Made by a program: the position numbers and the translations under genes
Shown: in pieces, positions 1-64,000 of the stretch
How the letters are laid out: every line of letters begins with the position of its first letter
How positions within the stretch are numbered: the first letter of the stretch is position 1
From: Acidobacteriota bacterium
GTDB taxonomy: Bacteria > Acidobacteriota > UBA890 > WLXD01
Direction: 5' to 3'
DNA length: 64,000 nt
Assembly (NCBI GenBank): GCA_965205505.1
Contig: CBDBHB010000006.1
Coordinates: 460,175-524,174, forward strand
The notes under the pieces: generated by a model
Told to the model about the DNA's origin: nothing
Databases searched by the model: none
Seen by the model: only the letters and a program-made list of their open reading frames with translations

Positions 1-390
1 CGATACCAGCGCCCTCGACTGCCGGAAGGCGGTGGTCTTGTCGATGAAGATACGGCTGGGCTTCTGGCCGGTCGTCGACGACGAGTGCAACTCTCGAACC
101 ACCCGTTCCGGCGCGACGGCCGAAAGTGCGAAACGCTTGAACATGGTGACCGGCAAGGGCGGCACATCGGCAACCCGTGTCCAGTCTGCCGGGCTCCCGC
201 CAAGGCGAGCGAGGAAGCGCGCATACGGTGGACAGGCTTCCGCCATCTGCTCGCACAGAGGTCGCAGGATCGCCAGAAGGTCGTGATCCTTATCGGCCTG
301 CTTCGACGAGAACTGATCTCCGGCGATCAACGCGGTGATCGCCGTGTCGACCTCGGCGCGGCACGCATCGGACAGCCCTGCGGTGCTCAT
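1..390 (-). CDS. LuxE-family acyl-protein synthetase (5' part; runs off the left edge)
   Basis: Not in the ORF track; translated by hand from ATG at 390 (ATGA overlap with the upstream stop): MSTAGLSDAC...CPPYARFL...DVPPLPVTMFKRFALS...LHSSSTTGQKPSRIFIDK. This matches the LuxE N-terminal pattern (PxLPVxxFK, SSxTTGxxxSxI). Confidence 0.75.
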   Translation of the reverse strand, partial: MSTAGLSDACRAEVDTAITALIAGDQFSSKQADKDHDLLAILRPLCEQMAEACPPYARFLARLGGSPADWTRVADVPPLPVTMFKRFALSAVAPERVVRELHSSSTTGQKPSRIFIDKTTAFRQSRALVS

Positions 391-1964
391 GCCTCAGATC
401 CGCAATCACTGGCCGCATCTCGCAGCTGCGCCTTCAAGACCTTACCGGCGGCGTTCTTCGGAAGGTGATTGGTGAGCTCGACGGTCGTCGGGATCATGTG
501 GTTGGGCAAATGGTCGTGGCAGTGACGCACGATCGATCGACCGCTGAGCTCCCCTTCGCGTACGGGCACCACAACCGCCTTGATCGCTTCCCCCCAGATC
601 TCGTCGGGAACGCCGATGACGGCCACTTCGACCACCTCTGGCAACGCCGCGATGACCTCCTCGATCTCTGTAGGGCTGACGCGTATCCCCATCGACTTGA
701 TGAAGTCACGGGCGCGGTCGACGATGAAGATGAACCCCTCCGCGTCGACGCGCGCCAGGTCGCCCGTTCGCAGCTTGCCATCGCCGAAGTACTTCTGCGT
801 TCCGGCGACATCGTTCCAATACCCCGGGCTCACGTTGTCACCCGTGGCGACGATCTCGCCGATTTCGACAGAGCCGGGGCGCACCGGCGAACCATCCTCT
901 TTCAGCACCTCCAAGACGGTCGACGGCAGGCCGCGGCCGATGGAGCCGAGCTTGTCGTCAAGCCGCTCCGGCGGAAGATAGGACAGCCTCGCGGTGGCCT
1001 CCGTCTGGCCGTACATCACGTACAAGTGCACGTCGGGAAAGGCCTCCCGCATTTCACGTATGAACGGCTCCGGCAATCTTCCACCTGCTTGCTGGAGCCA
1101 TCGGAGTGCCGGGAAATCGCGCTCCTTGAAATGGCTTCGGCGTAACAGGATCTGATAGGTCGACGGTACGCCGGCGAGCCCGGTACACCCCTTGGCCTCC
1201 ATGTCGTCGAGTACCTTCTCCGGAAACATGAAAGCGTTGTTGATTACCACCGACGCGCCCGCCGACAGATGTGCATGTAGGACCGACAGACCGTAGCAAT
1301 AGTGCAGCGGCAGCACCAACATCGCGCGGTCGGTCGGCACGAGCCCCATGTACTCGACAATGTCGCGCGTGTTGGTGGCGATGTTGCGATGCGTGACCAT
1401 GACACCCTTCGGCACTCCCGTGGAGCCGGCCGTGAGAAAAAGGGCCGCGAGAGTGCTCGATGGATCGAACGTGCCCGTCGATTCGACCTCTGCGGCGAGC
1501 GCGTCCCCCTCCAAGGGCTGATCGAGCTCTTCCTCGGACCACAGCTCGACCTCTGCGGCGGCCATGGCCCCGATGAGATCGGCATCTGGCGCCATCCGAG
1601 ACGATACGAGCATCAGCTGCATGTCGGTATCGATGGCGATGCGACGAAGTCGCTCGACTGGCAACGTCGTCGGCAAGGGAACAACGCATAGCCCGACGCG
1701 TATCGTCGCCAGGTAGGCAACGACGAAGAAAACGCCGTTCTCGGCCACCAGACCAACACGCGATCCTGGCGCGAGGCGTGGCGCGCGTAGACGCGCCGCC
1801 GCCCGGTCAACGCGGCGGCGAAGCTGCCTGTAGCTGACGTCTTCAGCACCGACCGACAGCACCAGATCGGACGCCTCCCCGGCGGCGAGCAGCTGTGAGG
1901 CGACATTATCCTGCGCTCTCTGCGGGGCAGGTTCGCAGGGGTCGGCAGCCGCGCTCTTGGTCAC
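387..1964 (-). CDS. AMP-dependent acyl-CoA/acyl-ACP ligase (ANL superfamily)
   Basis: Motifs LTAGSTGVPKGV, MYGQTEA, LRTGDL and LPKNAAGK. GTG start at 1964 overlaps the ACP stop (GTGA). Confidence 0.9.
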   Translation of the reverse strand: MTKSAAADPCEPAPQRAQDNVASQLLAAGEASDLVLSVGAEDVSYRQLRRRVDRAAARLRAPRLAPGSRVGLVAENGVFFVVAYLATIRVGLCVVPLPTTLPVERLRRIAIDTDMQLMLVSSRMAPDADLIGAMAAAEVELWSEEELDQPLEGDALAAEVESTGTFDPSSTLAALFLTAGSTGVPKGVMVTHRNIATNTRDIVEYMGLVPTDRAMLVLPLHYCYGLSVLHAHLSAGASVVINNAFMFPEKVLDDMEAKGCTGLAGVPSTYQILLRRSHFKERDFPALRWLQQAGGRLPEPFIREMREAFPDVHLYVMYGQTEATARLSYLPPERLDDKLGSIGRGLPSTVLEVLKEDGSPVRPGSVEIGEIVATGDNVSPGYWNDVAGTQKYFGDGKLRTGDLARVDAEGFIFIVDRARDFIKSMGIRVSPTEIEEVIAALPEVVEVAVIGVPDEIWGEAIKAVVVPVREGELSGRSIVRHCHDHLPNHMIPTTVELTNHLPKNAAGKVLKAQLRDAASDCGSEA

Positions 1965-2236
1965 CCGACCCCCTTGTTCGCCAGGATCTCGAGGATCTTC
2001 CGAACGTCGACCATCTCCATGATCTCGTCGACCTCGAACTCGACTCCGAAGGCGGCTTCCATCGCCGCCACCAGATTCATGTGTCCGATCGAATCCCATT
2101 TCCTGACGTCGTCGGGAACGGTGTCCGGATGGAAGCGGGCGGCATCGTGAGCGAAGGTCTGCTCGAACACCGCCGCCAGTCGCTCAACCAGAGCGCTGTC
2201 TTCCACAGGTAGTGAGTCGGCAGGCGATCCCGACAT
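1961..2236 (-). CDS. Acyl carrier protein
   Basis: 91 aa, acidic, with phosphopantetheine site WDSIGHMNL and EAAFGVEF. Confidence 0.9.
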   Translation of the reverse strand: MSGSPADSLPVEDSALVERLAAVFEQTFAHDAARFHPDTVPDDVRKWDSIGHMNLVAAMEAAFGVEFEVDEIMEMVDVRKILEILANKGVG

Positions 2237-2952
2237 CAGAGGGCCATGCCGCCATCAACAGAGAACACGGCTCCGGTGACGCCGACGGCGTCGTCTGAGA
2301 CCAACCAGCTCACCAGGCCGGCTACTTCGTCGACGCTTTGTAGTTTCCCGAGTGGTACGGCCTTTTCGATCATCGCGAACATGGCTCGACTGGTGAGGTT
2401 GGTCTTCACTGCGCCAGGCGCCACCGCCACGGCCCGGATCCCCGCCGCGGCATATTCGGCGGCGATGCTCCGTGTGTAGTGGATCAAGCCAGCCTTGGAC
2501 GCTGCGTACACTGATAGCTTCGGCGACGCCTTGATGCCGGCGACCGAGGCAATGTTGATAATCAGTCCCGGGGTCTGGCGCTCGCTCATCACCTTCAAAG
2601 CCGCGGCGCTGAGGCGAAGGGGCGCCGCCAGATTGGTCTGCAGTTGGTCACCGATCGTCGCGGCATCGGCATCATGAGCATTCTCAAAACGCATCACCCC
2701 GGCGTTGTTGATCAGCACGTCGAGGCCATCGCGGTCGGCGACGATCGACTCGAGCAGGCAAGCCGCGGCGTCCAGGTCTCGGACGTCGGCCTGGTGATAG
2801 CCGACCTTGGCGGCGAGCTCGCTGGAGCCTTCAGCCCACACTGCCGGCTCGCGCCGGGCGATGACCTCCACCGCGTGACCCTCAGCCGCCAGGCGACGCA
2901 CTATTGCCAGCCCAATGCCGGAGGATCCCCCGGTGACGACAATCTTCTTCAT
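2236..2952 (-). CDS. SDR family oxidoreductase (FabG-like)
   Basis: TGGSSGIG, NNAG, YAASK and VAPGAV motifs. Confidence 0.9.
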   Translation of the reverse strand: MKKIVVTGGSSGIGLAIVRRLAAEGHAVEVIARREPAVWAEGSSELAAKVGYHQADVRDLDAAACLLESIVADRDGLDVLINNAGVMRFENAHDADAATIGDQLQTNLAAPLRLSAAALKVMSERQTPGLIINIASVAGIKASPKLSVYAASKAGLIHYTRSIAAEYAAAGIRAVAVAPGAVKTNLTSRAMFAMIEKAVPLGKLQSVDEVAGLVSWLVSDDAVGVTGAVFSVDGGMAL

Positions 2953-2986
2953 TGGCTCTCCCCCAAAGAGCCTTCGCCCCCAAATT

Positions 2987-4063
2987 CTATATCACGTCCG
3001 GCGGCTTGGGACCCTCCCCCACGGCGACCGCAGACGACGAACCCGCAGGCGTAGCACGCGCCTGCGCGGATGTCACATCGCGTAGCCGTACGCCCTCGGC
3101 GGCCAAAACCCCGAATCCGAGCAACATCGGCGGAACGAACGTCAGCGTGTGAACCAGGAGCGAGTAGCCTAGCGCCTCGCTCTTGGGCACCCCGAAGATG
3201 CCCAGTGCGACGATGCAGCCTGCCTGAAAGGTGCCGACGAAACTGGGCGCCGCCGGGATCATCACAAACACCGCGACCAACGCCGTGGCAACGATGGCAA
3301 ACCTGAGGACGGGAACGCCGTAGCCGACGTCCATGCCCATCGCCAACGCCACGAGCGCGAACGGCGCGGCGAGCGTCGCCCAGACATAGGCGCTGGCCAA
3401 CAGCAGCGTCAGCAGTTGGCGCAAGTCCGTCAACGCATGCAGGCCATCGACAAAGGAGTGGACAGAAGCGCCCACAGGGGCGCCGATCCTTTTCGGCAAC
3501 CGGTCGATGAACCGGTCGAGCCACCGAAGCGACATGTCCTGAAACAGGATCAGAGCCAGGATCAGCGCCGTCACCAGGCCGGCAACCGCGGCGAGCAACC
3601 GTACCGCACCGGCCACCTGAGGACCCGCGCCTTCCGGGATCGGCACCAACATAATGGCGACAGCCAGCATCGCACCGACGGTCACCAAGTCGAAAACTCG
3701 CTCCAACACGACGGTGGCGAACGCTGTCGAGAACGGCAGCTTCTCTTTCCGCGCGATCGAGTAGGCCTTGACGGCCTCGCCGGCGCGGAGCGGCAGCACG
3801 GCGTTGGCGGCGTACCCGACCGCCTGCGAGGCGAACAGAGTGCGGGTTGCTACCGGCCGCAGATGTGCGAACAGCATCTTCCAGCGCTGCGCCCGAGCGT
3901 AGACTGACAACAACGAGACGCCGGCAACCAGCCCCAACCACCCGGGTTTCGCGCTCCGCATGGCCCCCCACACCTCCGCCATCAAGACGTCACGGGTGAC
4001 GACCCAAAGGAACAGTGCGCTCACCGCAATTCCGACCGCCAGCTGCAGATACCGCTTGTTCAC
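2987..4063 (-). CDS. Lysylphosphatidylglycerol-synthase TM-region / UPF0104 flippase-like membrane protein
   Basis: Multi-pass TM protein with RAQRW, GYAANAVLPLRAGE, VVLERVFD and IPAAPSFVGTF family motifs. Confidence 0.85.
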   Translation of the reverse strand: MNKRYLQLAVGIAVSALFLWVVTRDVLMAEVWGAMRSAKPGWLGLVAGVSLLSVYARAQRWKMLFAHLRPVATRTLFASQAVGYAANAVLPLRAGEAVKAYSIARKEKLPFSTAFATVVLERVFDLVTVGAMLAVAIMLVPIPEGAGPQVAGAVRLLAAVAGLVTALILALILFQDMSLRWLDRFIDRLPKRIGAPVGASVHSFVDGLHALTDLRQLLTLLLASAYVWATLAAPFALVALAMGMDVGYGVPVLRFAIVATALVAVFVMIPAAPSFVGTFQAGCIVALGIFGVPKSEALGYSLLVHTLTFVPPMLLGFGVLAAEGVRLRDVTSAQARATPAGSSSAVAVGEGPKPPDVI

Positions 4064-4143
4064 GGACGAGGCTCGTTGCGACGCTTCGGGCGGGTGCTCG
4101 GTTCGACTAGGGAGAGCATGGTGGAGGGAGTTTAAGGCAAAGG

Positions 4144-4173
4144 AAAAGCCCGGGAGCGCGTGCGCTCCCGGGC
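4144..4173 (-). terminator. Rho-independent terminator after hsp20
   Basis: Inverted repeat GCCCGGGAGCGC/GCGCTCCCGGGC (4148-4173) followed on the minus strand by TTTTCCTTT, about 30 nt after the hsp20 stop. Confidence 0.75.
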
Positions 4174-4203
4174 CACGGGAACCGATGGATCCACCGGTGA
4201 CAG

Positions 4204-4653
4204 CTAGTTGACGGTCACCTCGATCTTCTTCGGCTTGGCCTGCTCGGCCTTTGGAAGGCTGATCACCAACACGCCGTTGTGGAACTGCGCGTCGATGTGC
4301 TCCTGATCCACCGCGGTCGGCAAGGTAAAGACGCGTCGGAAGCTCCCGTAGCTGCTCTCGATGCGCCGGTAGTGGCCATCCGAAGCGTCGTGCTGGAACG
4401 TCTTCTCACCCTTGAGGGTGAGCTTGCTGTCCTCCAAGGTGATCTCGACGTCCTCTTCGGTGAGGCCGGGGAGCTCGGCGCGCAGCAGAATCTGATCCTC
4501 CTGCTCGATAACGTCCATGGCCGGCGCCCACCCTGCCGTATCGGCGGGTGAAGGGCTCTCGAAGAGGCGCCCCCAGTTACCGGCGGATATGGTGCCAAAA
4601 CGGCGCTGCAGGAGCGCCAGGTCGGGGAATGTGTTGGTGCGACGGACCAGCAT
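4204..4653 (-). CDS. Hsp20/alpha-crystallin small heat shock protein
   Basis: WAPAMDV, AELPGL, YGSFRRVFTLP and NGVLVISLPK motifs. ATG at 4653 has an AAGGAGG RBS. Confidence 0.93.
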   Translation of the reverse strand: MLVRRTNTFPDLALLQRRFGTISAGNWGRLFESPSPADTAGWAPAMDVIEQEDQILLRAELPGLTEEDVEITLEDSKLTLKGEKTFQHDASDGHYRRIESSYGSFRRVFTLPTAVDQEHIDAQFHNGVLVISLPKAEQAKPKKIEVTVN

Positions 4654-4795
4654 TTGTAGTCCTCCTTCAGGAATTGAAAGCCGATTGGCAAGAGCCACCG
4701 GCGGGCAAATCGCCGGAGCTGAGTTACACGTCGGGGGCCTCGAAACCTGTCGCGGGTTCCCCGTCATTTCCTTATCAGCTGTCGACATCATAAAA

Positions 4796-4816
4796 CTTGC
4801 TGGTTTCTTACTCAAG
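4796..4816. promoter_or_regulatory. HAIR-like (HspR operator) inverted repeat upstream of hsp20
   Basis: CTTGCTG-N7-ACTCAAG versus the HAIR consensus CTTGAGT-N7-ACTCAAG, inside an AT-rich promoter patch. Confidence 0.6.
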
Positions 4817-4936
4817 TCTTATTATGACCAATACTTAGATTATGAATCTAGCACAGGACGTGAGACGTGCCGGCGACGTAAGTTACTGAACAATAATGAG
4901 TTACCGCCGCGGACGAAACTTCTTCGATGGCGGTGC

Positions 4937-5842
4937 TCAGAGGGACGACTTCAGATCCGGATGGTTGGCGGCGAAATATCGCCCCATTGCATGCCGCCAG
5001 TGCGGCAGATCCGGCAACCCCAGGTCGCGCAGCGCGGCGTTGTCCAGAGCGGTGTAGTCGGAGCGCTTGGCCGGCGCCCCGAACTCGGTGGCTGTCGTGG
5101 GCCCCAGCCAGCGCCGCGCGCCGACAGCTTCGAAAGCAATCTCCGCGATCTCGAACCAGGTGGCCTGTCCCTTATTGGCAACGTGGAACAGACCGCAGGC
5201 GCCGCAGTCCAGGAGCCCCCAGATGGCCGACGCCAGGTCGAGCGCGTACGTAGGACTGACGACCTGATCGTTCACCACTCGCGTCTCTGCCCCCTGCCGG
5301 GCGCGCTCGAGCATACGCTCGATGAACGGAGGGGTCCCGTGTCCCGAGCGAGCTCTCCCGTATACGGCCGACGTACGCACCACGGTGTGCATCTCCGAAG
5401 CCGCCAGGACCAGGTGTTCACCGGCAAGCTTGGAAGCGGCATAGACATTCTGAGGCGCCGGCAGGTCGGTCTCGCGGAACGGCACGCGACGCGGACCACC
5501 GAACACGTAGTCGGTCGACAGGTGAACCAGTCGCGTCGCCGCTCGCTTGCAGGAGCGAGCCAGCATGCCGGCCGCCACCGCGTTCACTCGGAAGGCCTGT
5601 GCAGGCTCGGTCTCACACAGGTCGACGGGCTGGAATACAGCGCAGTTGATGGCGGCGCCGGCCCGATGCTCCTGGAGCAGATCCTCGACGCGCTTCTCGT
5701 CGGTGATATCGGCATCGCCGCGACCGAGCTGCACGATATGCGCGGGGTCGCGCCCCGCGACCTCCGCAGTGGTGGCAAGCGCCTCCCCTACCTGGCCGTA
5801 GCCGCCGAAGACAAGGACCCTATCGGGTGAAGCTATAACCAC
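4937..5842 (-). CDS. rfbD: dTDP-4-dehydrorhamnose reductase
   Basis: GGYGQVG, HLSTDYVFGG, YAASKLAGE and VVNDQVVSPTY motifs. Start is uncertain and overlaps the end of mlaD. Confidence 0.9.
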   Translation of the reverse strand: MVIASPDRVLVFGGYGQVGEALATTAEVAGRDPAHIVQLGRGDADITDEKRVEDLLQEHRAGAAINCAVFQPVDLCETEPAQAFRVNAVAAGMLARSCKRAATRLVHLSTDYVFGGPRRVPFRETDLPAPQNVYAASKLAGEHLVLAASEMHTVVRTSAVYGRARSGHGTPPFIERMLERARQGAETRVVNDQVVSPTYALDLASAIWGLLDCGACGLFHVANKGQATWFEIAEIAFEAVGARRWLGPTTATEFGAPAKRSDYTALDNAALRDLGLPDLPHWRHAMGRYFAANHPDLKSSL

Positions 5843-7286
5843 CTCCGAGATAGTAACTACGCAGCCCCGAACGCAGCGCGTCGTCCCATCCGCCGGTTAG
5901 GAAGAAGCGGCTGCCCAGGTTCCACTGAAACCGCAGCTTGACGTGCGGATCGGGGTCGCGGCCAAGATCCCAAACTTCGCCGATGAATCGCAACCGATCC
6001 TGTACGGCGAAGTAGTCGATCCCGAAACCCGCCTGCGACTCGAGAATGCCGCCGCGCACCTGTACCCGGCCGAAGCGTTGCGCCATCACTGCGCTAACCC
6101 GAAACCCCTCGCTGCGGACGAGCTTGCGCTCGACCGTCGTAGTCAACAAGTCACCGGTGAATGGGTGGAACGTCTGCGTCGTGATGTTGGTCTCGGTGAT
6201 GCCCCCGATGTTGTCGTCGACGAGATGAAACTCGAAACCGCGGCCCGATCCCAGATCACCGAGCTCCATGCGAATCCCGAAGTAGTTCTTGCTGGACTCG
6301 AGGCGCTGATAGAACTCCGATCGCCACTCGAAGCTGAACTGGGCCTCACCAACACGACGAAAGAACGTGTCGGCGGCGGCCAGGCTGTCATCGACCGAGT
6401 CGAGGGCCTCGTTGAGTCGATCGATCGTGTCCGACTCGTTGACCAATCTCCCCACCGTCCCTTCGCCGCGGTTCGCCTTACCGAGGATCTCTTCCAGATC
6501 GGCCGCGGAGCGATTCAGTCGCTCGGTAACTTCGCGTAGGTTCGCGCCGGCGCTGCCAAGTCCGTCGCCGCTGCGACCCATGACCTCGGACACGTCCGCC
6601 GACAAGCTGTGCATCTGGTCGATCAACTGGGGCAGGCTCTCCTTGAGCGTTGCCGACAGCTCGTTGATGTTGCCGAACGCTGCGTCCATGTTGCCAAAGC
6701 CGGAGTCGATGATGGCGCGATTCGCCGACAGGATCTCATCAAAGCGTCCCGTAACACTCTGAACACTAATGAGAATCTCGCGAAGCGATGCCTCACCCTC
6801 TTCGGTGCCGAGCACCGACGATAAGGTGCGCGTCGTGAGTTCGAGGTTGCGCCCGATGCTCGACATGACTTCGACCAACTGGTCGACCGAAACGGGATCC
6901 CCGCCGCGGATCCATCCACCTTCCGCCACGAGCGGACGTTCGGGTGAGCCCGGCCGCAGATCGAGCACACGGTCTCCGAGCATCCCGGTGGACCCGACGA
7001 TCGCCACTGCATCATCGTGCACCTCCACGGCGCGCAACAGTTGAAGCTCGACCTCCGCAACACCCTCCCGCATGTTTAGCCGCACCGCCGACACCCTGCC
7101 GACACGTACCCCTGCAAGCATGGCGGGGTCGTCTACTCCAAGGCCGGCAGCATTCTCGAATCGGACGTTGATCACGTAGCTGTCCGCACTCTGGAAGCTA
7201 CCTATGTCCTCGATCTTGATGACGAAATAGGCCAGGGCCACGATCGCCACCAGAACCACCACGCCGACCTTGATTTCCGTACGCAT
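5820..7286 (-). CDS. mlaD: MCE/MlaD family protein with long helical region and beta-rich C-terminal domain
   Basis: N-terminal TM (EIKVGVVVLV), MCE domain (FENAAGL...GVRVGRV...GMLGDRVLDLRPGS), helical linker (GEGTVGRLVN) and C-terminal alternating beta-strands ending YYLGGGYSFTR. Confidence 0.88.
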   Translation of the reverse strand: MRTEIKVGVVVLVAIVALAYFVIKIEDIGSFQSADSYVINVRFENAAGLGVDDPAMLAGVRVGRVSAVRLNMREGVAEVELQLLRAVEVHDDAVAIVGSTGMLGDRVLDLRPGSPERPLVAEGGWIRGGDPVSVDQLVEVMSSIGRNLELTTRTLSSVLGTEEGEASLREILISVQSVTGRFDEILSANRAIIDSGFGNMDAAFGNINELSATLKESLPQLIDQMHSLSADVSEVMGRSGDGLGSAGANLREVTERLNRSAADLEEILGKANRGEGTVGRLVNESDTIDRLNEALDSVDDSLAAADTFFRRVGEAQFSFEWRSEFYQRLESSKNYFGIRMELGDLGSGRGFEFHLVDDNIGGITETNITTQTFHPFTGDLLTTTVERKLVRSEGFRVSAVMAQRFGRVQVRGGILESQAGFGIDYFAVQDRLRFIGEVWDLGRDPDPHVKLRFQWNLGSRFFLTGGWDDALRSGLRSYYLGGGYSFTR

Positions 7287-7465
7287 GCGCTTGCCTCCGC
7301 AAGATCGCCGGGTATCCGCTCTTCAAGCTACCTTGCAGGACTAAGAATAGCGGCTGCCCGGCACCGGTGCGCGGTTCCCCGCTTTTCCACCATGTTAGAT
7401 TGCGCAGCTCCAAGTTTCGCGGCCATACTGGTTCGCCGTCTGACAATCTAGGAGCAGCGAGTCTC

Positions 7466-8038
7466 ATGCCCCTCGAAGTCGCGCCGACGGACATCCCCGA
7501 TGTGCTCTTGATCCGGTCGGAGCTGCTCCGCGATAGCCGTGGTGGCTTCCTCGAGACCTTCCGGCACTCCGTGCTTGCCGCGCAGGGAGCTGACGTTCGT
7601 GTAGCACAGGTCAACGAGTCCATCTCGGAGGCCAAGGTGCTGCGTGGGTTGCACTATCAGCTAGAGCCAAATGGGCAGGGCAAGCTGGTGCGGGTGTTGC
7701 GCGGCGCCGTGTTTGACGTTGCCCTGGATGTGCGGCGCGGTTCGCCCTGGTTCGGCCAGCACGTCGCGATCGAGCTCAGCGCCGAGAACCGAAGCCTGCT
7801 ATGGATCCCGCCGGGATTCGCACACGGATTCTGCGCGCTCGAGGACGACACCCACTTCCTCTACGTGCAAACAGCCGAGTATGCCCCCGAATCGGAAGCT
7901 GGAGTCAACGCCTTCGATCCGGCGTTGGGTCTTCAGTGGCCGTTCCCACGCGACGACGTGATCCTGTCGGACAAGGATCTGGAGCTGCCGTCACTATCGT
8001 CCGCCCGCCTGAACTTCGACTATCGTGCAAGGCCGTGA
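7466..8038 (+). CDS. rfbC: dTDP-4-dehydrorhamnose 3,5-epimerase
   Basis: DSRGGFLETF, VLRGLHYQ, QGKLVRV and LWIPPGFAHGF motifs. ATG at 7466. Confidence 0.93.
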   Translation: MPLEVAPTDIPDVLLIRSELLRDSRGGFLETFRHSVLAAQGADVRVAQVNESISEAKVLRGLHYQLEPNGQGKLVRVLRGAVFDVALDVRRGSPWFGQHVAIELSAENRSLLWIPPGFAHGFCALEDDTHFLYVQTAEYAPESEAGVNAFDPALGLQWPFPRDDVILSDKDLELPSLSSARLNFDYRARP

Positions 8039-8051
8039 TCGCGCTCGCAGG

Positions 8052-8330
8052 CTAGCAGGCCGTGGTGAAAGTGTGGTGGGTCTGGTTACGGCGAGTTGGG
8101 GCCAGATGCAAGGCGGCCTGACACTGGCGATGACCTAGCCATCGTCGAGGAAGGCCAACGTCGCAGATGGCCCCAAATCGCCGTAACCCTTCGGGCGACA
8201 GGGGGTTGCGCGCGTATCCTGCGTCGTTCCTCGTCAACGATGGGGTAACCATCGCCTCCTCCTCTCTCCTTGCCTGCACTTCGCAAGACCCTGTCGCCAG
8301 ACCCACCACACTTTCACCACGGCCTGCTAG
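8052..8330. mobile_element. 279-bp MITE-like element with 34-bp perfect terminal inverted repeats including CTAG
   Basis: CTAGCAGGCCGTGGTGAAAGTGTGGTGGGTCTGG (8052-8085) and its exact reverse complement (8297-8330). No credible ORF; lies between convergent rfbC and mlaF. Confidence 0.85.
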
Positions 8331-8345
8331 GCACGTTCCCCACGT

Positions 8346-9107
8346 CTACATCATCTTGATCGGCCCGTCCGCGCGCCCGTTGATGAACTGCTGGATGACC
8401 GCGTTGTCGCTGGCCTGGATCTGCTGCGGAGTGCCGGCTTCCTCGATCTTGCCCTCATGAAGCATCGCGATTCGATCGGCGATCTTGTATGCCGACACCA
8501 TGTCGTGCGTGATGGTCAGCGAAGTCGCGTTAAGCCGCGTGTTGAGGTCGACGATCAGATCGTTGATCTGGTCGGCAAGAATAGGGTCGAGGCCGCTCGT
8601 GGGCTCATCGTAGAGAATGATCTCTGGCTCGAGCGCAATGGCCCGAGCCAGCCCCACGCGCTTCTTCATGCCGCCCGAAAGCTCGGCAGGCACCTTGCCC
8701 TCGATGCCCTTGAGACCCACCCAGCGGAGCACCTCACGCACCCGCTCCTGCACGCGCGCCTCGGGCCAGTCGCGTTGTTGGCGTAGCGCGAAAGCAACAT
8801 TGTCGCCGACGTTCATCGAGTCAAACAGTGCGGCGTACTGAAAGAGCATGCCCATGCGTCGGCGGAGCCTGGAGAGAGCATCACGTCCGAGCCCGGGAAC
8901 CGACGACCCATCGACAACCAAGTCGCCGTGATCGGGTGCCAGCAAACCGATCACGTGCTTGAGCAGCACGCTCTTGCCGGTACCCGAGCTGCCGATAATC
9001 ACCAGCGATTCGCCGCGGGCAACGTCGAGATCGACACCGCGCAATACATGCAGTTCGCCGAAGCTCTTGTGCAGATCGCTGATACGGATGAATGACTGTT
9101 CGCTCAC
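8346..9107 (-). CDS. mlaF: ABC transporter ATP-binding protein MlaF
   Basis: GSSGTGKS, GMLFQYAALFDSM, LSGGMKKRVGLARA, YDEPTSGLDP and ITHD motifs. GTG start overlaps the mlaE stop. Confidence 0.92.
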   Translation of the reverse strand: MSEQSFIRISDLHKSFGELHVLRGVDLDVARGESLVIIGSSGTGKSVLLKHVIGLLAPDHGDLVVDGSSVPGLGRDALSRLRRRMGMLFQYAALFDSMNVGDNVAFALRQQRDWPEARVQERVREVLRWVGLKGIEGKVPAELSGGMKKRVGLARAIALEPEIILYDEPTSGLDPILADQINDLIVDLNTRLNATSLTITHDMVSAYKIADRIAMLHEGKIEEAGTPQQIQASDNAVIQQFINGRADGPIKMM

Positions 9108-9889
9108 ATGTCCCATAGAACGAGTAACGCTTTGGTGAGAAAGAAGTCGGAGACCAAGATGGCCATGCTGCTGGTCACGACGGCGCTGGTGGTGGCCCTG
9201 CCGACACCCGCGGCTCCGCCGCTGGCGCCGAAGCCACGTATACAGGAAAAAATGGCGATCATGACGCCGAAGATCGACGCTTTGATCAGCCCAGAGACGA
9301 CATCGTCGACGGTAATGAAGGCGAAGCTGGCCTCCCAGTAGGCAACCGGGCGCGCGTCGTTCATATACACGGAGACCACGTAGCCACCCAAGATGCCCAA
9401 GAGGTCGCCGATCACCACGACCACGGGCAACATCACCGCCCCCGCGATGACGCGCGGCACGACGAGGTACTTCACCGGGTCGGTCGCCATCGCTTCCATC
9501 GCGTCGATCTGCTCCGTGACGCGCATCGTGCCAATCTCCGCCGCCATCGCGGCGCCGGCCCGGCCGGCGACCATCAATGAGCCCAGCACCGGGATGAGCT
9601 CGCGCGTCATCGCCAAGGCAACCGAGAAAGCGACCAGTGTCGTGGCACCGAACTGCTCGAAGCCTTCCCAGATCTGCAAGGCGAACACGGCACCCGAGAA
9701 CACGGCGGTAACGATGATGACCGGCAAGGAACGATTGCCGAGCTCGACCATCTGCTCGAACCAATTCCGCACGTACAGCGGTCGACGAGTCAGGCTGGTA
9801 AGCGAGTGCCATAGCAGCAGCGACGCTTCCCCCGCCGATTCGAGGAACCCGATCGCGAACCGACCGATGCCGGCCACCAATCGGCTCAT
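9104..9889 (-). CDS. mlaE: ABC transporter permease MlaE
   Basis: RELIPVL, AGRAGAAMAAEIGTMRVTEQIDAM and GVGRATTSAVV motifs. Confidence 0.95.
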   Translation of the reverse strand: MSRLVAGIGRFAIGFLESAGEASLLLWHSLTSLTRRPLYVRNWFEQMVELGNRSLPVIIVTAVFSGAVFALQIWEGFEQFGATTLVAFSVALAMTRELIPVLGSLMVAGRAGAAMAAEIGTMRVTEQIDAMEAMATDPVKYLVVPRVIAGAVMLPVVVVIGDLLGILGGYVVSVYMNDARPVAYWEASFAFITVDDVVSGLIKASIFGVMIAIFSCIRGFGASGGAAGVGRATTSAVVTSSMAILVSDFFLTKALLVLWDM

Positions 9890-11241
9890 CGCTGCGTCTC
9901 CGCTGCGTCGTTGACGGCGGATGTCGGGTAGCGTCGCGGCACTCTAGAGCCGATACGGCTGAGAATCTCGTGCGGGATGGTCTCCGCCCATTCCGAAACT
10001 TCCTCGACGCTGATGCACGCCTGCCTGGCGGTTTCCATAGAGACAGGCCGCGCCTTGACGGTGGCCTCGTCGTCGTCCCCATCGGCGGCCGCAACGGCGA
10101 TCGACAGGGTGTCAGAATAGCCCGCCGATTCGGCTTCGGCCTCACTCGTGGAGCCCGCCAAAGGTTCGGTACCACCGAACACGACGACTTCGTCGCCGAC
10201 CCGTGCCGCAGGCACATCGGTAACATCGACGAGGGTGATGTCCATGCTGACCCTGCCGATGATCGGAGCCCGACGGCCACCTATCGAAACCCAGCCGCGG
10301 TTGCCGAGGGCGCGTGGAAGACCGTCGTGGTACCCCAGGGGCAATGCGGCTACCCGAGTCGCTTTATAGGTGGTGGCGGTCATCCCGTATCCCACCGTGA
10401 CCCCCTTCGGAAGGTCGCGGATCGCCATGATGCCGGTAACCAGCCGCATCGCCGGACGTAGCCCGGCAATACCCCTTCCCGGGTTGAGTGAGCCTCCGTA
10501 GATCGCCAGGCCCGGTCGTACGCCGGTAAATGTTGGGCCACGCCATGACCCCGCGTGGTGCATCAGACCGGCGCTATTCGCCAGGGTGCGATGCGCCGGC
10601 AGTATGTCGTCCTGTTCGAGCACTGCACAGACCTGATCGAAGATGTCGACCTGCTGCCGCACGAAGTCCGTTCCTGGATCAGCGTCGGCGAAGCTGTCGC
10701 TGCTGGCGAGATTCGAGAAAAGCCCGTCGAACGACAAGGTCGGCTCGTCGGCCAGCGCCCGCGCCAGGTGGGTGACCTGATCTGGCACGATGCCGAGCCG
10801 CCCCATACCGGTGTCGACCTTGAGATGGACCGAGGCCGGTCCGATTCCGAGCTCTCGAGCCGTGTCCGCCAGTCGAGCTCCGACGGTGGCATCCTGGATA
10901 CCGGCGGCGAGGCCATACTCCACGACCATTCGAAAGGCATCTTCCGATGCTGAGACGGCGAGCCCGGCCATGACCAGAACAGGCACTTCGATGCCCGCCT
11001 GCCGCAACTGGCGACCTTCACAAGCGGTCGCCACGCACAACCCGGCGACGCGTTCGGCGCAGAGCGCGCTGGCGACAGCCACGGCTCCATGTCCGTACGC
11101 GTCGGCCTTGACCACAGGCCAGATGTCGATGGCGCCGACCTTGTCGCGCAGGCGCCGCAAGTTGTGCACGCAGGCGCCGAGATCGATCTCCGCCACGGTC
11201 GGTCGGCAGGAGCTTGGCATCGGCGATGAAGCTTCGCGCAT
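9886..11241 (-). CDS. alr: Alanine racemase
   Basis: VVKADAYGHG (PLP lysine), HLKVDTGMGRLG, GYHDG and GRVSMD motifs. Carries an acidic insertion near the C-terminus. Confidence 0.95.
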   Translation of the reverse strand: MREASSPMPSSCRPTVAEIDLGACVHNLRRLRDKVGAIDIWPVVKADAYGHGAVAVASALCAERVAGLCVATACEGRQLRQAGIEVPVLVMAGLAVSASEDAFRMVVEYGLAAGIQDATVGARLADTARELGIGPASVHLKVDTGMGRLGIVPDQVTHLARALADEPTLSFDGLFSNLASSDSFADADPGTDFVRQQVDIFDQVCAVLEQDDILPAHRTLANSAGLMHHAGSWRGPTFTGVRPGLAIYGGSLNPGRGIAGLRPAMRLVTGIMAIRDLPKGVTVGYGMTATTYKATRVAALPLGYHDGLPRALGNRGWVSIGGRRAPIIGRVSMDITLVDVTDVPAARVGDEVVVFGGTEPLAGSTSEAEAESAGYSDTLSIAVAAADGDDDEATVKARPVSMETARQACISVEEVSEWAETIPHEILSRIGSRVPRRYPTSAVNDAAETQR

Positions 11242-11277
11242 GCGCCTATGTTAGCTGCGCGCTCAACGCCGCACCGA

Positions 11278-12627
11278 TCAGAAGGCTCCCTCGACGTCGG
11301 CGCGATCCTTGAAGAGCGTGTAGGGCTTCAGGAAGGCGAGCGGAACGCTGCCGGTCGGGCCGTTTCGCTGCTTGGCGATGATGAGCTCGGCGAGACCCTC
11401 GAGCTCCGGGTCCTCCTGGTTGTACACCTCGGGGCGGAAGATGAACGCAACGACGTCGGCGTCTTGCTCCAGGTTGCCGGATTCGCGCAGGTCCGACAGC
11501 TGCGGGCGATGACCCGACCGCGTCTCGGTGGCACGCGAGAGCTGAGAGAGCGCCAGTACTGGCACCTGCAGCTCCTTGGCGAGCGCTTTGAGCGAGCGTG
11601 ATATCTCTCCCAGCTCGAGGTTGCGGTTGTCGGTACGGGTGCTGCCGCGAACCAGCTGCAAGTAGTCGACGATCAACAAATCGAGGCCGTGCTCGGCCTT
11701 CAGCCGGCGCGCCTTGGCACGCATCTCGAGCGCCGTTAGCGAGGCCGAGTCATCGATGAAGATCTTGGTCTCGGACAGCTTGTGCAGACCGTCGAGCAGG
11801 CGGTCCTTGTCGCCGCTCGACAGAAACCCAGTGGCGAGCTTGTGAGCATTCACCTGGGCGACGGCGGTGACCAGCCGGCGGATCACCTGCTGGACAGACA
11901 TCTCGAGCGAGAACACCCCGACGGTGCCGCCCACCTCGAGCGCCACGTGTTGGGCGACGTTGAGCGCCAAGGACGTCTTACCCATCGACGGGCGCGCCGC
12001 CAGGATCACCAGGTCGCCCGGTTGCAAACCGGCGGTCAAGGCGTCGAGTCGCTTGAAACCAGTGGGCACGCCGGTGACATAGTCACCGCGCTCCATTAGC
12101 TCCTCGATCTCCTTCATGGCGTCGAAGGCGACGTCGCGGACGGAGAGGAACCCGCGCCGAATGTTGCTCTCGCTGATCGCGAAGATCGAGTGCTCGGCGC
12201 GATCGAGCAAATCGTCGGTCGCGATGGCGCCCTCCAGCGCCATGCGGATGATGGAGTTGGACGCCCCGATGAGATTCCGCAGCGCTGCCTTGTCCTTGAT
12301 AATGCGCGCATACTGATCGACGTTCGCCGCTGCTGGCAAGCCGTCGATCAAGCTGGAGATATATGCCGCTCCGCCGGAGCGCTCCAGCGCGTCACGCCGT
12401 GCTAGTTCCTCGCGCAGGGTCACCGTATCGATGGCTTCGGAACGCTCCGACAGCCAGGCCATGGCCTCGTAGATCAGCCGGTTGGCATCACCGAAGAAAT
12501 CTTCGGGAGAGAGGATCTGGGCCGCGGCGTTGAACGCCTGATTGTCCAGCAGCACGGCACCAAGGATGGAGCGCTCTACCTCTACGTTGTGCGGTAACGC
12601 GCGCTCAGTGGTGAGCTCCTGCTGCAA
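11278..12627 (-). CDS. dnaB: Replicative DNA helicase
   Basis: AARPSMGKT, IVDYLQL, LSQLSR, LSDLRESGNLEQDAD and KQRNGPTG motifs. No intein. Confidence 0.97.
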   Translation of the reverse strand: MQQELTTERALPHNVEVERSILGAVLLDNQAFNAAAQILSPEDFFGDANRLIYEAMAWLSERSEAIDTVTLREELARRDALERSGGAAYISSLIDGLPAAANVDQYARIIKDKAALRNLIGASNSIIRMALEGAIATDDLLDRAEHSIFAISESNIRRGFLSVRDVAFDAMKEIEELMERGDYVTGVPTGFKRLDALTAGLQPGDLVILAARPSMGKTSLALNVAQHVALEVGGTVGVFSLEMSVQQVIRRLVTAVAQVNAHKLATGFLSSGDKDRLLDGLHKLSETKIFIDDSASLTALEMRAKARRLKAEHGLDLLIVDYLQLVRGSTRTDNRNLELGEISRSLKALAKELQVPVLALSQLSRATETRSGHRPQLSDLRESGNLEQDADVVAFIFRPEVYNQEDPELEGLAELIIAKQRNGPTGSVPLAFLKPYTLFKDRADVEGAF

Positions 12628-12682
12628 GATCGGCCTCCGACGCTACGCGACAGCAAATGCGAATTCTATGTTACGCCGCTCG

Positions 12683-12704
12683 CTAGTGTCCTTACGGGAC
12701 GCTA
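12683..12704. repeat. Short palindrome CTAGTGTCCT-TAC-GGGACGCTA (possible collapsed MITE footprint)
   Basis: Imperfect inverted repeat whose right end is the TAG stop of the DUF5989 gene. Shares CTAGTGTCCT with the palindrome at 29219. Confidence 0.55.
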
Positions 12705-12851
12705 AAAAAGCGCATAGATGAAGGGCGCGACGGCGGAGCCCTCCGAGAGCACGATCAACAAGCCGAGCAACACGAGGAACACCACGATCGGCGTCACCCA
12801 CCACTTCTTGCGGGATCTCAGAAAACCCCAGATGAGACTTAGCCTCGACAT
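12702..12851 (-). CDS. DUF5989 / SxtK-like small membrane protein
   Basis: MSRLSLIWGFLRSRKKWWVTPIV...GSAVAPFIYALF, the typical RKKWW...APFIYxLF signature. Confidence 0.9.
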   Translation of the reverse strand: MSRLSLIWGFLRSRKKWWVTPIVVFLVLLGLLIVLSEGSAVAPFIYALF

Positions 12852-12930
12852 CCCTGTACCTCCTGCTCCAGCGTCCTGCGATTCGTCACGGAGAATACAG
12901 CATCGCCACCGTGGCTTTCGCGGCCAAGCC

Positions 12931-13329
12931 TCAATAGGGCTTATCGGAGCGTGCCGCGGGCCCGTCCGGCTCCACCGGAACCCAGTAGCTCTCAGCATCG
13001 GGATCTCGTCGCATGTCCAGGAGGTCCTTTCCTGACAGCCGCAGCAAGAAGCCCATCGGGGTCATCACAACGAAGAACATCAGCGTCAAGATCAGCGTCG
13101 TCATGACAACCTGCAGAAGGCGCGCCAACGCCATCCAGACACGCTCGATCGGTGCCAGAACCGGCGGCAGGATCAGCGCGGCAACGAGGAACGCCGCGCT
13201 CACGTAGAGCAGATACGGGCCCGCCGGCCGCTCTCTCCACAACAGCAACGACGCCAGCAGCGCAAACGCCACCGCCATCACGATTCCGAACTTACGCAGC
13301 CGCTGCGCGTCAGTTTGCTGCTTCTTCAT
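12931..13329 (-). CDS. SxtJ-family membrane protein
   Basis: LRKFG...WMALA...FFVVMTPMG...GKDLL...SYW pattern; lies between the carbamoyltransferase and DUF5989. Confidence 0.88.
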   Translation of the reverse strand: MKKQQTDAQRLRKFGIVMAVAFALLASLLLWRERPAGPYLLYVSAAFLVAALILPPVLAPIERVWMALARLLQVVMTTLILTLMFFVVMTPMGFLLRLSGKDLLDMRRDPDAESYWVPVEPDGPAARSDKPY

Positions 13330-13341
13330 GGCCTCGATTTG

Positions 13342-15162
13342 CTAATCCAGATCGTAAATGTCGCGCCAGTCCACATCGTCACCGAGCGGCGGCTGGTCGG
13401 ACTTCATCAGGATGCAATCTTGCAGGACGAGCACGTCCATTTCCGTTCGCATGAAGCAGAGATAGGCATCCTCGGGGGTGCATACGATCGGCTCGCCGCG
13501 AACGTTGAACGACGTGTTGACTATGATGCCGTAGCCGGTGCGCTCCTTGAACGCTTCGATCAGCCGGCGATACTGCGGATGATCACGCGCATCGACCGTC
13601 TGCACACGGGCAGAGTAGTCGACGTGTGTCACCGCTGGGATGTCGGAACGCGGTACGTTCAACTTGCTGATACCGAATAATCGTGCCTGCTCCTCGGTCA
13701 TCGCGACCCGACGCTCCTCTCGCACCGGGGCAACCAGCAACATGTAGGGCGATGGCCGATCGAGGTCGAAGTACTCCGAAACGTCTTCGACCAGGCAGCT
13801 GGGTGCGAACGGGCGGAACGACTCGCGGTACTTGATCTTGAGGTTGAGCTTGCGCTGCATTTCCCGATCGCGGGAGTCGCCGATGATGCTTCGCGCGCCC
13901 AGCGCGCGCGGCCCGAACTCCATGCGTCCGCTGAACCAGCCGACCACGTTTCCCTTAGACAGCGAGTCAGCGGTGACATCGGGGATGGTCGTCTCGGTGT
14001 GACGCTCGTAGGGGTAGCGCTGCTCGAGAAGCCACTGTTCGATCTCGTCACCGCTCCACGACGGCCCCAGGTAGGACCCGCTCTGCAGATCGCGTCCATC
14101 GGCAGCGGTGTAGCGCGGCACGGCGTGAACCTGGTGGGCTACGAAGAGCGCCGCGCCCAAGGCGCCGCCGGCGTCGCCTGCCGCGGGCTGGATCCAGACA
14201 TCGTCGAAGATGCCGGCTCGCAGGATCTTACCGTTGGCGACGCAGTTCAAAGCCACGCCGCCGGCCATGACCAGATTACGCTCACCAGTCTGTGTGCGGA
14301 CGTGCCTGGCCATCCGCAGCATCACCTCCTCACAAACCTCCTGGACCGACCGCGCCAGGTCCATCTCGCGCTGAGTGAGCTCACTCTCTGGCTGCCGCGG
14401 AGGCGCGCCGAACAGCTCGTGGAACGCCTCCGAGGTCATGGTCAGACCCTGGCAGTAGTTGAAGTACTTCATGTCGAGCCGAAAGGAACCGTCTGCACGC
14501 AGATCCATCAGCTCGTCGAGGATCAAGTCTACGTACTTGGGCTCGCCGTACGGTGCGAGGCCCATGACCTTGTACTCACCGGAGTTCACTCGGAAGCCGG
14601 TGTAGTAGGTGAACGCGGTGTACAGCAGGCCCAGGCTGTGCGGGAACCTGAGCTCGGCGGCAAGCTCGATGCTGTTGTCTACCCCAGCGCCCCAGGAGGC
14701 GGTCGCCCACTCGCCTACCCCGTCGATCGTGAGGATCGCAGCCGACTCGAAAGGCGAGGGGAAGAACGCCGAGGCGGCGTGTGACTGGTGATGCTCCGGG
14801 TAGAGCATATCGCCCTCGAAACCCGTCTCCCGGGCGATCAGCTCTCCCATCCAGAGCTTCTGCTTGAGCCAGAGCGGCATGGCCTTCAGAAACGAGTTGA
14901 GGCCCTGCGGGGCGAATGCTAGGTAGGTCTCCAGGAGACGCTCGAACTTGGCCCACGGCTTGTCATAGAAGGCGACCGCGTCGAGATCCGACGCCTCGAT
15001 ATCGCCGGTTCTCAGACAGTACTCGACAGCGTGGGCGGGAAAACGGAAGTCGTGCTTCTTGCGCGTGAAGCGTTCCTCTTGGGCCGCCGCCACGATGGTG
15101 TCGTCGCGCACCAAGCACGCCGCGGAGTCGTGGTAGAAAGCCGAGATCCCGAGGATGTTCAT
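13342..15162 (-). CDS. Carbamoyltransferase (CmcH/NodU/SxtI family)
   Basis: ILGISAFYHDSAA, EERFTRKKHD, EHHQSHAASAF, EYKVMGLAPYG, MEFGPRALGARS and NTSFNVRGEP motifs. Confidence 0.95.
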   Translation of the reverse strand: MNILGISAFYHDSAACLVRDDTIVAAAQEERFTRKKHDFRFPAHAVEYCLRTGDIEASDLDAVAFYDKPWAKFERLLETYLAFAPQGLNSFLKAMPLWLKQKLWMGELIARETGFEGDMLYPEHHQSHAASAFFPSPFESAAILTIDGVGEWATASWGAGVDNSIELAAELRFPHSLGLLYTAFTYYTGFRVNSGEYKVMGLAPYGEPKYVDLILDELMDLRADGSFRLDMKYFNYCQGLTMTSEAFHELFGAPPRQPESELTQREMDLARSVQEVCEEVMLRMARHVRTQTGERNLVMAGGVALNCVANGKILRAGIFDDVWIQPAAGDAGGALGAALFVAHQVHAVPRYTAADGRDLQSGSYLGPSWSGDEIEQWLLEQRYPYERHTETTIPDVTADSLSKGNVVGWFSGRMEFGPRALGARSIIGDSRDREMQRKLNLKIKYRESFRPFAPSCLVEDVSEYFDLDRPSPYMLLVAPVREERRVAMTEEQARLFGISKLNVPRSDIPAVTHVDYSARVQTVDARDHPQYRRLIEAFKERTGYGIIVNTSFNVRGEPIVCTPEDAYLCFMRTEMDVLVLQDCILMKSDQPPLGDDVDWRDIYDLD

Positions 15163-15204
15163 CGCGGCACCGTCCACCCTGCGATCAGCGGCCGGTGCAA
15201 CCGA

Positions 15205-15219
15205 ACCACGGCCTGCTAG
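15205..15219 (-). repeat. Isolated 15-bp copy of the MITE terminus (ACCACGGCCTGCTAG)
   Basis: Identical to 8316-8330; lies between the rplI stop and the carbamoyltransferase start. Confidence 0.65.
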
Positions 15220-15238
15220 GAGCACTTCGCTTCGCCGC

Positions 15239-15811
15239 TCAGGCGTCCTCGTTTTCGGAGGGAGCTTCGTCGTCGGTCACGTTGTCCTCGTCGTCGTCGG
15301 AATCGACTGGCTCGACTACCTCGTCGGCTGCGTCGCCCGGAGCGGACTCCACGGCCGCGCCATCCTCACTGGAGACGATCACACGCACCGCCGCCGCGAC
15401 GCCGTGCGCCAGCGACAGCGGCACATCGTACTCGCCGAGATGCTTGATCGGCTGCTCGAGATGGATCTCGCCTCTTTGGATCGTGAAGCCCCGCTCCCCC
15501 AGATCGTCGCCGATATCGGCGACGCTCACCGACCCGTAGAGCGTTCCCGCACCAACGTCGGCCACCTTGCGCCTGAAGCTCAGCGACACGTCGGCCAGCG
15601 ACTTGGCGATGATCTCGGCCTGGGCACGCTTCTCGGCAGCCTCGGCGCGAAGTCGCGTGAGCTCATGGTCGATCGAGCGAAGGTTGGCCTCGGTAGCGCG
15701 AATGGCCAGTTGCTGCGGTAGAAGGTAGTTGCGTGCGTAGCCTTTCTTGACTTCTACGAGGTCACCTGGCTCGCCCAGGTGGGTGACGCTCGCTCTCAAA
15801 ATCAGCTTCAT
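15239..15811 (-). CDS. rplI: 50S ribosomal protein L9
   Basis: VKKGYARNYLLP and LYGSVS motifs; acidic C-terminal tail. Confidence 0.97.
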   Translation of the reverse strand: MKLILRASVTHLGEPGDLVEVKKGYARNYLLPQQLAIRATEANLRSIDHELTRLRAEAAEKRAQAEIIAKSLADVSLSFRRKVADVGAGTLYGSVSVADIGDDLGERGFTIQRGEIHLEQPIKHLGEYDVPLSLAHGVAAAVRVIVSSEDGAAVESAPGDAADEVVEPVDSDDDEDNVTDDEAPSENEDA

Positions 15812-15869
15812 GGTCGTGTCCTCGATGAGTCCGACACCCGGCAGTCATGTGGCACGGGTGTCGGCCGCC

Positions 15870-16094
15870 TCACTCAGAGACGTACGGCAACAGTGCCATA
15901 TAGCGCGCGCGCTTCACGGCGCCGCTCAGCATGCGCTGATGGCGGGCAGAGTTGCCGTTCGTTCGACGCGGAATGATCTTGCCGCGGGGGTCGATGTACT
16001 GCCTCAGCAGCTCGACGTCTTTGTAGTCGACGTATTGAGCGTTCGACTTGGTGAGCTTGCTGACCTTCTTGCGGCGGGGACGAAAGGAGCGCAT
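15870..16094 (-). CDS. rpsR: 30S ribosomal protein S18 (Cys-free form)
   Basis: VDYKDVELLRQYI..RGKIIPRR...HQR...AVKRARYMALLPY. Confidence 0.96.
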   Translation of the reverse strand: MRSFRPRRKKVSKLTKSNAQYVDYKDVELLRQYIDPRGKIIPRRTNGNSARHQRMLSGAVKRARYMALLPYVSE

Positions 16095-16097
16095 CGC

Positions 16098-16928
16098 TCA
16101 GTCCTCCTTCCGAGGTTCGCCTTCGGCGACGCCATCGGAGCTGTCATCAGCCGGCGGCGTTTCGCCTGCCGGCTCGTCGTCGGAATCATCGTCGGCCGAG
16201 TCGTCGTCAACCACCACTGCCTCGTCAGCGGAAGCCGTGTCATCGCCGCCGAGTGCAACAGTCTCGTCAGTCGGAGCCGTGTCATTGTCGTCGATTGCGA
16301 CAGTCTCGTCAGCCGAAGCCGTGTCGTCGTCGATTGCGACAGTCTCGTCAGCCGAGGCCGTGTCGTCGTCGATCGCGACAGTCTCGTCAGCCGAAGCCGT
16401 GTCGTCGTCGATCGCGACAGTCTCGTCAGCCGAAGCCGCGTCGTCATCGATTGCGACGGTCTCGTCAGCCGAAGCCGTGTCATCAGTCTCCGCCAACTCA
16501 TCGCGCTCCGACACCGACGTTTCCGCCTCGGCGCGCTTCGCTGCGGCGCGCTGATCGGCTGCTTCCATCTGCGCCTTGGCCAACTCTTCATCTACCGGGC
16601 CCCGCTCAGCGAGCGCCTGCCGCGCAGCTGTCTCTTGCACATCGCTCAGACGGACCGCCATCTCCCGAAGGATCGATTCGCGGATCTTGGTGTAGGCGCG
16701 GAACTCGCCCGGCAGCGTCGCGGGTCCCGTCGCGTAGATCAGCAGGTAGACGCCTTCGGTGTGCTTGCCGATGGGGTACGCAAGCTTGCGGCGGCCCCAC
16801 CTGTTGACGTCGATGACCTCGCCACCGGACGCGGCGAGCTGCTGTCGTAGCCCGCCGATGACCGCGTCGATTCCCTCGTCAGTTTCATCGGGAGACGCGA
16901 TCACCAGGATCTCGTACAGGTTATTCAT
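16098..16928 (-). CDS. rpsF: 30S ribosomal protein S6 with long acidic repeat tail
   Basis: YEILVI and WGRRKLAYPI..HTEGVY motifs. ATG at 16928 has a GAGGAG RBS. 276 aa. Confidence 0.93.
   Translation of the reverse strand: MNNLYEILVIASPDETDEGIDAVIGGLRQQLAASGGEVIDVNRWGRRKLAYPIGKHTEGVYLLIYATGPATLPGEFRAYTKIRESILREMAVRLSDVQETAARQALAERGPVDEELAKAQMEAADQRAAAKRAEAETSVSERDELAETDDTASADETVAIDDDAASADETVAIDDDTASADETVAIDDDTASADETVAIDDDTASADETVAIDDNDTAPTDETVALGGDDTASADEAVVVDDDSADDDSDDEPAGETPPADDSSDGVAEGEPRKED
16224..16490 (-). repeat. 39-bp coding tandem repeat (ETVAIDDDTASAD) in rpsF
   Basis: Units start at 16308, 16347, 16386 and 16425 (partial at 16464), with degenerate 42-bp units to the left. Confidence 0.92.
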
Positions 16929-17006
16929 GTTCTCCTCTCGGACAAATGGCCCCCGGAGGGGCGAGGAGCGCACGCTCGGAGTGCCCGTTGTGCAGGGGAA
17001 CTCCTC

Positions 17007-19058
17007 TCACACCAGAAGCGGCGCGATGACGAGCGATACGACAGACATCAACTTTATCAAGATGTTCATGGACGGGCCACTCGTGTCCTTGAACGGATCG
17101 CCGACGGTATCACCGACGACGGCCGCCTTGTGGGCATCGGAGCCCTTGCCGCCGTGGTGGCCCTCCTCGATGTACTTCTTGGCGTTGTCCCACGCGCCGC
17201 CGCCGTTGGACATCATCAGCGCCAACAACACACCGACGACGGTCGCGCCCGCCAGCATTCCGCCGAGCGCCTCCGGGCCGAGGCCGAAGCCGACAACCAC
17301 GGGCGCAATCACTGCGAGTAGCCCTGGCAGCACCATTTGCCTGAGCGCCGCATCCGCGGCGATCGACACACAGCGGGCCGGGTCCGGTTTCCCGGTGCCC
17401 TCCATGATCCCGGGAATCTCGCGGAACTGACGGCGAATCTCCTCCACCAGCTCACCGGCCGCTCGGCCGACGGCGGTCATCGTCAGGCCCGCTGCCAGAT
17501 AGGGCACCACACCGCCGATCAGCATCCCGACGACCACGTGGGGGTTAGTGAGCAGGATGACAAGCCCGCCCGGCTCACCAGCCTGGCGCATGGCATCGGA
17601 CACCGACTGTGCATAGGCGGCGAACAAGGCCAGGGCGGTGAGCGCCGCCGACCCGATGGCGAACCCCTTGCCGATTGCGGCGGTGGTATTGCCCACGGAG
17701 TCGAGACTGTCGGTGATCTTGCGCACCTCCGGCCCCAGACCCGCCATTTCGGAGATGCCTCCGGCATTGTCCGCGACGGGTCCGTAGGCATCGACGCTCA
17801 TGGTGATACCTACCGTCGCCAACATGCCCACCGCAGCGATACCGATTCCGTACAGACCCGCAGACTCGAATGCGAAGTAGATCGCAGCGCAGATAGCCAG
17901 CACTGGCAGCGCCGTCGATTCGAAACCCACCGCCAGGCCGTTGATGATGTTGGTGGCCGCGCCGGTCTCCGACGACGCCGCAATTCGGCGCACCGGGGCC
18001 GCCGACGTGTAGTACTCGGTGATGAAAGAGATCAACAGCCCTACCCCCGCTCCCCAGAAGATCGCCGACCAGATGCCGTTGGCCACCGGGATAGCATCGA
18101 TATAGAGGTAAGCGATACCGACGAACAGCGCGGCGGCGATGATCGTCGCCCAGCGCAGCGCGGCTGCCGCGTCGAAACGCTTCAGGATCGCCATCGACGC
18201 GATCCCCAGCAGGGAGCAGATGAGGCCCAGGAACGCGAGCATCAGCGGCAGGCTCATCAACCAGCTCTTGACCTGCGCCGCCTCGATCATCGGGTCGGCG
18301 GCCATGGCGATCAGTTCCTCGCCGAAAAGCGTCGCGCCGATGGCGATAGTGGCGATAATCGAACCCACGTACGATTCGAAAATGTCAGCACCCATTCCGG
18401 CGACATCGCCAACGTTGTCGCCGACATTGTCGGCGATCACACCGGGATTGCGTGGGTCATCCTCGGGTATACCAGCTTCGACCTTGCCCACCAGGTCCGC
18501 ACCAACGTCGGCGGCCTTCGTGTAGATTCCGCCGCCGACACGGGCGAACAGCGCGATGGAGGAGGCTCCCATCGCGAACCCGTTGATCACATGGGCAGTG
18601 TCGGGGCTGCCATACCAGAGATACCAAACGCCGACGCCGATTAGCCCGAGACTGGCGACCGACAACCCCATGACCGAGCCGCCCAGAAACGCCACCATCA
18701 GCGCGGCATCGCGGCCCTCGTTCTTCGCCGCCGCTGCGGTACGCACGTTGGCCATGGTTGCCGACGTCATGCCGGCGAAACCGGCAGCGATCGAACAGGC
18801 CGCACCGGTAATAAACGCGGCGGAGGTCGGGGTCGACACGAAGTAGCCGAGCAAGACAGCAACGATGGCAATGAAAATAGCCAGCAGGGTGTATTCGCGG
18901 CGCAAGAACACCATCGCGCCGTCGTGGACCTGGGCGGCGATCTCGGCCATCTGATCGGTGCCGACATCGCGACGTCGAATGACCATGAGAATGACCAAGG
19001 CGATTACCAGGCCAATTCCGCCCAGTACGGGAACCGCCTCGATGGGGATGTTGCTCAT
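17007..19058 (-). CDS. hppA: Membrane-bound pyrophosphatase (K+-dependent, probably Na+-translocating)
   Basis: [54 protein letters not shown] and [15 protein letters not shown] motifs. Confidence 0.96.
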
Positions 19059-19071
19059 GCTCTTACTCCAG

Positions 19072-19674
19072 TTAATCGGGAGTCTCTTGCGGATTCGTTG
19101 TCTCGGTTTTCGGTCGCTGATTGTACGTGTTCATCGCGGCGCTCAGACCCCGCCGGAGGATCATCCGCACCGCCGCGACGGCACGGTCGAGCATCTCGTT
19201 GAGCGCCGCCAGCTCGGTCTCGTCGAACGCCTCGAGAACGTATCCGGCAGTGTCGCGTCCGCGACCTTGGCCCCGCACGCCGAGCCGGAGTCGTGGTACT
19301 TGCTGCGTCCCGAGCTCCTCAAGCACGGATTTCAGACCACGGTGACCGGCGTCGCCACCCGCGGGTCGGAGACGAAGCACGCCCAAAGGCAAATCGATTT
19401 CGTCGTACGCCACGAGTAGGTCGCCGGGATCGATAGACAAGCTCCGACAAGCGTAGGAGACTCCCACGCCGCTGTTGTTCATGAACGACAGCGGACGCAT
19501 CAGCCAGAGCGCTGCCGGTCCCAGCTTGACACGCTCGAGTTGCACCGATTCTTTCTGTCGTGTCTCGATGACCTTGCCGGCGGCACGCAGACGGTCAAGG
19601 AGCATCCAGCCAGCGTTGTGACGCGTGGAGACATACTCGCTCCGGGGGTTTCCGAGCCCGGCTAGAGCGCGCAT
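19072..19674 (-). CDS. pth: Peptidyl-tRNA hydrolase
   Basis: [26 protein letters not shown] and RLRLGV motifs. Confidence 0.95.
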
Positions 19675-19683
19675 TCGGCGAGT

Positions 19684-20355
19684 CTACTCGTCGTTCTCGG
19701 ATTCCTCCTCGTCCTCGTGGCCAATGAGCTCTGGCTCTTCTAGGGTCGCAAGCAAATCCTCGTCTTCCTCTACAACCTCATCCTCAATCGCGACCGTCGG
19801 CGGGGCAATGGTTAGCACCGTCTGATCCAGATCCACGAGCAACTCGACGTTGTCGGGCACCTCTAGATCAGACACCTGTGCCACGTCGCCGATGTTGAGC
19901 TCGGTCACGTCGACCCGGAGACTGTCGGGAATATCGGTCGGCAGGCACTTGACGTGCACCTCTCGGAGGATCATGTCGAGGATGCCTCGATCAACCTTGA
20001 CTCCGAACGCCTCGCCGACAACCTCGACTGGAACATTCACCTCGATCTCGATCGCCAGGTCGATGCGACGAAAGTCGACGTGCTGAAGCTTGCGAGAGAT
20101 CGGGTCCACCTGGTAGTCGTGGATCAGGGCCGTCTGCTCGGCTCCGTCTCCGACTCTCAAGCTGAGAATCGAGTTCTGACCGTGCTCGGATCGCAGAATC
20201 TCGATCAGCGTCCGCGGGTCCACGGCGATCGAACGCGTGTCGCGACCTCCGCCGTACAGCACAGCGGGGACCTTGCCGGCACGGCGCAACTGCTTCGCCT
20301 TGTTGCTCGAACCGGGCACGCGAAGCACGACCTCGAGCAGTTGTGTATCTGCCAT
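19684..20355 (-). CDS. rplY: 50S ribosomal protein L25/Ctc
   Basis: LRRAGKVPAVLYG, QVDPISRKLQHVDF and IPDSLRVDVTELNIGD motifs. Confidence 0.95.
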   Translation of the reverse strand: MADTQLLEVVLRVPGSSNKAKQLRRAGKVPAVLYGGGRDTRSIAVDPRTLIEILRSEHGQNSILSLRVGDGAEQTALIHDYQVDPISRKLQHVDFRRIDLAIEIEVNVPVEVVGEAFGVKVDRGILDMILREVHVKCLPTDIPDSLRVDVTELNIGDVAQVSDLEVPDNVELLVDLDQTVLTIAPPTVAIEDEVVEEDEDLLATLEEPELIGHEDEEESENDE

Positions 20356-20389
20356 CGTTGTTACCCCTCGGAGTGAGCAGCCGTCGAGA

Positions 20390-21337
20390 TCAGATAAACA
20401 GCCTCGAGATGCTGGTTTCCTCGTAGATGCTGCGTATCGCTTCACCGAACAACCCTGCGACCGAGAGCACCTCGATCTTGTCGCAGGCGGCGGCTTCGGG
20501 CGGCAACGGGATCGTATCCGTCACAAAGACTCGTTTCAGCGGGCTGGCCTCGATGCGCTCGATAGCCGGTGAGGAGAGTACCGCGTGAGTGGCAAACGCG
20601 TAGACCTCGCGTGCTCCCTCGTCGAGCACCGCCGTGGCTCCGGTGGTCAGGGTACCGGCGGTGTCGACCATGTCGTCGTAAAAGCAGCACACCGCGTCGC
20701 GGACGTCGCCTACGACGGTCATTTCCTCGACCTTGTTGGCGACACGGCGACGCTTGTCGATCACGGCCAATCCAGCCTCGAGCCGCTTGGCGATGGCACG
20801 AGCGCGCTCCACACCGCCGGCGTCAGGCGAGACCATGACCAGATCGCGGTCGATGGCACCGATCCGGCGCACCGCGATTGGCGCTGCAAAGAGGTGGTCG
20901 AGCGGGATGTTGAAGTAGCCCTGGATCTGACCCGCGTGCAGATCCATCGCCAGCACCCGCGAGGTTCCAGCAGTGGTCAGCAAGTCAGCGACGAGCTTGG
21001 CCGAGATGGGCACCCGTGGGCTGTCTTTCTTGTCCTGCCGGGCGTATCCGAAGTACGGGATCACAGCCGTGATGTGATGAGCCGAAGCGCGCTTGGCTGC
21101 GTCGATCATCACCAGCAACTCCATGAGGCTATCGTTCACCGGCCGGCACGTTGACTGGACGAGGAACACCTCGACGCCGCGCACGTTCTCTCCGAACTGG
21201 CAGCGCACCTCGCCGTCGGCGAACAGCCCGATGTCGATGGCGCTCAAGGACAAACCCATCGATCCCGCGATGGCCTCCGCCAACGCCGGGCAGGCATTGC
21301 CCGCGAAGATCTTTAGCTTGCGGTCGGTATTGGACAT
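20390..21337 (-). CDS. prs: Ribose-phosphate pyrophosphokinase
   Basis: FADGE, PYFGYARQDKK, DLHAGQIQGYF, VSPDAGGVERA and DDMVDTAGT motifs. Confidence 0.97.
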   Translation of the reverse strand: MSNTDRKLKIFAGNACPALAEAIAGSMGLSLSAIDIGLFADGEVRCQFGENVRGVEVFLVQSTCRPVNDSLMELLVMIDAAKRASAHHITAVIPYFGYARQDKKDSPRVPISAKLVADLLTTAGTSRVLAMDLHAGQIQGYFNIPLDHLFAAPIAVRRIGAIDRDLVMVSPDAGGVERARAIAKRLEAGLAVIDKRRRVANKVEEMTVVGDVRDAVCCFYDDMVDTAGTLTTGATAVLDEGAREVYAFATHAVLSSPAIERIEASPLKRVFVTDTIPLPPEAAACDKIEVLSVAGLFGEAIRSIYEETSISRLFI

Positions 21338-21416
21338 CGAGCCGTGCGGCTGAGGTGCGGTTTGTGATCCGAATATCGGAGCAATGCTCGCCCTCGATGG
21401 ACTAGCAGGCCTAAAG

Positions 21417-21490
21417 CTGGGGCGGCAGGATTCGAACCTGCGAATGCCGGATCCAAAGACCGGTGCCTTGCCTGACTTGGCGACGCCCCA
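21417..21490 (-). tRNA. tRNA-Gln (anticodon TTG); CCA not encoded
   Basis: Minus strand TGGGGCG...GCCAAGTCAGGCAAGGC...CCGGT-CTTTGGA-TCCGG...GCAGGTTCGAATCCTGC-CGCCCCA-G; usual position upstream of prs. Confidence 0.96.
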
Positions 21491-21574
21491 AAACCAACTG
21501 CCTGTGGACGCAGAAGTCCCGAGCAGCGTCTCCGGGACGCGACCCCGACGAGGGCTGCATTTCAGACACGCACT

Positions 21575-21604
21575 ATTATAAGCGCCCCACTTTTTAGGCA
21601 TCAA
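21575..21604 (-). promoter_or_regulatory. Sigma70-type promoter for the tRNA-Gln/prs operon
   Basis: TTGATG, 18-nt spacer, TATAAT on the minus strand, about 85 nt upstream of the tRNA. Confidence 0.65.
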
Positions 21605-21661
21605 ACTACGCCGGGGGCGCATTCGCGTCAGCTCGGCCGACGCCGGGGGGTGCGCTGCGAT

Positions 21662-22519
21662 CTACTGCCCTTCAGGTACCTCGCGCCTGAACAGACCGCC
21701 TTCGCGACCCAGGTCGGAGATCGGTAGCTGCAATACTCCTACCGGGACTTCGAGCTCGAAATGCGCCGGCGGGAACTCGACGTTGGTCGACGGCTCACCC
21801 AGCAGCTGCATCGTGATCCCGTACCCAGCGGGTTCGACGCGCAGCTGCAGGCTCGAGGGAACCAGGACCGTCTGACCGTCGACCTCGGCGGCAGTCGGAT
21901 CGAGCGCCTCGAGCGCTACCGTGTTGTCGGCGCGTCGATGCTCAATACGATCGAACCACAGCGTAGGTGGCAACAGCCACGCGCTGGCCTCCTCGCCGTA
22001 ATCGATCCGCACCCGCCGAGCCCTCTCGTCCCAGCTCGGCCGACCGGGTGGATGGCTGGCCGGATCGATCCCGTATCCCAGCAGGGCCGCCACGACGTCT
22101 CCGGCTGACAGCCCGAAGCCAATCGCTTGCTCGAAGGACGTACGCGTCGCCGGTCCACGATAGAGGAGTTGCTCCTCGCGCAGAAACAGACCGACTTCGG
22201 CTGTGTTGGCGCGTAGATAGGCTTGAATGCCGCCGGTCGGGTCGAGTACCAGGATATCGACGTCCGCTGGCCGGCGAACCGACACGAAAGTGTCGACCGA
22301 CCGCCGTCCGATCCCCCGCGAAAAACGCATCGTGTACGACGCCACGAGACTCTCGAGCGGTGCCGTCAGCTGCAGCGCCGGCTCCAGGAAGCTGCCGGGG
22401 CTCTGGCGCGCTCGTTCAACGAGCTCCGGTTGACCGCGAATCCAGCTGTTGCCGGCGCAACCGATCACCAACAGACCGAGCGTCAATGCAGCGGCTGATC
22501 GGCCTGTCACACGCCCCAC
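21662..22519 (-). CDS. Lipoprotein, possibly LolB/LolA-fold
   Basis: Lipobox LVIG-C; beta-rich body ending PAHFELEVPVGV; occupies the lolB-like position upstream of tRNA-Gln-prs. The fold assignment is inference. Confidence 0.6.
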   Translation of the reverse strand: MGRVTGRSAAALTLGLLVIGCAGNSWIRGQPELVERARQSPGSFLEPALQLTAPLESLVASYTMRFSRGIGRRSVDTFVSVRRPADVDILVLDPTGGIQAYLRANTAEVGLFLREEQLLYRGPATRTSFEQAIGFGLSAGDVVAALLGYGIDPASHPPGRPSWDERARRVRIDYGEEASAWLLPPTLWFDRIEHRRADNTVALEALDPTAAEVDGQTVLVPSSLQLRVEPAGYGITMQLLGEPSTNVEFPPAHFELEVPVGVLQLPISDLGREGGLFRREVPEGQ

Positions 22520-23761
22520 CTAATCCGTCCAGCCGCCGCTCGAGACACGCGTCATTCGCCAAATCACGCGGCGCTCGCCGCCCTCCGTGGCATCGGGGTT
22601 GACGAACTCCCACACGATGTCACCTCCCTCGGTTACCTCGAACACAAGGCCCGCATCCGATTCCGTGATCAGCGTGTTGCCGTTCGGCAAGCGCTGAACA
22701 CTCCCGCGCAATGGCGTATGGAACTCCTCGGACTCATAGCTCCAGCCGATCTCGTTGGATCGCGGATCGACCTCCAGCACACGCGAGCGCGACACCCCAT
22801 TGTCGAACACCAGTAGCCGCCCATTGGGCAAGAGGGTTGGATGATGTTGCCCGTAGAGATTCGACGGACCCCAGATCCAGAGGACATCCTGGGTTGCGCC
22901 ATCGAGGATCATGATGGCGTTCAGGTGGCGCATCGAGAGAAGAATGTTGCCAGCACCGAACAGCGGCGAAACTGAGGCGAGCGATCCATCGAACACTGAC
23001 ACGTGGTTCGTATGCAAGGTATCCAACGGACCGTCGGCGGCGACGAACTGGCGACGCGCGACGCTGGCCAGCAGGAAACCGTAGGACGAGGAGCGCACAA
23101 CGTCGAGCAATGAAAGCTCCTCGCGCACCTCGCCCGTCTCCAGCGACAGCACGGTCAGCGTGTCCTCGAGGATTTGCTGAGTCGGATGCACTTCGGGAAT
23201 CGATCTCTCTCGTCTCGAAAGTGCCCAAAGGTCGTCGCCGTGAATCGCGACATCATGATGAGCCCGCACGTCGGCGATCCAGCGCGGGCGGGATTCGGAA
23301 TCGAGGCGCACGACCTGTTTGTCGAACCTCACCAAGAGCAGTCCGGCGTCCGGCAGTAGCTCGGCGTGCGCGATCAGCGCCCCGGGGTCTGACCAGCGCC
23401 GCACCTCGCGTCCTTCCATGTCGACTAGCAGAAACGGTGCTTGAAAGGCCGAGTGATAGAAATTCAGACCCTGCCAGGCGCGCTGCGCGTCGTGGACCTG
23501 GACGCCGCGGCGATCGGAGTCCGGATCGAAGTTCGCGCCGACATAGGCGAGCGCTCGCAGGTCCCGCAGCGGGCGCCCCCGTGGGCGGATCCAGCTGTAG
23601 GGCTTGCTATCGGTGTCGGCCAGAAACCACGAGATGATGGAGTAGGGGAAAATCGCGCCGCGATGGCTCTGATAGCCCCACAGAAAGCTCGCGCCGAGCG
23701 CCAAGAGGGCCAGGGGTACAGCCAGCATCGGGCGCGGCAGGGTACGTCGCGACGGTGTCAT
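22520..23761 (-). CDS. Arylsulfotransferase (ASST)-family beta-propeller protein
   Basis: AHHD, DTLHTN, LLSMRHLN, QHHPT, LVFDNG and SVQRLPNGNTLITES motifs; N-terminal TM/signal. Confidence 0.85.
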   Translation of the reverse strand: MTPSRRTLPRPMLAVPLALLALGASFLWGYQSHRGAIFPYSIISWFLADTDSKPYSWIRPRGRPLRDLRALAYVGANFDPDSDRRGVQVHDAQRAWQGLNFYHSAFQAPFLLVDMEGREVRRWSDPGALIAHAELLPDAGLLLVRFDKQVVRLDSESRPRWIADVRAHHDVAIHGDDLWALSRRERSIPEVHPTQQILEDTLTVLSLETGEVREELSLLDVVRSSSYGFLLASVARRQFVAADGPLDTLHTNHVSVFDGSLASVSPLFGAGNILLSMRHLNAIMILDGATQDVLWIWGPSNLYGQHHPTLLPNGRLLVFDNGVSRSRVLEVDPRSNEIGWSYESEEFHTPLRGSVQRLPNGNTLITESDAGLVFEVTEGGDIVWEFVNPDATEGGERRVIWRMTRVSSGGWTD

Positions 23762-23961
23762 CCCCACCTTCCCCTCAGGGCGAGCCCACGAGACCGAGAC
23801 GTGGTCGCCTGATGCCCCCGCCAGTATCGCCCCTGTTCGATCGATTATACGCCCGCTTGCACGGCCCCCGCCCGTGTCAGCGCGCTCATCGCTGGGGCCT
23901 ATAATGGCCGTCTTCGAGCCCAGCCCGACACCATCTCTGCCGCAGAACCCGGAGCTCCGGA

Positions 23962-25254
23962 ATGGTCGACTCTTCGTTTTCGGCGCCACACACCGGCGCG
24001 CGTCTGGCTCGAAGTCTTGTTGAAGTCGACCCCGAGGTCGCGAGCGTCATTCGCAAGGAAACCGAGAAACAATCGCGCAAATTGGTCATGATCGCCAGCG
24101 AGAACTACAGCTCCGAGGCGGTATTGGAGGCGTGTGCCTCGGTGATGTCGAACAAGTACTCCGAGGGCTATCCAGGCCACCGATACTACGGCGGTTGCGA
24201 GTTCGTCGACATGACGGAAACGCTCGCGATCGAGCGTGCGCAACAACTGTTTGGCGCCGAGCACGCCAATGTTCAGCCGCACAGCGGTACACAAGCGAAC
24301 ATGGCCGTGTACTACGCGGCGCTGCAGCCAGGCGACACGCTGATGGGCATGGGGTTGTCGGAAGGCGGGCATCTGTCGCACGGCCATCGGATGTCGTTCT
24401 CAGGCCAGCTGTACAACGTCGTCACTTATGGCGTCGACGAGGAAACGGAACTGCTCGACTACGACGCCATGGCGGTGATCGCCCGAGAGCATCGACCCAA
24501 GCTCATCGTCGTCGGGTTCTCGGCCTACCCGCGCCACATCGACTTCGCCCGTTGCCGGGAGATCGCCGACGATGTCGGCGCCGTACTACACGCCGACATC
24601 GCGCACCCGGCCGGGCTGGTGGCAGCGGGACTGCACCCCGATCCCTGCCCGCACGCCGACTTCGTCAGCTCGACAACCCACAAGACGTTGCGTGGACCGC
24701 GTGGCGGCATCGTGCTGTGCCGCGAGAAGCACGCTGCTCGGCTCGACCAGGCAGTGTTTCCTGGCCTCCAAGGCGGGCCCTTTCAGCATCTGATCGCCGC
24801 CAAGGCAGTCTGCCTGGGGGAGGCTCTGGACGAGAGCTTCGGCGCGTATGCAGCGCAGATCATCGCCAATGCCAAGGCCCTCGCCGCGGAGTTCAGCAAC
24901 GCGGGTTTCCACTGTGTGTCGGGCGGCACCGATACGCATCTTGTTCTCATCGACGTCGGCCAACAGGGTGTCACCGGGAAGGAAGCCGAGGCTTGGCTCG
25001 ACCAGGCGGGTATCGTGGTCAACAAGAACACGATTCCGTTCGACCAGCGCTCGCCGTTCGTCACCTCGGGCTTGCGCATCGGCACGCCGGCCACCACCAC
25101 GCGGGGCCTCACGGAGGAGCACATGCGTCAGATCGTCGGTTGGATGGCGCGGGTGCTCGAGTCGCGCGGCAACCCGGACGTCATCATCGACGTCGCCGCG
25201 CAGGTGGCCGAGCTCACGGACGCCTATCCGATCTACGACTGGCGCCTGCAGTAA
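23962..25254 (+). CDS. glyA: Serine hydroxymethyltransferase
   Basis: IASENY, NKYSEGYPGHRYYGG, NVQPHSG, GGHLSHG and STTHKTLRGPRGG motifs. Confidence 0.97.
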   Translation: MVDSSFSAPHTGARLARSLVEVDPEVASVIRKETEKQSRKLVMIASENYSSEAVLEACASVMSNKYSEGYPGHRYYGGCEFVDMTETLAIERAQQLFGAEHANVQPHSGTQANMAVYYAALQPGDTLMGMGLSEGGHLSHGHRMSFSGQLYNVVTYGVDEETELLDYDAMAVIAREHRPKLIVVGFSAYPRHIDFARCREIADDVGAVLHADIAHPAGLVAAGLHPDPCPHADFVSSTTHKTLRGPRGGIVLCREKHAARLDQAVFPGLQGGPFQHLIAAKAVCLGEALDESFGAYAAQIIANAKALAAEFSNAGFHCVSGGTDTHLVLIDVGQQGVTGKEAEAWLDQAGIVVNKNTIPFDQRSPFVTSGLRIGTPATTTRGLTEEHMRQIVGWMARVLESRGNPDVIIDVAAQVAELTDAYPIYDWRLQ

Positions 25255-25297
25255 GCGAAGCACCGGGCGCGCCGACCGAGCCTGCCGCACCGTGACC

Positions 25298-25324
25298 GCC
25301 AGCCAACGACAGCCAGCCAACGAC
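25298..25324 (+). repeat. 13-bp direct repeat GCCAGCCAACGAC x2 (14-bp period)
   Basis: Copies at 25298-25310 and 25312-25324 in the glyA-transaldolase spacer. Confidence 0.6.
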
Positions 25325-25427
25325 CACCAGAGTTGGTGCGTGACCTGCTAAACTAGCCGCGCTGCGGCCGTCGATTCGGGGACATGGGGCTTTCGGCGGC
25401 GCCACGAATCTCTCGGGAGGCCATCCG

Positions 25428-26111
25428 ATGAAGATCTTCCTCGACACCGCGAATATCGACGAGATCCGGGCGGCCGGAGAAACCGGCGTGCTCGATGGAG
25501 TGACCACCAACCCGTCACTCGTGGCGAAAGAAGGGCGCCCGTTTGCGGACGTGATCGCCGAGATCTGCGAGATCGTGGACGGCCCAATCAGTGCCGAGGT
25601 GCTGTCGACCGACTACGACGGCATGGTCGACGAGGCTCGTCGCCTGGCGCCGATGCACGACAACATCGTGGTCAAGATCCCGCTGCTTCGAGAGGGCATC
25701 CGCGCCGTGGCGACCCTCTCCCAAGAGGGCATCCGCACGAATGTGACGCTCTGTTTCTCGCCCCTGCAAGCACTCCTCGCTGCGAAGGCAGGCGCAACGA
25801 TCATCTCGCCCTTCGCGGGCCGCCTCGACGACATCGGGCACGATGGAATGGAGATGGTCCAGCAGATCGTCCAGATGTACGAGAACTACGGCTACGCCAC
25901 GGAGGTGCTGGTGGGCTCCATACGCAGCCCGAAGCATGTTCTCGACGCCGCGCTCATGGGCGCCGACATCGTCACGATACCGACCAAGGTATTCGACTCG
26001 ATGTTCAAGCACCCACTCACCGACAAGGGGCTCGCCGCCTTCCTCGCCGACTGGGAAGGGGCGCGAGAGCTCGTGGCCGAACTGGCGCTCCCGGCCGGCG
26101 CCGAGGGCTGA
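25428..26111 (+). CDS. tal: Transaldolase (short Tal/FSA family)
   Basis: [24 protein letters not shown] and TNVTLCFS motifs. The Glu and Phe at these positions favour transaldolase over FSA. Confidence 0.88.
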
Positions 26112-26131
26112 CCGCCCGCGGATCGAACGCC

Positions 26132-27682
26132 GTGTCGTACGACGACCCAGCAGCCGAGCTCGAACGTCGCCGGCAGAACGCGCGTGCCGGCGGTGGTGAA
26201 ACTCGCCTGGAGCGCCAGCACAACGCCGGCAAGCTGAGCGCGCGCGAGCGGCTGGACTACCTGCTCGATTCAGAGTCGTTTCAGGAGCTCGACGTACACG
26301 TTCGACACCAATGTAGCGACTTTGGCATCGAGGAGCGACGAATCGAAGGCGACGGCGTGGTGTCGGGCTTCGGACAAATCGATGGCCGGCTCGTGTACGT
26401 GTTCGCACAGGACTTCACGGTCTTCGGCGGCTCGGTTTCGGAGAGCAACGCCTGGAAGATCTGCAAGGTAATGGACTTGGCGATGAAGACCGGGGCACCG
26501 GTCATCGGCCTCAACGACTCCGGCGGGGCCCGGATTCAGGAGGGCGTCGCGTCGTTGGCCGGTTACTCGGAGATCTTTCTTCGCAATACGCTGGCCTCCG
26601 GGGTAATTCCGCAGATTTCGGCAATCATGGGCCCGTGTGCCGGCGGTGCCGTCTACTCACCGGCGATCACCGATTTCGTCGCCATGGTCGAGGGGAGCTC
26701 GTACATGTTTCTGACCGGCCCCGACGTCATCAAGACGGTGATGCACGAGGACGTCTCAGCGCAGGACCTGGGCGGCGCAGCAGTTCATAGTGCGCGCAGC
26801 GGCGTGGCGCACTTCTCGTCGGCCAACGATCAAGACTGCCTGGCGCTGATCCGCGAGCTGCTCTCGTACTTGCCGAGCAACAACCGAGAAGACGCGCCAC
26901 GATTGGATCCGACGGATGATCCGCGACGCGCGGATGTCGAGCTCGACGAGCTCGTGCCCGTCGACCCGAACCGCCCATACGACATCGTCGACCTGATCAG
27001 CCGCGTCGTTGACCACGGCAACTTCCTGCAGGTACACGAGGCCTACGCCCGTAACCTGGTCACCGGGTTCGCTCGATTACACGGCATGCCCGTGGGCATC
27101 GTCGCCAACCAGCCAGACCACCTGGCCGGCACGCTGGACATCGACGCGTCGGTCAAGGGCGCGCGGTTCGTGCGCTTCTGCGATGCCTTCAACATCCCGC
27201 TGGTGGTGTTCGAAGACGTGCCGGGCTTTCTGCCGGGCACAGAGCAGGAATTCGCCGGCATAATCAAGCACGGTGCCAAGCTGCTCTACGCTTTCGCCGA
27301 AGCCACGGTTCCGAAGCTGACCGTGATCACCCGGAAGGCCTACGGCGGTGCCTACTGCGTGATGGCTTCGAAGCACATCCGCACCGACGTGAATTTCGCC
27401 TACCCGGCGGCAGAGATCGCAGTGATGGGTTCGGAAGGCGCGGTAAACGTGTTGTTCCGCCGCGAGCTCGCGGCCGCCGAGGATGCGGAGGCGCTACGGG
27501 CAACCAAGGTGAAGGAGTTTCGCGACAAGTTTGCCAATCCCTACGTAGCCGCCGAGCGCGGTTGGATCGATGAGGTGATTCACCCTCGCGATACTCGGCC
27601 GAGGCTCATTCGTGCACTTCTGGCGCTCGATACCAAGGCCGACAGCAACCCTCCCAAGAAGCACGGCAACATACCGCTCTAG
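26132..27682 (+). CDS. pccB: Acyl-CoA (propionyl-CoA) carboxylase, carboxyltransferase subunit
   Basis: QDFTVFGGS, DSGGARIQEG, GPCAGGAVYSPA, DVPGFLPG, RKAYGGAY and KKHGNIPL motifs. Confidence 0.93.
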   Translation: MSYDDPAAELERRRQNARAGGGETRLERQHNAGKLSARERLDYLLDSESFQELDVHVRHQCSDFGIEERRIEGDGVVSGFGQIDGRLVYVFAQDFTVFGGSVSESNAWKICKVMDLAMKTGAPVIGLNDSGGARIQEGVASLAGYSEIFLRNTLASGVIPQISAIMGPCAGGAVYSPAITDFVAMVEGSSYMFLTGPDVIKTVMHEDVSAQDLGGAAVHSARSGVAHFSSANDQDCLALIRELLSYLPSNNREDAPRLDPTDDPRRADVELDELVPVDPNRPYDIVDLISRVVDHGNFLQVHEAYARNLVTGFARLHGMPVGIVANQPDHLAGTLDIDASVKGARFVRFCDAFNIPLVVFEDVPGFLPGTEQEFAGIIKHGAKLLYAFAEATVPKLTVITRKAYGGAYCVMASKHIRTDVNFAYPAAEIAVMGSEGAVNVLFRRELAAAEDAEALRATKVKEFRDKFANPYVAAERGWIDEVIHPRDTRPRLIRALLALDTKADSNPPKKHGNIPL

Positions 27683-27833
27683 ACCACTAGCAGGACGGGG
27701 GCGCTCAAAAAACCTCGACGAAACACGCCGGCCGGGGCTCTTACCGTGCAGAGAACGCGTTGTGCCCGGGCGCGGGAAGCGTTCGGTGGGCCTGCGCTCG
27801 GGTGCACGCGCGCTCCGCACGGGAGGCAGTACG

Positions 27834-29222
27834 ATGCACCGGCAGGCACGGAGCGCTGCTACTGGGACGTCGATCGCGGCGATCCTGACCGTGACGGTGC
27901 TGACCCCACGAGTGCAACTCAGCACCGAGGACATCGCGTCAGCCGCACCCACGGTGCAGCTAGCGGCGACCGAGGCGGCGCAAATCGAGCTCGGTGCGCT
28001 GGTCAGCACCTTCGAGGAGCTCTCCGGAGCTCCGCAACGACGCGCCGACCTGGGCTGTCGCGACCTGCGCTCCCAACGATGTCAGGTGAACCTCGCTCGC
28101 GTGGGTGCGCTGTATGTTGATCTGCTTAGCCGCACGCGGGGAGTACAGCGACACGCGCTGGAACCATCAGGCAGGATCGATCTCGATGTGCTGGAGTGGC
28201 GGTCGCGGCTCGCCGTGGCACGGTACCTCGACCTCGACTCCAACGGGTTTGACCAGCTCGGCTACGCGGCGCATATCCTGCGCCACACCGGACAGGAGCG
28301 CGACCCCGTTGAGCTCCATGAGCTCGGGCTGCGAGAGATCGAGCGGATCCGCAAGGCAATGCTGGATCTGGTTCATGCGCAGGATCCTGACGCCGATCTC
28401 GACGCGTTTCTCGAGGCAGCCCGAACCGACGGCCGCCTCTTTGCCGGCTCGCGCGAAGAGCTCAGGTCAATCGCCAGGACGATCGCCGCTCGCATAGAAC
28501 GCCGACTGGGCTCGGCGTTCAACGGGATTCCGACTGTCCCCTATAGCATCGAGCTGTTGCGCCGAGGAGAGCGCGGGTTCATGGCCCAGTATCGCCAAGG
28601 CAACGAAGGAATCCGGGGTCGGCACGTCGGCTACGTCCTGCTGAACTCAGATCCTCGCCAGGTACCGCTTTTCGTGCTCGAAGCATTGTTGTTGCACGAA
28701 GCCATGCCTGGGCATCACCTACAGGCGACGTGGGCCACGGCTCACGCCGAGGACTCCCGCTGGCGTAGGCGCTTCGCGATGACAGCCTTCGTTGAAGGTT
28801 GGGGGCTGTATGCCGAGAGCCTCGGAGCTGATCTCGGCATCTATCGCCACCCCATGACCGAGTTCGGCCGCCTGAACCTGGAAATGTGGCGCGCTATTCG
28901 GCTGGTGGTGGACACCGGACTGCACGCCTTTGATTGGGATCGTCGTCGAGGCGAGGAGCTGTTCCGCAAGCACACCGCGTTACCCGACGAGCAGATCCGC
29001 ATCGAGGTGCGCCGCTACCAAGAAAACCCTGGCCAGGCAGTCGCTTACAAGGTGGGTGAGCTGAAGTTTCGCGAACTTCGGGCTGGCGCCGAGAAGGCGC
29101 TCGGTGCGGGCTTCGATCTTGGAGCATTTCACGATGCGGTGCTGGCCCACGGCGCTATTCTGTTGCAGTCGCTCGACGACCAGGTCGACGATTGGGTGGC
29201 CACCGCCGCCCAGGGAAGCTAG
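27834..29222 (+). CDS. DUF885 family protein (shortened; putative gluzincin-like peptidase)
   Basis: HELGLREIERI, LHEAMPGHHLQ, AFVEGWGLYAE, RLVVDTGLH, PGQAVAYKVG and FHDAVL motifs. ATG at 27834 has a GGAGG RBS. Confidence 0.85.
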   Translation: MHRQARSAATGTSIAAILTVTVLTPRVQLSTEDIASAAPTVQLAATEAAQIELGALVSTFEELSGAPQRRADLGCRDLRSQRCQVNLARVGALYVDLLSRTRGVQRHALEPSGRIDLDVLEWRSRLAVARYLDLDSNGFDQLGYAAHILRHTGQERDPVELHELGLREIERIRKAMLDLVHAQDPDADLDAFLEAARTDGRLFAGSREELRSIARTIAARIERRLGSAFNGIPTVPYSIELLRRGERGFMAQYRQGNEGIRGRHVGYVLLNSDPRQVPLFVLEALLLHEAMPGHHLQATWATAHAEDSRWRRRFAMTAFVEGWGLYAESLGADLGIYRHPMTEFGRLNLEMWRAIRLVVDTGLHAFDWDRRRGEELFRKHTALPDEQIRIEVRRYQENPGQAVAYKVGELKFRELRAGAEKALGAGFDLGAFHDAVLAHGAILLQSLDDQVDDWVATAAQGS

Positions 29223-29243
29223 TGTCCTGACTCAGGGCACTAG
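29219..29243. repeat. 25-bp palindrome CTAGTGTCCTGA-C-TCAGGGCACTAG (possible collapsed MITE footprint)
   Basis: 12-bp arms with one mismatch and CTAG at both ends. The first CTAG contains the DUF885 stop; the second runs into CTAGCAGGCCG. Confidence 0.7.
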
Positions 29244-29360
29244 CAGGCCGAGCTGTCGATCCCGCGAGCATCACCGCAATGCCGCCTCGCCGCTCCGCGC
29301 CCCGCCAAGCCCCGGCGGTCGCGTTGGCAGACGACGGACACGAACGATACCTTTTCGCGC

Positions 29361-30887
29361 ATGAAGGAGATCCAGCGTATCCTCGTTGCGAACCGAGGCG
29401 AGATCGCAGTGCGTATCATTCGTGCCTGCCGCGATCTCGGCATAGAAGCGGTAGCAGTTTACTCGGACGCCGACCGTGAGGCGTTGCATGTTCGCCTGGC
29501 GAACCGCGCCTATCGGCTGGGGCCCGCGGCGGCGTCCGAGTCTTATCTGCGCATCGATCGGTTGATCGCGATCGCCATCGAGGCGAACGCCGATGCGGTG
29601 CACCCGGGGTACGGCTTCCTCGCCGAGAATCCCGACTTCGCGCGCGCCGTCGGTGATGCCGGCTTGACCTTCATCGGCCCTCGACCCGAGGTCATGGCAG
29701 CGGTAGGCGATAAGAACCACGCACGCGAGATCGCCCGCGAAGTCGGCGCACCGACGGTACCGGGAAGCCCTGGACCCCTCGAAACTACCGACGCGGCCAT
29801 CGCTGTTGCCGAGCAACTCGGCTACCCGGTGCTGTTGAAGGCTGTCGCCGGCGGCGGCGGAAAAGGCATGCGCCAAGTAGACGGCCCCGACGAGATGGAA
29901 TCGGCTTTTCGTGCCGCTACCAGCGAGGCCAGCTCCGCGTTCGCTGATGGGCGCGTCTACGTCGAGAAGATGATTCTTGAGCCACGCCACGTCGAGATCC
30001 AGCTGCTCTGCGACGAGCACGGCAATCGCATCCATCTGGGTGAGCGCGAGTGCTCGCTGCAACGTCGACACCAAAAGGTTGTTGAAGAAGCTCCATCGCC
30101 GGCGCTCGACGACGACCTGCGCGACCAGATGGGTAAGGCGGCGTTGGCGATCGCCGCCAGGGTCGACTACACGAACGCCGGTACGGTCGAGTTTCTGCTT
30201 GATACCGAGGGCAGGTTCTACTTTATCGAGCTCAACGCGCGGCTTCAGGTCGAGCATGCCGTCACCGAGATGGTCACCGGCATCGACATCGTCGCGGCCC
30301 AGATCGCGGTCGCCCGGGGCGAGCAGCTCCCATGGGACCAGCGCGACGTGCGCGTGCGGGGCCACGCCATAGAGTGCCGAATCTACGCCGAGGATCCGTT
30401 CAACAATTTCGCCCCGGCACCGGGACGAATCGAGGGACTCCGCGCACCCGGCGGTCCTGGAGTGCGCAACGACTCCGCCCTTTACGATGGCTACGAGGTA
30501 TCGATCTTCTACGATCCGATGATCTCCAAGCTGATCGTCTGGGGCGCGGATCGCCCGGCCGCGCTGAGCCGCATGCGACGCGCTTTGAAGGAGTACAAGA
30601 TCGTCGGCATCTCGACGACGATTCCGCTTTTTCAACACATCATGCAGGAGCCAGCATTCCTCGCGGGGAACTTCGATACTGGCTACCTTGATGGCCTTCT
30701 CGGCGATTCGGGCCCGCTCGGACCGCGTCATCTTCGCCATGCGGAGCTCACCGACATTGCCGCGATAAGTGCCGCGTTGCACGCCTTTCGACGCGAGGAG
30801 ACTCGCGCTTTCCAGCTCCGCAACGGCGGATCGTCGGCCTGGAAGGTGGCGGGGCGAGAACGAGGCTTGCGGGGAATCCCCCGATGA
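29361..30887 (+). CDS. accC: Biotin carboxylase subunit of acyl-CoA carboxylase
   Basis: ILVANRGEIAVR, HPGYGFLAEN, GGGGKGMR, ERECSLQRRHQK and YDPMISKLIV motifs. Confidence 0.93.
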   Translation: MKEIQRILVANRGEIAVRIIRACRDLGIEAVAVYSDADREALHVRLANRAYRLGPAAASESYLRIDRLIAIAIEANADAVHPGYGFLAENPDFARAVGDAGLTFIGPRPEVMAAVGDKNHAREIAREVGAPTVPGSPGPLETTDAAIAVAEQLGYPVLLKAVAGGGGKGMRQVDGPDEMESAFRAATSEASSAFADGRVYVEKMILEPRHVEIQLLCDEHGNRIHLGERECSLQRRHQKVVEEAPSPALDDDLRDQMGKAALAIAARVDYTNAGTVEFLLDTEGRFYFIELNARLQVEHAVTEMVTGIDIVAAQIAVARGEQLPWDQRDVRVRGHAIECRIYAEDPFNNFAPAPGRIEGLRAPGGPGVRNDSALYDGYEVSIFYDPMISKLIVWGADRPAALSRMRRALKEYKIVGISTTIPLFQHIMQEPAFLAGNFDTGYLDGLLGDSGPLGPRHLRHAELTDIAAISAALHAFRREETRAFQLRNGGSSAWKVAGRERGLRGIPR

Positions 30888-31417
30888 TCATCGAGGTCGA
30901 CATCGAGGGTGAAGACGGCGTGCGCCGGTACCGGGTACGGCGGGACCGCGGCGCCATCCGTATGTGGCGGCTTTCCGTCGCCGACTCCGATGAAAACGCT
31001 TTTGAGGTTCAGATCGATTGGCGGATGCCCGAGCCTGGCAACTACTCCCTGCTCGTCGACGGCCGCTCATATGATGTACACGTCGACGAGATCGATGAGG
31101 ACCCCGAGCTGCTGGAGCTGCACCTGCTAGGCGCTGTGGTCCGCGCGCGGGCCTCGGACGCCCGACGACGCCGAATCGCCCCGACGGGCACCGAACCGGA
31201 CGGCACGGTCTCTGTGACGGCACCGATGCCGGGGCGTGTGCTCAAGGTGCTCGCTCCGCGAGGCACCGCGGTAAGGCGAGGTGATGGCATCATCGTTCTC
31301 GATGCCATGAAGATGGAGAACGAGCTCAAGGCGCCGCGCGATGGCACCGTGGTAGACGTGGTCGTCGAAGAAGGGGCGGGCGTGGAGCGCGGCGCCGTCT
31401 TGGCGATCATCGAATGA
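30884..31417 (+). CDS. Biotin carboxyl carrier subunit
   Basis: APMPGRV and (D)AMKMENE biotinylation motif; coupled to the biotin carboxylase. Confidence 0.9.
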   Translation: MIIEVDIEGEDGVRRYRVRRDRGAIRMWRLSVADSDENAFEVQIDWRMPEPGNYSLLVDGRSYDVHVDEIDEDPELLELHLLGAVVRARASDARRRRIAPTGTEPDGTVSVTAPMPGRVLKVLAPRGTAVRRGDGIIVLDAMKMENELKAPRDGTVVDVVVEEGAGVERGAVLAIIE

Positions 31418-32223
31418 ACGACGCGATGATCTACGGCCAGGAGCCACGGCCGTCCGGCCCATTTCGGATGGGCGATTGGTCGGTCGATCCGTCTTCCGGC
31501 ACCGTCACGTGCGGCCAGGCGGAGGGGCGGTTGGAGCCCAAGGTCATGGAGGTGCTTCTGCAGCTCGCCGGCCGTCCAGGAGCAGTGCTCTCCAAGAACG
31601 AGCTGATCGACGCCGTATGGCCTGACAGCATCGTCGGCGAAGCAGCGCTGAGCCGCTGTATCTCGGAGCTACGCCGGGCTCTCGGCGACGACGCGCGGGA
31701 GCCGCGATACATCGAGACGCTGCCCAAGCGCGGGTACCGGCTCCTGGCGGATGTGCGGGCGGTGCCCGTGCGCGAGCCAGCCCGCAACGTAGTCGCACCA
31801 CCGGTACGCAGTAGGCGGTCGTGGCAAGTGTTGCTGGCCGGCACGATCGCGGCGGCGCTGTTCGCCGCCTGGTGGGCGGCGCGGCAGCCGGCAAGTGTGC
31901 CGGGAAATATCGAATCGCTTGCTGTGTTGCCGCTACGGGCGCTCTCGGATGACCCCGAGCAACGGTTCTTTGCAGAGGGACTCACGAACCAGCTGATCAC
32001 GCAGCTCGCCACGGTGCGGACGCTCCGCGTCGTGTCGGGCCTGGCGGCGCGTCAGGCACGCGACGCCGACGCGGCACTGGCGTTGCTGGAGATGGCCGCC
32101 GAACGACGGTCGTTGCGCCTTGCCGCGATTCTGGAGGATCCGTATCTGCGTCAGCTACGAGACAAGACCCGCTTCAAAGCGCTTCTCGCAGGGATGGCGC
32201 TGCCGCTGGGCGATGATCGGTAG
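31414..32223 (+). CDS. CadC/OmpR-type winged-helix protein with TM and TolB-like stub (internally deleted)
   Basis: LEPKVMEVL...VWP...LSRCISELRRALGDD..PRYIETLPKRGYR, then a TM, then SLAVLPL...FFAEGLT...LRVVS, which joins directly to the C-terminal DPYLRQLR..RFKALL segment. Confidence 0.8.
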   Translation: MNDAMIYGQEPRPSGPFRMGDWSVDPSSGTVTCGQAEGRLEPKVMEVLLQLAGRPGAVLSKNELIDAVWPDSIVGEAALSRCISELRRALGDDAREPRYIETLPKRGYRLLADVRAVPVREPARNVVAPPVRSRRSWQVLLAGTIAAALFAAWWAARQPASVPGNIESLAVLPLRALSDDPEQRFFAEGLTNQLITQLATVRTLRVVSGLAARQARDADAALALLEMAAERRSLRLAAILEDPYLRQLRDKTRFKALLAGMALPLGDDR

Positions 32224-32332
32224 ACGAGGATCGTACGGTCGTTCCCACCCTGCGCAGGCCTGAGGTGAGCCGGCGGATACAATCCTGGATCACCGACGTC
32301 CGCCAGCGCGCCACCATCAGCCGGATGTACCC

Positions 32333-33427
32333 GTGACCCCACGTTCCGGCGCAAAAGCGCCACTCTCGCTTACCACTCCACCGCCGATCACCGACGGCCA
32401 CGGCTTCGGTGCCATCGTTGGTCAGGAGTCTGTGATTGGCGCACTCCGGCGAGCTCTCAGCAGTGCGCGGCTACCACACACGCTGTTGTTCGCCGGCCCC
32501 CCCGGCGTGGGCAAGGCGACCTGCGCAGGCATCGTCGCGCAGGCGCTCAATTGCGCCGAGCAGGGTCCGGCCGATGCCTGCGGAGAGTGCGTATCGTGCC
32601 GGAAGGTCGAGCGCGGCCTGCATCCCGACGTGCTGTGGATGGCACCAGCGCCTCGTACGGTAGGGATCAAGGCAGTGCGCCGCGCTGCTGCTGCGACGGG
32701 CTATCGACCGTACGAAGGCCGCCACCGTGTGGTGGCGGTGGATGAAGCCCACATGCTCACCACCGAAGCCCAGAATGCGTTCCTCAAGACGCTCGAAGAG
32801 CCGCCGGCGTCTTCGGCGATCGTGTTGGTCACGCCGGCGCCAGGAAGCTTGCTGGCAACCGTTCGGTCGCGGTGCCAGTCGCTGCGCTTCTCACCGTTGC
32901 CGCAGTCCCTGGTGCGCGCCTACCTGACTGACAAACGCGGTCTCGACCCCGACGAGGCGAGGTTGCGGGCGGCCCTCACCCCGGGAAGCATCGGACGTGC
33001 CCTGTGCATCGATCTGGACGGCTACGCGGACCTGCTCGAGGCGGTGGTCGAGGCGTTGCGATCGGCGCAGCTTGGCGGCGCCGGCGTAATTGCTGCGGCC
33101 GAGAGCTTGTCATCGATCGGTACCGGCGAGACGGCGACACAGCGGGCAGTCAGCACGTTGGAGGTCGGCCGCGACATCCTCCGCGACCTCCTGGTGGTAT
33201 CTGCTGGAGGCGCTCGCTCGAGTCTGGTCAACACGGATCGATTCGAGGCCTGGAAAGCATGGGCGCAAGACATGGACCCCGACGCGGCGGCTCGAGCGCT
33301 CGAGTCGTTGAACGAAGGCATCGATCGGTTGACCACAGGTATTCAACCCAACGTAAAGCTGTCACTCGAGCACACGCTGATCGCAGTCGGCGAGCGACTC
33401 GATGGCTGCCACGTGCCAGTCTCATGA
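32333..33427 (+). CDS. holB: DNA polymerase III subunit delta'
   Basis: IVGQE, GPPGVGK, C..ACGECVSC zinc motif, HPDV, AQNAFLKTLEEP and TVRSRCQ. Confidence 0.9.
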   Translation: MTPRSGAKAPLSLTTPPPITDGHGFGAIVGQESVIGALRRALSSARLPHTLLFAGPPGVGKATCAGIVAQALNCAEQGPADACGECVSCRKVERGLHPDVLWMAPAPRTVGIKAVRRAAAATGYRPYEGRHRVVAVDEAHMLTTEAQNAFLKTLEEPPASSAIVLVTPAPGSLLATVRSRCQSLRFSPLPQSLVRAYLTDKRGLDPDEARLRAALTPGSIGRALCIDLDGYADLLEAVVEALRSAQLGGAGVIAAAESLSSIGTGETATQRAVSTLEVGRDILRDLLVVSAGGARSSLVNTDRFEAWKAWAQDMDPDAAARALESLNEGIDRLTTGIQPNVKLSLEHTLIAVGERLDGCHVPVS

Positions 33428-34431
33428 GACCCTTTCTGGGCTGTAGCATGGGCGATCCCGCCGGGATCGGCCCGCAGATCCTGCTCCGCGCAGCTGCCGA
33501 GCTCGCGACTGCCGATTGCCTCCTTATCGGTGATGCTGCCGTATTCTCCAAGCACGCGGAATGCGCCGGTTTGAACCCTGATAGCTTCCGCGTGATCGAC
33601 GGGATCGACGCCGCGCAGCGCGCCCGCAGCACGGGTGATCGCGGTCCGTGGATGCTCCCGTGCACCGCCGCCGCGGAGGGCTTCCGCCCCGGGCACGCGC
33701 AAGGAACGCAGGGCCCCGCGGCGCTCGACAGCATTAACCAGGGCGAGCGCCTGGTACGCAGCGGTGAGGTCGACGCCCTGGTCACTGCCCCGGTCAACAA
33801 AGACCTCATCGCTACTGTTGAGCCGCGCTTCCGAGGACATACCGAGTACCTTGCTGAGCGCGCCGGCGTGGACACACCGATCATGCTCTTCGCCGGGCCT
33901 CGCCCGCACATCGCATTGCTCACCACCCATCTGCCCACCGCAACCGCGATCTCCCTCATTCGAACCGACTCCGTCGATGCGATGCTGCGCAGGTTGCACA
34001 TGCGGTGGGCGTCGTGCTTCGGGAAACCCCCGGTCATCGGCGTCGCGGCGCTCAATCCGCACGCCGGCGAGCAGGGACGGCTGGGCACCGAAGAAGCCCG
34101 CATTCTGTATCCGGCCATCGCCGCCACCCGTGCCGACGGCATCGATGCTCGAGGCCCCTATGCCGCCGACTCCATCTTCCTCCGCTCTGAGCTCGACGTG
34201 ATTCTCGCGCTCTACCATGACCAGGGCACCATCCTGGCGAAGCGCGCGCCCTGGCCCACGGTGAACCTGACGCTGGGCCTGCCTTACATTCGCACCTCGC
34301 CGGATCACGGCACGGCGTACGACCTTGCGGCATCCGGTACGGCCGATCATCGACCGATACTGGCGGCGATGGAGCTGGCGGCCGAACTAGCGAGGGGTGG
34401 AGGGGGGCGGAGAACACACCCATCCCCTTAG
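33424..34431 (+). CDS. pdxA: 4-hydroxythreonine-4-phosphate dehydrogenase family
   Basis: MGDPAGIGP, TAPVNK, GHTEYLA, LNPHAGE, YHDQG and IRTSPDHGTA motifs. The last codons run through the left arm of the downstream inverted repeat. Confidence 0.92.
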   Translation: MRPFLGCSMGDPAGIGPQILLRAAAELATADCLLIGDAAVFSKHAECAGLNPDSFRVIDGIDAAQRARSTGDRGPWMLPCTAAAEGFRPGHAQGTQGPAALDSINQGERLVRSGEVDALVTAPVNKDLIATVEPRFRGHTEYLAERAGVDTPIMLFAGPRPHIALLTTHLPTATAISLIRTDSVDAMLRRLHMRWASCFGKPPVIGVAALNPHAGEQGRLGTEEARILYPAIAATRADGIDARGPYAADSIFLRSELDVILALYHDQGTILAKRAPWPTVNLTLGLPYIRTSPDHGTAYDLAASGTADHRPILAAMELAAELARGGGGRRTHPSP

Positions 34432-34545
34432 GGCAACGTCACCGTTCTTGGTCGATCAGCGTCCTAGCTCGCGCGTCTCGGGCGGAGGTTGGCGAACGGA
34501 GGGTGTGGCGAGGTTGCCTACAGGGGATGGGTGTGTTCTCCGCCC
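34405..34545 (+). repeat. Structured palindromic module A (24-bp perfect arms around an ~90-nt core)
   Basis: GGGCGGAGAACACACCCATCCCCT (34405-34428) is the exact reverse complement of 34522-34545. The core is homologous to module B. Confidence 0.85.
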
Positions 34546-34602
34546 AGCACCGTTTTCGCTATCGGCGCCGCTTCAATGGCCCGGCATCGGGGCGTTGATC
34601 CG

Positions 34603-34818
34603 ACACCGTAGGGGACTCTTGCTACTCGACGCCGAAGTACGGCGGCGGGGAGCGTCGACTCCAACACCCCGCCCACAAACAAGGACCCCAGAGGGGTCCG
34701 AGGACTGCGGCTCGCCCTCGGTGCCGCGAACGTCAGCGCGTTCAACACCGCCTCCTCTTCAGCAGGAGTCCCCCTGTAGGTTCTGAGTCGGGAGCGGGAG
34801 CAGTCTCCCCCACGGTGT
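34603..34818. other. Multi-hairpin, pseudoknot-capable structured segment (candidate ncRNA or MITE)
   Basis: Closing stem GGGGACTCTTGCT (34611-34623) / AGCAGGAGTCCCC (34761-34773); alternative outer pairing 34603-34615 / 34806-34818; several internal hairpins. Confidence 0.55.
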
Positions 34819-34823
34819 GGCTA

Positions 34824-34964
34824 GCGCGATGGGTGGCGGTGTGCGTGAAGACAGCCTCGCCACACCGACCGTTCGGAGGCCGACGCCCGAGACGCGCGAG
34901 CAACCCAGCCGATCTATCACCAAGCGGTGACGCTGTCACTCACGCACACCGCCACCCATCGCGC
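34824..34964 (-). repeat. Structured palindromic module B (25-bp perfect arms around an ~90-nt core), inverted homolog of module A
   Basis: GCGCGATGGGTGGCGGTGTGCGTGA (34824-34848) is the exact reverse complement of 34940-34964. It abuts the smpB TAG on one side and CTAG (34821-34824) on the other. Confidence 0.85.
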
Positions 34965-35426
34965 CTACCTACGCCGTCGCAGAGCCTGCTCCACATCCCG
35001 CTCCACCGCCTCGCGCTTCAGGATGTCGCGCTTGTCATAGTTTTTCTTGCCCCGCGCCACCGCGATCTCCACCTTGGCGCGACCGTTGCGGAAGTAGATG
35101 CGTAGAGGTACGAGGGTGAAGCCCCTTTCTATCTGGCGACCGAACACACGATCGATCTCACGCCGCTTCAGCAAGAGTTTGCGGACGCGCTCCGGGTCGT
35201 GCTGATTGTGCTTGCCGGCTGCGGGATAGGGGCCGATGTGGAGGTTGTGCAGCCAGACCTCGCCGTCTGTGATCGAGGCGTAGGCATCCTTGAGGTTGGC
35301 ATTTCCGAGGCGTAGAGACTTCACTTCGGAGCCCAGCAGGACGACGCCGGCTTCGTACGTATCGAGGAGCTCGTAGTTCTTACGCGCCCGACGATTGTTC
35401 GCGACCACCTTTAGGTCCTCGGCCAT
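34965..35426 (-). CDS. smpB: SsrA-binding protein
   Basis: NRRARKNY, EAGVVLLGSEVKSLR, RVRKLLLKRREI and ARGKKNYDKR motifs. Confidence 0.97.
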   Translation of the reverse strand: MAEDLKVVANNRRARKNYELLDTYEAGVVLLGSEVKSLRLGNANLKDAYASITDGEVWLHNLHIGPYPAAGKHNQHDPERVRKLLLKRREIDRVFGRQIERGFTLVPLRIYFRNGRAKVEIAVARGKKNYDKRDILKREAVERDVEQALRRRR

Positions 35427-35430
35427 AAGC

Positions 35431-36735
35431 CTACAGACGCACGAGGTTCGGCGGCGCTTTCCCTTCGACGACGTTGCGCGTATCCACAACAAGCGGCGAC
35501 GCAGCAACAACGCCCGCCCAGTCGATATTGCTGTGGTCGGTGCCCACGACGACACAGTCCGCCTCGGCACAGGCCTCGATCAGCCCGTCGATGGAATGCA
35601 GTGGACCGAGACCTTCGATGTTTTCGAGCGCCGGCACGAACGGATTATGGTACGAGACGTCGGCGCCCTTGGCAGCCAGCAGCTGCATGATGTCGATGGC
35701 CGGCGATTCGCGCGTATCATCAACATCTCGCTTGTACGCCACGCCGATCATCACGACGCGTGAGCCGTTAACGCTCTTCCGTTGATCATTGAGCGCATCA
35801 ACTACCTTCTGCACGACGTGGTGCGGCATGCCCGCGTTGATCTCGGAGGCCACCTCGATGAGGCGGGCGTGATAGTCGAGGGTGCGTACCTTCCAGGTCA
35901 GCTAGTGCGGATCGATCGGTATGCAGTGTCCACCGAGCCCGGGCCCCGGGTAGAAGGGCATGAAGCCGAATGGCTTGGTAGCGGCGGCACGGATCACCTC
36001 CCACGAGTCGATGCCAAGCCGGTCGCATATCAGCGCCATCTCGTTGGCCAAACCGATGTTCACGGCGCGAAACGTGTTCTCGAGCAGCTTCACGAGCTCA
36101 GCGACGCGCGGCGAGGACACAGCATGCACCGTACCCACGATGGTGCCATAGAGCGCCGTCGCCACATGGGTGCATTTCGTCGTCATGACCCCGATGACCT
36201 TGGGCGTGTTTTCGAGCGTGAAAGTCTCGTTTCCAGGATCGATGCGCTCGGGGGAGAAGGCGAGGAAATAGTCGCGCCCGGCTTGGCGTCCGTGGGTCTC
36301 CAGCCTCGGCAACAGCACCTCTTCGGTGGTACCCGGGTACGTGGTGCTCTCGAGAACCACGAGCATGTCGTCGTGCATCGCCTCGGCTACGCGATCGGCC
36401 GACGCGACGACATACGAAATGTCAGGATCGCGGGTCTTGCTAAGCGGCGTCGGCACGCAGATGTGGACGCTGTCTGCGGTGGCGATGACGGCCGCATCGG
36501 TGGTTGCCTCGACCCGTCCGGCCTCGACCTGAGCGCGCAGGCGCTCTGAAGCGGTGTCGGGTACGTACGACTCGCCCCGGCGGATCGCCTCGACCTTGGA
36601 GTTGTCGATGTCCAGCCCGGTTACCCGGAAGCCCGCCTCCGCAAAGCTCACCGCCAGCGGCAAGCCCACGTATCCGAGCCCCATGACGCAGACATGGGCG
36701 CTGCGATCTTGGATACGAGTGAGGAGATCGGACAT
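35431..36735 (-). pseudogene. Nucleotide-sugar dehydrogenase (WecC/TviB/WbpA type) interrupted by an in-frame TAG at 35902-35904
   Basis: GLGYVGLP, ICVPTP, LESTTYPGTT, FSPERIDPG, GLGGHCIPIDPH*LTWK, and GVAYKRDVDDTRESP in the same frame after the stop. Confidence 0.85.
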
Positions 36736-36910
36736 TCGCCCGGCAGGATGCGCGCGACCTGCGCAGAAGGAAGGGAACCGGCTGGCAGTATAGGTAGCAG
36801 GGTTCGGAACGGGCAAGCACGGCATGAGACGATGCCGCGGTGCGCGTTCCGCCGACGAGCTCACCGATCGCGCCGACTGCGATCACCCTGGAGCACGTTT
36901 GTTGGAAACG

Positions 36911-37405
36911 ATGAGAGCTTACCTGGGACTGGGTTCGAATGTGGGCAACCGTACTGCGTGGCTTCGTCGCGGCCTCGACGGATTGCGCAACGCCGGACTC
37001 CAGCTCGGCTCCGTGTCTTCGTTCTATCTGACGGAGCCGGTCGACAACCCGGCGCTTCCCTGGTTCGTCAACTGTGCCGCTGAGGTTCTTCATCCGCCGG
37101 CGCCACGTGCGTTGCTCGACGCCGCGCTACAGGTCGAGAAGGCCTGCGGACGGCGGCGCTCGAGTGCCACGGTCGAGGCGCGAACGCTCGACGTTGACAT
37201 TCTGCTTTATGATCTTCGCATCGTGGACGAATCCGGCCTACAGATCCCACATCCCAGGATGCACACGCGGCGATTCGTTCTGCGCCCACTGGCCGAGCTT
37301 GCAGCGGATCTCCTACATCCGGCCTATGGCGCGCCCATCAGTGACATGTTCCTGCGACTGGACGCCGCCGAGCGCGTCTGGCTGCTATCGCCGCCGCCTG
37401 CTTGA
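36911..37405 (+). CDS. folK: 2-amino-4-hydroxy-6-hydroxymethyldihydropteridine diphosphokinase
   Basis: YLGLGSNVG, RTLDVDILL and IPHPRMHTRRFVLRPL motifs. Confidence 0.95.
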   Translation: MRAYLGLGSNVGNRTAWLRRGLDGLRNAGLQLGSVSSFYLTEPVDNPALPWFVNCAAEVLHPPAPRALLDAALQVEKACGRRRSSATVEARTLDVDILLYDLRIVDESGLQIPHPRMHTRRFVLRPLAELAADLLHPAYGAPISDMFLRLDAAERVWLLSPPPA

Positions 37406-38040
37406 TGCGCAAGAATTACCTGGCCCTCGACGGCCCCATCGGAGTAGGCAAGACGAGTCTGGTCAACCTGATGGTGGAGCGCCTCGGAGCAACCAAGATC
37501 CTCGAGGATCCGGAGAACCCGTTTCTGGAGTCCTTCTACCAGGAGAAGACCGGGGCGGCGTTCCAGGCGCAGCTCTACTTCCTGCTATCGCGATTCCAAC
37601 TGCTGACCCAAGCCCGGCAGAGCGACCTGTTCGCGCGCTTCACGGTGGCCGATTTCACTCTGCAAAAGGATCAAGTCTTCGCTCATCTCACGCTCACCGA
37701 CAGCGAGCTGCTTCTGTACGAGAAGCTCTACGGCGTGCTCGCGCCGCAGGTGCCGAAGCCCGATCTGATCGTCTATCTACAAGGCTCGACCGAAGTACTT
37801 GTGCGGCGAGTCGAGATGCGCAGTCGCCCCGAAGAGCGCAGCATCTCGCACGACTATCTGCAGCAGGTGAACCAAGCCTACGCACACTACTACTTGCAGT
37901 ATGACGAGTCGCCGCTGCTGGTCATCAACACGACCGAGATCGACTTCGTCCAGGACGCCGACGACTTCGACGATCTCATGGCACAGATCGACGCCATGGA
38001 GGCCGGGCGTCAGGTCTACGTGCCGCGGCGGGTGCGTTAG
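37405..38040 (+). CDS. Deoxynucleoside kinase
   Basis: GPIGVGKTSL, ENPFLESFY, QLYFLLSRF and PDLIVYL motifs; usual folK neighbour. Confidence 0.92.
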   Translation: MRKNYLALDGPIGVGKTSLVNLMVERLGATKILEDPENPFLESFYQEKTGAAFQAQLYFLLSRFQLLTQARQSDLFARFTVADFTLQKDQVFAHLTLTDSELLLYEKLYGVLAPQVPKPDLIVYLQGSTEVLVRRVEMRSRPEERSISHDYLQQVNQAYAHYYLQYDESPLLVINTTEIDFVQDADDFDDLMAQIDAMEAGRQVYVPRRVR

Positions 38041-38046
38041 CCAGAT

Positions 38047-38065
38047 TGTAAGGATATGTAAGGAT
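38047..38065 (+). promoter_or_regulatory. Tandem direct repeat TGTAAGGAT-A-TGTAAGGAT (candidate winged-helix regulator site)
   Basis: Perfect 9-mer repeated at a 10-bp period, AT-rich, 100 bp upstream of the DUF5916 gene. Confidence 0.45.
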
Positions 38066-38164
38066 GCCCGCCGGGCGGCACCCGCCCATGGTAGGCTGCG
38101 GCGCTCCTGAAGCCCTCTGAGAACCAAGCTCGCTGCTCAGGGCACTGGCTCCCTCCCCTGCCTG

Positions 38165-40441
38165 ATGATGAACATCAACGCCTGCGCGCAGCGCGCGCTC
38201 CTGACGCTGAGCCGATGGGTCCGCCTCGCCATGGTGGGGGCTGTTTTGACGGTCGTCAGCACCCCGGCCGCCGCACAGTCGCCCCGCCGCTCGCTCGAGG
38301 CCCTGGTCATCGACGAGCGCGTCGCGCTCGACGGCCACCTCGATGAGCCGTTTTGGCAGCGGGCCGAGGTTGCCACCGGGTTCGTACAGCGCAACCCGGA
38401 TACAGGCCGACCGGCGACGGAGCGCACCGAGGTACGTATCGCGCGCGACCGTGACGGCATCTACCTCGGGGTGATGGCGTATGACAGCGACCCCGATACG
38501 ATCGTTGCCAAGGAGATGCAGCGTGACGGGTCGCGCTCATTCGGCGGCTTTCGCGGTGCCTCGGGCGCCTACGGCAACGACGACTCCGTCATCATCGTCC
38601 TCGATACGTTTCTCGACCGGCGCAACGCCTTTTACTTCGAGACCAACCCGAACGGCGCTCGCGCCGACGCGCTGATTGAAGACGAGAACAACCCCAGGTT
38701 CGAATGGGATGGCGTCTGGAATGCCGCTGCCACACGCACGCCGGAGGGCTGGAGCGCCGAGCTGGCGATTCCGTTCTCCACTCTGCGTTTCGGCGCCGAT
38801 GGCGGCACCTGGGGCCTGAATATCCGCCGCCTCATCCGGCGCAACAACGAGGAGGCCTTTTGGGCGCCGGTGGGTCGCGACGCCAACCTGCCGCGCCTGT
38901 CGCTCGCCGGCGAGCTCACCGGGTTGGGTGAGCTCAAGCCGGGTATCAACCTGCGCGCCAAGCCGTTCGGCATCGCCACCAGCGCACTCGACTTCGAGAC
39001 GCCGTCTGCCCGCAGCGACGAGCAATACGACGGGGGCCTGGACCTGCTGCGTTGGGGCATCAGCAACAGCATGACGCTCGACCTCACCGCCAACACCGAC
39101 TTCGCTCAGGTCGAAGCCGACGACGAGCGCATCAACCTGACGCGTTTCTCGTTGTTCTTTCCCGAGAAGCGCGAGTTCTTCCTCGAGAACGGGGGCATCT
39201 TCGATTTCGGTCCCACCCAGGGCCAGGGCGGCGGCATGCGCGGTCCGTTGCTGCGCATGTTCTTCTCACGGCGCATCGGACTGGAGGAGAACGGGATCAT
39301 CCCGATACGGGGGGGAGCACGTTTCACGGGCCGCGCCGGCGGCTGGAACTTCGGGTTGCTCGATGTGCAGACGCGCGGCGCCAGCGGTCTCGGAGACGAC
39401 GGCGATATCGATGTGGCGGCCACCAACTGGGGGGTGGCGCGGATCAAGCGCAACATCGGGGAGCGCTCCAGCATCGGCGCGATCTTCACCAACAAGCAGG
39501 TAAGCGAAGACGAGTGGAACCGGGTCGCCGGCATTGATGCCGACATCAATGTCTCACGTAAGGTCAACTTCAACGGCTTCTTCGCCGCGAGCCGCGACAA
39601 GGACCTCGGCAGCGATGAAGTCACCGATTGGGCGGCCGGCGGCGGCTTCAACTATCGCGGTCGCATCTGGCGGGCACGCGCCAGCTTCACCGAGATCCGC
39701 GACGACTTCCGGCCGGCGATGGGATTTCTGCTGCGCGATGGCATTCGCCGCTACGACTACAACGTCGACTTCGAGCCCCGCCCAGCGAACAGCCTCGGTA
39801 TCCGCAACCTGAACTTCAACCAGCGCACTCAGGTCGTGACGCTTTCGGACGGCACCATCGAGACCATCGACGCGACCGTGCGATTCTTCGGCTTCGATAC
39901 ACGTGCCGGCGACCGTATATCGTTTTTTGCCAGCTACAACTTCGAGCGCATTTTCGAAGACTTCGAGATTCAGGACGGCATCATCATCCCGCCCGGCGAC
40001 TACGACTTCACCGACGTCGGCCTGTTCCTGCGCACCGACGGCAGCAGGCCGGTGTCGTTCTTCGGCTTTTACACCAAGGGCACCTTCTTCGGTGGCAATC
40101 GCTTCATGGGCAACAGCACGCTGAGCCTGCGCCTGAGTCGCCTGCTGTCGGCCGAGACCGCGTGGAGCTACAACGACGTCGACCTCCCGGCCGGCTCCTT
40201 CAAGGCGAGCGTCGTGCGTGAGCGCATCAAGCTGGCTTTCTCGCCCAACCTGTTCTGGAACACGCTGGTGCAGTACAACACCACCACTGACCTGCTGACG
40301 CTGAACTCTCGCCTTAACTGGATCTACCGGCCCGGCGCCGACATCTTCCTGGTCTACAACCAGGACTGGGGCACCGGCACGGTGATCCGGCCGAAGAACC
40401 GCGCGATTATCTTGAAGTTCACCTATCTGCTGATCCTCTAG
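38165..40441 (+). CDS. DUF5916 / CBM9-like domain outer-membrane protein
   Basis: Signal peptide; LDGHLDEPFW, GWSAELAIPFSTLRF, NTDFAQVEAD, LFFPEKREFFLE and FFSRRIG motifs; beta-barrel-type ending LKFTYL. Confidence 0.88.
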   Translation: MMNINACAQRALLTLSRWVRLAMVGAVLTVVSTPAAAQSPRRSLEALVIDERVALDGHLDEPFWQRAEVATGFVQRNPDTGRPATERTEVRIARDRDGIYLGVMAYDSDPDTIVAKEMQRDGSRSFGGFRGASGAYGNDDSVIIVLDTFLDRRNAFYFETNPNGARADALIEDENNPRFEWDGVWNAAATRTPEGWSAELAIPFSTLRFGADGGTWGLNIRRLIRRNNEEAFWAPVGRDANLPRLSLAGELTGLGELKPGINLRAKPFGIATSALDFETPSARSDEQYDGGLDLLRWGISNSMTLDLTANTDFAQVEADDERINLTRFSLFFPEKREFFLENGGIFDFGPTQGQGGGMRGPLLRMFFSRRIGLEENGIIPIRGGARFTGRAGGWNFGLLDVQTRGASGLGDDGDIDVAATNWGVARIKRNIGERSSIGAIFTNKQVSEDEWNRVAGIDADINVSRKVNFNGFFAASRDKDLGSDEVTDWAAGGGFNYRGRIWRARASFTEIRDDFRPAMGFLLRDGIRRYDYNVDFEPRPANSLGIRNLNFNQRTQVVTLSDGTIETIDATVRFFGFDTRAGDRISFFASYNFERIFEDFEIQDGIIIPPGDYDFTDVGLFLRTDGSRPVSFFGFYTKGTFFGGNRFMGNSTLSLRLSRLLSAETAWSYNDVDLPAGSFKASVVRERIKLAFSPNLFWNTLVQYNTTTDLLTLNSRLNWIYRPGADIFLVYNQDWGTGTVIRPKNRAIILKFTYLLIL

Positions 40442-40621
40442 CAGGGTGCAGCATCCGGCTTGTCGTGGCGTGTCTACCTGAGAACGACGCCCGTTAGATA
40501 GGCGAGATCGCCGTTCGCCTCGTTGTCCTCGAACAGAAGGGTGTGGACACGACTCGTGCCGCCGCCTGGTGCGGCTGTGGCAGGTCGCGGGCTCATCTCG
40601 AAAGACTCTGGTCTTTTCGGC

Positions 40622-41398
40622 CTAGGTGGAGTGAGCTCGCCCGTTCAGGAGCTTCTTCTGATATCGGCTCTGGACCACGTCGGTCAGCACCAGCACACCG
40701 ATGACGAAGTAGAACGTGGTCTTGCTCATCGGCGTGACCTCGTTGCCGAGCAGGCGTAGGTGCGCCAGGTGGCCGCCCTCAGACAGCAGCATGATGCCGA
40801 CGACGAACAGAATAAATAGCCCGAGCACCTCGTACATGCGGTTGCGCTGTAGGAATCCGGCGACGCTGTCGGCGAGGAAGATCATCATCACACCGCCGAT
40901 GACGATCGCCGTCGCCATCACCCAGAACACGTCGGTGAGCGCCATGGCGCTTAGGATCGAGTCGAAAGAGAACACCAGGTTCATGGCCACGATCCATAAC
41001 ACGATGGTTCGCAGCGGGCGCGCACCCCGCTCCTCGTGCTCGAGATCGGCCACCCCGATCATGTGAAAGATCTCCTTGGTGGCGGTGTAGATGATGAACA
41101 CGCCACCGAGCAGCACGATGATGCTGTGGAAGTTGAACTGAGCCTCGACCAGGCCGGTGCTGTGAAGGCCGAAGACGGGGGCCTGGAAATAGCCGATCAG
41201 GCTCGTCAAGCCGAGCAGCAGCACAATGCGGAGGACGATGGCGATACCGATACCCCAACGCATGACGGATGCCCGCTGGCCCGCCGGGGCGCGTTTGGAT
41301 TCGAGCGCGACGTACAGCAGATTGTCGAACCCGAGCACGCCCTGAAGAAGCGTCAGCAGTGCCAGCGTCACGAGGTTATCGAGGCTGAGAATCTCCAT
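40622..41398 (-). CDS. TerC family integral membrane protein
   Basis: VLGFDNL, IVLRIVLL, ATKEI and NLVFSFDSILSA motifs. Confidence 0.9.
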   Translation of the reverse strand: MEILSLDNLVTLALLTLLQGVLGFDNLLYVALESKRAPAGQRASVMRWGIGIAIVLRIVLLLGLTSLIGYFQAPVFGLHSTGLVEAQFNFHSIIVLLGGVFIIYTATKEIFHMIGVADLEHEERGARPLRTIVLWIVAMNLVFSFDSILSAMALTDVFWVMATAIVIGGVMMIFLADSVAGFLQRNRMYEVLGLFILFVVGIMLLSEGGHLAHLRLLGNEVTPMSKTTFYFVIGVLVLTDVVQSRYQKKLLNGRAHST

Positions 41399-41409
41399 CG
41401 ATCACTCCA

Positions 41410-42060
41410 TCATCGTTCGGCACATCGATCGGAAGCCGTGGTGTCGCCGTCGTCGGACACCGTGCGGTGGGCACGAATCAGCATCACGTCGGAGTTGATA
41501 TCACCCTGCGTCCCGCCAATCACGCGGCGCCGCACATCGTATCTCTCTATGGTGAAGTCGCCAGACGCGGCAAGAGCCTCCGCCGGCGTCGCAATGAGCG
41601 CGTTCGGCAGCCCGGCCCCTGTGGGCCCGCCCAACGGTGATGCCTCGTCTGGCGGTGATAACCCAATCAGCAGCAGCACACCGTCGGGCGCAAGCGCCGC
41701 TGCCGCATTGGTCAGCAAGCGCGTCCGAGTGTCGGACGGCAGGTGCATGTAGCAGATCAACACCAGGTCGTAGGGCGCGTCAGCGCGGTACTCAGCGACA
41801 TCCGCTACCACGCCACGGATGGCCAGGCTCTCGCCAGCGGCCAACTGCACCAGCGTGTCGATCGCCGCGGGCGCTTGATCGACTGCCGTTACCTCCCAGC
41901 CTTGGCGAGCAAGCCAGATGCTGTTCGCACCTTCCCCGGCACCGAGGTCGAGCGCCCGGCCAAGCGGCAGCTCCGCGGTCTCGGCGACCACGTCGTCGTC
42001 GGGGCGCGTCCACGGTGCCTTGTTGGCGGCGTAGTACTCGTTCCATTGGCGCGCGTCCAT
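41410..42060 (-). CDS. Class I SAM-dependent methyltransferase
   Basis: WNEYY, GRALDLGAGEGANSIWLA..GWEVTAVD, YDLV and ALAPDGVLL motifs. Confidence 0.88.
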   Translation of the reverse strand: MDARQWNEYYAANKAPWTRPDDDVVAETAELPLGRALDLGAGEGANSIWLARQGWEVTAVDQAPAAIDTLVQLAAGESLAIRGVVADVAEYRADAPYDLVLICYMHLPSDTRTRLLTNAAAALAPDGVLLLIGLSPPDEASPLGGPTGAGLPNALIATPAEALAASGDFTIERYDVRRRVIGGTQGDINSDVMLIRAHRTVSDDGDTTASDRCAER

Positions 42061-42116
42061 CACTGCAAATCGAAACTCCTCATGGCAGGAGTGTCGCATG
42101 TGTTTCAATCCACGCC

Positions 42117-43802
42117 ATGCTCGCCGAATCCGCCGCGTTCACCACGTGGCTCGACAGGTTCTTCGACTCCTACTACAAGCACAGGCCGGTCAACGGAACC
42201 TTCATCGGCGTCCACGACGGCGACCACCGACTCCCCGACTTATCCGACAACGGAGCGGGCGACGCCCTCGCCGACGCCGAGAGCCTCCTGAGGGAATCGC
42301 TGGAGCTGCCAGCCGAGCCACTGGCGGCGGCCGAGCGCATCGACCTGCAGCTCGCTCAGGGATTCCTGCGAACCCAGATCTGGGAGATGCAATCGGGGTA
42401 TCTGCATCGCGACAACCCGAGCTTCTATACCGGCGAGGCGATCTTCGGGATCATGTCGCTGTTCTTGACCAACTTCGCGCCCGTTGCCGAGCGTGCCGCA
42501 GCGGCCATCGAACGGATGGAAGGCGTCCCGGCACTGCTGTCTCAAGGTCGCAGCAACGTCCGCCGCGCACCGCAAGCCTGGACCGAGCGTGCGATCCGAG
42601 AGTGCGCCGGTGCCGATGCGTTCTTGACAGCGGGTCTACAACACGTGATCGCCGATGAGCACGCCGATTCGCCAGGGCTCGAGACATCGGCGGCGATCGC
42701 GGCCGCCGCCTTCGCAGAGTTTCGCTCCTACCTCGAGAGTGAGCTTCTCGCCGCGTCGGTGGATCGCCATTGCTGCGGTAAGGAGGCTTTCGCCATGTAC
42801 CTGCGCGAGGGCCACTGCGTCGACGAAAGCGCGGCCACGATCGCAACTATTGCCGAGCACGAGCTGTCGGAGGCCGCCGCGAGGCTATCGGAGCAGGCGC
42901 GAGATTTCGGTGCCAACAACAGCGCTGAAGCACTCGGGGAGCTCAGGAGTTTGCATCCGCCGCCGGACCGGTACGACGCGCGCCATCAAGAAGTCTCGGA
43001 CGCGATGCGCGAGGTAACCGAGAAGCAGGCGTTGCTGACCTGGCCGGAGTTTCCTCTCCGCTTCGTGCCACAGCCACGATGGGCGCGTGACGCTGCCCCG
43101 CATCTGTACTTCCTGGTGTATCGATCCCCAGCGGCGACCGGGCGACCGCGAGTGCACGACGTCCTGGTACCAGCGCTCGACGCGAGTGCCCCCGCAGATC
43201 AGCAGCGCGCCTTCCTCGAGACAACGAACGACAGCGTCATCAAGCTGAACCATGTGATTCATCACGGTGGCGTCGGCCACCATGTGCAGAATTGGCACGC
43301 GTTCCGCGCCGCGTCGCGCATCGGTCGAGTCGCCGCCGTCGACTGTGCAGCGCGCATCGCGATGTTCTGCGGCGGCACCATGGCTGAAGGATGGGCCTGC
43401 TACGCCACCGGCCTGATGAGCGAGGCAGGAGCCCTAACGCCGCTGGAGCAGTACTCCGAGCACCAATCACGCATGCGGATGTGCGCTCGGGCTGTCGTCG
43501 ACATAAGGCTGCACTCCGGCCAGTTTTCTCTGCGGCAGGCCACTGACTACTATGAGCGCGCAGCGCTGATGGCGCCCGCGGCGGCGATGGCCGGCGCCGT
43601 CCAGAACAGCATGTTCCCGGGAACGGCGGCGATGTATATGCTGGGCACCGACGCGATCCACAAGCTACGAGGGGAGCTGTCGGCGCGCGATGGAAGAGAC
43701 TTCGACCTCCGCAAGTTCCATGACGAGCTGCTTTCGTACGGGTCGATTCCGGTCTCGTTGATCGCGGCGGAAATGATGGCGAGACGCGGCGATGGTGAGT
43801 AG
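42117..43802 (+). CDS. DUF885 family protein (variant metal motif)
   Basis: PVNGTFIGVHDGD..LPD, VIHHGGVGHHVQ, AEGWACYA, RAVVDIRLH, PGTAAMYMLG and FHDELLSYGSIP motifs. Confidence 0.85.
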   Translation: MLAESAAFTTWLDRFFDSYYKHRPVNGTFIGVHDGDHRLPDLSDNGAGDALADAESLLRESLELPAEPLAAAERIDLQLAQGFLRTQIWEMQSGYLHRDNPSFYTGEAIFGIMSLFLTNFAPVAERAAAAIERMEGVPALLSQGRSNVRRAPQAWTERAIRECAGADAFLTAGLQHVIADEHADSPGLETSAAIAAAAFAEFRSYLESELLAASVDRHCCGKEAFAMYLREGHCVDESAATIATIAEHELSEAAARLSEQARDFGANNSAEALGELRSLHPPPDRYDARHQEVSDAMREVTEKQALLTWPEFPLRFVPQPRWARDAAPHLYFLVYRSPAATGRPRVHDVLVPALDASAPADQQRAFLETTNDSVIKLNHVIHHGGVGHHVQNWHAFRAASRIGRVAAVDCAARIAMFCGGTMAEGWACYATGLMSEAGALTPLEQYSEHQSRMRMCARAVVDIRLHSGQFSLRQATDYYERAALMAPAAAMAGAVQNSMFPGTAAMYMLGTDAIHKLRGELSARDGRDFDLRKFHDELLSYGSIPVSLIAAEMMARRGDGE

Positions 43803-45423
43803 TCGCATCCGCCGGGCCGCAGCCGGCACCGTCATCGGCTTGCTGGCCGTCGGCTGTGGTGGAACCGAGCCGGGAGCCGCAGCAGATTCCGCCTACGGAG
43901 CCCGAAAGATCTTACGCGTCGCCTACAACCGCGAGATCGACGTGCTCAACGCGTTTACCAGTCAGATGTTGATCGACATCCATCTCAGCATGGTCGAGGG
44001 TCTGATCACGACGGACGAGAACAACACCTACGTCCCGGTGTTGGCCAAGCAGATTCCGACCGAGGAGAACGGCCTGGTCGTGCGCAACGAGGACGGCACG
44101 ATCGACATGACCTGGGAGCTACACGAGAACGTGCGCTGGCACGACGGCGAGAAGCTCACCAGCGCCGACGTGTGCTTCACCGGGGCTTTCGTGACCAGCG
44201 AGGGGTCGGAGACCTACAACCGCGACCACTACCTCGGCATCATCGACTGCCAGACGCCCGACGACTACACCGTGGTAATGCGCTGGGACGACGCCTATGG
44301 CTTCTACGCCGGCTTGTTCGAGGCGATCTTGCCGAAACACGTGCTCGGCAACATGACCACACGGGAGATCATCAACTACGTTCCCTACAACCGCGGCACC
44401 GAGACAATCGGCACCGGACCTTTCAGGTTCGCCGAGTGGAAGTCGGGCGAGTACATCCGGGTTGTGCGCAACGACGACTACTGGCGCGGTCCGCAATATC
44501 CGCGCATCGACGAGATCGTGTGGTCGTTCGTGCCCGACTCCAATGCCCGGCTGAACGCCATGCGAACCGGCCGCTATGACTACGGGCAGATCGAGCCCAC
44601 ACAGGTAGGCGAGGTTGCCGATCTCACCGGCTACGACACCCACCTGGTAACCTCGAATCGGTTCATGCACCTCGATTTGGGTGTCAACACCGAGCGCGGC
44701 CGACGCCTGTTTGCCGATGCGAACGTACGTCGGGCGATCTTCCACGCTATCGATCGGCAGGCGATCGCCAACGGGCTGATGCAGGGCACGGTGCGGGTTG
44801 CTCACACGCCGATCAACCCGGCCAATCCCTATCACAACCCTGACGTACCGATCCATGCGTACGACCCGCAACTCTCGGCCGAGCTACTCGACCAAGCGGG
44901 GTGGCGTCTCGCATCCGACGGAGTGCGATCCAAGGGCGACGAGCGCTTTTCGTTCATCTTGATGAACCGTGCCGGCGATCGCGAGCGCATCGCCATCGCG
45001 CAGGTGATCCAGGCGCAGTTGAAGGCCATCGGCATCGAGGCCACGTTCGAGACCATGGAAAGCGCTGCCTGGACGCAACGGTGGCGGAGCGGCGAATGGG
45101 AGGCCATCGTTGCCGGATGGTTCCTTTCCGCGGACCCCGGCGTAACCAACCTGTACGCCTGCGCCGGCGCCAACAACATGACCGGTCTGTGCGATCCAGT
45201 GCTCGACGCAGTGATGGAACGATCGGACCGAAGAATCGACTTCACGGCTCGCAAGCCGTTGCTCGATACCGTTCAGGTACTCCTGGCCGAGGGCGCCAGG
45301 ACGCTGCCCATCTACTACGCCGTCACCCCGGAGGTAGTGAGCAAACGCGTGGTTAACTTCCGCGGTAGCGGTACCAACTTCGGGAGCTTCTGGAACCTCT
45401 ATGAGTGGGATCTGCGTCGATAG
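43792..45423 (+). CDS. Peptide/nickel-type ABC transporter substrate-binding lipoprotein (family 5)
   Basis: Lipobox LAVG-C; WHDGEKLTSADV, IGTGPFRF, VRRAIFHAIDR and LLDQAGW motifs. Confidence 0.92.
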   Translation: MVSSRIRRAAAGTVIGLLAVGCGGTEPGAAADSAYGARKILRVAYNREIDVLNAFTSQMLIDIHLSMVEGLITTDENNTYVPVLAKQIPTEENGLVVRNEDGTIDMTWELHENVRWHDGEKLTSADVCFTGAFVTSEGSETYNRDHYLGIIDCQTPDDYTVVMRWDDAYGFYAGLFEAILPKHVLGNMTTREIINYVPYNRGTETIGTGPFRFAEWKSGEYIRVVRNDDYWRGPQYPRIDEIVWSFVPDSNARLNAMRTGRYDYGQIEPTQVGEVADLTGYDTHLVTSNRFMHLDLGVNTERGRRLFADANVRRAIFHAIDRQAIANGLMQGTVRVAHTPINPANPYHNPDVPIHAYDPQLSAELLDQAGWRLASDGVRSKGDERFSFILMNRAGDRERIAIAQVIQAQLKAIGIEATFETMESAAWTQRWRSGEWEAIVAGWFLSADPGVTNLYACAGANNMTGLCDPVLDAVMERSDRRIDFTARKPLLDTVQVLLAEGARTLPIYYAVTPEVVSKRVVNFRGSGTNFGSFWNLYEWDLRR

Positions 45424-45483
45424 CAGCAATTGCGAACGCTTGCGGGTACGCGCTGCGGGCGAGGCGCCGGTTACCACGCACCA

Positions 45484-46437
45484 GTGAGCGCCTACATCGG
45501 CCGGCGGCTGCTACTAATGGTGCCTCTGTTGCTCGGCATCTCGGTGGTGATCTTCGCGGTCATCCAAGCGGCGCCGGGCGGGCCCGAAGGCGCCCTGCTG
45601 GAGACCGGGCGCTTCATCGACCCACAGGTCATCGAGAACTACCGGCAGCGCCTGGGTGTCGACCAGCCCATCCATGTGCAGTACTTCAGGTGGCTCTCGG
45701 CTGCGCTTACCGGCGATCTCGGCGTGAGCTTCTCCACCACCCGACCGGTTGCCGAGATGATCGGCGAGCGTCTGCCGGCCACCCTCGAGCTGATGGCAAC
45801 CTCGTTCGTGCTGGCCGCCATGCTCGCCGTGGGCATCGGCATCCTCAGCGCCGTCAAGCAACACACCCCGATCGACTACCTGGCCACCGGCGCGTCGTTC
45901 GTCGGCATTGCCATGCCGGTGTTCTGGTTCGCCCTCATCCTGCAGCTGCTCTTTTCGGTGAGGCTGGGCTGGTTCCCAGTAGCCGGCACCGAGACGGTCG
46001 GCGCAACGTCGCTGGGGGATCACCTACAACACCTGATCCTCCCCGCCGCCGTGTTGTCGTTCAGGAATATCGCCGGTTGGTCGCGCTACCTACGTGCCAG
46101 CCTGGTGGGCGCTCTGCGCAGCGACTACGTGCGCACGGCGCGCGCAAAGGGTCTTCCCGAGCGCGTCGTCGTCGGCGTGCATGCGCTGCGCAACGCTCTG
46201 ATCCCGCTGGTCTCGATCATGGCGCTCAATCTGGCCGACTTGTTCTCCGGCGCGGTGATCACCGAGACGATCTTTGCCTGGCCAGGAATCGGTCGGCTTT
46301 TCGTGCAAGCGATGTTCGCGCGCGACTACCCGTTGTTGATGGGCATCCTGCTGATGGGCTCGGTCATGGTGGTGTTCTTCAGTTTGGTTGCCGACGTTGT
46401 CTACGGCGTCCTCGATCCGCGCATCCGCTATGAATGA
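45484..46437 (+). CDS. Peptide ABC transporter permease (OppB/DppB-like)
   Basis: GDLGVSF, RLPATLEL, DYVRTARAKGL, HALRNAL, ETIFAWPGIG and LDPRI motifs. Confidence 0.93.
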   Translation: MSAYIGRRLLLMVPLLLGISVVIFAVIQAAPGGPEGALLETGRFIDPQVIENYRQRLGVDQPIHVQYFRWLSAALTGDLGVSFSTTRPVAEMIGERLPATLELMATSFVLAAMLAVGIGILSAVKQHTPIDYLATGASFVGIAMPVFWFALILQLLFSVRLGWFPVAGTETVGATSLGDHLQHLILPAAVLSFRNIAGWSRYLRASLVGALRSDYVRTARAKGLPERVVVGVHALRNALIPLVSIMALNLADLFSGAVITETIFAWPGIGRLFVQAMFARDYPLLMGILLMGSVMVVFFSLVADVVYGVLDPRIRYE

Positions 46438-48202
46438 GCGCACCGGGCTCGTCTGGAAGCGCATGCGAGACCACCCGGCGGCGGTCGTGGCGTTGGCGGT
46501 AGTCGTCGTCATGGCGCTCGCATGCGTGGCTGCGCCGCTCATTGTCGCGTACGAGTTCGACGCCATCGATCTGAGCGGCATCCGACAACCACCGTCGAGC
46601 GCCCACTGGATGGGCACCGACGATCTCGGACGCGATCTGTTCACCCGGATGCTATACGGCGGTCGCGTCTCCATCCTCATCGGCGTGCTCGCGGCGCTTA
46701 TCGGCACAAGTATCGGTTCGCTAGTGGGGGCGCTGGCGGGGTTCTACGGCGGCCGCATCGACGGCGTGCTCATGCGCCTTACCGACGTTGCCTACTCGAT
46801 CCCGGCGCTGCCTCTGCTGATCGTGCTAAGCGCCTATTCGCGCGCCGGCGCGATTTCCGTGGCGGTGATCGTCGGGCTGCTGAGCTGGATGGCGACCGCC
46901 CGGGTGGTGCGCGCCGAGGTGCTGTCGATCAAGCAGCGCGACTACGTCGAGGCGGCGCGTGGCCTCGGCTCCCGCAACCGGCGATTGATCACCGGTCACA
47001 TTCTGCCGAACGCGGTCGGACCCATCGTAGTGGGTGCCACCCTTGCAGTGGGCAACGCCATCATCCTGGAGTCGTCGCTGAGCTTCCTCGGGCTCGGCGT
47101 GCAGCCGCCCACGCCGACGTGGGGCAACATGCTGCAGGAGGCACAGGTAACGATGGCCACCCGCCCATGGCTGACGGTGTTTCCGGGCCTCGCCATCCTC
47201 ACGGTGGTGCTGTCGGTCAACTTCATCGGCGACGGCCTGCAGGAAGCCTTCGATCCGACCGGGGAGCGCTTCCACCGGCGCTGGCGGAGGCGGCGGCGGC
47301 AACCTGGACGACGTGGAGGCTCGTTGCCGCGGCCGCCGGCAGCCACACCGGCCACGGCCACGGCCGCAGCCTCATCGCATCTGCTCGAGGTACGCGGCCT
47401 GACAACGACGTTCGAGACCGACCTCGGCCCGATCACCGCGGTCGACGGCGTGTCGTACACCCTCGACGCGGGCGAAGCCCTGGCGATCGTCGGCGAGAGC
47501 GGATCCGGCAAGACCGTCGCGGCGCTGTCGTTGATCGGGCTGGTGCCGCCGCCGGGCTCTGTAGAGCACGGCGAGGTGATCCTCGAGGGCCGTAACCTGC
47601 TGGGTCTGTCGGGACCGCGGTGGCAAGAAGTCCGTGGTCGCAAGATCGCGATGATCTTTCAGGACCCGATGACCTCGCTGAACCCGGTGCTGTCGATCGG
47701 CAGTCAGATCACCGAATCGCTCACCTCGCACGAAGGCCTGTCTACCGACGCGGCCCGATCCAGGGCAATCGAGCTGCTGGAGCTGGTACAGATTCCGCAT
47801 CCGGCCGAACGGCTTGCGGACTACCCACATCAGCTGTCGGGCGGACAGCGCCAGCGTGTGATGATCGCGATGGCGCTTTCCTGCAGCCCCTCCGTGCTCA
47901 TCGCCGACGAGCCCACCACAGCCCTCGACGTCACCATCCAGGCGCAGATCGTCGATCTCGTGCAGGATCTCCGGCAGCAGCTCGGCATGGCGATCATTTG
48001 GATCACGCACGATCTGGCGGTGGTAGCGGGCCTAGTGGACAGGGTCGCGGTGATGTACGCCGGTCACATGGTCGAGCAGGCACCGGTCGGCGAGATCTTC
48101 CGTCGTCCGCGTCACCCCTACACCCTCGGGCTGCTGCGTTCGATGCCAAGCGCATTGGCCTCGCGAGCGTGGATCGAGGGCCGATTCCGTTGTGCCAGGT
48201 GA
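46430..48202 (+). CDS. Fused peptide ABC permease (OppC-like) + ATP-binding domain (OppD-like)
   Basis: [20 protein letters not shown] and [10 protein letters not shown], then an Arg/Ala/Pro linker, then [27 protein letters not shown] and HPYTLGLL. Confidence 0.88.
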
Positions 48203-49191
48203 GCGAGTTGAGGAAGCACTTTCCGGTGCGACGCGGGCTTCTCAGGCGGCAGGTCGGCGCCATCCGCGCAGTAGACGGGGTGAGCTTCGACATCTACCCG
48301 GGAGAGACGCTCGGTCTGGTGGGTGAGAGCGGATCGGGCAAGACGACCACCGGTCGCACCGTGCTTCAGCTCGACCAACCGACTTCCGGCCGCGTCGTTT
48401 TCGAAGGTCACGAGCTCACCGGCATGCAGCCCGATGCGCTGCGCCGCACTCGTCGGCACATGCAGATGATCTTCCAGGATCCGTTCGCCTCGCTGAACCC
48501 ACGCTGGCGCGTCGGCGAGACGATCGGCGAGCCACTCGACATCCACGACATCGGCAGCAAGCAGAGCGGCGCCGATCGCGTCAGCGCGCTGCTCGAGCTC
48601 GTCGGCCTCAACGAGAGCTTCGCCGGCCGCTATCCGCACGAGCTCTCGGGGGGACAGCGACAACGGGTCGGCATTGCCCGCGCCCTGGCCACCAGCCCCC
48701 GGTTCATCGTCGCCGACGAGCCTATTTCCGCACTGGACGTGTCGATCCAGGCTCAGATCGTCAACCTGCTGAGCGATCTGAAGGATGATCTGGGGCTCAC
48801 CTATCTTTTCATCGCCCACGACCTGTCGATGGTGCGTCATCTCAGCGATCGGATCGCGGTAATGTACCTTGGCCGCATCGTCGAGCTCGGCGAGCGCGAC
48901 GACGTTTTCGAGCGCCCGCTGCATCCCTATACTCAAGCGCTGATCGCGGCCATTCCACGACCAGATCCCGACGCCGCGACGAACCGCCATCAATCGCGAC
49001 TGGAAGGCGAGGTTCCGAGCCCGATGCGCCCACCGCACGGCTGTCGATTCCACACTCGCTGTCCGCACGCCACGGACATTTGCTCGCAGCAGGATCCGGA
49101 GTACCGCGACCTTGGCGCAGCTCAGGGGGGCGATCCTCACTGGGTCTCCTGCCATCACGCTGAACAGATCGGAGCTGGGGACAGGCCGTGA
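48199..49191 (+). CDS. Peptide ABC transporter ATP-binding protein (OppF-like); may be the frameshifted end of the upstream fusion
   Basis: [31 protein letters not shown] and GCRFHTRCP motifs. GTG at 48199 overlaps the upstream TGA. Confidence 0.88.
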   Translation: MSELRKHFPVRRGLLRRQVGAIRAVDGVSFDIYPGETLGLVGESGSGKTTTGRTVLQLDQPTSGRVVFEGHELTGMQPDALRRTRRHMQMIFQDPFASLNPRWRVGETIGEPLDIHDIGSKQSGADRVSALLELVGLNESFAGRYPHELSGGQRQRVGIARALATSPRFIVADEPISALDVSIQAQIVNLLSDLKDDLGLTYLFIAHDLSMVRHLSDRIAVMYLGRIVELGERDDVFERPLHPYTQALIAAIPRPDPDAATNRHQSRLEGEVPSPMRPPHGCRFHTRCPHATDICSQQDPEYRDLGAAQGGDPHWVSCHHAEQIGAGDRP

Positions 49192-50360
49192 CCACCAAGA
49201 TGCTGCGCGTCGCCGTCGTCGGCGCCGGTCGCTGCGCGAGGTCGGCTCACCTGCCGGGGTTCATGCGCTCACCGCTGTGCAACCTGGTGGCGATCTGCGA
49301 CCTCGACAGCGACCTGGCGACGGCGCGGGCTACGGAGTTCGACATCCCCGACATCTACACCGACTACCGGCAGATCCTGCAGCGGGACGACATCGACGTG
49401 GTCGACATAGTGACCCGTGGCGATCACGAGGCGCTGGTGTTCGACACGCTGCATGCCGGCAAGCACTGTCTGGTGGAGAAGCTGGTTTGCCACGACTATC
49501 GCGACGTCTGGCGGGCGCATGAGCTCGCCGAGGCGAAGGGCCTGAAGACCAAGGTCGGCCTGACGTTCCGTTACGCGCCGGCGGTCATGTACATGTTCGA
49601 CTTGATCCGCGAGGGCTTCATCGGGCGCCCGTTCGTGTTCAACGGGTACGAGCAGAACTCGCAGTGGCTCGATCCCGACAACCCGATCGACAAGCGCATC
49701 CACAAGACGAAGCCGCCTGACGAGCCTGATCGGGGGACAGACCTCACGCGTGAGGGCATCACGGTGTCCTCTCTCGAAGGCTATGGGGCACCGACGATCG
49801 ATATCGGCCTAGCATGCATCGACAGCGACCTGACGCAGGTGGTGGGGATCCTGGCCAACATGGTGCCCGAGCGGCGTCGAACCAACCTCGATAGCGAGCG
49901 CGAGCGCATCAACATCGACGACGCCGACATGTTCATGGGCGAGGCCGCCAACGGCGCGCTGTTCTCGATGCAGTCGAGCTACGTGACGGTCGGCAACTAC
50001 CCTGGTATCGAAGCGCGGCTATTCGGCTCGGAGGGCGCCGTTCAGGTACGGCTCGTGGAGGAGTTCGGCGTCATCCAGACCATCCACACCGCCAAGCCCG
50101 ACGCCGTCGAGTTCGTGCAACAGGACATCCCCAGTCGCTACTTCCCGCCGGGATATCAGGACGGCGACGACTGGAGCGCAGCGTTCTACGGCAACCTGGT
50201 ACACGACTTCTGCTGCGAGATCATCGCCGATGGCCCGGTCAACCAGGGCAACTTCGCGCAGAGCGCCCGCGTGCAGGAGATTATCAACGCGGTGACGCTT
50301 TCGCATCGCCAGCGTCGGTGGGTGAGCCTGCCGCTCCGGGACGAGGTTGATGCGCAATAG
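49188..50360 (+). CDS. Gfo/Idh/MocA family oxidoreductase
   Basis: RVAVVGAG, DIDVVDIVT, AGKHCLVEKL and VGLTFRYAP motifs. Confidence 0.88.
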   Translation: MTTKMLRVAVVGAGRCARSAHLPGFMRSPLCNLVAICDLDSDLATARATEFDIPDIYTDYRQILQRDDIDVVDIVTRGDHEALVFDTLHAGKHCLVEKLVCHDYRDVWRAHELAEAKGLKTKVGLTFRYAPAVMYMFDLIREGFIGRPFVFNGYEQNSQWLDPDNPIDKRIHKTKPPDEPDRGTDLTREGITVSSLEGYGAPTIDIGLACIDSDLTQVVGILANMVPERRRTNLDSERERINIDDADMFMGEAANGALFSMQSSYVTVGNYPGIEARLFGSEGAVQVRLVEEFGVIQTIHTAKPDAVEFVQQDIPSRYFPPGYQDGDDWSAAFYGNLVHDFCCEIIADGPVNQGNFAQSARVQEIINAVTLSHRQRRWVSLPLRDEVDAQ

Positions 50361-50406
50361 TGAGGCACCCTGTAACCGGACCCCGAAACAGCGACGGGAG
50401 CCATCG

Positions 50407-51255
50407 ATGGTCAACTACGACTTCACCGGCAAGATAGCGGTGGTGACGGGCGCCGCGCGCGGCGTTGGTCGCGAGATCGTCGCCGCATTCGCGAGGACGG
50501 GCGCCCGCGTCGTCGCCGCGGACCGTGATGTTGCTGGCCTGGCCGAGACAGAACGCGTTGTGGGGCCAGGGGTCGCAACAGTAGTCGCAGATATCAGCGA
50601 CGTCGATGGTGCGGCGAGCATCATCGAGGCCGCCGTCGAGCGCTTTGGTCGCCTGGATATCTGTGTCAACGACGCGGCGGTTGTTCCTCATGCGAGTCTG
50701 CTCGAAGAGCGCGTCGAAGTGTGGGACCGGGTGTACGCGGTCAACTGTCGGGGGACGTTCCTCATGACACAGGCGGCAGCGCGTGTGCTCATCGAGCAAG
50801 GGGCTGGGGGTCGCATCATCAACTTCTCCTCGGGGGTGAGCCGACGCGGCTCGGCCGGCGCTGCAGCGTACGCGTCCAGTCGCGCGGCGACGGAGAGCTT
50901 CTCGCGCGTGGCCGCCATCGAGCTGGCGCCCCACGGCATCCTCGTGAACACGGTCAGCCCAGGGCTCATCGATACGCAGCGCAAGCCGTTACCCGCGCGG
51001 ATGGCCGAGCGGCTGGCGGCCCGGATTCCGACGCTGCCGCTTTCACGGTCCGGCACGCCAGCGGAGGTCGCGGCTCTGGTCCTGTGGCTGGCGTCTGACG
51101 CATCCAGCTACGTGACGGGTGCCGTGTACACGGTCGATGGCGGCGCCGGCGTAGGGACGCGACCGACGGGGCCCATTATCGACGACGACCCTCGCTACGA
51201 TTGGGTGACTGGGCGGGGCGGCGAGGTCGACACGGAACCGGGAGGCAGCCTGTGA
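50407..51255 (+). CDS. SDR family oxidoreductase
   Basis: TGAARGVG, GRLDICVNDA, YASSR (Arg in place of the YxxxK Lys), VSPGLIDT and VDGG motifs. Confidence 0.88.
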   Translation: MVNYDFTGKIAVVTGAARGVGREIVAAFARTGARVVAADRDVAGLAETERVVGPGVATVVADISDVDGAASIIEAAVERFGRLDICVNDAAVVPHASLLEERVEVWDRVYAVNCRGTFLMTQAAARVLIEQGAGGRIINFSSGVSRRGSAGAAAYASSRAATESFSRVAAIELAPHGILVNTVSPGLIDTQRKPLPARMAERLAARIPTLPLSRSGTPAEVAALVLWLASDASSYVTGAVYTVDGGAGVGTRPTGPIIDDDPRYDWVTGRGGEVDTEPGGSL

Positions 51256-52274
51256 GCGACCGAAAGCTGCGTTGGGGCGTGATCAGCACGGCGAACATCG
51301 GCCGCGCGGCCGTGAACCCGGCGATCCAGGCATCCGATAACGGCGAGCTGGTGGCGGTTGCGAGCCGCATAGCGGCGGCGGCGAAGGCGTTCGCCCAAGC
51401 CTCCAGCATCCCACGATGGTACGGCAGCTACGAGGCCCTGTTGGTGCAGGAAGACATCGATGCCGTCTACATTCCGCTGCCCAACAGCATGCATCGAAAG
51501 TGGACGATTCGTGCTGCAGAGCACGGTAAGCACGTGCTCTGCGAGAAGCCGCTGGCCCTCACCGCGAAGGAGTGCGCCGAGATGCAGGAGGCTGCGGACG
51601 CCAGCGGTGTGAAGCTGATGGAGGCGTTCATGTATCGATTCCACCCGCGTACCGCCAAGGTCGTGGAGCTGGTGCGGGGGGGCGCCATCGGCGAGCCGCA
51701 CATGATCCGCAGCGCCTTTACGTTTCGCCTCACCAAGCCGGACAACATCCGCCTGCAGCCGGAGCTTGGCGGCGGCGCGCTGATGGACGTTGGCTGCTAC
51801 TGCGTCAACGTCAGCCGAACGGTCGCCGGCAGCGAGCCGCTCGAGGTTCAGGCCCTGGCGGAGTGGGGGGCCAGCGGTGTGGACACGCAGATGGCGGGCA
51901 CGATGCGCTTTGCCGATGGGTTGCTGGCGCAGTTCGATTGCGCTCTGACGCTGGAGCGACGAGAGTTCTATGAGATCGCTGGCACCGAGGGGCATCTGCG
52001 CGTGCCGGCGGCGTTCCTACCCGGCACCGGCGAAGCGCAGATTCACCAGCATCGCGGCCGCGATGACCGGGAAACGCACACCGTTGAGGGCATCGATGAG
52101 TACCGGCTCATGGTCGAGCACTTCGCCGAGTGCGTGCTCGACGACCTGCCGCTGCGCTACGACGCCGCCGAGGCGGCGCGCAACATGCGCGTCATCGAGG
52201 CGCTCTACCGATCGGCGCGAAACGGTGGGGCCGTCGAAGCCCCTGTTACAGGCCACTTCTATGAGAAGGCCTAG
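51252..52274 (+). CDS. Gfo/Idh/MocA family oxidoreductase (last four codons supplied by the IS end)
   Basis: WGVISTANIG, AVYIPLPN..H, GKHVLCEKPLA, EAFMYRFHP and GGGALMDVGCY motifs. Confidence 0.92.
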   Translation: MSDRKLRWGVISTANIGRAAVNPAIQASDNGELVAVASRIAAAAKAFAQASSIPRWYGSYEALLVQEDIDAVYIPLPNSMHRKWTIRAAEHGKHVLCEKPLALTAKECAEMQEAADASGVKLMEAFMYRFHPRTAKVVELVRGGAIGEPHMIRSAFTFRLTKPDNIRLQPELGGGALMDVGCYCVNVSRTVAGSEPLEVQALAEWGASGVDTQMAGTMRFADGLLAQFDCALTLERREFYEIAGTEGHLRVPAAFLPGTGEAQIHQHRGRDDRETHTVEGIDEYRLMVEHFAECVLDDLPLRYDAAEAARNMRVIEALYRSARNGGAVEAPVTGHFYEKA

Positions 52275-52517
52275 TTCGGTCAAGGGCAATGTGGTGGCCA
52301 GCGAAGAATCGATCTGCACGCCATGCTCCTATTCGCACTCTGGTGGACGAGGATTCAGGTCGTCCGGTGCATTCTGGGGTCCGTCCCGATTCGAGGCGCT
52401 GCAATCTAGCTGCCGAGCTCGAAGCTCGTAGTGACCTTCGCAGTCGCCCGGACCGGGCGGTCAGATCGATAACCGTTGGGTCGCGTCGCCCTACCGACCT
52501 CCTGGTTGCGGGTTAGT
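52272..52517 (-). ncRNA. Candidate bridge/seek RNA region of the IS1111-type element
   Basis: Long hairpin-rich non-coding end downstream of the transposase (CGCCCGG/CCGGGCG, CGAGCTTCGAGCTCG, GGACGA..TCGTCC), the position of the guide RNA in IS1111-group elements. Boundaries are inferred. Confidence 0.5.
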
Positions 52518-53560
52518 TCATGCTGCTGAAACCTCTACAGGTGCGCGCAACGGTTCGTACTCGTCTCCACTCAGCCACAGTCGGTGCAGCACAACGGCGA
52601 GCTTACGGGCGACAGCAACTGCTGCCTTTTTGTTGCCATGAGGACCACCGCGTCCGGCCAGCTTGAGCCCCCAGCGTCTGAGCTCAGTATCGGGCCCGAA
52701 GGGGCCCAGGATGTAATGCGCCGAGCCCACCAACAGGCGTCGGAGCATTTTGTCGCCCGCCTTGGTTATTCGTAGCGCAGGGTCCTTGTCCCCCGACTGC
52801 CGTTTCTTCGGTCTCAGTCCCAGGTACGGGCCCACGGCTCTGGAGGTATTGAACCGCTCCGGCTCCTCGAGCGTCAGCACATACGCCAGTGCGGTCAGAG
52901 CTCCGACCCCGGCCACTTGCTGGAGCTGCTGTGTCTCCGGGTATCGCCCCTGGCACAGCTGCACGATCTGACGCTCGTATTGCTGGATGTTGCCCGTCAG
53001 CATGGCGATCGTTTCAAGCACCGGCTCGAGCGCTCCCTTGAGCCGCTCCGGTATGTGCTCTGGCGCGGTGCGCGCGAACGCCGGCGTCGAGCACCTGGGA
53101 ATACGACAACCGGCCGACTTGACCGCACCACGCACATGGCTCACCAACTGCGTGCAGCTCTTTACCAGAGCATCTCGGCTCCGAATCACGGCTAGATCCG
53201 CTCGCGCTTGTCTGCCTCGATGCTGCACCGTCTTAAGCAGCTTTGGGTCCATTCTGCCCACTCGTGCCAGGTGCTCGGCATCCAACCGGTCGGTCCGTGC
53301 TCGCCATAGATCAGCTTCAGCCGCCTCGGGTTAGCCACCAGCACCTCATGACCCAGTTGCTTCAACTGCTCACTCATCCACGGCGAGTGCGTTCCAACCT
53401 CCAGCACTACTCGAGCGGGCTCCTCGCACCCGAACCGCCTCGCCAGCCCCTCCGGGCTCGTCCTCACCCGCCCTTCCTCCATCACCCTGCCCTTACTGTC
53501 GAGCACGCACATACGGCTGTACCGGTCGCTTACGTCCAGTCCAATCGTTACACTCCTCAT
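52518..53560 (-). pseudogene. IS110 family transposase/recombinase, frameshifted near 53295
   Basis: Frame 1: TIGLDVSD, VVLEVG, VANPRRL. Frame 2: TDRLDAEHLAR, VAGVGALTA, YLGLRP...QSG, ITKAGD..LRRLL, AAVAVARKLAV. Confidence 0.9.
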
Positions 53561-53653
53561 CGGCCAACCTCCTTGGGCTTCGAGCCCGTTACGTTTGAAG
53601 AAACGTTTGCAGAGCCGTCAGGCTACTGCGTTCAGGAGGTTGGCCTTCTCATC

Positions 53654-53960
53654 TCATCTAGATAGGCGCGCCTGACGCCAGATTTCGTTCAGCTTCGGAC
53701 GGCTACCGAGCGCCAGCAGCCCGATGCGAAACAGCCGCGCCCCGAGCTTGAGCGCCAGCCAGGTCGAGATGATCAGAATTCCCGGCGCCAGCGCCAGCTC
53801 CCAGACTGGCACCCCGATCAGGCTGGTCTTGCCGGCACCGTTGGGGACCCAGTAGCCCGAACGCCTCGCCAGAACGAGCCTCGAACGACACGCCGCACAG
53901 CGCGACGGTCTCGCCGTAGCTCTTGTGGATATCGTCGAATCGTACGGCGGCCTCGGACAC
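53654..53960 (-). pseudogene. Deletion remnant of an ABC-2 exporter: ATPase N-terminus joined to permease C-terminus
   Basis: VRFDDIHKSYG..ALCGVSF...GEAFGLLGP/(+1)NGAGKTSLI is joined directly to GVPVWELALAPGILIISTWLALKLGARLFRIGLLALGSRPKLNEIWRQ (NatB-like tail). Confidence 0.75.
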
Positions 53961-53974
53961 GGCCAACGCTCTTC

Positions 53975-56257
53975 TCAGCTGCCACCGTTCGCGTCGGTCT
54001 TTTCCGGTTCGCCCTCGAGTGTCTTCAGCACGTCGCGCCAGGCGAACTTCTCGCCGATGCCCCGCACGTAGTAATCCATCCACGCCATCTCGCTGACCGA
54101 CTTCACCAGCCGGTTGCGCGGATCGGGGATGCCGTGGCTGCGACCCGGGTACATGTACAGCTCGGTCGGCACACCGAGCTTCTTGAGCGCCATGTGCAGC
54201 TCGACCGACTGCGGGCTGGGAACGCGCGGGTCGCCCTCGACCACATGGATCATCGTCGGCGTCTTGGCATTCTTGATGTACTTCATCGGCGATTGCTCCC
54301 AGTAGGCGTCGTAGTTGTCGTACGGGAGGTCGTTGCCGAGGTAGAACTGGCGGTTGCGCTGTACGTCGCTCTGCGCGTACATCGAGATCCAGTTCGAGGT
54401 GCCCGCCCCGGAGCTGATCGCCTTGAAGCGGTCGGTGTGGGTGAGGATCCAGTTCGACCAGTGCCCGCCGGCGCTCCAGCCGAGCGCCCCCATGCGACCG
54501 GGGTCGACTATGCCCTCGGCGATGAGGTGGTCGACGCCGGTCATGATGTCGTCGTAGCCCTGCGGAAAGTAGTTGCCGACAATTGCGGTGCGGTGCTCCT
54601 CGCCGTAGTTGGACGAGCCTCGGTAGTTGGGCTTCAACACCGCGTACCCGGCGCCAGCGTACACCTGTGATCCGTAGCCGCCGTTGAACCGCAGCGTGTC
54701 GGCGCCGGCGGGGCCACCGTGGATGGCGACGATGAGCGGGTAGCGGTTGCCTTCCTCGTAGCCTACCGGCTTCATCAGCACGCCGCCGACCTGCTTGCCG
54801 TCGGTCGACGTCCAGGTGACCTCGGTCTCCTCGCCCAGGGCGAGGCCTTCTATCTGGCGGTTGACGTCGACGAGCTGCTTCCATGCCGAGCGCGTGCCCA
54901 CCTCCTCGACGCTGGCCACCGTGAACAGCGTCGGCGGGGTGCTCGGATCGGAGTAGTTGATCAGCAGCACGCCGGAGTCGCGGTCGCGGCTGACCCTGAG
55001 CGCGGCCTCTGCGTGCGTCAGCTGCTGCACCCTATCGTTGGCCACGTCGACCCCGTGAAGCTGGCTGGTAACACGCACGCCGCCGTTGAAGAAGATGGTC
55101 GCGCCGTCGTCGGACCAGAAGCTCGGCGAGGCGTGACCATCGAACCCGGTGCCGACCTGGCGGAACGCGCCGCCCCGCTCCTCGACCTCGCGCACGTAGA
55201 TGCGACGGTTCTTCATGCTGTAGGCGTGCATGTCGCCGGGCGCGGAGAACGCCAGCAGACGCCCGTCGGGCGAGAAGCTCATGCTGCCTTCACCGACCTC
55301 GTGGTTGTCGGTCAATCGCTCCACATGCCCGGTCGAGGTCTCGAGCAGGTAGAGGTCGGCGTTGATACGCTCCTCGGTGATGTTGCGCTCGTAGCGCTCG
55401 GCCGAAGATCCCGTGAAGCCCACCCAGCGACCGTCGTCGGAGACCGTGAAGCTCGCCACGCTCATGCTCGCATTGTCGGTCAACCGAGTCGCCTCCAGCG
55501 AATCGAGCTCGAGCGCCCACAGGCTCGAGAGCGGCGTCTCCTGGTTGCGAACGTCGACGGTGAACTTCATCTCGGTGCGCAAGCGCTCGTCCGCATCGGC
55601 GCTATCGGGCCTGGCGAAGTAGATCCGGCGGCTATCCGGAGCCCACTCCCAGCCTTCGACACCGGCGGCGGCGTCGGTGAGCTGCTCGGCGACGGCCGCG
55701 TGGATGCCCTGCACCGGAAGTCGAAACAGCTCCTCCCGGCCGGACTCGCCGCTGCGGTAGACGAGCCACTGGCCGTCGTCGCTGAAGGCGAAGTTCGACG
55801 CGCCGTCCTCGGCATCCGTGATTCGCCGCGCCTCGCCGCCATCCGGGCGCATCAGATACAGCTGGTCGTTATCGTCGTCAGAGTCGCGGTCAGAAGCAAA
55901 CACGAAGAAGCGTCCGTCGCGCGACCATGCCGGGGAGCCCTCGTTCTTGTCGTCCGTGTAGGTCATGCGACGACCCGACGCGGCGCCCTGCTCCAGTGAC
56001 ACCAAATGGATGTCGGACTGCTGCGTCGCTTCCTCCCAATCGGGTGTGGTTACCGTGTACAGCATCCACTTGCCGTCGCGGCTAGGGGTGAAGGAGCCGG
56101 CACGAGCCATGTGCTGCATGTCGAGGAAGGTCATGGCACGTGGCCCATCGGCCGGGGCCTGGCCCTCGACCGGGGCCGCAAGCGTTGGGGCGAGCAGCAA
56201 AGCGGCGACGATGAACGCGCTCGACGCGGGAAACGGGGGCGGGCAATTGGTACGCAT
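53975..56257 (-). CDS. S9 family (prolyl oligopeptidase/acylaminoacyl) peptidase
   Basis: Signal peptide, PD40-like propeller (WSRDG, FSPDG), HGGP, NYRGS, GWSAGG nucleophile, D(PRVP) and SHG. Confidence 0.93.
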   Translation of the reverse strand: MRTNCPPPFPASSAFIVAALLLAPTLAAPVEGQAPADGPRAMTFLDMQHMARAGSFTPSRDGKWMLYTVTTPDWEEATQQSDIHLVSLEQGAASGRRMTYTDDKNEGSPAWSRDGRFFVFASDRDSDDDNDQLYLMRPDGGEARRITDAEDGASNFAFSDDGQWLVYRSGESGREELFRLPVQGIHAAVAEQLTDAAAGVEGWEWAPDSRRIYFARPDSADADERLRTEMKFTVDVRNQETPLSSLWALELDSLEATRLTDNASMSVASFTVSDDGRWVGFTGSSAERYERNITEERINADLYLLETSTGHVERLTDNHEVGEGSMSFSPDGRLLAFSAPGDMHAYSMKNRRIYVREVEERGGAFRQVGTGFDGHASPSFWSDDGATIFFNGGVRVTSQLHGVDVANDRVQQLTHAEAALRVSRDRDSGVLLINYSDPSTPPTLFTVASVEEVGTRSAWKQLVDVNRQIEGLALGEETEVTWTSTDGKQVGGVLMKPVGYEEGNRYPLIVAIHGGPAGADTLRFNGGYGSQVYAGAGYAVLKPNYRGSSNYGEEHRTAIVGNYFPQGYDDIMTGVDHLIAEGIVDPGRMGALGWSAGGHWSNWILTHTDRFKAISSGAGTSNWISMYAQSDVQRNRQFYLGNDLPYDNYDAYWEQSPMKYIKNAKTPTMIHVVEGDPRVPSPQSVELHMALKKLGVPTELYMYPGRSHGIPDPRNRLVKSVSEMAWMDYYVRGIGEKFAWRDVLKTLEGEPEKTDANGGS

Positions 56258-56281
56258 ATTCAACTCCGAAGTGCGTGAGGT

Positions 56282-58060
56282 TTATGGAATGTCGAGCGTG
56301 GTCTGCGGGTTGACGTACACGACGCGGCCGTCGAAAAGCGTCATCTCGCACACCATGTCCTTGATGTCGGCCGTGGGCACCGTGTACGGGTCACGGTCCC
56401 ATACCGCGATATCGGCGTACTTGCCGACCTCGATCGAGCCGATCTTGTCCTCCAGGAACATCTGGCGCGCGCTCCAGATGGTGTAGGAGCGTAGCGCGGT
56501 GCGGATATCCACCGACTCGTCTGATCCGTACGGGTTGTCGCCGTACACGCCCAGCAAGGTCTCGCGTGCCACCGACGCCCACAACCCATAGCGGGCCTCG
56601 AACGGCGTAACGCTGAAATCGGACGCACTTGCCCAGGGGATGCCCTTCTCGACAAAGGTCGCGAACGGGTTGAGGCGCAACGCCCGATCGGGGCCGAAGT
56701 TGCCGGCGTAGGTATCGCCGATCCACCACATGAAGGGCGGCGAGGGCTCCGGGAAGCCGGCGTCGAACTCTCGCTGTAGCCGCGCCATCGTGTCGATGGC
56801 GTGGTCGGTGGGGATGTTGGCGTGGATAATGCCGTGGCGTAGTCCGGGACGGGGATTGTCCTCGAGCGCCATGGCGTAGCTGTCGACCACCCAGTCGATG
56901 CCTCGATCGCCGATCGAGTGGGTGCTGACGTGGAGGCCGGCGTCGTGGAACAGCCGAATCTTGTCGCGAATCAGCTCCGCCGGCTCCACCGGGTAGCCGC
57001 GATTGCCGATGTCGACCTGGTCGAAATCGCGGTTCCAGTCGTCGTACATCCAGGCGGTGCGCGCCCCGCCGCTGCCGTCGATCATGAGTTTGATACCACC
57101 GGAGATCAAACGATCGTCGCCGGTCGATTCGTACGGCCTGGTAAACGGCCCCACACGCTCCGCCAACGCCTCCGCGTCGCTCAGGTCTCCCCGGCTGCGC
57201 CACAGGACGAATACCCTGACCGAGAGGTCGCCATCGGCGAGCACGTCGGCGTACGCGTCCCAGGTTGCCTGCCCGATGCCGGGGTCCTTCACCCCGGTCA
57301 TGCCCTCGGCGTTGAAGGCCTGCGACAGGTCGCGCATGCCTTCGCGCACCTGCTCGGGGCTCATCGGTGGAATCAGACCGTTGACCAGCCCCTGGGCGCG
57401 CTCCTTCAACACGCCCGTGGCGTTGCCGTCGGCGTCGTGATCGATGGTGCCGCCGGGCGGATCCGGGGTGTCGCGGGTAACGCCGGCAAGCTCCATCGCC
57501 AGGCTGTTGGCGGTGCCATAGTGCCCCATGGTGTGCGTCAGCCACACGGGGTTGTCGGGAGCGATCGCGTCGAGGTCGGCTGCGGTGACGTAGCGCAACT
57601 CCTCGAACTTGCCCTCGTCCCAGCCACGGCCGCGGATCCAGTCGCCGGGCTCGGCCTGCGCGACACGCTCGGCGACCTTGTCGACCACATCGGCGACCGA
57701 AGTCACACCTGGGTAACTGAGATCGAGTACGAACATGCGCGTGGCGCGGCCGTTGCCGAAGTGAGCGTGAGCGTCGAGCAGCCCCGGCGTTGCCGCCCGG
57801 CCACCGAGATCGATCCTGCGGGTGGATACACCGACCAGTGTGTCGATCTCGGCGCTCGAGCCGACCGCGACGATGCGACCGTCCTTCACCGCAACGGCCT
57901 CGGCAACGCTATCGGTGGCGTCGACGGTGATGATCTTGCCGTTGACCAGCGCGACGTCGGCCGCCTCTTCTGCCGTCGGCCCGCCGCCACCACACGAAGC
58001 CAGCGCCATGCCAACAACCGCGACCACGCAACGGCCGCCGCTCCGAGATCTCTGGTTCAT
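56282..58060 (-). CDS. Amidohydrolase 3 family (YtcJ-like) lipoprotein
   Basis: PGLLDAHAH, GIKLMIDGS, THSIGDRG, IIHA and GSIEVGKYAD motifs; lipobox LAS-C. Confidence 0.92.
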   Translation of the reverse strand: MNQRSRSGGRCVVAVVGMALASCGGGGPTAEEAADVALVNGKIITVDATDSVAEAVAVKDGRIVAVGSSAEIDTLVGVSTRRIDLGGRAATPGLLDAHAHFGNGRATRMFVLDLSYPGVTSVADVVDKVAERVAQAEPGDWIRGRGWDEGKFEELRYVTAADLDAIAPDNPVWLTHTMGHYGTANSLAMELAGVTRDTPDPPGGTIDHDADGNATGVLKERAQGLVNGLIPPMSPEQVREGMRDLSQAFNAEGMTGVKDPGIGQATWDAYADVLADGDLSVRVFVLWRSRGDLSDAEALAERVGPFTRPYESTGDDRLISGGIKLMIDGSGGARTAWMYDDWNRDFDQVDIGNRGYPVEPAELIRDKIRLFHDAGLHVSTHSIGDRGIDWVVDSYAMALEDNPRPGLRHGIIHANIPTDHAIDTMARLQREFDAGFPEPSPPFMWWIGDTYAGNFGPDRALRLNPFATFVEKGIPWASASDFSVTPFEARYGLWASVARETLLGVYGDNPYGSDESVDIRTALRSYTIWSARQMFLEDKIGSIEVGKYADIAVWDRDPYTVPTADIKDMVCEMTLFDGRVVYVNPQTTLDIP

Positions 58061-58120
58061 CGGGTCGCCTCCTTCGTATGGGTCCGCGCGCCATGATAGC
58101 CGCGCGGGCCTTACTCACCT

Positions 58121-58230
58121 ATCGGTACCCTACCCGGACCCTACGAGCTGACCGCATTGCTCGGCAACGGTGGCTTGGGCGAGGTATATCTCGCCGACGA
58201 CACGCGGCTGGGGCGCCACGGAGGCGATCC
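58121..58230 (+). pseudogene. N-terminal fragment of a Hanks-type Ser/Thr protein kinase
   Basis: GPYELTALLGNGGLGEVYLADDTRLGR (kinase subdomain I). Similarity stops before the VAIK motif. Confidence 0.75.
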
Positions 58231-58681
58231 TCGCCGTTACGCGTTGAGTGGCCTCGGCCTACGTGTCCTGCTCCACGGCGACCGAGACCCGCATTCGATC
58301 GCTCGCCGACGTACCGATGACAGAGAACACACCGGCGAGCTGGCCTGTCACCGTCGAGGTCGACCGCCCCGCTGGCAACCGCGGCGGCCAGCGCGCTGTC
58401 GACATGGAGCCCCAAGCCCACCGTTGCCTGTCCGTTGGACGAGGCCACGCGGCCAATGCCCAGGCCGTCGAACTGTCCGGAGCTCGAGAGCTGCACATGA
58501 AGCTCGGTTACGTAGCTCAGGACCACAAGCTCGGGCACCTGCAAAACAACCCGAGGCCGACACCGTGGTCGAAAACCTATCGGTCAGCTGCCAACGGAGG
58601 ACACGAAGCAAGATGGAAAGCGCTTCGGCCTACTCTTCCAGAACTCGTAGCAGGACCCGGGACGGTCAGCCTGAGCTCGGC

Positions 58682-59095
58682 TTAGCAGGAACGATCCTCA
58701 TCGGCCGTCACCGCCGCAAGCAGGAAGGCGCCGCCGGCGGCGGCGAAGACCGACGAATCCAGCGGTGACTTGATCCCCTCGGCGATGGCCATGGTCAGCG
58801 CGAACAAGAGCAGCAGCACGCCGCTGGCGCATGCGGCCAACTTCAACCGCCACCCTACCAGGAGAGCGATCGCGCAAGCGATTTCGCCAAGCGTGGCAAC
58901 CCAGCCCACCAGCGGGATGAGGAACGCCGGCAGGAACCAGTTGAGCGCCGCGACGTAATCCAGAAACTCCGACCACTTTCCCCAGGCGACGCCGGGGGCC
59001 CCTGGCGCTCCCCACAGACCGACTCGATCCGCCGTCGCCGACAGAAACCCGGCCGCCAAGGCGATGCGTAAGAACCACCGAGTGCCGTTCAACAC
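58682..59095 (-). CDS. DoxX family membrane protein
   Basis: FLRIALAAGFLSATADRVGLWG...VAWG.W..F..Y...LN, then ATLGEI and IKSPLDSSVF. Confidence 0.85.
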   Translation of the reverse strand: MLNGTRWFLRIALAAGFLSATADRVGLWGAPGAPGVAWGKWSEFLDYVAALNWFLPAFLIPLVGWVATLGEIACAIALLVGWRLKLAACASGVLLLLFALTMAIAEGIKSPLDSSVFAAAGGAFLLAAVTADEDRSC

Positions 59096-59098
59096 TTT

Positions 59099-59663
59099 TC
59101 AATCCACCCTCTTGGCCAGAACGATGCTCGGCTTGCCCCGTCCCTCCGCATCCGGCATGAGACCTACGACGGTGAACCCGACGCTGGCCCAGAACTCCCA
59201 TGCGTGGGGCTTGATGCTGGCGATGTCGGAGATAGCGCCCGCGGGATCGGCATATAGATCGACGTCGGCCAGGTTGGTCAATCCCATCTCGTCGCTGGTA
59301 CCGGCCCACAGGGTCAGAACGCCCTGCTCGCGCGCGTGTCGCTCGATATCCTCGATCAGCACGCGCCCGTAGCCGTTAGCCTTGGTGCGCGGTTGCAACC
59401 GCAATCGGGTGGATCTCCCAGACGCGGCCACCGCTATGAGGGATGATGCCGATCCAGCCCACGGGCTCTCCTGCCGAATCGATCAGTACCCGGCTCAGGC
59501 GTCCGGGAGTCAGCGATTCCAGGATCTCTAGCGTCGCGTCGTTGACCGTCGGCAGCCAGTTGGGAGAATGTTGCTTGAGGGCTTCGAAGACGAGCGGACC
59601 GAGTCGGCTGATCATCTTGCGATCGTGTCCGACCAGATCGACGATACGGTGATTCGTCGCCAT
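59099..59663 (-). pseudogene. GNAT acetyltransferase (AAC(6')-Ia-like), frameshifted near 59378
   Basis: GWIG...VWEIHPIAV...HQG/(+1)NGYGRVLI...TLWAGTSDE...TNL..VDLY...HAWEFW..VGFTVVGLMPDAEGRGKP. Confidence 0.8.
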
Positions 59664-59794
59664 GCTCACTCCGGCGCTTCGTTAGGGTTGTTGATTCTCG
59701 AGGGGTGCAAGTTGCAGTCCCGGGCGAGTACCTTGCAACGTCGGCCGACCAACGTCCAATCCCCCCGCACAGCTATCCGGATCCGGCGAACAGC

Positions 59795-60892
59795 TCAAGA
59801 GTGTCGACTCAGAAGGACCGTGATGGTGGCCTCGGCGTCGTTGGCGGTTGCCAGATCCGGCACGCCATCGCCGTCGTAGTCCCCCGACACGACCTGGTGG
59901 GGCTGCTGGCCGACCGCCACTGAGAACGCCACTTCGAGCTGACCGGCGCCGTCGTTCTGCAGCATCGAGACACGATGGCCGGAGTAGTCGGCGACGGCCA
60001 CGTCGAGGTCTCCGTCGCCGTCGTAGTCGAGAACCACGGCCGCCCAGGGTGTCTCGGGCACGATCACCGATACGTCGTGCTCCAGCGACCCATCGTGGTT
60101 GTCGAGCAGCATTACCTCTCCGGTGCCCGAGCTGGTGACAATCATGTCGACATCCCCGTCGCCGTCGAGATCGCCGCCCGCTGCAATGTGCTGTCGCGCT
60201 CCCAGAGTCAACGCTGCTCCCGGCGTGAAGCCACCGGAACCGTCGTTGATCAGCACGTTCACGGTGGCGGCGCTGAAGCTGGAAACTGCGAGGTCGGCAT
60301 CGCCGTCCGAATCCAGATCTGCAACGACCGCCCGCTCCGTGCCAGGGCTCGCCTCGACGACAGTCACGAGGCTGTAGCCGCCGCTGCCATCGTTGGCCAG
60401 TATCGATACAGTCGCAGATCCGAAGTCCGACACGGCCCAATCAGTGTCGCCGTCGCCGTCGATGTCCACGGCGACGATGGCGTGCGGGCTGGACCCGACC
60501 GATATCGTGGCACCGAGGGTAAACCCGGCACTGCCGTCGTTCAGCAGCAGAGCAACGTTGTCCGCACCAGCGTTGACGATCGCCAGGTCCAGGTCGCCAT
60601 CGGCGTCCACATCGGCTGTCGCAAGCGCCTCGGGCCGCTGCAACCCCTCGATCGTGACGCCGGCGACGAATCTGCCGCGCCCGTCGTTCAGCAGAATCGA
60701 GACACTGTTCGCCTGCTGGTTCGCAGTCGCCAGATCGAGATCACCGTCGCCGTCGAAGTCGCCCTGTTGCAGGTTGTACGCGGGAGTCGCCACGGGCACG
60801 TCGTGGCGCTCGAACCCCGCCGCCTGCGAATGAGCGCCTCCTCCAATAGCGGGCACGAGCACCGCCATCCAGACGAGCGTCGTTTTGGTCAT
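59795..60892 (-). CDS. Secreted FG-GAP/VCBS repeat beta-propeller protein
   Basis: Signal peptide and seven DxDGDGDxD-type repeats, most followed by VSILLNDG-like strands. Confidence 0.9.
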   Translation of the reverse strand: MTKTTLVWMAVLVPAIGGGAHSQAAGFERHDVPVATPAYNLQQGDFDGDGDLDLATANQQANSVSILLNDGRGRFVAGVTIEGLQRPEALATADVDADGDLDLAIVNAGADNVALLLNDGSAGFTLGATISVGSSPHAIVAVDIDGDGDTDWAVSDFGSATVSILANDGSGGYSLVTVVEASPGTERAVVADLDSDGDADLAVSSFSAATVNVLINDGSGGFTPGAALTLGARQHIAAGGDLDGDGDVDMIVTSSGTGEVMLLDNHDGSLEHDVSVIVPETPWAAVVLDYDGDGDLDVAVADYSGHRVSMLQNDGAGQLEVAFSVAVGQQPHQVVSGDYDGDGVPDLATANDAEATITVLLSRHS

Positions 60893-60970
60893 CGGCTATT
60901 GCCTCCGGGCATCGTTGTGCCAGTCTGTAGCATTCTATCGACGGGCAGATAACGGGCCGAGCGTGCGGCG

Positions 60971-62398
<1,428 letters not shown>

Positions 62399-62417
62399 CC
62401 GACTCGCGGGAGGGGGG

Positions 62418-64000
62418 CTAGGAGGTGGTGTGCCAGTCGGCGCTCGTCGAAGGCAGGGTGATGCGGAACGTCGTGCCCGTATCCGGATCGCTCTCCACGG
62501 CGATCGTGCCGCGGTGCTCCTGAATGATCCCGTAGCTCACCGACAGCCCGAGGCCGGTACCTTTGCCAATGCCCTTGGTCGTGAAGAACGGGTCGTAGAC
62601 CTTGTCGAGGTCGCTTTCCTTGATGCCCGTCCCCGTATCGCTGACCCGTAGCATCGAGTCGCCGTTGTTCTGCGTCGTCTCGATGCGCAACTCACCACCG
62701 GTAGGCATCGCGTCGCGAGCGTTGAGCAGTAAGTTCATGAGCACCTGCTGCAGCTTGATCGGGTCGCCGGTCACCGGCGCTACGTCGCCAAGCTTGGTGG
62801 TGATCTTGATGTTGCGCTTGTTGAGCTGGATCTCCGCCAGCGCCAGCGTGTCGTGTACCATATCGTTGAGATGGACGTGTCTGAAGTCGCCCGTCTCCTG
62901 GCGTGAGAAGTTCAGCAAATTGTTGACGATCTGCGAGGCACGGAACGATTGCTTTTCGATCTTCTCGAGGATAGCGAGGTGCGGGTCGGACTTCGGAAGC
63001 CGGCGCTGCAGCATCTGCACGTAGCTCGAGATGCCGGTCAGCGGTGTATTCACCTCATGCGCCACACCGGCGGCGAGGAGCCCGACCGATGTGAGCTTCT
63101 CGGCCTGCTGTAGCTGTGATTCAAGCTCGGCCCGCTCGGTGACGTCGTCGACGATGATCACCGTGCCCTCGCCGCCCTGCTCACCGACCAGGGGCGCCAT
63201 CGAAAACGTGACGACGCAGTCCTTTCCGGCGCGCGTGCGGAGTGGAATGCGATAGGCGGAAGTCACCGGCTCGAGGCCACGGTGCAGCTTGGCACGCGCA
63301 TCGGAGAGCACCCGGTTGAAGCTGGCAGGAAACAGCTCTTCAAGCGCCAGCCCCATGGCTTGCTCGGGCTCGATACCGTACAAGCGCGCCAGCGAGCGGT
63401 TCCATGACTGCACACGGCCATTTTCGTCCAGCACCATGACGCCGGCTTTGATGCTCTCGACAACGTTCTCGCTGTACTCTTTCAGGCGCTCGAGCTCGCC
63501 GGCGCGACGCTGCACTTCGCGGTACAGCAGGGCGTTGTCGATTGCCAGCGCGAGGTGCGCCGCCAGCGGCTGCAGTACCTTGAGATCCTCCGTCGACAAG
63601 TAGTCGCCGGAGAGCTTTCTGCCCAGCGCGAGCACGCCGATGATGTCGCCCTTGACGTCCAACGGTAGAAAGTACGACAGGTCCTCGGCCTCGAGGATCT
63701 CGCCATCGTCGGGGTTTTCGTCGAGCAGGTCTCCGAGGTCGTCGACGTAGAGAAATTCGCGCCTAGACAGTGCGCCTGCTACGAACTGGGAGAACGTCGA
63801 CGACAGTTGTCGGCCCTCCGTCAGTGCGCCGTTGGGTGGAACGATGCGCAGCGGGTCGCGCTCCCGCGCTCGCAGCAGCACGGCAACACGACCCACGTGC
63901 AGGGTCTCGCGAACCCGTTCGCGCGAGTAGGTCGACGACGCGCGAAAGGTCAGTTTCACTGTTGAGCTCGCGCCCGAAGTCCATGAGCGTACGGCGAGCC
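62418..64000 (-). CDS. GAF-PAS sensor histidine kinase (5' end outside the window; apparent frameshift near 63920)
   Basis: LAAGVAHEVNTPL, QQVLMNLLLNARDA, DTGTGI, DPFFTTK and GTGLGL motifs. Upstream MDFGRELNSETDLSRVVDLL continues as ERVRETL in another frame. Confidence 0.9.
   Translation of the reverse strand, partial: LAVRSWTSGASSTVKLTFRASSTYSRERVRETLHVGRVAVLLRARERDPLRIVPPNGALTEGRQLSSTFSQFVAGALSRREFLYVDDLGDLLDENPDDGEILEAEDLSYFLPLDVKGDIIGVLALGRKLSGDYLSTEDLKVLQPLAAHLALAIDNALLYREVQRRAGELERLKEYSENVVESIKAGVMVLDENGRVQSWNRSLARLYGIEPEQAMGLALEELFPASFNRVLSDARAKLHRGLEPVTSAYRIPLRTRAGKDCVVTFSMAPLVGEQGGEGTVIIVDDVTERAELESQLQQAEKLTSVGLLAAGVAHEVNTPLTGISSYVQMLQRRLPKSDPHLAILEKIEKQSFRASQIVNNLLNFSRQETGDFRHVHLNDMVHDTLALAEIQLNKRNIKITTKLGDVAPVTGDPIKLQQVLMNLLLNARDAMPTGGELRIETTQNNGDSMLRVSDTGTGIKESDLDKVYDPFFTTKGIGKGTGLGLSVSYGIIQEHRGTIAVESDPDTGTTFRITLPSTSADWHTTS

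Follow-up and report, generated by a model that had tools for sequence, protein, structure and literature searches.

The convergent genes pdxA and smpB of an Acidobacteriota genome are each followed by a structured module of 141 nt, and the two modules stand inverted to each other. The question raised by this locus is what the modules are, at which level they act, and how they came to stand behind these genes. In what follows the window means the whole stretch of DNA that was analysed, 64,000 nucleotides in length, and the features of the locus are listed by their positions in it.

33004..34431, plus strand: open frame of pdxA, from the ORF list and counted from its first start codon, the true start being probably later
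34429-34431, plus strand: stop codon TAG of pdxA, inside module A
34405-34545, plus strand: module A (class I), 141 nt, from the inverted repeat, the fold, a covariance-model match and orthologues
34405-34428 and 34522-34545, plus strand: 5' and 3' arms of module A, 24 bp, perfect
34432-34437 with 34513-34518, plus strand: closing helix of module A, GGCAAC with GTTGCC, 6 bp
about 34438-34512, plus strand: interior of module A
34546..34668, no strand: left portion of the middle, its conservation weak and close to neutral
34669..34775, minus strand (that of smpB): the tail, a conserved element of ~105 nt, from the terminator scan, recurrence and alignment
34699-34683, then a T-rich tail to about 34673, minus strand: intrinsic terminator hairpin, from the terminator scan
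34776..34823, minus strand: spacer between module B and the tail, identity to orthologues 0.66-0.74, with indels
34824-34964, minus strand: module B (class II), 141 nt, from the inverted repeat, the fold, a covariance-model match and orthologues
34940-34964 and 34824-34848, minus strand: 5' and 3' arms of module B, 25 nt, 100% complementary
34932-34937 with 34850-34855, minus strand: closing helix of module B, GACAGC with GCTGTC
34965..35570, minus strand: smpB, from the ORF list and a PF01668 SmpB match, E 1.4e-55

The two modules, with the positions, stems, closing helices, blocks and linkers that the initial annotation had given them, are reproduced here, and so is their inverted placement at the 3' ends of the two genes, of which pdxA is identified by a PF04166 PdxA match (E 2e-74, residues 170-459 of the 475 in its product). 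Each module consists of a perfect stem of 24 or 25 bp, a closing helix of 6 bp and a conserved interior of ~78 nt, and an alignment of A and B, each read on its own strand, shows invariant blocks separated by linkers that vary. Measured against 200 shuffles, the z-scores of the folds range from -9 to -10.6, with module A at -100.3 kcal/mol (z -10.6) and module B at -105.3 kcal/mol (z -9.9), and for both, 0 of 200 shuffles fold as well. The covariance model gives them 95.3 and 90.8 bits respectively, and its matches reach E = 1e-18 to 1e-23.

The modules had been described as present twice, but the genome of 5.98 Mb contains 7 copies, and on the whole 45 real copies are collected here, from two genera of one Acidobacteriota family. 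Since the genome searches score only 27-150 of several thousand first-look candidates per genome, copies may have been missed. Copies measure 118-151 nt in length, and their arms extend over 15-35 bp (counting the closing helix where it is contiguous), mostly with 0-2 mismatches. A strict motif scan of species-representative genomes returns 6 stretches, all in two Acidobacteriota bacterium records, and the scan of metagenomes returns 5; plasmids, phages and viral contigs give no match, BLAST finds nothing, and a phage, plasmid or viral origin was rejected for want of a match in those sets. Among 145 genomes of the phylum sample outside the two genera, none matches model R2 under stricter filters, and three other genera of the same family are likewise without modules in these searches. 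The family thereby appears lineage-specific, confined to a small group of soil-type Acidobacteriota. In Rfam 15 the window yields one tRNA only at gathering thresholds, the region 33800-35600 at E up to 10 yields only plant miRNA hairpin models with 31-42 bits against cut-offs of 137-168, and six further loci yield nothing, in agreement with the earlier view of an undescribed structured family. A full-text literature search, at the level of listings and abstracts, shows no such element in Acidobacteria. As far as these comparisons reach, the element is previously uncatalogued.

The most regular property of the family is its placement behind genes. Of 47 copies, about 37 are placed 0-100 nt downstream of a stop codon that ends a gene on their own strand (30 of 37 in genus 1 and metagenomes, and 7 of 10 further copies), where gene ends are called by an ORF/GC3 heuristic and not by gene calls, and hence the sense orientation noted at pdxA and smpB extends to the family as a trend. 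Among the 37, six copies have no preceding sense gene and one more is interrupted by an IS. The TAG stop codon of smpB (34965-34967, minus strand) directly abuts the arm of module B, and a gap of 0 nt or an overlap is seen at smpB in three species (all with 0 nt), at pdxA in four species and at the C6 copy. Facing pairs between convergent genes occur at three genus 1 loci and at two genus 3 loci, with each copy sense to its own gene, showing that the orientation follows the gene and not the direction of replication. One copy is intercistronic, with the GGAGG and start codon of the next gene directly behind it. In 8 of the 37 copies a same-strand intrinsic terminator follows 120-183 nt later, which would place these copies inside the transcript; in at least 2 genus 3 copies and 1 genus-1 copy a terminator stands between the gene and the module, so that those modules would be reached by read-through only. 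The modules themselves are not flagged as intrinsic terminators in the scan of 33900-35600, which takes loops of 3-8 nt only and so cannot match a module by design; they have no U-tract, and no conserved T run is found in their 3' flanks.

The explanation that we tentatively favour, from comparison of sequences, is that the modules constitute a lineage-specific family of cis-acting RNA hairpins in 3' untranslated and intercistronic regions, spread by duplication and recombination. Judging from position only, each copy would be transcribed within the 3' untranslated or intercistronic region of the preceding gene and would act there in cis as RNA. A very stable stem (21-32 bp, mostly perfect, together with the 6-bp closing helix), beginning at the stop codon or a few bases after it, would stand as a barrier where the message ends on its 3' side, which could stop 3' exonucleases or be a double-strand processing site, and would display the conserved G/U-rich apical domain of ~78 nt to a putative factor acting in trans. 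For smpB the order would be the gene, module B, the spacer, the conserved tail and the intrinsic terminator, while module A would serve pdxA likewise from the opposite side. Copies would be gained and lost by tandem or segmental duplication, by recombination between similar flanks and by deletion, apparently without a dedicated transposase.

The stems of A and B are indeed perfect over 24 and 25 bp, yet they do not belong to each module alone as had been supposed, for the stems of the family can be sorted by sequence into classes, and these are kept from species to species. Between orthologues they are even more conserved than the cores (identity 0.79-0.92 in the arms and 0.70-0.81 in the cores), and both exceed the identity at third codon positions of pdxA and smpB (0.53-0.68), the comparison by which the left middle, with 0.55-0.66, appears near neutral. 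Across classes, the interior sequence is conserved while the stems differ. In the outer stem and closing helix, 106 cells are changed on both sides versus 35.5 in shuffles (0 of 500 reach 106), and 82% of the cells are paired versus at most 46% with the partners slid; the closing helix by itself is 91% paired, with both partners altered in 5 of its 8 pairs. Within classes, pairwise comparison of stems, in which the pairs are non-independent, counts 222 compensated double changes (113 of transversion type), 17 wobble and 72 broken positions. Of the covarying fold proposed earlier, the outer stem and the closing helix are borne out, but the interior is not: for the three interior helices tried, 73.5% of the cells are paired versus 72.4% in shuffles, and the CACC/GGUG hairpin, the GCUCR/YGAGC helix and the inner GUCU/AGGU helix are all dropped, their covariation not being above that of shuffles. 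RNAalifold on 49 rows likewise keeps the stems only and no interior fold. A further idea, that the stems of classes I and II represent a single helix with its cap at one end or the other, rested on short CACAC/GATGGGTG similarities and was abandoned.

Strand preference divides in a similar way. It had been claimed that G-U pairs favour the sense strand, and this holds for the interior, whose sense strand gives the better fold in 37 of 43 modules, with a mean advantage of 9 kcal/mol, and is G/T-rich (G 1362 and C 996, T 915 and A 423), but not for the stems, where G-U mismatches (14) equal A-C mismatches (15). The stems consequently show no strand preference, as a palindrome acting at the DNA level also predicts. 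Such a palindrome, folding as a hairpin, a cruciform or single-stranded DNA in replication, its interior recognised by an enzyme or a DNA-binding protein, would serve in recombination, in topology or in relation to replication, or be a non-autonomous unit moved in trans. We consider this unlikely, although the perfect stems agree with it, as do the inverted pairs, which are common and 140-420 bp apart, the copies at rearrangement and deletion junctions, and some genus 3 copies beyond a terminator. Transversion swaps account for about half of the compensated changes; correction of one arm by its partner would produce them, and explains them more easily than stepwise selection on an RNA. The conserved interior without a covariation-supported fold also goes with the DNA reading, and counts against the RNA one together with the modules beyond terminators and the copies without a sense gene. 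On the other hand, facing copies a few hundred bases apart follow adjacent genes, so that the direction of replication cannot set their orientation; the interior is skewed to G/T on the sense strand; and the arms differ between classes, so that they cannot be the site of one protein. Nor is a Y1/RAYT gene or an autonomous element sharing the arms found in the genome, which is 96% complete, and no target duplication is seen.

Apart from the modules, the ~280 bp between them carries a third conserved element with the smpB terminator. This tail begins GGGGGACTCCTGCTGAA and ends in the intrinsic terminator, and the terminator scan of 33900-35600 gives 2 overlapping sites, both in the tail and on the minus strand. 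In the four relatives searched, tail copies are found beside modules only; identity to orthologues is 0.75-0.87, and an alignment of 8 sequences yields a consensus fold in which covariation is slight. That the middle or the tail might code for protein was rejected on reading the open frames, which are not kept from one copy to the next and have the terminator within them. As ssrA usually adjoins smpB, a tmRNA was suspected in the middle from its GGGGAC... start, but ARAGORN and Rfam find none in the window, and the tmRNA of the genome (159 bits) sits on a different contig. The initial annotation had missed this tail with its terminator, and also the orthology across species of the unit made of A, the middle and B. 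Orthologues of module A are found in three same-genus genomes, with fully compensated stems, and those of module B in two, being absent from a third.

In a further reading, the stem would be cleaved and the apical domain of ~90 nt, with the tail at smpB and polA, would be freed as a stable RNA derived from the 3' untranslated region, acting in trans as a protein sponge or a base-pairing regulator. A stem of at least 24 bp is long enough for a double-strand RNase, the interior is kept while the stem classes differ, the tail has its conservation, a plausible fold and its own terminator, and seven copies per genome is a low number, all of which suit a processed small RNA. We hold it to be quite improbable nevertheless, because no extended complementarity to the core is found elsewhere in the genome, the interior has no fold supported by covariation, and a scan for sigma-70-type consensus sites finds no promoter-like site in the region.

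The modules might also be remnants of mobile DNA, and the possibility of a mobile unit, raised at the outset, finds no support in the following searches. The flanks of 43 copies, inspected by eye, show no consistent direct repeat or target duplication; class II copies only are flanked at each end by TAG (or TGA), and the gene's stop codon is one of these two triplets. With all 5' arms as queries, blastn-short finds no arm-like sequence in the window's genome outside the modules beyond chance 14-16-mers, this genome being the one covered by the search for an autonomous partner. PF01797 (Y1/RAYT) has 0 matches in the genome, which is 96.3% complete, while a control search finds the family in 6 of 14 reference genomes. 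A Mutator/IS256-family transposase beside one diverged copy was considered as a partner and dropped, as it is an independent insertion with its own inverted ends, the element having a 9-bp duplication inside the module arm. Recording copies with their orientation, a search proposed earlier, has given more copies and the bias towards sense genes, but no RAYT and no link to an IS partner.

A decaying MITE whose transposase is lost, the copies being neutral relics, is a very improbable account. It is true that the modules are short non-coding elements of ~140 bp with terminal inverted repeats, intergenic, and different in presence and absence between species, and the IS256-family insertion shows that mobile DNA hits these sites. 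However, no ends are shared with an autonomous IS in the window's genome, target duplications are absent as described, arms and cores are more conserved than synonymous sites, and stems stay perfect through many double changes; that the arms differ and the interior is shared is the reverse of ends recognised by a transposase, and relics would not explain the orientation bias behind genes.

For the RNA hairpin family that we favour, the turnover observed between genomes is of other kinds. Genome G002 has a tandem extra module, a module with its tail is duplicated with identical flanks, and deletions in G003 leave 10-18 nt of a 5' arm; one module has been acquired by a gene end where the original final bases are similar to those of smpB, and ~125 nt are replaced wholesale between flanks almost identical in alignment. 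In the close relative G004 a decayed remnant is all that is present at the pdxA-smpB locus, so that the module pair is dispensable there, and G004 has no module at the four loci examined. A loss of all its copies together with a trans factor was considered and dropped, as the genome searches score part of the candidates only.

Several known families of intergenic palindromes are comparable. The Correia elements (CREE/NEMIS) of Neisseria are intergenic, ~100-155 bp long, with inverted ends of ~26 bp and hundreds of copies; they are co-transcribed with their neighbours into long hairpins that RNase III can cut, altering message stability, and their ends are conserved, an IHF site is present and TA is duplicated at the target. 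The modules share with them the intergenic size class, the inverted ends and the long hairpin, but differ in having 7 copies per genome, ends that differ between classes, no duplication seen, a conserved G/U-rich interior of ~78 nt and a strict placement at stop codons. In the REP/BIME and REPIN-RAYT systems of proteobacteria, REPs are extragenic palindromes of 20-40 bp at gene 3' ends, highly repeated and linked to RAYT (Y1), and as BIMEs they often stand as two inverted units that differ in sequence type and are separated by conserved pieces; proposed roles include 3' protection of messages, termination, and effects on translation near the stop codon. Palindromes at gene 3' ends and inverted pairs with conserved pieces between are found here too, whereas the modules are 141 nt long, number 7 in 5.98 Mb and are unaccompanied by any PF01797 match in the genome.

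The ERIC/IRU elements of enterobacteria, imperfect palindromes of ~127 bp in transcribed intergenic regions with low to moderate copy number, are retained at orthologous sites in different species and show compensated stem changes. All these properties recur in the modules, as palindromes in intergenic regions taken to be transcribed, with orthologous sites kept and stems compensated, but Rfam and BLAST find no sequence relation, and in contrast to the single long imperfect stem of ERIC a module is a perfect stem with a large conserved domain that looks unpaired. Integron attC sites are imperfect palindromes of 57-141 nt that keep structure over sequence, stand in one orientation behind genes, and are recognised as folded single strands; they are defined by outermost RYYYAAC ... 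GTTRRRY sites and by cassette arrays in the same direction. Class I modules have AAC...GTT in the closing helix, which recalls attC, but these boxes lie inside the 24-bp outer stem and are AGC/GCT in other classes, and the modules are scattered singly or as facing pairs; neither the attC core sites nor same-direction arrays are found.

A bolder form of the preferred explanation is possible but doubtful, namely that the family would represent a new class of bacterial cis-acting RNA, in which a G/U-rich domain of ~78 nt on a long perfect helix at stop codons is read by a lineage-specific factor, either a double-strand RNase releasing an RNA derived from the 3' untranslated region or a protein coupling translation termination to message fate, and in which module, tail and terminator form a portable 3'-end unit copied from gene to gene by recombination. 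The non-coding biology of Acidobacteriota has received hardly any study, and for most members here metagenome assemblies are the only source. In this setting the family offers a clean and testable non-coding element that is clearly under selection, with perfect stems across species and conservation above synonymous sites; it is tied strictly to stop codons and to the orientation of genes, yet no transposase goes with it. Should it act on the 3' ends of messages, a GC-rich phylum would have supplied a compact natural 3'-UTR cassette, and with it a fresh case for the old problem of the purpose of intergenic palindromes in bacteria. Should it instead be a site at the DNA level, the arms kept perfectly matched to each other, together with the facing pairs, would indicate a hairpin-recognising activity. 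Added to RNA and repeat libraries, the family would keep such loci from being read as anonymous intergenic DNA and would flag a spurious C-terminal extension of PdxA. Because the stop codon of pdxA is inside module A, the last ~8 codons of this gene are encoded by the 5' arm of the module, and in all three orthologous loci too the pdxA frame ends within the module.

At the facing 3' ends of the convergent genes pdxA and smpB, whose identities are confirmed by their Pfam families, two ~140-nt hairpin modules are placed as follows.

34405-34545, + strand: module A, 141 nt; its outer stem pairs 34405-34428 perfectly with 34522-34545 over 24 bp
34429-34431, + strand: stop codon TAG of pdxA (PF04166), whose frame enters the 5' arm of module A
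about 34775 to 34669, - strand: conserved tail of about 105 nt on the smpB strand, with a terminator at its end
34824-34964, - strand: module B, 141 nt, with a perfect 25-bp stem (34824-34848 with 34940-34964)
34965-34967, - strand: stop codon of smpB (PF01668), touching the arm of module B

Within the outer stem, and separated from it by a 2-3-nt bulge, a closing helix of 6 bp (A: GGCAAC/GTTGCC; B: GACAGC/GCTGTC) encloses about 78 nt in each module. Aligned each in its own orientation, the two interiors share long invariant blocks joined by short variable linkers, which bears out the initial annotation. Compared with shuffled sequences, the folds of the modules have z from -9 to -10.6, none of 200 shuffles being as good. 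The last ~8-17 residues of PdxA (e.g. ...GGGRRTHPSP) are encoded by the module 5' arm in all four species (window 34405-34431; loci L012, L013 and L014), and the Pfam PdxA match stops 16 residues short of the stop codon; the predicted C-terminus probably represents translated element sequence, outside the enzyme proper.

The module is not confined to the pair first noted. Using blastn, nhmmer and covariance models, we find seven copies in the 5.98-Mb host genome (A; B; C6:165351-165495; a second facing pair at C9:545620-546090; C9:3105806; C9:942095, with C6 and C9 denoting contigs), and 45 real copies were collected in total, after two candidates at one orthologous coding site (27-29 bits) had been dropped as false. 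Two covariance models, R1 from 19 copies and R2 from 34, have matches in all five genomes of the window's genus and all three genomes of a second genus in the same family, and none in the other three genera of the family or in 15 sister-family genomes. With stricter filters, 151 genomes sampled across the phylum give matches in the two genera only (0 of 145 outside). The genome searches scored 27-150 of several thousand first-look candidates, and copy numbers outside the host genome are lower bounds. When species-representative genomes are scanned with a strict motif, all records that match are titled Acidobacteriota bacterium; a metagenome scan gives five stretches, and the viral contigs, phages and plasmids searched give no match. 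No above-threshold match exists in Rfam 15, which agrees with the earlier view that the module is of an undescribed family.

To place the copies relative to genes, a heuristic was used that takes as a gene any open frame with a minimum of 80-90 codons and a high G+C content at third positions. Of 37 copies in the first genus and the metagenomes, 30 follow a same-strand gene at a distance of 0-100 nt from its stop, one has an IS inserted between it and its gene, and six have no sense gene ahead of them; many of the 37 are orthologous, leaving ~17 independent loci with ~14 obeying the rule. Ten further copies include seven behind a sense gene, one at 131 nt and two unassignable, so that the sense orientation first noticed at pdxA and smpB is a trend across the family. 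Where facing pairs occur between convergent genes (pdxA/smpB, the C9 pair with its orthologues, and two loci of the second genus), each member has the orientation of the gene that it follows. At C9:3105806 the genes on both sides of the copy run in one direction, and the GGAGG and start codon of the second come immediately after the module. A terminator scan places a same-strand terminator 120-183 nt downstream of 8 of the 37 copies, and one between gene and module in 3. Together, the placement at stop codons, an orientation tied to the gene, the terminator found downstream of some copies and the one intercistronic copy suggest that the module has a role in the transcript of the gene it follows, where it would act as a very stable 3' stem-loop bearing a conserved G/U-rich domain. 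Its mode of working may resemble that of intergenic palindromes in other bacterial groups, such as the Correia, ERIC and REP/BIME elements. In the flanks of most modules, the ~12 nt ahead of the 5' arm often contain a purine-rich, GGAGG-like word, and a (C/T)(G/C)AGG word often follows the 3' arm at a distance of 7-13 nt; the element may extend ~20 nt beyond the stem on each side, or may prefer such contexts. In a second-genus genome (L061 and L062 of G010), the module is inside a larger inverted repeat, with a T-run intrinsic terminator ahead and a mirrored copy after it on the other strand, the two copies flanking a 3.5-kb TonB-dependent-receptor-like gene.

In nearly all copies the outer stem measures 21-32 bp and contains 0-2 mismatches. 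Contrary to the first description, these stems are not private to each module; their sequences group into classes that recur from species to species, the typical 5' arm being GGGCGGAGAACACACCCATCCCCT behind pdxA, GCGCGATGGGTGGCGGTGTGCGTGA behind smpB and GGCGCAAGGGTCAAGGGCATC behind polA, with further classes besides. Among pdxA-side orthologues, the arms differ from those of the host at 3-5 positions and the 23-24-bp outer stem is free of mismatches in three of four species, the copy beside pdxA in the same-genus relative G002 having one T-T mismatch. In pairwise comparison within classes, both partners have changed without loss of pairing at 222 positions, including 113 purine-pyrimidine swaps, as against 17 wobble and 72 broken positions, all counted between related pairs and hence as non-independent events. 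Covariation supports the closing helix and the outer-stem base: the paired share of cells is 91-98%, double-sided changes number 106 cells versus 35.5 in shuffles, and 82% of cells pair versus at most 46% with partners slid. The interior helices tried have no covariation support (73.5% paired versus 72.4% in shuffles), the alignment of diverged interiors being uncertain. The proposed conserved covarying fold thus has support for the closing helix and stem base and not for the interior helices tried. Similarly, G-U pairs had been said to favour the sense strand, which holds for the interior only: G-U and A-C mismatches are equal in the stems (14 versus 15 of 970 positions), showing no strand preference there, whereas the interior is strongly G/T-rich on the sense strand (G 1362, C 996, T 915, A 423), and in 37 of 43 copies the sense strand gives a better fold than the antisense, with a mean difference of 9 kcal/mol, an advantage that is weak in the second genus and counted over copies sharing ancestry. 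A hairpin acting at the DNA level is a less probable explanation, kept alive by these equal stem counts, by the transversion swaps among compensated changes and by an interior without a covariation-supported fold; for the transcript-level role speaks the orientation, which follows the gene and is opposite within pairs only a few hundred bases apart.

When classes are compared, the interior is the most similar part; among orthologues the arms are more conserved (identity 0.79-0.92, versus 0.70-0.81 for the cores). Both exceed the third-codon-position identity of flanking genes (0.53-0.68), which argues that both parts are under constraint, and selection on the module is evident. A neutral MITE relic fits poorly. 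No consistent direct repeat is seen around the copies, arm-like sequence elsewhere in the host genome is not above chance, and no Y1/RAYT gene is present in that genome, so the suggested non-autonomous mobile unit is not borne out; by those defining tests that were run, the module is unlike MITE, REP-RAYT, attC and intrinsic terminator. An IS256/Mutator-family IS in G003, another same-genus relative (L078:2026-3429; PF00872, E 1e-58; ~31-bp imperfect inverted ends, 9-bp duplication), was rejected as a module partner, being an independent insertion into the arm of a diverged module.

The unit of A, middle and B is orthologous in G003 and G002 (70-73% identity), and G002 has an additional tandem module at this locus. 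In the relative G001, A and the middle are present and B is absent, the smpB TAG being directly joined to the window's post-B sequence; a relative known from a metagenome carries A plus half of B, and G004 has only a decayed A without the 3' arm. Two modules of relatives are missing in G003, with 10-18 nt of their 5' arms left. The 278 bp between A and B are more than filler, since they hold the conserved tail, which ends in the one terminator-like site that the terminator scan gives for the region, a hairpin at 34699-34683 followed by TTGTTTGT. The locus thus reads smpB, module B, spacer, tail and terminator, then a poorly conserved stretch, with module A opposite behind pdxA. The tail is also found after the module behind polA in G003, after modules at two further G002 loci and in one metagenome contig; in the four relatives searched its copies recur beside modules only, and its consensus fold offers little variation for testing.

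At C6 the module directly follows the TGA of an amidohydrolase-like gene, whose native end resembles that of smpB; the four relatives lack a module at this place. To the left of the C6 module, a ~160-bp internal segment of this gene (L016:1325-1485) is inverted in the host compared with all four same-genus relatives, and the closest relative has the DNA to the right of the module on another contig; this module is a marker of a rearrangement junction. At C9:3105806, the flanks in G004 align almost identically with those of the host, with ~125 nt between them unrelated. The flanking genes there (L054; G004 counterpart L118) are members of a very large family of paralogues, each genome giving dozens of matches, and several diverged modules adjoin Rieske/ring-hydroxylating oxygenase genes; modules may be copied with, or between, paralogous gene pairs. 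In addition, a ~126-bp lower-GC segment at the C6 locus (L016:1660-1785), beside a tetR-family gene and with inverted ends ...TTGTCAAGTTAA.../...TTAACTTGACA..., also occurs at two other places in G004, and may be a separate small repeat or operator region.
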